The notes below the pieces were generated by a model, which saw only the letters and a list, made by a program, of their open reading frames with translations, did no database searches and was not told where the DNA came from. Positions 1-64,000 of a DNA stretch of 64,000 bases are shown in pieces (within the stretch, counting starts at the first letter, position 1; every line of letters begins with the position of its first letter). The stretch spans positions 56,606,001 through 56,670,000 of the forward strand of contig OZ024740.1 of the NCBI GenBank assembly GCA_964016885.1, written 5' to 3'. The position numbers and the translations under genes are program-made. Source of the DNA: Eledone cirrhosa. Taxonomy: Eukaryota.

Positions 1-372
1 ATGCATTTGAGCGCGGAAACTCAGAAATATCTCTGTTTGGTGAAAGGGTGCATAGTATGTTCATTGGGAGTGAATGACACCGAGCTGTCATTACGTAATT
101 CTTCTATATGACGGAACACCGAAGGGAAACCTGTAGTTTACATGATTACAACTCATCTTTGTCTAGCATGCTCGGTATTTAAATAACATTTGTGTAAATG
201 GCGCTACTATTGTCTCATAGGAACAATAGATAAAGTTTGTCAAGTATTGAAATAACATGAATATATTCACTGGTACTCCATGTAAACAAATAAATTATTC
301 TATTCATCATATATTATTTACTCGCATATCCACAAGTATGACATTAATGTTTGCCTAATTTTATTATTCCAG

Positions 373-448
373 GCCTTGCAGTTCCAATTGTTGGTTTCAA
401 TGCATTTGCGACAGCTAAAAATCTAATTGACGAGGTCATAACAGTCAG
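373..448 (+). CDS. L-threonine dehydratase/ammonia-lyase (TdcB-like), internal exon A; upstream exons outside window
   Basis: ttccag|...GTCAG|gtaaat; encodes (G)LAVPIVGFNAFATAKNLIDEVITVS, matching the ADGLAV..VG segment of PLP fold-II dehydratases; 76 nt, phase 1 to 2, joins exon B in frame. Confidence 0.9.
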
Positions 449-675
449 GTAAATCTAGATCCTGTAAATTGATGCTTTAGCTTTACAATGTTCAATAAAT
501 TTCTAAAGATATAGGTAGGACAAATGATTTAGCTTTGCTTTTAATCAAAGATAAAACCACATCAAAGAACATGGGACCATTTGAAGGTTAAATGACATTG
601 CATAACAGACTGCAAAACTCACTGTAGTAAATGAAAGAAACCAATTATAAAGCATGTGAAATATCATACATATAG

Positions 676-724
<49 letters not shown>

Positions 725-791
725 CACACACAGACACATATATATATATATATGCACATGTATATAAATATATTTATATATACATAAATAT

Positions 792-830
<39 letters not shown>

Positions 831-833
<3 letters not shown>

Positions 834-950
834 TTCTAAGGCGGGTAAAATCCCCGAGGTCCATGGACGAGTTCTCTCCAGCGGTCTCTGTCCCTCATTA
901 TCGCTGCCATGTCCTGCGTCTCCAACAGACCAGTGTCTGTCCTTAGGGCA
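831..950 (-). mobile_element. RTE-clade LINE 3' fragment between (TA)n tracts
   Basis: Minus strand reads ALRTDTGLLETQDMAAIMRDRDRWRELVHGPRGFYPP*, like RTE ORF C-termini. Confidence 0.6.
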
Positions 951-1072
951 TATATATATTAGTAAAAGGAAAAGAAAATGCTGACAAATTTTTCCCAGTG
1001 AAAAATAGTTTAATTAGGAATAAGTAAAAATTAGTAATAAGTATTGGTTAGTATTCAGTTTTAGTTTTAAGT

Positions 1073-1108
1073 TTTTACCGGTTGCGCATTTCTAATGCTT
1101 TTCAAAAA
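1073..1108 (-). ncRNA. Degenerate U3:A8 hammerhead relic
   Basis: Minus: ttt TTGAAAA GCAT tagaa ATGC GCAA CCGG TA aaaa; GAAA changed to GCAA; same layout as 26977-27014. Confidence 0.45.
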
Positions 1109-1139
1109 TAATTTTGAGATAGAGCGCTCGTGATGTTTG

Positions 1140-1197
<58 letters not shown>

Positions 1198-1207
1198 TAT
1201 ATATATA

Positions 1208-1375
1208 TTCGTATTTCTAAAGAAATTCGGTATACTTATAGATAAACATTTAGAAAGCCTAGAGGGCGATAGCCACCTGTGTTTTATCTATAAACATATC
1301 GTATTTCTTTAGAAATACGAAATTTCAATACATATCTGTATACAGCTAAGCTCGAAGCTAAATCATAATTCTATT
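1208..1375. repeat. Short fold-back in (TA)n, same family as 27282-27558
   Basis: Arms of about 35-45 bp (ttcgtatttctaaagaaa.../...tttctttagaaatacgaa); right arm carries an extra tail. Confidence 0.6.
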
Positions 1376-1506
1376 ATATATATATATATATTAATAAAAG
1401 GAATTCCAACTTTGTCTGATTTACTCGTTTTATTTACAATCCTTTAAAATTTATAATGGTATTAGAATGAAATAGTATGGCAGAATATTAAATTTTAAGT
1501 GTTAAT

Positions 1507-1545
1507 TGAACAAGTACTTTCATGCTTTCGCAATCTTCAGGTTCA
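1507..1545 (-). ncRNA. Minimal type I hammerhead ribozyme (family A, left arm)
   Basis: Reverse complement of 1625-1663. Confidence 0.8.
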
Positions 1546-1624
1546 TAATGTATGGTGACAGTCAAGTTTGCAATTTTCAACTGTGACAGTTGAAAATTGC
1601 AAACTTGACTGTCACCACAAAACA

Positions 1625-1663
1625 TGAACCTGAAGATTGCGAAAGCATGAAAGTACTTGTTCA
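1625..1663 (+). ncRNA. Minimal type I hammerhead ribozyme (family A)
   Basis: TGAAC-CTGAAGA-tTGCgaaaGCAt-GAAA-GTAC-TT-GTTCA; stem I TGAAC/GTTCA, palindromic stem III GTAC, CUU site. Confidence 0.82.
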
Positions 1664-1884
1664 ATTAACACTTAACATTTAATATTCTACCATACTATTT
1701 CATTCTAATACCATTATAAATTTTAAAGGATTGTAAATAAAACGAGTAAATCAGACAAAGTTGGAATTCCTTTTATTAATATAATCTTCTATACACAATC
1801 ATATACAGCCGTGTATATTTATCTATCTATCTATCTATCTATCTCTCTCTCTCTCTATATATATATATATTCATAAAGCAATTA

Positions 1885-2022
1885 ACCAGTATATTACTGG
1901 TACTTTATTTTATCGACCCCGTAAGGCAAAGTTGACCTCGGCGGGATTTGAACTCAGAATGGAAAGGGCCGTAACTCTATGCGTCAAAGCATGACGTCGG
2001 ACCCTCTGCCAATCCACCACCA
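1885..2022 (-). mobile_element. tRNA-derived SINE (octopus-type)
   Basis: ctggtacttattttatcgacccc...ggcaaagttgacctcggcgggatttgaactcagaa; B box gagttcaaatcc on minus strand; many copies in window. Confidence 0.85.
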
Positions 2023-2098
2023 TTCATAAAATAATGAGAAGAGTTCTTCAATGCAAGAAAGCTGTTTTAACAGCAAAATGCCGTCAATGACAGCGTCG

Positions 2099-2797
2099 GG
2101 TAAAATTTACCTGAAAGGACAGAAATCAGCGGCCAGAAATATATTGGCTCGCAGAAGTGATAGGAAGCAAGGAGCAAAGGAAGAAAATAGTCGATACAAG
2201 ATCACACAAAGATCTTTTAACCTCTTCTACTCTCAGACCATTTAACTTCAGAGTACCACAGAGGATTTCCAGCTCGTGCAACAAAAAAATTATTATTTCT
2301 GTTGGTACGATATTTGCTTGATAAAAATAACAAATTAGACAGACAGATGACAGAGAAGTAAAATGCGTCCTCTCGACACCAAGTCGCCGCTAGAAAAGAC
2401 AGCAAAAGCCCTGGCGCTGCTGAGGTGGCAGCAAACGCAAGTGACAAGCATGAGGGTCTGGTAGGAGAGGTGGGCAGAGAAGAAAAGAAGCAGCAAGAAG
2501 GGGAATGTGTGTGTGAGAGAGAGAAAGAACGAAAGAAGGGGGGAAATGAAGAGGGGCAGGAATAGCCAACAAACCCCAAGCGATGAAATTTGTCTAAAAT
2601 AGAAAGCTAATATAGCTGTGATAAAAATGTACACAAAGTTTTCTCGAAGATCGACTTCTGCAGGCCAACACACTTCTAGCTGATTTCTATCCTTGGAGGT
2701 AAATTTTACCTGACGCTGACATTGACATACCCTGAAAAAAGACAACCTTAACGGTTGGAGCAACCGTTAAGGTTGTCTTTTTTCAGGGTATGTCAAT
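2099..2797. repeat. Old inverted repeat (2099-2160 / 2651-2710) plus perfect 77-bp hairpin (2721-2797)
   Basis: ggtaaaatttacct...gcagaagt versus acttctgc...aggtaaattttacc; attgacataccctgaaaaaagacaaccttaacggttg gag followed by its reverse complement. Confidence 0.7.
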
Positions 2798-2824
2798 TTT
2801 TATTTATAAAACTAATCTGTATTG

Positions 2825-2890
2825 TATTTTATCTGATGAAAGCGCACCATAATTTGCCTTGGTGGCCCTTGAAATATGTATAATAAAATA
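2825..2890 (+). ncRNA. Type I hammerhead ribozyme
   Basis: TATTTTAT-CTGATGA-AAG..CACCA..TGGTG..CTT-GAAA-TATGTA-TA-ATAAAATA; 8-bp stem I; about 40 nt upstream of (TA)n. Confidence 0.82.
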
Positions 2891-2924
2891 AATATGGTTT
2901 TATAAATATAGTTTCCATTTGTTA

Positions 2925-3002
<78 letters not shown>

Positions 3003-3010
<8 letters not shown>

Positions 3011-3342
3011 TTAGAAACACACAGATACATGCGGACACACACATATACATGAATGCATCCACATCCAACCGTGAGTTAATGTTGCCAACCTTACCGATGT
3101 TGCTCAATGAATGACTGGGACAGACCAATCCGGTTGAACTAGACTGAACCAGTATCAGAGTTAAAAATACATTATGAAGAGAGAAGGAACATTTAGATAT
3201 AATTAGTAATAAAATGTATCATACCTAAACTGCTCCTAGATTCCTCGACTACGTAGTTTCGTGGCATAAACAAAAACAGTACATCATAAAGATATAGAGC
3301 CCTTGCGAGGTCTGCCGACTTATCAAGAGGATACCTCATTTT
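3003..3342 (-). mobile_element. Non-coding HHR-bearing repeat (family R), partial copy between (TA)n arrays
   Basis: Closely similar to 57385-57727. Confidence 0.8.
3242..3331 (-). ncRNA. Hammerhead ribozyme with U3:A8 core
   Basis: Minus: TCCTC-TTGATAA-GTcGGCA...TGCCAC-GAAA-CTACGTAG-TC-GAGGA; GUC site; palindromic stem III. Confidence 0.82.
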
Positions 3343-3384
3343 ATATATATATATACATAATATATATATATATATATATACATA

Positions 3385-3503
<119 letters not shown>

Positions 3504-3510
3504 CTATATA

Positions 3511-3552
<42 letters not shown>

Positions 3553-3724
3553 CATAATCTCTATATATATATATACATATATATATATACACATAATAAA
3601 AGGGCGATTATTTACGTTTATTGATCAGTTTCCCCTATTGATCACTTCAAGGTTCGATCTGGCCCGACTCTGGAATCAAAAGCTCGTTGAATCTATGCTG
3701 TGGTTATAACAGAATGAACACATT

Positions 3725-3807
<83 letters not shown>

Positions 3808-4206
3808 ATTGTAATCTAAATTTATAAAGTGAAGGAATAGGTGGAAAGAGCTGCCATCTAATATATTATATAAGGGTTCCTTAGCTTCATTGGGAGTGAA
3901 TGATAGGTTGCGATTATTTAGGCTGTAGCTTTTGTTAAAGTCAAGATGTCGCATAGAACAGCACAAACCGCGTGTTGACGTGGTATTGCTTCTCCCGCAA
4001 GGACGCGAAGGAAAATGTGTTTACTGTCTCTATTCTTTGTCTTTCTATATCCTTATGTTTATGTATTTATATCGAATGTTTGTATATATAAGTGTTGTTA
4101 CGTATGTATTATGTGAATTTGAATGTGTATATAAGTTTGCTGTATCTATCTGTAGCGTGGTGTGATAAGGGGGGTTAAATTAAATGTGTATATGTTTATA
4201 TGTTTA

Positions 4207-4495
4207 GTCGGCGAATTGGCAGTGTCGTTAAAACGTCGGATAGGATGCTTTACGATATTCGTCCCACGACATTTCCCGTTCTGAGTTCAAATCCCGCCGT
4301 GGTCAACTTTGCCTTTCATCCTTTCGAAGTCGATAAAAAAAAGTACCAGTCCAGTACTGGGGTCGATTCTTCCTCTATAGAAAAAATCGGCTGTGTTCAG
4401 ACTTGGAGAGGGTTAAGCTCCGCCAGGTTTAAAAGTGTCCTAGACACGCCGTTGACGGGGCTTCTACGACTCCCGAAGGAGTTATGGGAGCTTTA
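4207..4495 (+). mobile_element. tRNA-derived SINE plus linked 3' repeat module
   Basis: ggcgaattggcag...ctgagttcaaatcccgccg...aagtaccagt...ctggggtcgat, then a ~120-bp module also at 9725-9845 and 10260-10350. Confidence 0.8.
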
Positions 4496-4881
4496 TCCTT
4501 ATCCTATGTTTATATGTTTGTTGTTTGCATATTAGGTGTTATATATGTTTGTTGTTTGCATTTGTAGGTTGTATAGTAGTCTTTAGACATTGTGTGTATT
4601 TGTATTTACAGCGAGTATGGGCGCGTGTATGTGTGTCCGTGTTTTTGATGAGTGTGTATGTGAAATTTGAATGTAGGTGTGTGTGTTTGCGTGTTGGTCC
4701 TGTGGATGTGCTTTTGTATTTGTGTGTGTGTATGCATATGTATGTTTTTGTTGAGGCGCGCGTGTGTGAGGAAAGGTAAGTAAGTATAGTGGTATTTTGG
4801 GTGTGTGCGTTTGTATGTGAAAATAGATGTGTGTGCATAGGTTTTTAGTATAAGTTTGTGCATGCATGTGTAATTATTGTA

Positions 4882-4930
<49 letters not shown>

Positions 4931-4931
<1 letters not shown>

Positions 4932-6000
4932 TAAAAGGAATTCCAACTTACTCGTTTTAGTTACAATCCTTTAACATTATAATGATATTATAATGAAATA
5001 GTATGGTAGAATATTAAATGTTAAATGTTAATTGAACAAGTACATTCATGCTTTCGCAATCATCAGGTTCATATTAGGTGGTGACAGTCAAGTTTGTAAT
5101 TTTCAACTGTAATAAGATGGGTAAAATCTGTGCCTCATATACAGTAAAAAGGGGCTACAGAATGCTAGGTTTTGCAAACTGTATTTCTACCAATCGGTGT
5201 GTAGTTTCACTAGATTACTAAAGCTGCAAATCAGAGACCCAATGTCCGTCAGATAAACCTGAGTAACCATCTAGCAACATGTGGTCAGAAAATATTTATA
5301 ATATTTCCATTCTACAAATTACACAGCCCAAGTGAAATCAAGAGAAAAATTAAAAAGAATTTTATTGATAAATTCCAACCCAAGCTAAATGAACAATAAT
5401 CATGCTTAGGGGTATTACTTCTACTATGACTACGCCTACGATCATGTCGACTACCACCACTAACAACAACAACAAAAATAATAATAAAAGTGATGTTGAT
5501 GTTGATGATTACTGAAGATTTTTTATAAAAACCCTAGAAAATGCTATTTTCATCATTTCTAAAAATAGCAAAACAATTGATGCTTTGGATAGGGTCAAAT
5601 AGAAGTCATTAGACATGCTCAACCAACCATGACGCCTAAACCAATCAGCTTTAGTAATCTAGTGAAACTACACACCGATTGGTCGAAATACAGTTTGCAA
5701 ACCTTAGCATTCTGTAGCCCCTTTTTATTTTTACTGTATATAAGGCACAGCATTTATCCATCTCATTACAGTTGAAAATTGAAAACTTGACTGTCACCAC
5801 TGAATATGAACCTGAAGATTGCGAAAGCATGAACGTACTTGTTCAATTAACACTTAACATTTAATATTCTGCCATACTATTTCATTATAATACCATTATA
5901 ATTTTAAAGGATTGCAAATAAAACGAGTAAATCAGACAAAGTTGGAATTCCTTTTATTAATATAATCTTCTATACACAATCATACACACCCGTGTATATT
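4931..6000 (+). mobile_element. 5'-truncated PLE (family A, Neptune-like) with inverted terminal repeat
   Basis: Arms 4931-5227 and 5647-5957; inner GIY-YIG C-terminus RQINLSNHLATCGQKIFIIFPFYKLHSPSEIKRKIKKNFIDKFQPKLNEQ*; mutated HHRs at 5033-5071(-) and 5807-5845(+); (TA)n on both sides. Clade is an inference. Confidence 0.8.
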
Positions 6001-6029
6001 TATATATATATATATATATGTGTGTGTGG

Positions 6030-6129
<100 letters not shown>

Positions 6130-6278
6130 CCTGTGTGTGCATAGTAAGTGTGTATATAGTATGTGTGATTATTCAGGAGGGTGTTAAAGAAAAAAGCTTG
6201 GGTCGTGTTGAGCAAAAGTTTTTATTTTATCACCAGTAAAAATATTAATCTTTCCCCAATTTTTGTATATATTTTCAG

Positions 6279-6404
6279 TGAAAACTACATTGCTTTATCC
6301 ATTCTGAGGCTTGTAGAACAGGAAAAAGCTGTTGTAGAAGGAGCTGGTGTTGTTGGACTGGCTGCAATATTACAGGGTAAAATGCAGGAATTAAAAGGCA
6401 AAAC
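6279..6404 (+). CDS. Threonine dehydratase exon B
   Basis: ttttcag|T GAA AAC...AAA AC|gtgagc; ENYIALSILRLVEQEKAVVEGAGVVGLAAILQGKMQELKGK, with the EKxVVEGAG motif; 126 nt, phase 2 to 2. Confidence 0.95.
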
Positions 6405-6496
6405 GTGAGCAAAACATCGATTTCTACGATAAGCATAAGGGTGCTATGTTTCTATGTGATCCTCGTCACTTACTATTATTGATTTTATCTACTATG

Positions 6497-6924
6497 CAAG
6501 GGCGGTGAAACTTGGGGAGGGGGTGAGTGCAGGGGGGCATATATCCCCCAATAATTTTTTTTTTTTTTCAAAACTACTAAAACACACATCTATTTGTATA
6601 TGTGCTACAATTTATGTATATGTTATGTTTATCACATATCGAAGTTTTTTTATATCTTGGTTGATATTTGATAACAGTGTAATATATTATGTTAACCTTC
6701 ATAGTAAATTATTTTGTCATGTCATAACTTTTTCTCCGCATATCACTATTTGCTAATTGCTAGTATATGTATTCAGAGACAGATTTCATAGGTCATTTTG
6801 TTCTAATCACTTTATAATTATTGAAAGCTGTAAATGCATTTTCTGACCATTTTAAAGTGCAAAGATATAAACAAAACGACCAAATTTGCGCCCCACTTCA
6901 TTCAGAAATGCTTCCACCGCCCTG
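6497..6924. mobile_element. MITE-like element
   Basis: Imperfect terminal inverted repeats caagggcggtgaaa / ttccaccgccctg; no clear TSD. Confidence 0.45.
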
Positions 6925-8585
6925 CCATGGGAATATGAAAGTCAAAGTTGAGCTTGGCAGGGTTTGAATTCAGAACTTAAATAGATCTCGAATTTTCACT
7001 TCCTTATTCCCCCCCCCCCTCCCACCCCCTTCACCGTCTCCCTTTCACCTCTCTCTCTCTCTTTCACCCTCTCTCTTACACCCTCCCTCTCTCGCCCTCT
7101 CTTTTTCACACTCCCTATTTCACTCTCTCTCTCTCTCTCTCTTTGTTATCCCCCTCTCCCTTAAAAATTAATTCATACTTTTAATTTATATTAATAATGT
7201 GTGACTATATCAGACATATTGGGAATCTGTCATTAGTTATATCGGAGAATGTGTCAACATATGAGAAAAATATCGAATATCTCAGAAATATATATCAAGA
7301 ATGTGCCAATATATCAGAGAATGCATCAAAATATTGGGAATGGCGGAATTATTGGAGCGCTGCCTTGCAGTATTACGGTATCTATTTCTAAACCTGTCAA
7401 CACTCCCCGTCCGAAGGGGATATCTCCTATCTACTTTGGGGTGGGAGGGAGATATCTTCTCTTGTGAAAATGGGTATAGCTTTCATTATGTAGAATATCC
7501 CCATTTTGCCTCATTTATCCCCGTTTTGGGCACTTTTTTTCATGGTAATCCCTGTTTGGGTTTTTAGAGGTTGGCAGGTCTGTATTTGTGAGTACGTTTT
7601 CGATTTTAGTGTTGCCAAGCTTTATCGGTATTTGCATTTGCTGTGAGAACATTAATGCAGACTTATATAAATGGGCAACAACTGATCTTTCAGAAAAACA
7701 TCTTGCCCAGGGATGCGCTTTGTTGAGGAACTTTCCAAGTGAAAACGCATGAACAGCTATGGCTAAAGGAGGCCTTAAAAATTATCATTGCAAGAAATAA
7801 ACTAGGTTGCAATATGTAAATATATTTTTAAACATCTAATGGTTTAATGCATCAATAAAATTAAGTAAATAATTGTATAGTTCAAGAACAACGCAAGCGG
7901 TAACGTAAGTTAAATTGTTTTAATCATAACTGATGGGCAATGAGATCCTGAATTTAGATATACATTAACCATTTGGATAGCGAATGTATGTGAAAAGCCG
8001 AGCGTAAATGAAAGTAATTACACATGCAATATGTCAGCACATTCTAATTATATAACTGGAGTTGCTTTCTAATTATAGAAGACACATAAAACTGCAAAAC
8101 GCAATATGTCAACTATCATATCAACTTATCACGCAAGTCTTGCCCGAAAATAACGGGCTAGAAATAGCAGCAAAAACCGACAATAAAATTTCATTTTAAA
8201 AATAAAGAATGGTGTGCGCATGCGCGGAGATGTTATAAAATACCTTATAAAATAAGGTGAAGGCCCTTAAAGACGGAAAAAGAAGTTGCCATCGGTCGGT
8301 ATGAAGAATCGAACCGCATATCACCCAGATAGTTCTATTCTTCATAGCGGCCGATGGCATCCTTTTTTTCTTCCTTTAAATGTCTTCACCTATTATATAA
8401 GCGATGTTATAGCACCCCCTCGCAAAAGCACTACATTCTTTATATTAATTTTATTGCTTCAACGCTTCATAAAAGTCCGAGAGATCGGCTTCGTATACAC
8501 GATGATTGTTTCTTTTTTTAGGTTCATTACTTCAATTTTTTTTTGGTATGTTATGAAATAAAATGTCAGTGTTATATTTTTAAAG

Positions 8586-8753
8586 GGTAGTTGTGGCGTT
8601 GTGTGGCGGAAACATTGATACCCCAGCTTTAGGAAGAGTCATTGAACGTGGTTTAGCTGCTGATGGACGTTTGATCAAGTTTGTTGTGACGGTTAGTGAT
8701 CGACCAGGAGGGATTGCCGACTTAACACGGCTTATAGCCAGTATTGGTGTCAG
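8586..8753 (+). CDS. Threonine dehydratase exon C
   Basis: ttttaaag|...GTCAG|gtaggc; VVVALCGGNIDTPALGRVIERGLAADGRLIKFVVTVSDRPGGIADLTRLIASIGVS (GGNID motif, ACT-domain DRPG motif); 168 nt. Not in the ORF track. Confidence 0.95.
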
Positions 8754-9724
8754 GTAGGCTTTATTTCATGTGAGAAAAAAACGCCATCATCATTATCATC
8801 ATCATCACCATTATCACAGTTGTGGTTGTCTTTGTCGTCGTTGTCATCATCATCCTCACTACCACCGCAAACAACAACAACAACAACATCAATCAGTCAA
8901 TCAATTTCATTATCTTCCCTGTCTTGTTAGTGTCATTGTCCTCTTCCTAATCAGTTCTTGTGTATCAGTCATCGTCTTTTTTTCCCTCTCCCACCTTCCA
9001 CATTCTCTCGCTCCTTTGCCTCCTTGTCATTATCGTTAACAACAACAACAAAAACTATAACAGCATTACCATTATTCAATTTTCTTATTTATCTCAGCAA
9101 TAAGATTATTGCTTTATACGTGTGTGTGTGAGTGTGTGTGTGAGTGTGTGTGTGTGTGTGAGTGTGAGTGTGAGTGTGTGTGTGTGTGTGTTCGTGTGAG
9201 TGTGTGTGTAGGTGTATGTGTGTGTGTAGGGGTGTGTGTGTGAGTGTGTGTGTGTGAGTGTGAGTGAGTGTGTGTGTGAATGTGTGTGTGTGTGTGAGTG
9301 TGTGTGTGTGAGTGTGTGAGTGTGTGTGTGTGTGGGGTGGGGTGGTGGGGGGGGGGGGGGGGGGGGGGTGAGTGTGTGTGTGTGTGTGTGTGTGAGTGTG
9401 TGTGTGTGTGAGAGAATGTGTGTGTGTCCGTTGGCTTTAACGAATAGTAGAAAATGTACTCAGTGCCATACTAGAGTGTATGAGTTTATTCAGACTGATC
9501 CAGTAGCCTGATATTCCACAGCCTACAGACTTACATCAAACAAGGAGTAAACATTGCTTTAATATAAATATCTCTATACATTCAGGAAAACAGATTTTGA
9601 AAGTGTTTCCATTTATATTCTATAACAATCAGTAATTTGAAATTCGTTAACTTTGAAAGATGGAATTTTCGAGAAAATCTTCTATGATTCATTAACATAC
9701 ACCTAAATATATTTGTATCTATCG

Positions 9725-10350
9725 ACTCGTAACTCCTGATGGGATTTCAGGGATCTGTAGTAAATTGAGCTTATCTTAGGCATTTTAAACTTGGCAGAGC
9801 CCATCGCCTCTGCACATCTGAATACAGCTGATTTCTTCCAGAGGAGAGAGTGTGTGTGTGTGTGTGTGGTAGTTAGGAAGTTAGAAATAGATATAAGAGA
9901 AAGAATGGACTTCAGTAATTGAGTGCTACATTTTTATCGACTTCGAAAGTTAACCTCGACGGGTTTTGCAACCAGAGCGCAGAAAGCCGGAATAAATACC
10001 GCAAAACATTCTAATTGACTTTCTAACGACTCTGTTGATTTGGTGTCTATTTACATATAAAGGCGAATTGGCAGAGTCGGAAGAATATCGGATAGAATGA
10101 TTTGCGCTATTCGTTCCGGTTCCCTGCTCTCAGTTCAAATCCTGCCGAGGTTAATTTTGGCTTTCATCCATTCGAGGCTGATAAAAAAATACCAGTCAAG
10201 TACTGGGGCGATTATTCCTTTATATCTCTTTCTCACTTCTTCTCTATCACTTTCTATACTTCTCTGGACGAAATCTGCTGTGTTTAAACATGGCTCCGCC
10301 AGCTTAAAATGTCACTACGGCGCCCCTCCGACTCCCTCAGGAGTTACGCA
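9725..10350. mobile_element. Head-to-head SINE pair (about 9915-10050 minus; 10060-10210 plus), each with the linked module distally
   Basis: aaggcgaattggcagagtcg...cagttcaaatcctgccgagg...tactgggg; older copy on minus strand. Confidence 0.7.
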
Positions 10351-11199
10351 ACTTAAAGAATAAGAAAGAAGACTAGCCTGTAGGTTGTATGAGGTTTTCT
10401 TTTCCTTTTTTCTTTCGAGGTTTGTAAGTCAATTTTGTACTATCCTTGAAAGAAAAATACTGATCCATGTAAGTAGAGAGTCGATAGTACTCGGGATTTT
10501 GTACGTCATGGCTAACAAGAATTCAACTCTTACAAAAACAGCTACTGAACTCGTGCCTTCTGTTTACTTTTAGTTTCACCTTAGAAACTATGAAACATTA
10601 AAACCTAATTATAACTGACAGTTAATACACTTCAAATCGCATTACCGTTGCTGCGGTGTGTTTGTAAAGAATCCATCAAACTTTTAATTGTTATTAATGT
10701 AAACATATCCTTTGATTGACTAATACTAAGAACCGAAGATTTACTAGATATGGCTGAATGAGCCAGCTATTAGCGTCTAGGTACAAATGATAAGAATTTG
10801 TTTTGGATTTTGTTTGTGCACTGTGATGTAAGAATCATTAAGCAATATACTCTACTATATTTCACGTAATCCATTTCCCTGAGTGATAATAGGTATTTGA
10901 AACTATACAACCAAATGCGCGCATAAAGAACGGTTTTCTATATATTTCTCGATGAAAAGCAGAGAAACCGATGTAGTGGATGTCTCTAGATATATTAGAA
11001 TCAGAATAATCTAGTAATATTTCGTTTCTCTTTTCTTTTTTTTTTTTTTTTGTATCGCTGATATAAAGCTTCTGAGACTCGTGGAAGGAAGGGGAAAGTT
11101 ATTCCCGAATTGGGAACTCCGAATCCTTGCAAAAGCGTATGCCTTATTAAAAGCTCTATAGATCTAGATAATGGTATCAAACCATGTTACATATTATAC

Positions 11200-11370
11200 C
11201 TACCACACAAGAACAGGAATCATCTCTACAACAAGCTTCCGTAAATGTACTACCTAGTGAATTTCATTCACAAAACCTTTATTACATATATGTTATGTTA
11301 AAAGGTATCATGCAGTGGCATCGAAACAGAAACCACGTAGTTGCGAAGCGAATTTCCGAACCACACAGTT
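11200..11370 (-). mobile_element. Degraded tRNA-derived SINE, second family
   Basis: Minus starts ctgtgtggttcggaaattcgcttcgcaactacgtggtttctgtttcgatgccactgc (tRNA-like head). Confidence 0.5.
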
Positions 11371-11858
11371 TTGTCTGTCGTCTGGATGACTATAAGGTAT
11401 AAGGCCATAGAACAGATATAGGGCAAAGTCCTTCACAGAAGACAAAATTACTACTATTGTTATAAATTTTTCTACTCATTAGTTTTGTGACCTGTTTGTA
11501 AATGTTTCATCGTATTAAGTTTTGTCTTTCTCCTTGTTATCGACCATGCTAGTTAAATAAGAAACAACCATTTATTCAAACACACACCACTCCCACCCCT
11601 GTTTATTTGCTAACCTGTGTTAATACTAGTAACGATATTCCTCAATATATTATTTGGGATTTAAATGAATATTCACACAAGCATCTCAATGCATGCATAT
11701 GTACCATAGTATATATAACGACATATATATAAATATGAGCCAAATTTTCCGCATATCACACTTTAAAAGAGATGAGTCATTGGATAAATTAGTTTAAAAT
11801 GCAATACTCCCCTACAGCTCAATCGGAATACCCTTGATTTATTGCAAGTAATGATAAT

Positions 11859-11975
<117 letters not shown>

Positions 11976-12348
11976 CGAATCTCTTTCTCATCGATACTTC
12001 AACCAAACCAGATTGAATCATATTATAACGTAGTCATCACTTTCATAGTTTTTACTTCTTTAAGGCACCCGTGGCTATACTCTAGTTCACTGGCATGGGC
12101 TGCTCAGATAAAAGAATTAAACTAAGGTTCAAATTAATTTAAATTAGGTTGATGTACTGAATATTACACTAACTGAATCGCCTTTAATTTGGAGAAATAA
12201 ACAAAAACTTAACGTTAATTATTTACGAATCTCATAGAAAAAGGGAGATAATTTTAAGAAATTTCGAATAAATTGCCATGGTTAGAAGAAAATCTAATTC
12301 TTCTATTTTCTATATTGATTAATTTAAGAAAATAATCGTCTTTTGCAG

Positions 12349-12406
12349 TATCAAGGAGATTTTCCATGAACGTGCATGGTTGGCATCAAATATGTTTGCA
12401 GTGAAG
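12349..12406 (+). CDS. Threonine dehydratase exon D (ACT domain)
   Basis: ttttgcag|T ATC AAG...GTG AAG|gtaagt; IKEIFHERAWLASNMFAVK; 58 nt, phase 2 to 0. Confidence 0.92.
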
Positions 12407-12633
12407 GTAAGTAAAATATTCGATTTTTCTTTCATTCATTATTGGTTTCAGAATTCCACATTCACCATCCTGTGGCAATGCATTCAAAGCAATGTCGAGT
12501 CTAGTAAATACCTTTTCATGCTAGATATTTCATCCACGTCTTTTCATTGAACACCTAATTCATGGAACATAAACAAACAGTAATCGTAAATGCAGTTACA
12601 GGCATCCACCCTCCAATATATATATATATATAT

Positions 12634-15600
12634 AAAATTGAAAAAGTGGAGAATAACATGGTCAACAGTACAAAAAAGGGGATTTATTTGCAGTCTAACA
12701 ATTGTTTCACTGATAGAGTTGTCTAAAAATTGCTGAACACTAAAAGCAGTGCCACTCAATTTTAAATACGATGTTAACTCTATTAGATCTTCGGAAACTG
12801 TTAAAAAAATATATATGTACCCGACAAATTTACAAATTCAAATTACATGTTCAATAATAATATTAATAATAAAGATATAGAGAGAAAAGGAGGAAGAAAG
12901 GGAGATAGATACAGTAAAGAAAGAAAGGAAAGTAAGGAGAAAGAAGAAGGAAAAAGAAAAAAAAAGAGGAAGAAGAAGAAAAAGGAGAAATTATTATAGA
13001 TAGAAATATAAAGAGAAGAAGATATATAGAATATGATGGTAGATAGAGAAGTGACAAACATAAGTAGAAATAACGTAGGATAGAAAGAAGAATAGACGGA
13101 CAAATAAATGAATAAACGTTAATACATGAATAAATTTCAATAAAAATAAAAGTAGATATATAAAAAATATATGAAAAAATATATTTAAAAAATATATAAA
13201 AATTGATAAATAAATAAATAAATAAATAAGTTATATCTAATGTGATATAAAATGGTATAAAATGTGAAAAATGAAGAATAAAAATAAATACGTAAAAGGA
13301 GTAAAAAGAATAAAAATGTGCGAAGAATATTTAAATATATTAAAATTATTAACAATGGTTTTTGAGAATTGTTGAAATATAAGGAGAGATAATAAGGTGA
13401 AAATATGATAATGTTAAATATATTTATGTGTGTATTGGTTATTTTAATAAATAAATTAATTAATTAGTTTTAAGTTATATTATATGATAAAATAAAATGA
13501 CAGAGATGAAATAAATTTAGGGAGAGAAATATAAAGATAAAGAGTGAAAAATAGAGATATATAAAATAAGAATGTAAATATAAGAGGTTTTGATGTTGTT
13601 CTTTGATAGATGATGGCAATTATAATTATAATTATAATTATAATGATGATGATGTTGATAATGTGATATCATAATAGATCCAAGTGGTACAATCTGGGTT
13701 ATGGAATAGATGAGATAGAATTAAGCTGGTCTAAAGTTCTCAAATTTAGTCGCCGATTTATGTCGACAAAAAATAGTTTTTTCAATTTTACTGTTAAGAA
13801 GAATTTTGTTGTAATTTAAAATTTGGAAAAGCTCCATATTACAGAGACCACAGTAGGACATACCAATTTGATATGCCTTTGCTTTTAATACCTTTGTCCA
13901 GCTGATTTTATATTCCATGTTTGCATCTTTGAGTTGCCAGATTTTATTGGCGAGAGTCGTTGTCTTTGAGAGATTCCTGTTAGTCATAGAGCGTCTTTGT
14001 ACGTACCACCTTTTCTTAAACTCCCCAGCTGTGGAACCAATGTAATGTCATGCTAAGCTACCTGAATTTATAGTACATAGGTATACTATATTTGTCTCTA
14101 GGCATCTGTTTTGCAATGGGCATTTGTCAGATAGATGGCAGTTACATTTAGATGCTTTTCTATGCGCCGGTTCTTCTATATGGTTTTGTAGGTTTGCTAT
14201 GTATGGGCTGAGAATTGGGTTTATTGATGTATTGTGGTGATGTGCTCTGATGTGTTTGGTAGTGATGATGTTATATGCTTATGTTTTGTATTAGGTGTTA
14301 TGGTACTTATTTGCGGGCCACTTATAATATAGATTATTTTATAGTTAATTTTATGTATGTGTTTTATTTATTTAATATATTTTATATATTCTTTGATAGA
14401 TAATTTTATCTATAATACAAATGAATACAAATGAAAAAACTATTTTTTGTCGACATAAATCGGCGACTAAATTTGAGAACTTTAGACCAGCTTAATTCCA
14501 TCTTATCTATTCCATAACCCAGATTGTACCACTTGGATCTATTATGATATCACATTATCAACATCATCATCATTATAATTATAATTATAATTATAATTGT
14601 CATCATCTATCAAAGAACAACATCAAAACCTCTTATATTTACATTCTTATTTTATATATCTCTATTTTTCACTCTTTATCTTTATATTTCTCTCCCTAAA
14701 TTTATTTCATCTCTATGATTTGATTTTATCATATAATATAACTTAAAACTAATTAATTTATTTATTTATTAAAATAACCAATACACACATAAATATATTT
14801 AACATTATCATATTTTCACCTTATTATCTCTCCATATATTTCAACAATTCTCAAAAACCATTCTTAATAATTTTAATATGTTTAAATATTCTTCGCACAT
14901 TTTTACTCTTTTTGCTCCTTTTACGTATTTATTTTTATTCTTCATTTTTCACATTTTATACCATTTTATATCACATTAGATATAACTTATTTATTTATTT
15001 ATTTATCAATTTTTATATATTTTTAAATATATTTTTTCATATATTTTTTATATATCTACTTTTATTTTTATTGAAATTTATTCATGTATTAACGTTTATT
15101 CATTTATTTGTCCGTCTATTCTTCTTTCTATCCTACGTTATTTCTACTTATGTTTGTCTCTTCTCTATCTACCATCATATTCTATATATCTTCTCTTTAT
15201 ATTTCTATCTATAATAATTTCTCCTTTTTCTTCTTCTTTCTCTATTACTTTTTCTTTTTCCTTCTTCTTTCTCCTTCCTTTCCTTTCTTTCTTTACTGTA
15301 TCTATCTCCCATTTTTCCTCCTTTTCTCTCTATATCTTTATTATTAATATTATTATTGATGATGAAATTTGAATTTGTAAATTTGCCGGTTACATATATA
15401 TTCTTTTAACAGTTTCCTAAGATCTAATAGAGTTAACATCGTATTTAAAATTGAGTGGCACTGCTTTTAGTGTTCAGCAATTTTAAAACAACTTTATCAG
15501 TGAAACAATTGTTAGACTGCAAATAAAACCCCTTTTGTGTACTATTGACCATGTTGTTCTCCACTTTATCAATGTTATTACTCCAAGATAAACTTACATA

Positions 15601-15735
15601 GGAATACAAGTGAAATCATAAACTCGTCATCTACGTAAACCTCTTGTTGAGTCAGGCATCGCCGTACACTAAAACTATCCATAATAAGAAGTATTCACAA
15701 CCCTAATTATAACGATATTTTGTTATCCTTTATTT
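12634..15735 (-). mobile_element. 5'-truncated PLE (family B, Naiad-like GIY-YIG) with ~1.15-kb inverted arms
   Basis: Arms 12634-13783 and 14433-15573, right arm with a ~160-bp tail; minus frame ASKCNCHLSDKCPLQNRCLETNIVYLC..*HYIGST...IWQLK...CGLCNME...CRH; (TA)n at both ends. Confidence 0.85.
12691..12800 (-). ncRNA. Variant hammerhead (U4C core, long stem II)
   Basis: CAGTTT-CCGAAGA-t..ATAGAGTT[insert]AACTCTAT..t-GAAA-CAATTG-TT-AGACTG; mirror copy 15410-15519(+) has a further-mutated core CCTAAGA. Confidence 0.6.
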
Positions 15736-16049
15736 ATATATATATATAGTACTCAATACTAAAGTGGAGTTTAAATATTCATTTTATAAAAGCTAAATAT
15801 TTAGTCTTGTTACTCTGGAGTTTCACATGTTTATCACCGGATCATCGTGCGTATATATATATATATATATATATATATAAGCAAAATATCATTATTATGT
15901 TTAATTTCACGTGCCACTATCATCATAAACTCTAGAGCCTCTTTTATGTAGCCCATTAATTTCATCAACATCCAAATTAACTAGGAAATTTGCATGTTCA
16001 TATATCCGGTAATCCTAGAATATATGACATACGAATACATATATATGCA

Positions 16050-16097
<48 letters not shown>

Positions 16098-16220
16098 GGA
16101 GGTGAGTTTTATTGTAGTACAATAAAGCAATGCAGATATCGGATAAGAAGCACTCTACAGTTTGTGGGACTGGAGTATGCATAATATAAGATCAAAAGAT
16201 GGTTAAAGGAGTTCCATATA

Positions 16221-16287
16221 TTTTATTATGCGCATTTCAAAAACAAACATCATCAAGCAATAATATTTGTGTTTTCATCAGATAAAA
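16221..16287 (-). ncRNA. Type I hammerhead (family C, left arm)
   Basis: Reverse complement of 19394-19460. Confidence 0.82.
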
Positions 16288-17531
16288 CAGGAGAACATGA
16301 TATGAAGGCTAAAAAACACTTGTTGATAGTGCAGTTTTAAATCAACATATGAAAAGTGGTTTTAGATTGATGTGTGATATTGGGAAAAATATTTTATTTA
16401 GAGAGGGGGGGGGGAAGGATGAAAAGGGAAGGAGATGAGAGGGAGAGATGGGTGATAGAGAGAAAGAGATAGTTTTTATAACTGAGAGGAGATATATTTT
16501 TTACATAGAGGGGTTGAAAACCGTTGGAAGATACTGTATAAATTAAAAATTTTGAAAATTAACGAAGGGAGGATATGTGCGAGGAAAAAATATTTTATTT
16601 AGGGAGGGGGGGTGTGGAAAGGATGAAAAAAAGGGGGGAGGAGATGAGAGTGAAGGTGGGGAGGGAGAGATTGGTGATAGAGAGAAAGAGATAGTTTTTA
16701 TAACTGAGAAAAAGATATATTGTTTTAATATAGAGAGGTTGGGAACCGTTGGAAGATAATGTATAAATTAAAGGAATTTGAAAATTAACGAAGGGAAATT
16801 ATGTATGAAGATAGAGAGAAAAAATAATAATTGTGGGTGAATATTCTAACGTCAAAAGAAGAAATGTATGTATTGTGGCAATTTCAAAATTAGCGAAGAG
16901 AAAAGTTGTTATGGTTTGTGTGTAGAAGGATTTGAGAAAAATAATGTGAAGTTAAAGTTTGTATATTGAATAGATATGTATTAATAATGAGTTCGTTGAT
17001 GGGGAGAAAAAAATAATAATAAATTAAGGATGAAATTGAGATTAAAAAGATTTATGATAGAGAGAAAAAATAATAATGATTGCGGATGAATATTCAAAAT
17101 GTCAAAAACAAATGTTATTATTTTACGAGAAGATAGAATGAGGGTAATGAGTAAACGAGTATTATAGAGTGTATAATGCCCTTTAAAGTAAGGTAAGGTA
17201 GATGGGTATATTTTAAAGAGGTGTATGTATATGTGCCTTTGAGAAAAGATTCTAAATTGATAAAGAATTGAATATTAACTGTATACTTTGTGAAAAGTTC
17301 TATGGAATTTATGCAGGCAGATAGAAAACAAATCTGAGCGTCTATTTATTATAGATTCTAGGTTAGAGATAATGGTAAATTTTTCATTTAGGCAGAGATT
17401 ACAGATTTTAGATAGAGAGCTGTTCAAGTATGAGGATGCAGAAGAAATCTTTTTCCAAAAGATGTTATATTTAATGTTTTTTGTCTTTTAAGGACCATAT
17501 GAGTTCTTGATATTGGTAGGATGGTTAGATT

Positions 17532-18614
17532 TACCATAAAAACAATGAGAATCTTAATTATGTTAACTTTAAATCTAACCATCCTACCAATATCAAGAAT
17601 GCTATAGTTAATAATATTGGAAATAGAATATCTAACATATCTTCTAATAAAAACATCTTTGATGCTAACGCAAATTACTATAATAACGCACTTTCTAAAG
17701 CCGGCTATCCAGATAAAATCAAATATAATAAAGAAACAAATTCTAGGAAAACTTACAGTAGAATAATTAATCATGACCATTCCAATAATTTTAATAAAAG
17801 ACCTAGATACAAAAACATAATCTGGTATAATGCTTCTTTCTCCATCTCTATTAATAACAATATTCCTAAATTATTTTTTAGTGCCTTAAATAAATGCTTC
17901 CCTCCCTCACATATCTATAGTAAAATATTTAACAAACATACCATCAAATTTTCGTATTCTACATCCTCCAATATTTCCAACATCATCTCTAAACACAACA
18001 ACAAAATATTAAATACTAAATCTCTTCCTTCCAATATCGAATTTCATAATAACAGTAATAGTACTCCCGACGTCATTGTAAACCCTAGGCTAACTTCTGT
18101 AAACCCAAATACAACGTCAAACACAACTTCGCTAAATGTTCATAATCCAACTCTAAATCAAGAAACTATTATTCCTATTATTCCTATCGCAAACAACTTC
18201 TCCAATCCAATTCCTTCTATAGATAACACTAGATCACTCATAAATAATCTCTCTAATTGCAACTGCCGCATCAAAAATAAATGTCCTCTCAACAACCATT
18301 GCCTCGATAAAAACTTAATTTATGAATGTAAAATTATAACTAGCACCAATTCCTTCACCTGTTTTGGCTCCACTTCCACCTCTTTTAAAGCTCGTCTCTA
18401 TAATCATCATTCATCTTTCAAATACAAACTTAAAAGAACTAACACTGCTCTCTCAGAACTCATATGGTCCTTAAAAGACAAAAACATTAAATATAACATC
18501 TTTTGGAAAAAGATTTCTTCTGCATCCTCATACTTGAACAGCTCTCTATCTAAAATCTGTAATCTCTGCCTAAATGAACAATTTACCATTATCTCTAACC
18601 TAGAATCTCTCTAA
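17532..18614 (+). pseudogene. PLE ORF fragment: RT thumb, Cys linker and GIY-YIG (360 open codons, no Met)
   Basis: YHKNNENLNYVNFKSNHP...IIWYNASFS...KIFNKHTIKFSYS...CNCRIKNKCPLNNHCLDKNLIYEC...FGSTSTSFKARLYNH...IWSLK...CNLCLNE; missed by the ORF track. Confidence 0.88.
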
Positions 18615-19393
18615 CCTAGAATCTCTCTATCATAAATCTTTTTAATCTCAATTTCATCCTTAATTTATTATTATTTTTTTCTCCCCATCAACGAACTCAT
18701 TATTAATACATATCTATTCAATATACAAACTTTAACTTCACATTATTTTTCTCAAATCCTTCTACACACAAACCATAACAACTTTTCTCTTCGCTAATTT
18801 TGAAATTGCCACAATACATACATTTCTTCTTTTGACGTTAGAATATTCACCCACAATTATTATTTTTTCTCTCTATCTTCATACATAATTTCCCTTCGTT
18901 AATTTTCAAATTCCTTTAATTTATACATTATCTTCCAACGGTTCCCAACCTCTCTATATTAAAACAATATATCTTTTTCTCAGTTATAAAAACTATCTCT
19001 TTCTCTCTATCACCCATCTCTCCCTCCCCACCTTCACTCTCATCTCCTCCCCCCTTCTTTTCAACCTTTCCACCCCCCCTCCCTAAATAAAATATTTTTT
19101 CCTCGCACATATCCTCCCTTCGTTAATCTTCAAAATTTTTAATTTATACAGTATCTTCCAACGGTTTTCAACCCCTCTATGTAAAAAATATATCTCCTCT
19201 CAGTTATAAAAACTATCTCTTTCTCTCTATCACCCATCTCTCCCTCTCATCTCCTTCCCTTTTCATCCTCCCCCCCTCTCTAAATAAAATATTTTTCCCA
19301 ATATCACACATCAATCTAAAACCACTTTTCATATGTTGATTTAAAACTGCACTATCAACAAGTGTTTTTTAGCCTTCATATCATGTTCTCCTG

Positions 19394-19460
19394 TTTTATC
19401 TGATGAAAACACAAATATTATTGCTTGATGATGTTTGTTTTTGAAATGCGCATAATAAAA
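19394..19460 (+). ncRNA. Type I hammerhead (family C)
   Basis: TTTTAT-CTGATGA-AAAcACAAATAT...ATGTTTGTTTTt-GAAA-TGCGCA-TA-ATAAAA; palindromic stem III; AUA site. Confidence 0.85.
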
Positions 19461-19497
19461 TATATGGAACTCCTTTAACCATCTTTTGATCTTATAT

Positions 19498-19570
<73 letters not shown>

Positions 19571-19644
19571 TATATATATAAATATGCATATATATATATA
19601 TATAAATATGCATATATATATATATATAAATATGCATAGATATG

Positions 19645-19693
<49 letters not shown>

Positions 19694-19750
19694 GTATATA
19701 TATACATATATATATATATGTATATATATACATATATATATATATATATG

Positions 19751-19837
<87 letters not shown>

Positions 19838-19983
19838 CCAAATGTTAAACAAGGTTCATTGATGATTATTCAATGAATATATTTTACAATAGATTTAAAG
19901 CACTCAACAGTGAAGTTTTCTGGAGTAATTAATATTATTCAAAATATTAATAAATGGATACATTCACATAATCAAAATATATG

Positions 19984-20045
19984 TTTTATTATAAATATTT
20001 CGGAGGTACTGTGGTGTTTTTTCAGTACGTCCTCATCAGATAAAA
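19984..20045 (-). ncRNA. Type I hammerhead in fold-back element 19836-20152
   Basis: Minus: TTTTAT-CTGATGA-GGAcGTACTG..CAGTACcTCC-GAAA-TATTTA-TA-ATAAAA; adjacent 45-bp-arm hairpin 20058-20152. Confidence 0.82.
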
Positions 20046-20164
20046 TACATAAATTGATGTATGACATAACTCAACTGTGCTGCTGGTTCAATTCCAGTCT
20101 TGACTGCCAAGACTGGAATTGAACCATCAGCACAGTTGAATTATGTCATACACACACACACACA

Positions 20165-20228
<64 letters not shown>

Positions 20229-21058
20229 AATGAAAAATGGCGTGCTGCGTTGTTTCGAATATGACACACATGAATTAAAAAATAGAGCAAGAAACCAGGA
20301 CTATCCGTCATCAGTGATCTTCTGGCCATCATCGGTATTTCTTCGCATTAAAGACCAGATACCTCCAGCGCGAACAATAACTAAAATAAGTTATTGTGAT
20401 AAAAACAATTGGGTGGAGAAAGAGAGACATGTAAACAAACAAAATTGGTAAGGCAACGTAAAGAGAGGAAAATGAGAAAACAAGTCAGTGATACATGTGA
20501 ACATAAGTTCTAGCAAATCATTGACGAGAAGACGAAGGACGCGTCCGAACCCTGCGAAATGTAAGCGAGAAAAGGATTTCACACAGGTCAGACGGGAGGA
20601 AGTGAGAGAGGGAGAGTAGCAGAGAGTGAGTGAGTGAAAGTGTGAGGAAGAGGCCAACCGAGAAGGAGTGACCAACAGAGGGAGTGAATGAAAGTAAGAG
20701 GTACAAGGAGAGAGAAGGGGGAGAGAGAAAGAGGATAGCAGTAAGGGAATAGAAAAAGACAGGACACAGCGAGGGGGAAATATAGGAATGAAAAATGGCG
20801 TGCTGCGTTGTTGCGAAAGTGATATATATATATATATGCATATATATGTATTCGTATGTCATATATTCTAGGATTACCGGATATATGAACATGCAAATTT
20901 CCTAGTTAATTTGCATTTTGATAAATTAATGGTTTACATAAAAGAGGCTCTAGAGTTTATGATGATTAGTGGCACGTGAAATTAAACATAATAATGATAT
21001 TTTGCTAATTTATTACTAGGATATAATTACATAGATATACAGCATAAATGACATAGAC

Positions 21059-21367
21059 CAGAGGCATGCAACATGCGGCCCTCGAGCCACACTACCGCCA
21101 GTCCAGTCAGAGTGGCCCGCGATGACCGATTTTAATTTTTACCTTCTAGGCTTATTTAGAATTTTTTTTGTAACCGTAATACAATTTTCAGTTTGTTGAC
21201 TAAAGGGCTTCACTGTGTGGGTTATGTGTGTTATAATTTCCCAGTTCCATGTTATGGAACGAGGTTGTGGCGAATCTTTGGAATAGTGCTTAATAAATAT
21301 TAATGGCCCTAATTGTTGTTCCAATGTTCAAAAGTGACCCGCCAATGGAATATGTTGCCCACTTCTG
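21059..21367. mobile_element. hAT-type MITE
   Basis: TIRs cagaggcatgcaacat / atgttgcccacttctg; 8-bp TSD acatagac / acatagag. Confidence 0.75.
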
Positions 21368-21389
21368 ACATAGAGGATTACGAGGGTTT

Positions 21390-21690
21390 TCGATCCATGA
21401 TCTTATGGTCGTGGTTTAAAAGTCCCGGTGGTGTCTTGTGCCCTTGAGCAAGACACTTTATTCACTCAACTGGCAGAAATGAGTTGTACCTGTAATTCAA
21501 TGGGTTTGCCTTGTCACACATTGTGTCAAAGCGAGTCTCCGTTACTTATGGTCATTATGTCACGTGCATATATTAAATGACAATATCTCTCTGGAACACT
21601 CGAGCATATATCCAATAATTTCACGAGCAGGCCTTCTATTGTTCGAACAACTGGCCCACTCACAGGTGGAACAGTAGGAGGTCCAACAGC
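21390..21690 (+). mobile_element. Degraded SINE
   Basis: gtgcccttgagcaagacactttatt core, shared with 25110-25231. Confidence 0.6.
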
Positions 21691-21780
21691 AACATATATG
21701 TATGTATGTATGTATGCATGTATGTATGTATGTATGTATGTATGTATGTATGTATGTATGTATGTATGTATGTATGTATG

Positions 21781-23046
21781 TCAGGTCACCAGTTGGTGCT
21801 ACTGGTAACATGTATCCCAGTACAACCTGTCTCATAGTCGGGTCGTTGGCGACTAAACTGGCAACCCCACCAAGGTTTCTCAATGAGGAGGGTGACTTTG
21901 GACATCCTGCAGGACTAAAAACAAAACCTGTCAAAGGGCAAAGGAGCTCTTAAGAGTCAATGGCCATCCAAAATCACCGGGAGAGATGACTCCTTAGCCT
22001 TTATTAAGGCAGAATTCTAGGAGAAGGAAAACTCTGATATAACAACTGCAACCCTGATGCTATCCAATGATGTTGACTTGTTCTTCTTTTTGGTAAATAT
22101 CATCTTGGTTAAGAGAGTGGGACTGGCTTTGTGCAGTGCCTTTGCTCACTATAAAAGCTTCACGGCACAGGCATTGCTTTATATCTGGAGATCTCTCTGC
22201 ACTTGTCGTCACATGGTACCAAGGGCCCAGCACTATGTGTCAATAATTGTCACAAGTGCAGTGTTTGTACCAGAGTTTTCAAGTCGCTGGCTGGACTAAA
22301 AAGTCACGCTCGTTCAGCGCATCGGTAGGGGTTCTCCTACATGGATATAAAGTAGTGGCCGTACTCGAAAACGAGTTGGCAGCCACCATGTATGTATGTA
22401 TGGCTGCATGTATGTAGCCCAATACAAATTCTTTCATCGTGGGGTGGTCAGCAGGAGGGTAAGTGGAAACCCAGCAGTACAAAAACAAGAGCTGTCAAAG
22501 GGTGGATGAATTCCACAGAGTCAACGGCCATCCACCCCAACTATTGGTTAAATAGCCTCCCCAGCCTGCAATTGGCCAAGCGTGGTAAGTACGGCTACAC
22601 CCCTAGGTGAAGTTAAACTCCTTGACAATAACACATGCGATCCTCGTAACTGTTATCTTGCCTTGGCTTGTCACTGCTTCTGTGAGTGAGTGTGTGCTAT
22701 GTATGCTGAACAAGCACGTAGCATTGCCATCTTTATGTACAAATATTTCTTTACAAGTCCCACTGTGGTGAAGGAATGGCAACGTGGACAGACTCGACCG
22801 GTTAGAAGCACATTGTCACAAATATACCCCTGGGCGGCTCTTTTCCTAACGTCGCTGCATTGTTAACCTGAACAGCAGCATGCTTCGGTGGATTCTTGAG
22901 CGTCTGAGTAGCCCTTCTTGGGGATAAGCTGCTCCTCCATACCAAATGAGAAAAGTCTAGAAAAGGTGACCTAAACAAACTGGCCAGCTGTTGGCGGCGG
23001 CCAATTCTTTGAAGAGATGGCTGCTTTCTGTAAAGAAGTAGCTGTT
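21781..23046 (+). mobile_element. GC-richer non-coding repeat(s) bounded by (TATG)n; RTE-5'-like
   Basis: ctaggagaaggaaaactctga motif; two related sub-units share ctgtcaaaggg and agagtcaa.ggccatcca; (TATG)n at 21697-21780, 22388 and 23047-23090. Confidence 0.4.
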
Positions 23047-25109
23047 ATGTATGTATGTATGTATGTATGTATGTATGTATGTATGTATGCACGAAGGCCT
23101 GCATGTTTACACGTCTCCCCCTCTCTCACCCTCTCTCTCTCTATATATATATATATAGTACTTTAGGAGGGTCAAGCTGCCAATAACGCAGTATATATGT
23201 ATATGTATGCATGCATGTACGTATGTGTGTATGTATATATGCATGCATATATTTCTCTGTATGTGCATATATATATATGTGAGTGAGTGTGTGTATGCAC
23301 GTAATATACGTATGCATGTATGTATCAATAAATTACTTCAATGCCCGTACATTTTGTTCCATAGCCAAGTACAGTGCTTTTGATGCGTGCGTTTTTGTTC
23401 ATTTTGACTTTTGTTGTTTAGCCCTAAACCAATCCGCTCTTTTTAGGGCATACCATGTCTAGAACGATATTATCTGATCTTTTTTTTCGCATTTGAGAGC
23501 GATTTCGCTGCTAGTCACTTCAGGTTGAATGACCGTCTTTTTCCACGGAGGAATATCGTATTTCTATTTTTTTTATTATTATTTACATTGTTTTTGTTGC
23601 AAGTATTTCCTTTGATACCGTTATTATATTGTTTGTTTGTTTTTGTTTTGTTGACAGTAATATTGTTTCCTTTGTCAATACATTCTCGTTGCTCGCTTCA
23701 TTGATTATGCTTCAGTTGAATTCATCATGGGAAATAAGTCAATTTTCGAACATGAATGAGATAGCTAATATCATTGAATTTGTGCAACGCTATATTAGCA
23801 TAACATTTGATGTTAATTCCAACTCCTTTCTAAGTCATGTATTAGCATTAATATAATTCCCTTAGAATCATTTAGGTAAAGCTACCACGCATAACCACCT
23901 GTATTATTATAGAACACACCCTAAAAATTCACGTTTACTGATTTTCATTTTGTATTTTAAAATAAAATTCTTCAGATGTAAAATCAGTGACGTTTGTAAC
24001 CCCCCCCCCAAAAAAAAATACTCAAATTTATTGTCGCAGAATTTGGATTTTAACTGATATATTCTTTCAATAAATTAAAAGTCATAAATTTGAAGAAAAA
24101 ACAACAATAACTGGCTAATTGGAGGTTATGGTAGAAGGTATCAAATAATATATTGTCTTGTCATATCCCGAGGAGATCAATATTAGGATTTTAAGCAGTT
24201 AAACCACACGATACATAACTATTTGTCTAATTTCTTGTTGTAACAAGTGTAACGTAAACTCCAAGACGGTAAAAAAATTAGATGAAGGTAAGAGATAATA
24301 CTAAAAGGAGCTGTGAATGTATTTGAATTTATGATGCAGTAACCGAATTGTCAATGAAGTATCGAGGAAGAATTCATTGTGACAGTTTGCATTATTAATA
24401 TATTAAAGAAAAACAAGCTTTCTTTATTATATAGAGCGTTAATGAACCTAATATATTTATGAAGTAGATCACTAGAATATATATTTCATTTGTGCAATAG
24501 ATTCTTTTGAAGTCATTAGAATACATTCAGCTTCAAAAGGAAAGAAAACATACTGTAATGAATTGTTGAATAGATTGCTTACCAGACATTCCATCCTTGA
24601 CCACCCAGTATTTATGAATATCCAGGATCAGATTATACTTTTTAAAGGCAATCATGATCTTATAGATAATTGACTGCTGTTTCTAGCAAGATAAGCGATG
24701 CCTGTTAAACAGATTAGTATCTTATACTAATGAAGCAAACTTCATAATATATTTTGGTATTGCAAACCTGTTAGAGGAGATCAGTGGGTCTCAACCTTTT
24801 TTATCTATGGACCCCGTTGATTCCTATTTTACTCTAGTAACCCCATAGCTATTCGATTTTTAAGGAATATTAGGAATTGAATAAAAATTGTTAACAAATC
24901 TTATGCATTGTAAAAGTATAACCGATTTAGCAATGTACGAAATTTTATAGAAAATAGTTATATTCAAAAATATATATATATCGAGAGTCGATATACAAGA
25001 TTCCAAACCCCATATGCTATATGAGAGGGGTGGAAGCCGTCAAATCGGACAGAGGAAACAATGTTTTACATTGGTCTTTCCAATGGTTAATACTATATGT
25101 CGGTCGCAA

Positions 25110-25231
25110 ATCCAGGCAGAAGAAGCGACGTGAAATAAAGTGTCTTGCTTAAGGACACAACGCATCGCCCGGTCTGTGAAACTAAATCACAACCTCACGA
25201 TTACGAATCCAATTCTCTAACCACTCAGCCA
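25110..25231 (-). mobile_element. tRNA-derived SINE head
   Basis: Minus: tggctgagtggttagag...gtgtccttaagcaagacactttatttc. Confidence 0.7.
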
Positions 25232-25305
25232 TATATATATATATATGTGTGTGTGTGAGTGTGTGTGTATTTGTATATATGTATATCTATATGTATATAT
25301 ATATA

Positions 25306-25731
25306 TGTAGGAGGTGAGTTTTATTGTAGTACAATAAAGCAATGCAGATATCGGATAATAAGCACTCTACAGTTTGTAGGACTGGAGTATACATAATATA
25401 TAAGAACAAAAGATGGTTAAAAGAGTTCCATGTATTTTATTATGCGCATTTCAAAAACAAATATCATCATGCAATAATATTTGTGTTTTCATCAGATAAA
25501 ACATGAAGACATGATATGAAGGTTAAAAAACACTTGTGGATAGTTCAGTTTTAAATCAACATATTTATTTAAAACTGAACTATCCACAAGTGTTTTTTAA
25601 CCTTCATATCATGTCTTCATGTTTTATCTGATGAAAACACAAATATTATTGCATGATGATATTTGTTTTTGAAATGCGCATAATAAAACACATGGAACTC
25701 TTTTAACCATCTTTTGTTCTTATATATTATG

Positions 25732-25735
<4 letters not shown>
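25306..25735. mobile_element. Short palindrome of the family C terminus with two HHRs (25435-25501 minus; 25620-25690 plus)
   Basis: Arms about 25388-25554 and 25568-25734; left arm carries the same tail as 16094-16180; + HHR TGTTTTAT-CTGATGA...GAAA-TGCGCA-TA-ATAAAACA. Confidence 0.88.
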
Positions 25736-26942
<1,207 letters not shown>

Positions 26943-26976
26943 GAATGAAAAACCACAGACCCTCCATCTCAACTCA

Positions 26977-27014
26977 CCTTTTGAAAAGCAGAAGAACTGC
27001 GAAACCGGTAAAGG
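26977..27014 (+). ncRNA. Minimal hammerhead with U3:A8 core (family D copy 26945-27151)
   Basis: CCTT-TTGAAAA-GCAGaagaaCTGC-GAAA-CCGG-TA-AAGG; GUA site. Confidence 0.78.
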
Positions 27015-27281
27015 AACCAAATAAATATATATATTTTTAAAAAAAATAAGACTCCAGTTGCATTTTCGATTTCATCTCTTTTTCTTTATACTTTCACTCG
27101 CGTAGGACACCTCGGTTATTTTTCATTTTGTAAAAAATACCTCACTTTCTAATATATATGTATATATATATATATATGAATATATATATATATGTATATA
27201 TATATATATGTATATATATATGGATATATATATATGTATATATATGTATATATATATGTATATATATATATATGTATATTT

Positions 27282-27558
27282 AAGAAATAGGATTTCGCTT
27301 CAAGCATAGCTTTATACAATATGTATAGAAATTTCGTATTTCGAAAGAAATACGACTTTAGGAAGCTGTAGCTATGGTGATGTCCAGCAGAAACTAGAGG
27401 GACAACCGTCTATGCATTTTAAGCTGCCTGAAATGCATAGACGGTTGTCCCTCTTGATTCTGATAGACAACACCAGACGGCGTTAGATACCCCGGTGTTC
27501 GCATAGCTACAGCTTCCTAAAATCGTATTTCTTTCGAAATACGAAATTTCTATACATA
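27282..27558. repeat. Fold-back element between (TA)n arrays
   Basis: atgtatagaaatttcgtatttcgaaag...gacaaccgtctatgcattt versus its reverse complement; left-arm tail. Confidence 0.8.
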
Positions 27559-27686
27559 TCTATATATATATATGTATATGTATATATATATATATGTATA
27601 TATATGGATATATATATATATGTATATATATGTATATATATGTATATATATGGATATATATATATATGTATATATATATGTATATA

Positions 27687-27731
<45 letters not shown>

Positions 27732-27736
27732 GTATA

Positions 27737-27781
<45 letters not shown>

Positions 27782-27938
27782 GTATATATATGTATATATA
27801 TATGTATATATATATGTATATATATATGTATATATATATGTATATATATATATGTATATATATATGTATATATATATGTATATATATATGTATATATATA
27901 TGTATATATATATGTATATATATATGTATATATATATG

Positions 27939-30385
<2,447 letters not shown>

Positions 30386-30391
<6 letters not shown>

Positions 30392-31129
30392 TATTTATAG
30401 GAATAATTGATAAAATATACCTATTTATTTCTTTTGTCCCGACTGTACAGTTTCGCTGGTCACTATGCAAGAATGTTATATCATAGATATGTAACATTGT
30501 TGTGAGGTAAGCCAGCTTATCAAGGGACCACCTCAGGGAAGAGCCCTAACTACATACGTCCGTAGCATGCGAGAAAATCTCAGAAAGGCGGAGGGAGACT
30601 CTATCACGTGATGCACCGGTCAAGAAAGGGGATTAATCTCTTGTAGCAATGAAAATATCTCAGAAGGCGGAGGGATATATTGATATGTTACATAGGCTAC
30701 AGAGGGGTGGAAAGGTTGACTAGAAGTGTATATAGTGTTTGCTTGAAAGCAGTCACTATACTTCCGTGGTTACTCTACCGTGAGGGAGTTAGAGACAATA
30801 ATGAGAGGTATACAAATATATGTATATACATACATATACATGTATATATAAACATATATTTTTCACAAGTATGTGAGATTGTATGTTGTCGACCTTAACC
30901 AGTGTTACTCTATGACTATGAGAGACAAAATAATCGAAATAATTAAATTGACACAATATCAGAGTTATGTAAAATATTATAAAAAGGAATAATAGATACA
31001 ATATACAATCATAGAGTAACACTGGTTAAGGTCGACAACATACAATCTCACATACTTGTGAAAAATATATGTTTATATATACATGTATATGTATGTATAC
31101 ACATATATTTGTATACCTCTCATTATTGT
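30386..31129 (-). mobile_element. Family R-related non-coding HHR element with terminal fold-back (30795-30915 / 31009-31129)
   Basis: Shares aaggcggaggg..atcacg.gat..cggtc.agaaa with 57770-57815; U3:A8 HHR at 30436-30528. Confidence 0.75.
30436..30528 (-). ncRNA. Hammerhead with U3:A8 core
   Basis: Minus: GTCCC-TTGATAA-GCTGG...CCAGC-GAAA-CTGTACAG-TC-GGGAC. Confidence 0.82.
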
Positions 31130-31145
31130 ATATATATATATATAT

Positions 31146-31229
31146 ATTTCGTTTCTGAATTTGTTTAGCAAGATTCTTTATCTGAAATCGTGTTATTGGC
31201 AACATGACCCTCCCAAAGTATAACAATAT
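31146..31229. mobile_element. 84-bp inverted, rearranged insertion of the family E 3' end
   Basis: 31146-31193 is the reverse complement of 56663-56710; 31194-31229 equals 56617-56652. Confidence 0.85.
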
Positions 31230-31363
31230 ATATATATATATATTTAAAAAAAAAAAAAAAAAAAAAAGACTTCAGTTGCATTTTCGATTTCATCTCTTTT
31301 TCTTTATACTTTCACTCGTGTAGGACACCTCGGTTATTTTTCATTTTGTAAAAAAAACCTCAC

Positions 31364-31485
<122 letters not shown>

Positions 31486-31505
31486 ATGTATATAAATATA
31501 TATAT

Positions 31506-33335
31506 AACTTTGATAGCTTTCGGCGAGTATTGGCCCAGGCTATGTCTAACTTAATAGTACCACCTGGCGAAGTCTTACAAATCAGTGTTTGGACACCATG
31601 GCCCACTCGAGCAGAGAGTTATTGTTTACGGAGGCGTATCCGGGTGTAGGAGGCTTATCCGGGATTTTTTGAAGGAATTTGTCCAAAGACGTCTTGAACT
31701 TGATGGGGTCTGTTTCTGCTTTGATCTGTTTTGGTGTAATGTTAAAGGGTGCAGGGCCAATTGAGGTGAAATAATTGTGCCGTATTGTTGTTATGTGATG
31801 CGAGTGAGATTTTTGTCGTGGGCGGATAGCACGGTGCCCAAGCCTTGGGTGTAAACTAAAGGTGATGCCAATATCATTTGGGCAAAGCTGATGGAATATT
31901 TTCCACATCATGCCGATAATGTAGCGCTCACGGCGACGTTGGAGAGAATAAAGTTTCAGCTTTTCTAATCGACTCCAATAGTCAAGGCCTGTCCTGCCAA
32001 CTATCTTTTTGTAATTGACCTTTGGGGTGCTTCAACTTTCATGATACTTTGTTTCGTGTGGGGAGACCACAGTGGACAACAGTATTCAAGGTGGAGTCGG
32101 GCGAATGTGGAGAAGGGAACAAAACAATGTCGATATCATTCGACTGGAAAGTTCTGAGGATCCAGGAACACATTCTGCGGGCCATATCAACTTTGCTATT
32201 TATATGAGTGGTCCAGCTTATGTCGTTGTCCACAATTACTCCCAGGTATCTGATGCTATTGGATGTCACTAGAGTTTCACCCGAAGGAAGAGAGTATGGT
32301 AGTTTCAGGGCATCCTCTTTTCCAAAGTGGATTAATTCAAACTTATCCTCATTCAACAGCATATTATTCTTTTCTGCCCATTGGATAACAGCCAGTAGGT
32401 CTGACTGAAGGCGAGTCCAGTCACCCACCCATTGATGACCCTTTGGAGCTTGGAAAAATCTGCGAAGATTCTTACGTTGCTGTGCTTAATGATGTCAGTA
32501 ATATCATTAATGTAGATGATGAAAAGAAGTGGGCCCAACACACTGCCTTGTGGGACGCCCCTGCTGACTTTGGCCTGGCTTGATTCTACTCCTTCGACTA
32601 CAACATGCTGGGTTCTGCCTGTCAGGAAACATTTGATCCACTGTAGTAACCTTCCAGAGACACCAACATTGGATAATTTTTTCAGTAGAATCTTATGATC
32701 AACCCTGTCGAAGGCTTTGCTGAAATCAAGGTAGATGACATCAGTGTTGGAGCCCTCTCCTAAGGCTCTCAAAACATCGTCAAAGTGATGCAGGAGCTGC
32801 GTTAGGCAGTTCCTTCCATTACGGAACCCATGTTGGTTGGATTTCAGCAGGCCGTTGCTTTCAATAATATGAGAGGTGAGTGAGATCGGACGGTAGTTCA
32901 CTGCAAGGGAGTTATTTCCCTTTTGAAGACTGGGACAACGGACTGGGACAGAAAGTTTTCAGGAATATAGCCAGTATCCAGTGAGTTCCTCCTCAGATTA
33001 GCTAGAGGAGATGCAAGTTGGTGTCGACACACCTTCAGGACACAAGCAGGGAACCTGTCGGGGCCTACTGCTGAATTGTGTTTAATTTCTTTTATTGCCG
33101 CTAAGGCGCCAAACGTTATGTCTGATATAGTGTGTTGGGGATTAACATCACTGATACAGCCCAGATCGGCCATATCAGATTGCTGAAAACAGAGCAGTAT
33201 TGTTTCTGCAGTTTCTCGCCCATGGTTTTGGAATGTGCCATTTTCATCAACTAGAGGGCCAAAAGAACACTTTGTGGTCGAGTTTGATTTTCTCAATGGC
33301 CCACTTCTCTTCAACTGTTCTCTGGTTATTGATGA
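31506..33335 (-). mobile_element. 5'-truncated, frameshifted CR1/L2-group LINE (RT)
   Basis: NYRPISLTSH, QHGFR, YLDFSKAFDRVDH, GVPQGSVLGPLLFIIYIND, FAD(F), YLGVIVD, FKTSLDKFL across several frames. Confidence 0.92.
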
Positions 33336-34304
33336 TGGTCATCATGCATTGTTAAAGGTTATATTTTTATCATTCAAGCAGGTCGATAGCCATCGAATGT
33401 GTGTGTTGCTGTTGGCAGTATTTTAGTGTGTATATATATGTGTTTGTGTGTGTATGTGTGTCAGTCTGCGTGTGTGTGTACACATCTGTTCAAACTAGTA
33501 AGGACATTGTTCAGCTGAATACTCGATACTTGGGTAAGTAGTGTCGGTATTGTAAAGAGTTAGTACCCGGCGACTGGGTTCTTTCCATTTCAACGTCAAA
33601 TGGATTACTGATATATTTTTTCACATTTAGCAATTTATAAACCATCTCGTCAAAGGCGGGATCCTACTTTGAATGAGTGGGGCTTTTATAAATTTTATTT
33701 CAGTGAAGAATTAATCCTTATTAACACAAGTGTGTATTATTTCGTAATTTATTATAAACCTTGGTGGCATTTATTTCAATTTAGGTGTTTACAGCTTTAA
33801 CCTCTCTTTAAAAAAACTCAAAGCAGGGCCCATATTTAAATCTACTAACGAACGCCAGATTTCAATTTCAGGATCTAGTCGTATCTCTTTCAGATATTTA
33901 CACTACTAATTCTATGGCGTCATATCTAAATGTATTAAATCATGTTTTTCTGTCTTTAATTTTGTATTACTTAATGTCAATTGATACATTTTTCTAGCGT
34001 TTAAAGGTTAAGTAATTGACTTTGTCGCATTAATGCGTAGGGATATAAAAGAAATAATATTTTTGGTGGCTCACAATTAGTGGAAATATCTGAAGAAGGT
34101 AATTTGTCACTTCTTTAACTGCCTGCATTATCTAACTAGAGAGTTTTAAACACAATGGGTGTTTGTAGAAAGTCAGTTTAGTGAACAAATAAAAGGGAAT
34201 GCTTGTACAGTATATTTCACGCATGTGACATAAAGTTTTAATGAAATTATATCTATACCAACACTGTTATATCGATATAAACTTTCATTTACTTTCTTTT
34301 TCAG

Positions 34305-34409
34305 GTGAAAATCATTGCTGAAACTAAAGGGCCTTCTCATACGAAAGAACTGAAGGAATTACTTGCACTTTACTATGATGAGGTTTTCTGGGGTGATAGT
34401 GTTCATTAA
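34305..34409 (+). CDS. Threonine dehydratase terminal coding exon E
   Basis: Polypyrimidine tract and ttcag|GTG; VKIIAETKGPSHTKELKELLALYYDEVFWGDSVH*; ETxxxxH ACT motif; phase 0 after a 21.9-kb intron (12407-34304). Confidence 0.88.
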   Translation: MKIIAETKGPSHTKELKELLALYYDEVFWGDSVH

Positions 34410-34476
34410 AATGGGGAAATCATGCTCTGATAATCCTATTTTTTCTCAAATCACGATCAGGATACACTTCACGCAA

Positions 34477-34611
34477 GAAACATATAATAATTGTTTCTAC
34501 TTTAGGCACAAGGCCAGCAATTACCCAGTGCATTACTGGTACTTTATTTTATCGACCCCGTAAGGATGAAAGGCAAAGTCAACCTTGGCGGGATTTGAAA
34601 CATATAATAAT
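34477..34611 (-). mobile_element. 5'-truncated SINE with 15-bp TSD, about 70 bp after the host stop codon
   Basis: TSD gaaacatataataat at 34477-34491 and 34597-34611. Confidence 0.88.
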
Positions 34612-35994
34612 GATGTTACTTTCTAAGTAAAGGATTTTTCAATGCAAGAATTATTTTCTAGAAAATACTTCACAGAACGTTCTAAACATTCTCTTGATTA
34701 ACAATCCAAAAAGTTGAAAAAAAACAACAAAAAAACTGACACGTGCATACATGAACACATGCATACATGAACACACAGATAATAGCATTATAAGACAATC
34801 AGTCATTAATATTACTGATAATATCAAGACGTGAAGATTGTTATATTGATAGTTACTTTGAAACTCTGTTATGAAGGTTTAAAAAAAAACAGTTCATTTA
34901 TCTGATCTTTCTATCACGCTAAAATACGTAAATATAAAGATTATTGAGGATATCTGAGAATTAATTTACGTCAATATTGAGGCTTGTTGATTTGTATCAC
35001 ATCCTAATGCAAATCACTGCTTATATTCCAGTCACATATTAACAACCACTGTCTAAAAATGAGGAATGCGGGTATTTGACTGTATGGCGAACGTATGTGA
35101 TTGTCTGTAGTATTTAAGAAATAAAAGACTATTTCTCGTTGTTTTGCGTTTTGTGTACTTTTCTGAAATGAAAAGATATGAATTAAGAACACGATCAATA
35201 GTTACTAAATGATTGAATTAAATAAATATTGCTTCAAAATGGAAAACAAAACAACAACCGTTTCTCTCATTTCAACTAAAGATTCTAATTTCATTTCAGA
35301 TATTTATCAATCTTTGTGAAGATCAATAAAACAAGTGTGATAATTTTCGAGACGTGCTTTATTAAGAGTCTATGTGCTACATTTTTTTTTTATCAGTCAA
35401 ACGTATTTTATTTAATGTAGACTTCTGATTCAAAGTAAATAACGTTTTACTTTACTTTTGTCTAAGAAATTATTTAGTCATACTAGAAATAATAAAATAT
35501 TTCGTGATTAAATTTTGAGTAAATAGAAACTTATAAGCTCCGCCAACTAAGTGAACGTTTAGATATACTGTCAATGATGTCTATCTAGAGGCATTATGCC
35601 CGGATTATTTTAAAGGTTATAGCTAATTAAATTTACATTATATTTGTTATATATATAAATTCATTGTAACATTTGCATTAGACAACCAGGAAGATAAATA
35701 TTATAACTTAACAACTTAAAATTGTAGAGAGTTAAAGTGACGCTGATCTCTAATGCGTTTTTATTTACCGTATATAAATGGAAACGTAAAATATACAATA
35801 ATTGACATTCCATATGTATTTACTGAGATTATATAGGAGCATTCTAGAAATATATTACATAAAGATAATTTAGTCAACCACACTCTCAGAACGTGGTAAA
35901 TAAATACATATATATACCAGGTCCGAACACAATGGAACGAAACTCCCACTGTCATTGGCTCCATCCCTCCTGCTCTCCCCATCTCTCATTATTA

Positions 35995-36203
35995 TAAGCA
36001 TTGGCCACTCCATGGCCTCGGCGGACAGAATGCAGAAGGTGTTTACCTGGAGGATGGTGAGGGAGACACACTGGATGAGCCATTCCAGCTCGTGAGGCTC
36101 ACAACTGTGGTAGCAAACACTGGGCCGATGGAGGTGTGTAGGGAGGTGGTTCTAGGGCCAAGAACACCAGAAGTCTCCACTGCTACGGTCTCGACCGCTG
36201 AGT
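35995..36203 (+). mobile_element. Degraded RTE-like 3' fragment
   Basis: GC-rich island; decayed G-R...W...DR..WR..V-like pattern across frames. Confidence 0.35.
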
Positions 36204-36859
36204 GTCATTTATTTATTTATTTTTATTATTTATTTATCTATTATTTAGAGCTGCAAATGTTTCCTATTATATATGTTGACGATTGATATAATTAGTTCTC
36301 GGTTAAGATAAAATTTTGATATTGTGATTTATTCAAAGTTTGAAATATTTCACATTCACAATTATCATTAACAGAATCTGACAAGCCATGTATTTTAATT
36401 TAGTTCCTACGTTCTCGTTAAATATACGTCTCATTCATTTGATATAACATTTATTCTTGAATGTTTATTTATTAGCTAATTTATTTCAGCAATTTCTGCA
36501 AACAAAATTTCACAAATCGCAAGTCGATAGAACACATAAATCAACTCGTAAAATATACAATAGATTTATTTCCGGAATAACATTGAAAGAAATTACAAAT
36601 TGTAAAAATATTTTTTATGATATTTTTAAATAACAAAGGCCAACAATTTGATGACAAATTGATAAAAGTTCATAACATTACAATGTACTGGGTGATATTT
36701 TTATGAAACAAACAGCCATTTGGTTTGATCGTTGGCTTGAAATATTACAGAATCGCATTAAAATCTATAAAAAAAAATGTTTATATTGATTTATTAGCAG
36801 GAAGCACAACCATATAATAGTTATAACGCAACTGGGGAAATAACATCTGTATAATAATG

Positions 36860-37768
36860 ATTTATAGTATTGGCACCACGCCACATAGTTTAGAATAGAG
36901 GATTAGTTAACTGAATAAACCTCAGAAGAGAGAAAATCAAATTGACCCTAGTGGAATTTAGACTCAGGATGTAATTAAATACTGCAAAATATTTTGTTTG
37001 AAAACCACTTCCATGCTGTTCACCATCTTATTCTTTCATAGTAATAATGGTTTCTAATTTACACAGCAGCCCAGAAGTTTGAGGGCTTGGAGAGTTGATT
37101 AAATCGACCTCAGGATTTGTCTGGCACTTTATTTTATCAACCCCGGAATTATGAAAGGTAATGTTGAACTCAGCAGGATTTGAAATCAGAATGTAAAGAG
37201 CCGTAGCTATATACTGCAAATGATTTTGTCCGACATTCTAACAATATTACCAATCCACGATAATAATTGCTTTTTTACGTAAACATAAGGTCGGTAATTT
37301 GATGGGTGAGTACAATCATTATATATGGACCCCAATACTAAACTGGTACTTTATTTTATTGACTCCGGAATGATGAAAGGCAAGTTTATTTGCTGAATTT
37401 GAATTCAGAACATTATGAGCCATAACTCTATGCTGCAAAGCATTTTGTCCAAAGCTCTACCGATACTGCCAATCCACAATAATAATAATAATGATAATAA
37501 TAATAATAATAATAATTGTTTCTACTTTGGACTCAAGGCCAGCAATTATCTCAGTACATTACTGGTACTTTATTTTATCGACCCCGTAAGAATGAAAGGC
37601 AAAGCTAACCTCGGCGGTATTTGAACTCAGAACATAAAGGCGCATAACACTATGCTGCAAAGTATAATGTCACACACTCTATCGATACTGCTAATCTCAG
37701 ATCATAAAGAGACGTAACTCTATGCGTCAAAGCATGGTGTCCGACCCTCTACCGATACTGCCAATAAT
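36860..37768 (-). mobile_element. Tandem cluster of at least four SINE copies
   Basis: Repeated ctggtactt(t)attttatcgacccc..gaaaggcaaag..gatttgaactcagaa separated by (AAT)n. Confidence 0.85.
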
Positions 37769-37774
37769 AACTAC

Positions 37775-38600
37775 TGAGAGATTGTTTTAACAATATTTGC
37801 AGACACTCGTATTGCCATTCTCTGGAATGTGCCCGTTTCTAGTCTACATGTAATCTGTCAATGTATTTAGAATAGTGGTTGTCTATTATTCCGTTTATAC
37901 CAATTAAAAATGAGATGCTAGACACATATCCTGTCTGCCATATTGTATTTAATTTCACAGCCGAGTCAGTTCATTTCTGCACAACATTATAGTCATTTTA
38001 GATTGCTGTGTCAATTATTAATACTCTATTGTCAGGCTTATATTTTTTTCAGTAATCTTGTTTTTATTCCGTGCTTTCACTCTACACCTGATCGTAATTC
38101 TGTGTGCCTTTAGTATGTGCGGTGCTACATCTTGTATCTTCTATTGTATTGAAAGTAGTAATATACTTGCGATACCCACTTGTGCTATTCTCTCTATGTT
38201 GTGTATATTTGTAAGTCCTGAAAGTTTGGTTATATATTTTTAGCATCTATTTTATTTTTCTCAGGCACCTATTATCATAGAGATTGTTTCTATTTTCAGA
38301 AATAGAAATAACTGATAGATTATCTATATTTCCAAACATTTATCTATGAATTATTTCTCCATTTCCTTTAAAGATACATTATGAACTTCCTTTCCCGGCG
38401 GTCCTTGACAGCAGTATTCCATCGATTAACCATTATTCTCCTGTCTTTAGAGCATGGTAGCTTAGTCATTCCCAGAGATCGTTTTTACGTGAATGTTTAT
38501 GCCACCACTTTTCTGTCGATATATCATAATGCTAGCAAAGCTACCAATGTATGAAACCCCTAACTTTACCATGTCTGTAATATATCATCATTACACATAG
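37775..38600 (-). mobile_element. Decayed R4/Dong-like LINE 3' part (RLE)
   Basis: Minus: LKIETISMIIGA*..; KPD..LIIDTAI*NDYNV..IW..IGING..; FQRMAIRVSANIVKTISQ*; many stops. Confidence 0.55.
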
Positions 38601-39164
38601 TTTAGGAAATACGTTACCATTCTTTAAAAAGAATTAGGAATGTATTGGAAAACATTCATAAAATTTTAAAGGGTAACAAATTATGCATGAGAATAATTTT
38701 CTTTCAATATTTAAGGATCCTAATATTGGCATTTTCTGGAATATGCCAACTTCTATATTTTAGTTAATCCGTCAATGCATATATAGAATTGGCTACGTAT
38801 TATTTCAGTTGAACCAATTATATATAAAATGATAAAAACTTTAGCAACATGCTATGTTGGTGTAATAGTTTAACTCTTCAGTTTGCTGTAATTAGTATTA
38901 CTATGTCGATAATTAGTCGACTATTGTTATTTTCGTTAAGGAAAATTGACGACAGGTTTATCATGTCATTGTAACTGATGTTTTCTGTTTGCTAATGTTC
39001 TACAGTATTGTGGCATTGTTATTTTCTAAGGCATTGATATTTTCTAAGCCTTTACTTGAAATTGTTGCAATTAGGTGGCTAAGTCTATATAAGGAAATTT
39101 AGGTCTGGGCCAGCTATGATCGAAAAGAATTGTGATAAAAAGGTATTCCAGCAAAAAGTATTCC

Positions 39165-39330
39165 AGATAAAATGTATTGCAGTGTATAGCTACTGCTCTC
39201 CCGTTCTGAGCTCCAATTCCGTCGTCCATCCGAAGTCGATAAATAAAGTATCATCCAAATACTGCGGTCGACTTAATTAACTAACATAGGCCCTCCAAAT
39301 TTATGGCCTTAATATGATGCTAGAAATCTG
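39165..39330 (+). mobile_element. Degraded SINE
   Basis: cgttctgagctccaattccgtc...gtcgataaataaagtatc. Confidence 0.6.
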
Positions 39331-41005
39331 CTGTGAACAGACGAGTCTTCAAATCACTGCTAGACCTTTTGATTTTTACCATATTCAACTGAAATAAAAT
39401 ATTTCTTTCTTATTGTTATTTTATTTTTGAACGTAATTTTTTTCTGTTTCAGATTACACGCGACTCATGATGGCTTCTCGCCAGAGAAATGTCTTCTCAA
39501 AAAAGTGAAAATGAACATTGTTCTCAGTGGAGATATGTTCAAATAAAAGAACAAGTATAATGTCACAGGAAGATCCAAGCATTTTCCAAGAAAGAATAAT
39601 AATGCATTAATGAATACAAATGACAATCTAAAATCCTTGAATGACGGTATTAACAACAACAGCAACACTCAACATTTACCAAACAAAGAAAATTTAATTA
39701 GCGAAAATATTGTTTTGATCAACATAAACAGGACTGTCAGCAATATTCTCGCTAACGTCAACAGCAACACAGTGACACTGAACAAGATTGATCTGCCAAA
39801 GAAAAAATGTACGTGACAGAGGTAAGCGACCTAGAAAATTGTCTCTTAGCCTGAGACCTATATCCAAGAGGAAACAAAGAGAATGATTTCTACACTTCTA
39901 AAAATACACAGATTTTCTTTATGTCCTCAATGCAACAGCTGGGAGTACTCATAGACGATGTGTGAAATGATATCTTCCTCGTTCAAGTTAGAGCACATCG
40001 AGCCATTCACATGATATTCATAAATGAGTTTGCCGAGTCGGTGTATCATACAACTACCTATGGGTTAGAGCCAGAATGCATTGAACGACACAACACGTGT
40101 ATAATAGTGAAGGATACTGGTAACGACGTTTATCATTGATTCATCAAAATATTTGTGGCACAATACGGGGGGAAGGTGAGCGCTGTAGTTACAAAAATGA
40201 CCTGTAGTTGAGAGGAGAAAGCATAGAATTGCAAGCAGTAATGAGATCTGAAGAATACAGTGAAAAGCAAAAGCCATGATAATCGTGGTGCAGGGAAAAC
40301 CCAGCTTCCACACGTGTGTCAGTAGAGCCTTCATAGAACTTAAATAACAAAAAGAAAAAAAATTGACGAAAAAGCAGTAACAGCAAATGATCTATTCCAA
40401 CATATATTTCAGCTTCTCACCCGTTTATGTATTAAATGTCGTTATTTGTTTATTGTGTTTATTTAAAAGTATATCTCATTTAATCATACTGTGTTTGTAT
40501 GTATAACCATTTAACTACTTTTTGTAATTTAAAAATAGCCAATATTTTGCAAGATATGTTCATTCCTCCGCTCGCTCTTCTATAACTTTGTATATCTCCA
40601 CATGCTTATGCAAAACATTTATAACGCGTTTTTGTATGCATGAATGGACCAAGATGGTTAAGAATGAGGGAATGATTTTTATTGTTATTAGTGATAACAT
40701 TATTTATTTTTGTGTCCCTACAACGAGATAGCTCTATAACTTTCTTTTTTATTACCTGGTAAAAGTTTTTTGTAGAAAATTTTATTTTATTTTGTGACTA
40801 AACTGACCGGGTTCATAGAAAACCTATGAGTTTTTGTGGCTATCTCCAGTCCTTAAGGACAAAAACTGTATCTACATTATAATGACGCCCCTTAGTTTGT
40901 TTTGAAAGAAAACATGGCGAAAAAAGAATCTTCTTTTGAAGTTCAACACAAATTTCAATCACCAGCGAACAACCACAACAGCAACATCTACTACTACTAG
41001 TACTT

Positions 41006-41045
<40 letters not shown>

Positions 41046-43329
41046 CACAACTACTACTACTACTACTACAACTATTACTACTACTGATAGTTATAATTAT
41101 TATTATTACAATTATTATTACTATTATTACAAATCATGCGAAGCAACAAAAGCATACAAAAAGGGATTTCCCCGCATTATAAACATCTGATGTCCCCGTC
41201 ACCACCACTACCGCAACAACAAGATACTAAACGCAACCAAACACAACAACACTAGTACCGCCGCTGGTGCTGCCACCTATACAACAACAAATTAACAGTG
41301 ACAAGACCAACAACGACGACACTAACTCCGACAACATCAACAACAATAATTTGCATCAAAACCGCTAAAAGGCAGCATAACCTTTTGAAATTCGCATATC
41401 AGATAGAGACACAAGCGGCCAAATTGATAAACATTCAGAAGACATGGGTCGATGTAATCATATCGTCAATATGTTGACAGTTACAAAGAGGAGACAACCA
41501 GAAGCATCATCACACGTACAGATTGAAAGGGCTATGAAAGAAATGTTGCCTGAAATTAGACCATATCGCAAGAGCAAGGCAGTTTGGCGTCAAACCAGTA
41601 ATTTTTAAAAGCGAACCCTTTGCAATCCAACATTCTGTGGCCTCTTATCTCAGCGACGAATACGTTTTTTTTTCTTTCATATTTAGGGTGCACAAAAGTA
41701 GAGGTCATGATCCTAGAATCCCACCAGAGTTGGATATTCCGAGAGGGAAGCGGCACTCTTCTGGAAGTTAAGAGAAGGTGGCGGTAGAACTTGTCACATT
41801 AAGCCAGAAAAGCGAGATAAGTTCCTGAAACCTCAATCACCTGCATGTCGAGCTGCATAACGTAGTTGAGGTCAGATAGCCTTCCTGCAATCTGTGTGGC
41901 AAAACTAACCACTTAAGGGAAGACGGAACCGCAGGAAAACCAGAGCCCAACAACAATAACAATCCCAACCGCGAAATATAAAAGCAGCAGCATCAACATA
42001 AACAGTAGTGAGAGGGGTATCATTTGCAACAGTAACTGCAACAACAGCAGCAGTATAAACAACATCAACAATAATAACAACAGACGAACAAACATCAACA
42101 AAACCACTACGAGTTTCCTCAACACAGTTCCCTTTCCCTTCTTTTAAACGTGCACACAGACACACGCATAGACACTCACACAAACCCCGACCCCATCTTG
42201 AAAACATGAAAAACACAGACACCACAGCTGGCATCACAATCACCACCAAAAACCACAGCACTATCCACAACACAAAAGAAATGTTCACACGAACACAAGC
42301 ACATAAACACGCAAAAGCTACAACTAGCTATCCGGACCAATAACTTTGTGCTTGAAACGAGGGCGAACGAAAAACTGAAGATATACAGAGGGAGACATTG
42401 ATAGCAACTTCAAGATGCCACAAACATTGTAAATGGTGTGAATATCTATGGAGACACAGAAAACCACGAGGGAGAGTCTCTCACATGACAGTGGAACCCC
42501 GAATGTAAAAGCCATGTGTGATTCCCAAAGGAACCACAAACAGGTATAGAGGTCGAAACGTTCCATCTCCATCAGCACCAGAAGGCTAAGTAGCTGCCCT
42601 TTTCTTTTCTAATCCCTCTTTCCGGCCAACATACCTTATCATAAGATTAGAATGTGTATATGACATGAAATTTGGTCGACCTGGAAGCAAGTTCACTTGT
42701 ATTACGGCCGCCAGTCACTAGCTATAGATGGGGCATCCGTCAGCGAGACTAGAATTTTCGATACGTGCACACTAACCACCATTGTTGTTGATTTGGGGAT
42801 CAATTTCTTTGTTTCAGAGTGAGCTCTAACGATAGTGAAAGAAACAGCCCTTTAGACTACATGTATGCATTTTATTTACAGTGTGATGCACCAGATGCCA
42901 CTAGAGTCCGGGTATTGATCTTTTCACCTTGGTATTTGTCATTGTTGTCGTTATTGCTGTCTACTCTAAAGGACACACGTTACAGCCCACTCTGAAACAA
43001 AGAATTTGTTTCTCCAAACATAGGATGTATAAGTAATTATGTTAAATAGCTCGACTTATCTTTGTGCTGCCAAAACACCGTCAATTTACTAAAATATTTT
43101 TTCTTCTAGTTATATTTATTTAAGAAATCTAGTTTGAGAGCTTAATTGAGATGCGATATATAAATATGTAGGACCAGTTGAAGGCGTGTTTTAGAAAGCT
43201 GCGCCCATGACCCTCTCAGAAATAAATGAGCGAAGAAGAAGAAGAAGAAGAAGAAGAAGAAGAAGAAGAAGAAGAAGAAGAAGAAGAAGAAGAAACAAAC
43301 AAACAATCCCTTACTATATTAACCAATGA

Positions 43330-43495
43330 ATGCAGCGATATTCATCTGTTTTTTAGTGTTTTTTAACCTTCATATCTTGTCTCCCTATTTTATCTGACGA
43401 AAACGCAAATGTAATCGCATGATGATATTTGTTTTTGAAATGCGCATAATAAAATACATGGAACTCTTTTAACCATCTTTTGATCTCATATATTA
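43330..43495 (+). mobile_element. Family C terminus with HHR 43386-43456
   Basis: TATTTTAT-CTGACGA...GAAA-TGCGCA-TA-ATAAAATA; ends at the same point as 19500 and 25730. Confidence 0.85.
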
Positions 43496-61059: not shown

Positions 61060-62089
61060 TTAATATATTTATATATTATATACATATATACATATACTAA
61101 TATATATATATACACACACACCCGCACACGCACACACATATGCGTGTGTGATCTGTAACTCTTCCATTTCTTCTACGAATCCAGGTTTGTTTGGAGGCCA
61201 AAGCAGTGAACTGTAATCTAATCTGCTCTGAACAAAGGTTTTCCATAATATTATAATAACTACTGGTTTTCCTGTGACGTAGCTTTATATAATCCAAACT
61301 TTGAGATGCCTGGATTTAGAAGTCACTAACGTATCTAATAAATGATATATTATTTGAGATAATTATTCCTAAGTCCCGTATGTCATTAGCGTTCTGAATC
61401 GTTGTGTCATCTGGGGTCAAATAATGTTGATGTATTGAATTTTATATAATTATAATCCGCCACACTGCTTCAACCCGTTGATAATCGAGAAATGATCTGA
61501 GAGATCACAGTTGAGACTGAAATGACATCGCTGATCTTCATGTTGCTGGATCGGGACTACTTTTTCCAGTATCCTCTTACTCCTGCTGTTTTCATCCCTT
61601 TTCCATCGCTACAGGACTTGAAATGTCTAGTGGATGTGGGCATGCTCTTCAAGCCTGCGCAGCAGAGTTTCTATGTTAAGTGCAGTGTGCGCTGAGCTGA
61701 CCCAACCTTTTACACACGGGGTTCATCTATCCTGGCCTAGCAATCTGGGACAGTGACAGTGTTGCACCCGGGTGGTAGGTTTTACACTAAAGATTCTTTC
61801 TCCTAACTTCAAGCTCAAAAACCTTCCTCGGAGTTGGGGGGGGGGGGGGGGCACTTACCCAGGCTGGAGCGTAGCTGCTGGATGTTACAAAACATGTAGG
61901 TACATTCAAGGTCTTGTCAGGAGTCTTGCCACTAAGATGATTTCACCCGTAAGTTGAACCCTGACAAGTACTACCGCCCCGAGCTAGAACGGACCTGGGT
62001 GTCATAGTAACTAAGGGGCAACGCCATGCTCCCAAGAACCCCAGAATTCCCGAATTCGATCTTTATCACCGGAAGCAGTTTAGTGTCAT

Positions 62090-62567
62090 TCCCAGGATAC
62101 ACATACATACATATGCCTGTGATTATTGGGGCACTGGAATATGTTAATAACTGCTTCAATACAAATCTTGAAAAGCTGGGCTTCACAGAAACAGAAAGAA
62201 CACGACTATTTAGGAAACTACAAGTACAATCCATTAATTGAACAGTAAAAATATGTAAAACATTCCAAAAAGTATGCATCTAATAACTGCATGTACACAT
62301 GTACAGATACAAAGCATATGCGCACATACAACTCAAGACATCCACATCTACACCTAAAATAACATCCATACCTGCACACACATGCATGCAGACATGCAGA
62401 CATATCTACCTAGTTGATGTGTAAATTCTAATGGGAGAGTCCTGTATCTATGTTAGAAACCGACTCTCTCTATTGGCAAAAATTTGTGAAATTATAAAAC
62501 CAGAAGAACATACATACATACATACATACATACATACATACATACATACATACATACATACATACAT
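62090..62567 (+). mobile_element. R4/Dong-like LINE 3' end with (CATA)n tail
   Basis: PGYTYIHMPVIIGALEYV...LFRKLQVQSIN*TVKICKTF; 3' UTR; (CATA)n at 62509-62567. Confidence 0.7.
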
Positions 62568-64000
62568 AAAAAAATTACCGCCCAATTGCCTGCCAAAACA
62601 TCATGTATAAATTATATACTGGGTGCCTTAACCTGTTCTTACAGGATCACTGTGCTACCAACAACATCATAACACCTGAGCAAGCTGGTGGAAAGAGGGA
62701 GGTGTGGGGTTGCATAGATCACCTACTAACTAACAAAATGATTCAGGAAAAAACAACAAAGAATCGCATAAACATGACTGTGGTGTAGCTGGACTATCAA
62801 AAAGCATTTGATAGTGTACATCATGGGTGGGATTATTAAGGCTTTACAGTTAGCTAAAGTCCCACAACCATTGGTAGCTGCTGTTGAACGCCTGACTAAG
62901 AACTGGTACACCAATTTGATCCTTAGAGGTGAGAAGGAGCAGGTTAAGACTGATAAGATACATTACCAGAAGGGCATCTTTCAGGGTGATAGCTTGTCAG
63001 TGCTACTCTTCGTTCTCTCACTGAATCTACTATCTTACCTACTGAGGAAACAAGGTGGACAAAGAAGTGGGCCCAGAAGTATCTCCCATCTTTTCTTTGT
63101 TGATGACCTGAAGTTGTATGGGCCAAATATCAATGACATCAAGAAACAATTGGACCTCATTACACAATTTTCAACCAACATCAAAATGAAATTTGGTGAG
63201 TCCAAGTGTGCATATTTGGCAGTAAAACGTGGAAGAGCTGTGCCCTCCTCTAGAAATCTAGATATGAACAGCCTGACAATACAACCTCTGCAGTCAGGTG
63301 ACAACTACAGATATCTTGGACAGGATGAGAATGTCAGATATGATGGACCCATAAATAAGGAGAGAACCAGAACTGAATACCTCAGAAGAGTAAAGAAAAT
63401 ATGGTCATCAGAACTGTCAGCATACAACAAATACATTGCCCACAACACTTATGCTGTGCCAATTCTAACGCCAACATTTGGCCTGCTGAACTGGTCATTG
63501 AAAGAACTAAGTGAGATGGATGTTAGAACTCGAAAACTTCTCAGTGTTACTGGGAACTTTAACATCAATGGTGATGTGGATAGGCTATACTTCTCACGCA
63601 AGGAAGGTGGCCGGGGTCTAAAATCAATATTAACAACATATGAGACCCGGATAGTAACACTGAAGCAACACCTTCAACAGAGGAAAAAGGTTGGCAACCA
63701 TCTTGCCCAGGTTTATGAGCATGAAAAAAAAATATCATTAGAATAGCGACTGATCTGGAGGAGAGATATGGAATAAAGCCTGATATAAATCTCTCACCCA
63801 GAGAAATCGGAAGATCCTATTCAATGTTCAAACAAGATAAAAAAATTGACCAATTTACAGAAAAAGTTGTGCATGGATACTTGAGGCGTAAAACACAGAC
63901 CATAGAGGGGATAAACCACTCAAAAAGCTTGGCATGGAATTCCGACAAGTTTATGACATCACACCTTGGGGGATATCTCTATGCAATACAGGAACAAGAA
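62568..64000 (+). mobile_element. 5'-truncated R4/Dong-like (RLE-type) LINE RT, disrupted; runs off the window
   Basis: NYRPIAC, EQAGG, LDYQKAFDSV, GIFQGDSLS, SHLFFVDDLKLY, FGESKCA, YRYLG, RLYFSRKEGGRGL; stops and frameshifts. Confidence 0.9.

Follow-up and report, generated by a model that had tools for sequence, protein, structure and literature searches.

The 84-bp insertion at positions 31146–31229 of the window (the whole stretch of 64,000 nucleotides of Eledone cirrhosa DNA that was analysed) was confirmed as a real insertion of two pieces, and it represents the known inverted-pLTR/tail structure of Penelope-like elements (PLEs) in a non-overlapping miniature form: most of the tail is present in inverted orientation and is joined to a tail-less pLTR end. 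It was probably made by both ends of the cut target, each priming at one of the two start sites of the element. The tails, the head-to-head repeats and the two RT start sites with extension of both strands are all already published. We found no publication that applies twin priming to PLEs; older work (Evgen'ev & Arkhipova 2005, and Arkhipova 2006) may hold the idea, and the portions available of PMC13282606, PMC9977147, PMC8969392 and bioRxiv 10.64898/2026.07.22.740005 contain nothing on a link between the two. The preliminary description had recognised the twin-priming signature known from L1, and its geometry stands, while the published tail and inverted-pLTR structure of PLEs had been overlooked.

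The left piece of the insert (piece C, 31146–31193, minus strand) consists of the distal 46–48 nt of the family-E1 tail, inverted so that its 3' end rests on the TA run to the left, and is the reverse complement of positions 56663–56710 of the parent element (48/48 by exact matching; BLAST E 1.4e-19). The right piece (piece B, 31193–31229, plus strand) contains the pLTR end and the first 7–8 ORF codons, stopping at an internal tail-less site between ACA and ATAT, and is identical to parent positions 56616–56652 (37/37 by exact matching; BLAST E 1.3e-13). The two pieces meet head to head at 31193 with a 1-nt overlap (a T common to both) and no TA repeat, and the 10 parent bases at 56653–56662 (CGGTTTCAAC) are absent from the insert. 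Because the ATAT at 56649–56652 could be target-derived, the gap between the pieces amounts to 10–14 nt. The insert is flanked by (TA)n target runs of 19 nt on the left (31129–31147), which is common to the tail-less end of the adjoining palindromic unit 30386–31128, and of 18 nt on the right (31226–31243), leaving a unique core of 78 nt (31148–31225) that is reproduced exactly by a two-piece join with 1-nt overlap. A target-site duplication is unreadable between these 19- and 18-nt runs since the target itself is (TA)n. Thus, the layout originally proposed, an inverted distal piece joined to an upstream piece with 10 nt lost and (TA)n on both sides, was borne out by the exact matches, and the geometry agrees with that of twin priming, with two opposite cDNAs whose 3' ends would point outward on (TA)n and whose 5' ends would be joined across the 10–14 nt gap. 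RNA folding of the insert and of two tail regions yielded z values of −0.2 to +1.2, which is not above shuffled sequences and therefore does not indicate an RNA gene at this site.

Both pieces were assigned to subfamily E1, from which they showed 0/54 and 1/41 aligned differences (the single one lying in the flanking TA), compared to 12/53 and 5/41 from subfamily E2. Their apparent common origin from E1 fits with either one RNA or two RNAs in a dimeric RNP. It is very improbable that the insert arose by two separate insertions, that piece B was inverted at a later time, or that the structure is an assembly or amplification chimera. The surrounding TA tract (25307–31469) is indeed a hotspot with seven inserts, but pieces B and C have no TA between them, both derive from E1 among at least eight families, they lie next to each other in the parent, and their two outer ends coincide with the end peaks of family E described below, which an inversion or a chimera would not respect. 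The same tract is a landing pad for TA-targeting elements, its seven inserts belonging to five families (B, D, F, E2, H, E1, D). The family-D copy adjoining the insert (31244–31369) starts at the internal (AT)n run of family D itself, as expected if pairing with the target had caused the 5' truncation.

The parent element is a 5'-truncated, Neptune-like PLE of subfamily E1 (54644–56709, plus strand), which comprises an RT, a linker, an endonuclease, a 3' UTR and a tail and extends over 2 kb without an inverted arm. Its RT frame (54647–55585) contains a YVDD motif, one stop and one frameshift, and matched Pfam RVT_1 with an E value of 2e-4, which is under the curated cut-off. The search for related proteins gave 38 longer homologs, the best of them an RT-domain protein of Octopus vulgaris with 70% identity; Pfam searches with four homologs were uninformative. 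The C-terminal GIY-YIG endonuclease (55804–56253) was read from the translation by its motif VVY..C....C..YIGET..H..H (CCHH), using the motif definition given in PMC8557442, and Pfam gave no match for it. The preceding linker is of the type Cx4CxxC (CIDKKCITC), and the Neptune and Nematis clades are defined in the same source by a CX2-5CxxC linker ahead of a C-terminal endonuclease (PMC8557442). Judged by these motif definitions, the parent is a Neptune- or Nematis-like PLE. Its pLTR also contains a candidate minimal type I hammerhead-like motif (56453–56495, plus strand), which was recognised by a pattern scan (single match, at 56457) and by folding of the predicted helices I and II. It consists of a helix I of 4 bp, CUGAAGA, an unpaired G, a helix II of 5–6 bp, GAAA, a tiny helix III and UA, a layout that agrees with that described in PMC4209133. 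Rfam yielded no hammerhead match on the whole window or on 56400–56540; the Rfam matches in the window were mostly to microRNA models below threshold and fell on microsatellites and palindromes. The one-tailed units described below resemble MITEs and miRNA hairpins in annotation, and many of these sub-threshold microRNA matches are spurious. A separate non-LTR reverse transcriptase ORF fragment, presumably RTE-like, is present at 62781–63746 (Pfam RVT_1, E 2e-9).

What had been taken as the 3' end of the parent turned out to be the start of the next ORF, of which the first 27 codons are present (56627–56709, plus strand). The frame begins with an ATG at 56627 and stays open up to the TA array, and its last 57–61 nt or so represent the tail. 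The E2 copy keeps this frame (at 28282) and codes for a protein 73% identical to the 27-codon stretch of E1, and 10 of the 15 base differences between the two ORF starts are at third positions (p=0.009). The 27-codon peptide matched homolog P0020 at its N-terminus (p 0.001–0.002 against shuffles), the one of five N-termini tested that passed at 0.01; for two others, values of 0.014 and 0.035 were reached when the E2 peptide was used. A profile search recovered 16 proteins, eight of which are short predictions that share just this stretch and then largely diverge from each other, and one long protein examined among the matches was an unrelated repeat protein. The eight short proteins probably represent further copies of the terminus in genomic sequence and do not independently prove coding. 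An open frame of 29 codons starting with ATG and running to the TA array was also observed in both copies of the family-B tail (16095–16181 and 25307–25393, minus strand).

This position of the tail agrees with published PLE anatomy, in which the pLTR and the tail cover the first ORF codons (PMC3846280), and with in vitro data in which two internal RT start sites delimit the tail (PMC11167929). With an ORF start in place of the supposed 3' end, priming at the outer site does not require an RNA terminus. The earlier proposal that one of the two cDNAs was primed terminally is therefore unsupported: the outer site falls on codon 28, within the beginning of the ORF of the element itself, and corresponds to the published PLE tail. 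Priming of a terminal-like kind is still possible, since a read-through transcript of a source copy that continued into (UA)n would give a similar result.

The window contains six copies of the family-E ATG region (0.17 expected by chance) and three copies of the tail (0.19 expected by chance), which together provide seven outer ends at ORF positions +83, +83, +81 and +22, +22, +21, +18. All seven fall within two windows of 6 nt (p=0.0003 under a 100-nt uniform null). Since a source copy may have passed on the same end to several copies, identical ends were also collapsed, and all five distinct ends remained in both windows (p=0.012). The two breakpoint peaks that had been expected were thus found in the window, at ORF +18 to +22 and +81 to +83. 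The exact family-E pattern gave no matches in bacterial and archaeal genomes.

Besides the insert, the inner peak is represented by three pieces: a subfamily-E2 unit (28138–28362), in which a 36-nt inverted tail-less arm overlaps a 189-nt forward arm with a 60-nt tail; a 48-nt tail-less E2 piece (54545–54592, plus strand) that ends between ACA and ATAT; and a diverged tail-less fragment of 29 nt (23158–23186, minus strand) that ends at ORF +18. The preliminary description had noted that related copies share the inner stop of the insert. The common end peak agrees with this, but the arm at 28137 stops one base earlier (AAC, followed by the TA array), and the copy placed at about 54597 actually stops at 54592, where the ATAT is ambiguous. 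The four internally ended pieces of family E (23158–23186, 28138–28173, 31193–31225 and 54545–54592) are all short (29–48 nt) and stop 2–16 nt before a GTGTGTT motif that none of them crosses, so GTGTGTT is a possible RT block (n=4). The 5' end of the 48-nt E2 piece is fused without TA to an 847-nt segment (53698–54544) with (TA)n on its left side. If this segment were the arm of another element, the fusion would be a two-RNA chimera; its interpretation as a long inverted arm of the family-E ORF was unsupported by tblastn or by a profile built from the N-terminal halves of 15 homologs.

These short pieces bear on whether the insert might be what is left of an ordinary overlapping one-tailed palindrome after a single asymmetric deletion had removed its centre, in which case the non-overlap would tell nothing about the insertion reaction. 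We regard this as fairly unlikely. Palindromes are prone to deletion, one arm of the unit at 16095–19502 has undergone a jump or deletion of 855 nt at a microhomology of 4 nt, and all 11 other two-armed units of the window overlap. Against this, three other internally ended E pieces are just as short (29, 36 and 48 nt), two of them without a recognisable partner arm, so short inner pieces need no deletion. Moreover, the join has just 1 nt of microhomology, and all 84 nt are identical to the parent, so the insert should be fairly young, an identity that bounds the divergence only below about 3.5%.

The same layout recurs in other families of the window. Of 18 dissected intervals, 11 are two-armed units flanked by TA, and seven were dropped because they lack this organisation (19837, 58400, 48560, 57273, 2600, 8100 and 17300, the last a sub-part of 16095). 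All 11 units are one-tailed, one arm ending at most 2 nt from the array and the other being extended by a tail of about 41–166 nt, with one uncertain value of 410 nt. The orientation with 3' ends outward was fixed by ORF remnants in four of the eight families (E, A, B and C) and assumed for the other four; for family A it relies on a segment at 5227–5645 that we take to be the endonuclease C-terminus from its motif. Families B and C are Hydra-type elements with a CxCx5C linker. The suggestion that the larger palindromes are products of the same reaction is thus matched by the one-tailed layout in these 11 of the 18 intervals, but the arms of the sister units overlap by 36–1150 nt. The units 16095–19502 and 12635–15734 are large one-tailed palindromes with remnants of Hydra-type PLE endonucleases, and their arms differ at 4/879 and 35/1146 positions, respectively. 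Two further inverted repeats (58483–58730 and 48600–48847) carry a central instead of an outer TA array, a layout unlike that of the one-tailed units.

Sequence words related to the target were found at the internal ends. Of 13 tail-less ends from eight families, 11 are followed in the parent by an alternating TA word of 3 nt or more, compared to 2.7 expected (p=1e-5) from an ascertainment-corrected null that lets the apparent junction slide, and taking one worst case per family still gave 6/8 (p=0.001). The anchors were hand-placed with a 1-nt slip allowed, and two of 15 ends were left out (23158, which has no parent of its own, and 43493, which is ambiguous). These figures, together with the inner end shared by related copies, agree with the proposed priming at an internal AU word.

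Further information came from the reach of the arms, which could be read in seven units. The tail arm extends further 5' in three of them (28138, 4929 and 25307), and both arms reach equally far in unit 1392. In the remaining three, the tail-less arm extends further, in unit 16095 by 36 nt or more of coding sequence that is in frame and in unit 12635 by 635 nt, while the arms of the insert share nothing, the only non-overlapping case. If a single tail-primed cDNA folded back on itself, the tail-less arm would have to lie within the tail arm, which these three of seven units contradict. Two primers account for all seven units in one step, but this is not decisive, because later central deletions can create spacers, and a hairpin combined with trimming at an AT word can produce the insert with one extra step.

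This latter route would involve a single strand (cDNA or antisense RNA) that reaches 56616, folds or jumps back at 56663 and copies the tail, after which its first part is trimmed at an internal AT word by the endonuclease or by repair. Self-priming on an antisense template has been proposed for head-to-head repeats (PMC3846280), and the tail has been ascribed to resolution by the endonuclease (PMC8557442). The hairpins of units 1392 and 25307 are nearly perfect at their centres, and an 8-bp inverted repeat in the parent (56606–56667, plus strand; CGTGTGTT at 56606–56613 and AACACACG at 56660–56667) lies at or adjoins both inner breakpoints of the insert. Such closeness was matched by 5–9% of random gap-type breakpoint pairs, and E2 retains seven of the eight pairs of the repeat through one one-sided change. 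The repeat was rejected as template of the junction, however, since the predicted product is 6 nt longer than the insert. A fold-back on 1 bp would be unstable. Given also the extra step of precise trimming and the identification of the tail boundaries as RT start sites (PMC11167929), we consider this route quite unlikely.

The microhomology that had been anticipated was not seen at the inner junction of the insert. The 1 nt found there is at chance level, at least 1 nt being reached by 48% of random joins, and the other centres are mixed. Unit 1392 has one untemplated extra base and no microhomology, unit 25307 a palindromic ATAT site, unit 16095 a microhomology of 4 nt, and unit 12635 one of about 4 nt together with a 10-nt duplication. 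The centre of unit 16095 (family B) contains a 30-nt inverted piece (17504–17533), which was reached by a jump or a deletion at the 4-nt microhomology TTCT, and the duplication at the centre junction of unit 12635 (family C) is direct (TACAAATGAA twice, 14416–14435).

Returning to priming from both target ends, we propose the following sequence of events. The endonuclease would nick both strands of the (TA)n target, an activity that was demonstrated in vitro for an anole PLE (PMC11167929). One of the 3' ends would then prime at the outer site, where family-E ends are found at ORF +81 to +83, and the other would pair over 4 nt with AUAU and prime at the inner site at ORF +22 to +26, where both the end position and the TA word are observed. 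The outer cDNA would halt after 46 nt, 10–14 nt before the inner site, and the inner cDNA after 33–37 nt, and repair would link the cDNA 3' ends, resulting in the 1-nt overlap present in the insert. If the outer cDNA ran on beyond the inner site, overlapping one-tailed palindromes would result, as they occur throughout the window. One PLE protein has been described to cut and extend both strands and to start at two internal RNA sites bounding the tail (PMC11167929). According to the text available of that study, no difference in start site was seen between strands, nor any primer–template homology; because of these two features, the use of one site by each target end is not a prediction of that study itself.

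More tentatively, and with some doubt, we suggest that twin priming may be the normal integration route of PLEs. A complex with two active sites would use both (TA)n ends and two programmed RNA sites, one of them a short AU word pairing with the target, and the tail, together with the head-to-head repeat and the bias for (TA)n, would then be one phenomenon across Neptune-like and Hydra-like clades. The insert would represent its minimal product, the second polymerase having stood in the way of the first on one and the same RNA. The origin of the inverted repeats and one-sided tails of PLEs was described as "still undefined" in PMC8557442, and priming from two ends would explain these long-puzzling inverted ends. 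Because non-overlapping arms cannot come from a simple fold-back, the insert is a useful case, being the kind of product that distinguishes two-ended priming from fold-back, although at a single locus. Microsatellite-rich genomes such as that of Eledone cirrhosa should hold many such copies, and therefore the question is countable.

Compared to the inverted pLTRs with optional tail described for Penelope and Adineta Pen2a (PMC3846280, PMC8557442), the insert shares the head-to-head inverted and 5'-truncated copy, the tail on one arm, the pLTR and tail extending over the first ORF codons, the AT-rich or (TA)n targets and a hammerhead in the pLTR, here a candidate motif. It differs in that the arms overlap in the described elements, whereas those of the insert do not, the whole insertion measuring 78–84 nt, and in the tail length of about 60 nt (41–166 nt in other families, with the one uncertain 410), compared to 30–40 nt in described PLEs. 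The anole Poseidon element PAc studied in vitro (PMC11167929) likewise has two RT start sites within the ORF start that bound the tail, an AT-rich target and both-strand cutting and extension, observed for PAc in vitro and proposed here. The available text on PAc reports no primer–template homology and leaves inverted copies undiscussed, whereas in the window the inner site carries a TA word of 3–5 nt at the 11 of 13 ends mentioned above, and the element studied here is Neptune-like.

The original model of L1 twin priming includes primer–RNA complementarity at the internal site and microhomology at the inner junction, and complementarity is represented at the inner site of the insert by ATAT. 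L1 twin priming also produces two opposite cDNAs joined at their 5' ends, with the inverted cDNA starting within 20 nt of the end of the other (46% of 287 inverted insertions with two cDNAs within 20 bp; PMC12016303), which compares to the gap of 10–14 nt observed here, and an L1 twin-priming intermediate is the subject of bioRxiv 10.1101/2024.12.14.628481. In contrast to L1, the insert has no poly(A), its outer end is at ORF codon 28 and not at a poly(A) end of the RNA, and its internal site is fixed per family, while those of L1 are spread along the element. The overlaps in the sister units (36–1150 nt) also differ from the median of 12 bp in L1 (PMC12016303), and the enzyme is a different one, a GIY-YIG endonuclease with a telomerase-like RT in PLEs. 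The insert therefore resembles L1 twin priming in how it works, without belonging to the products of the L1 type.
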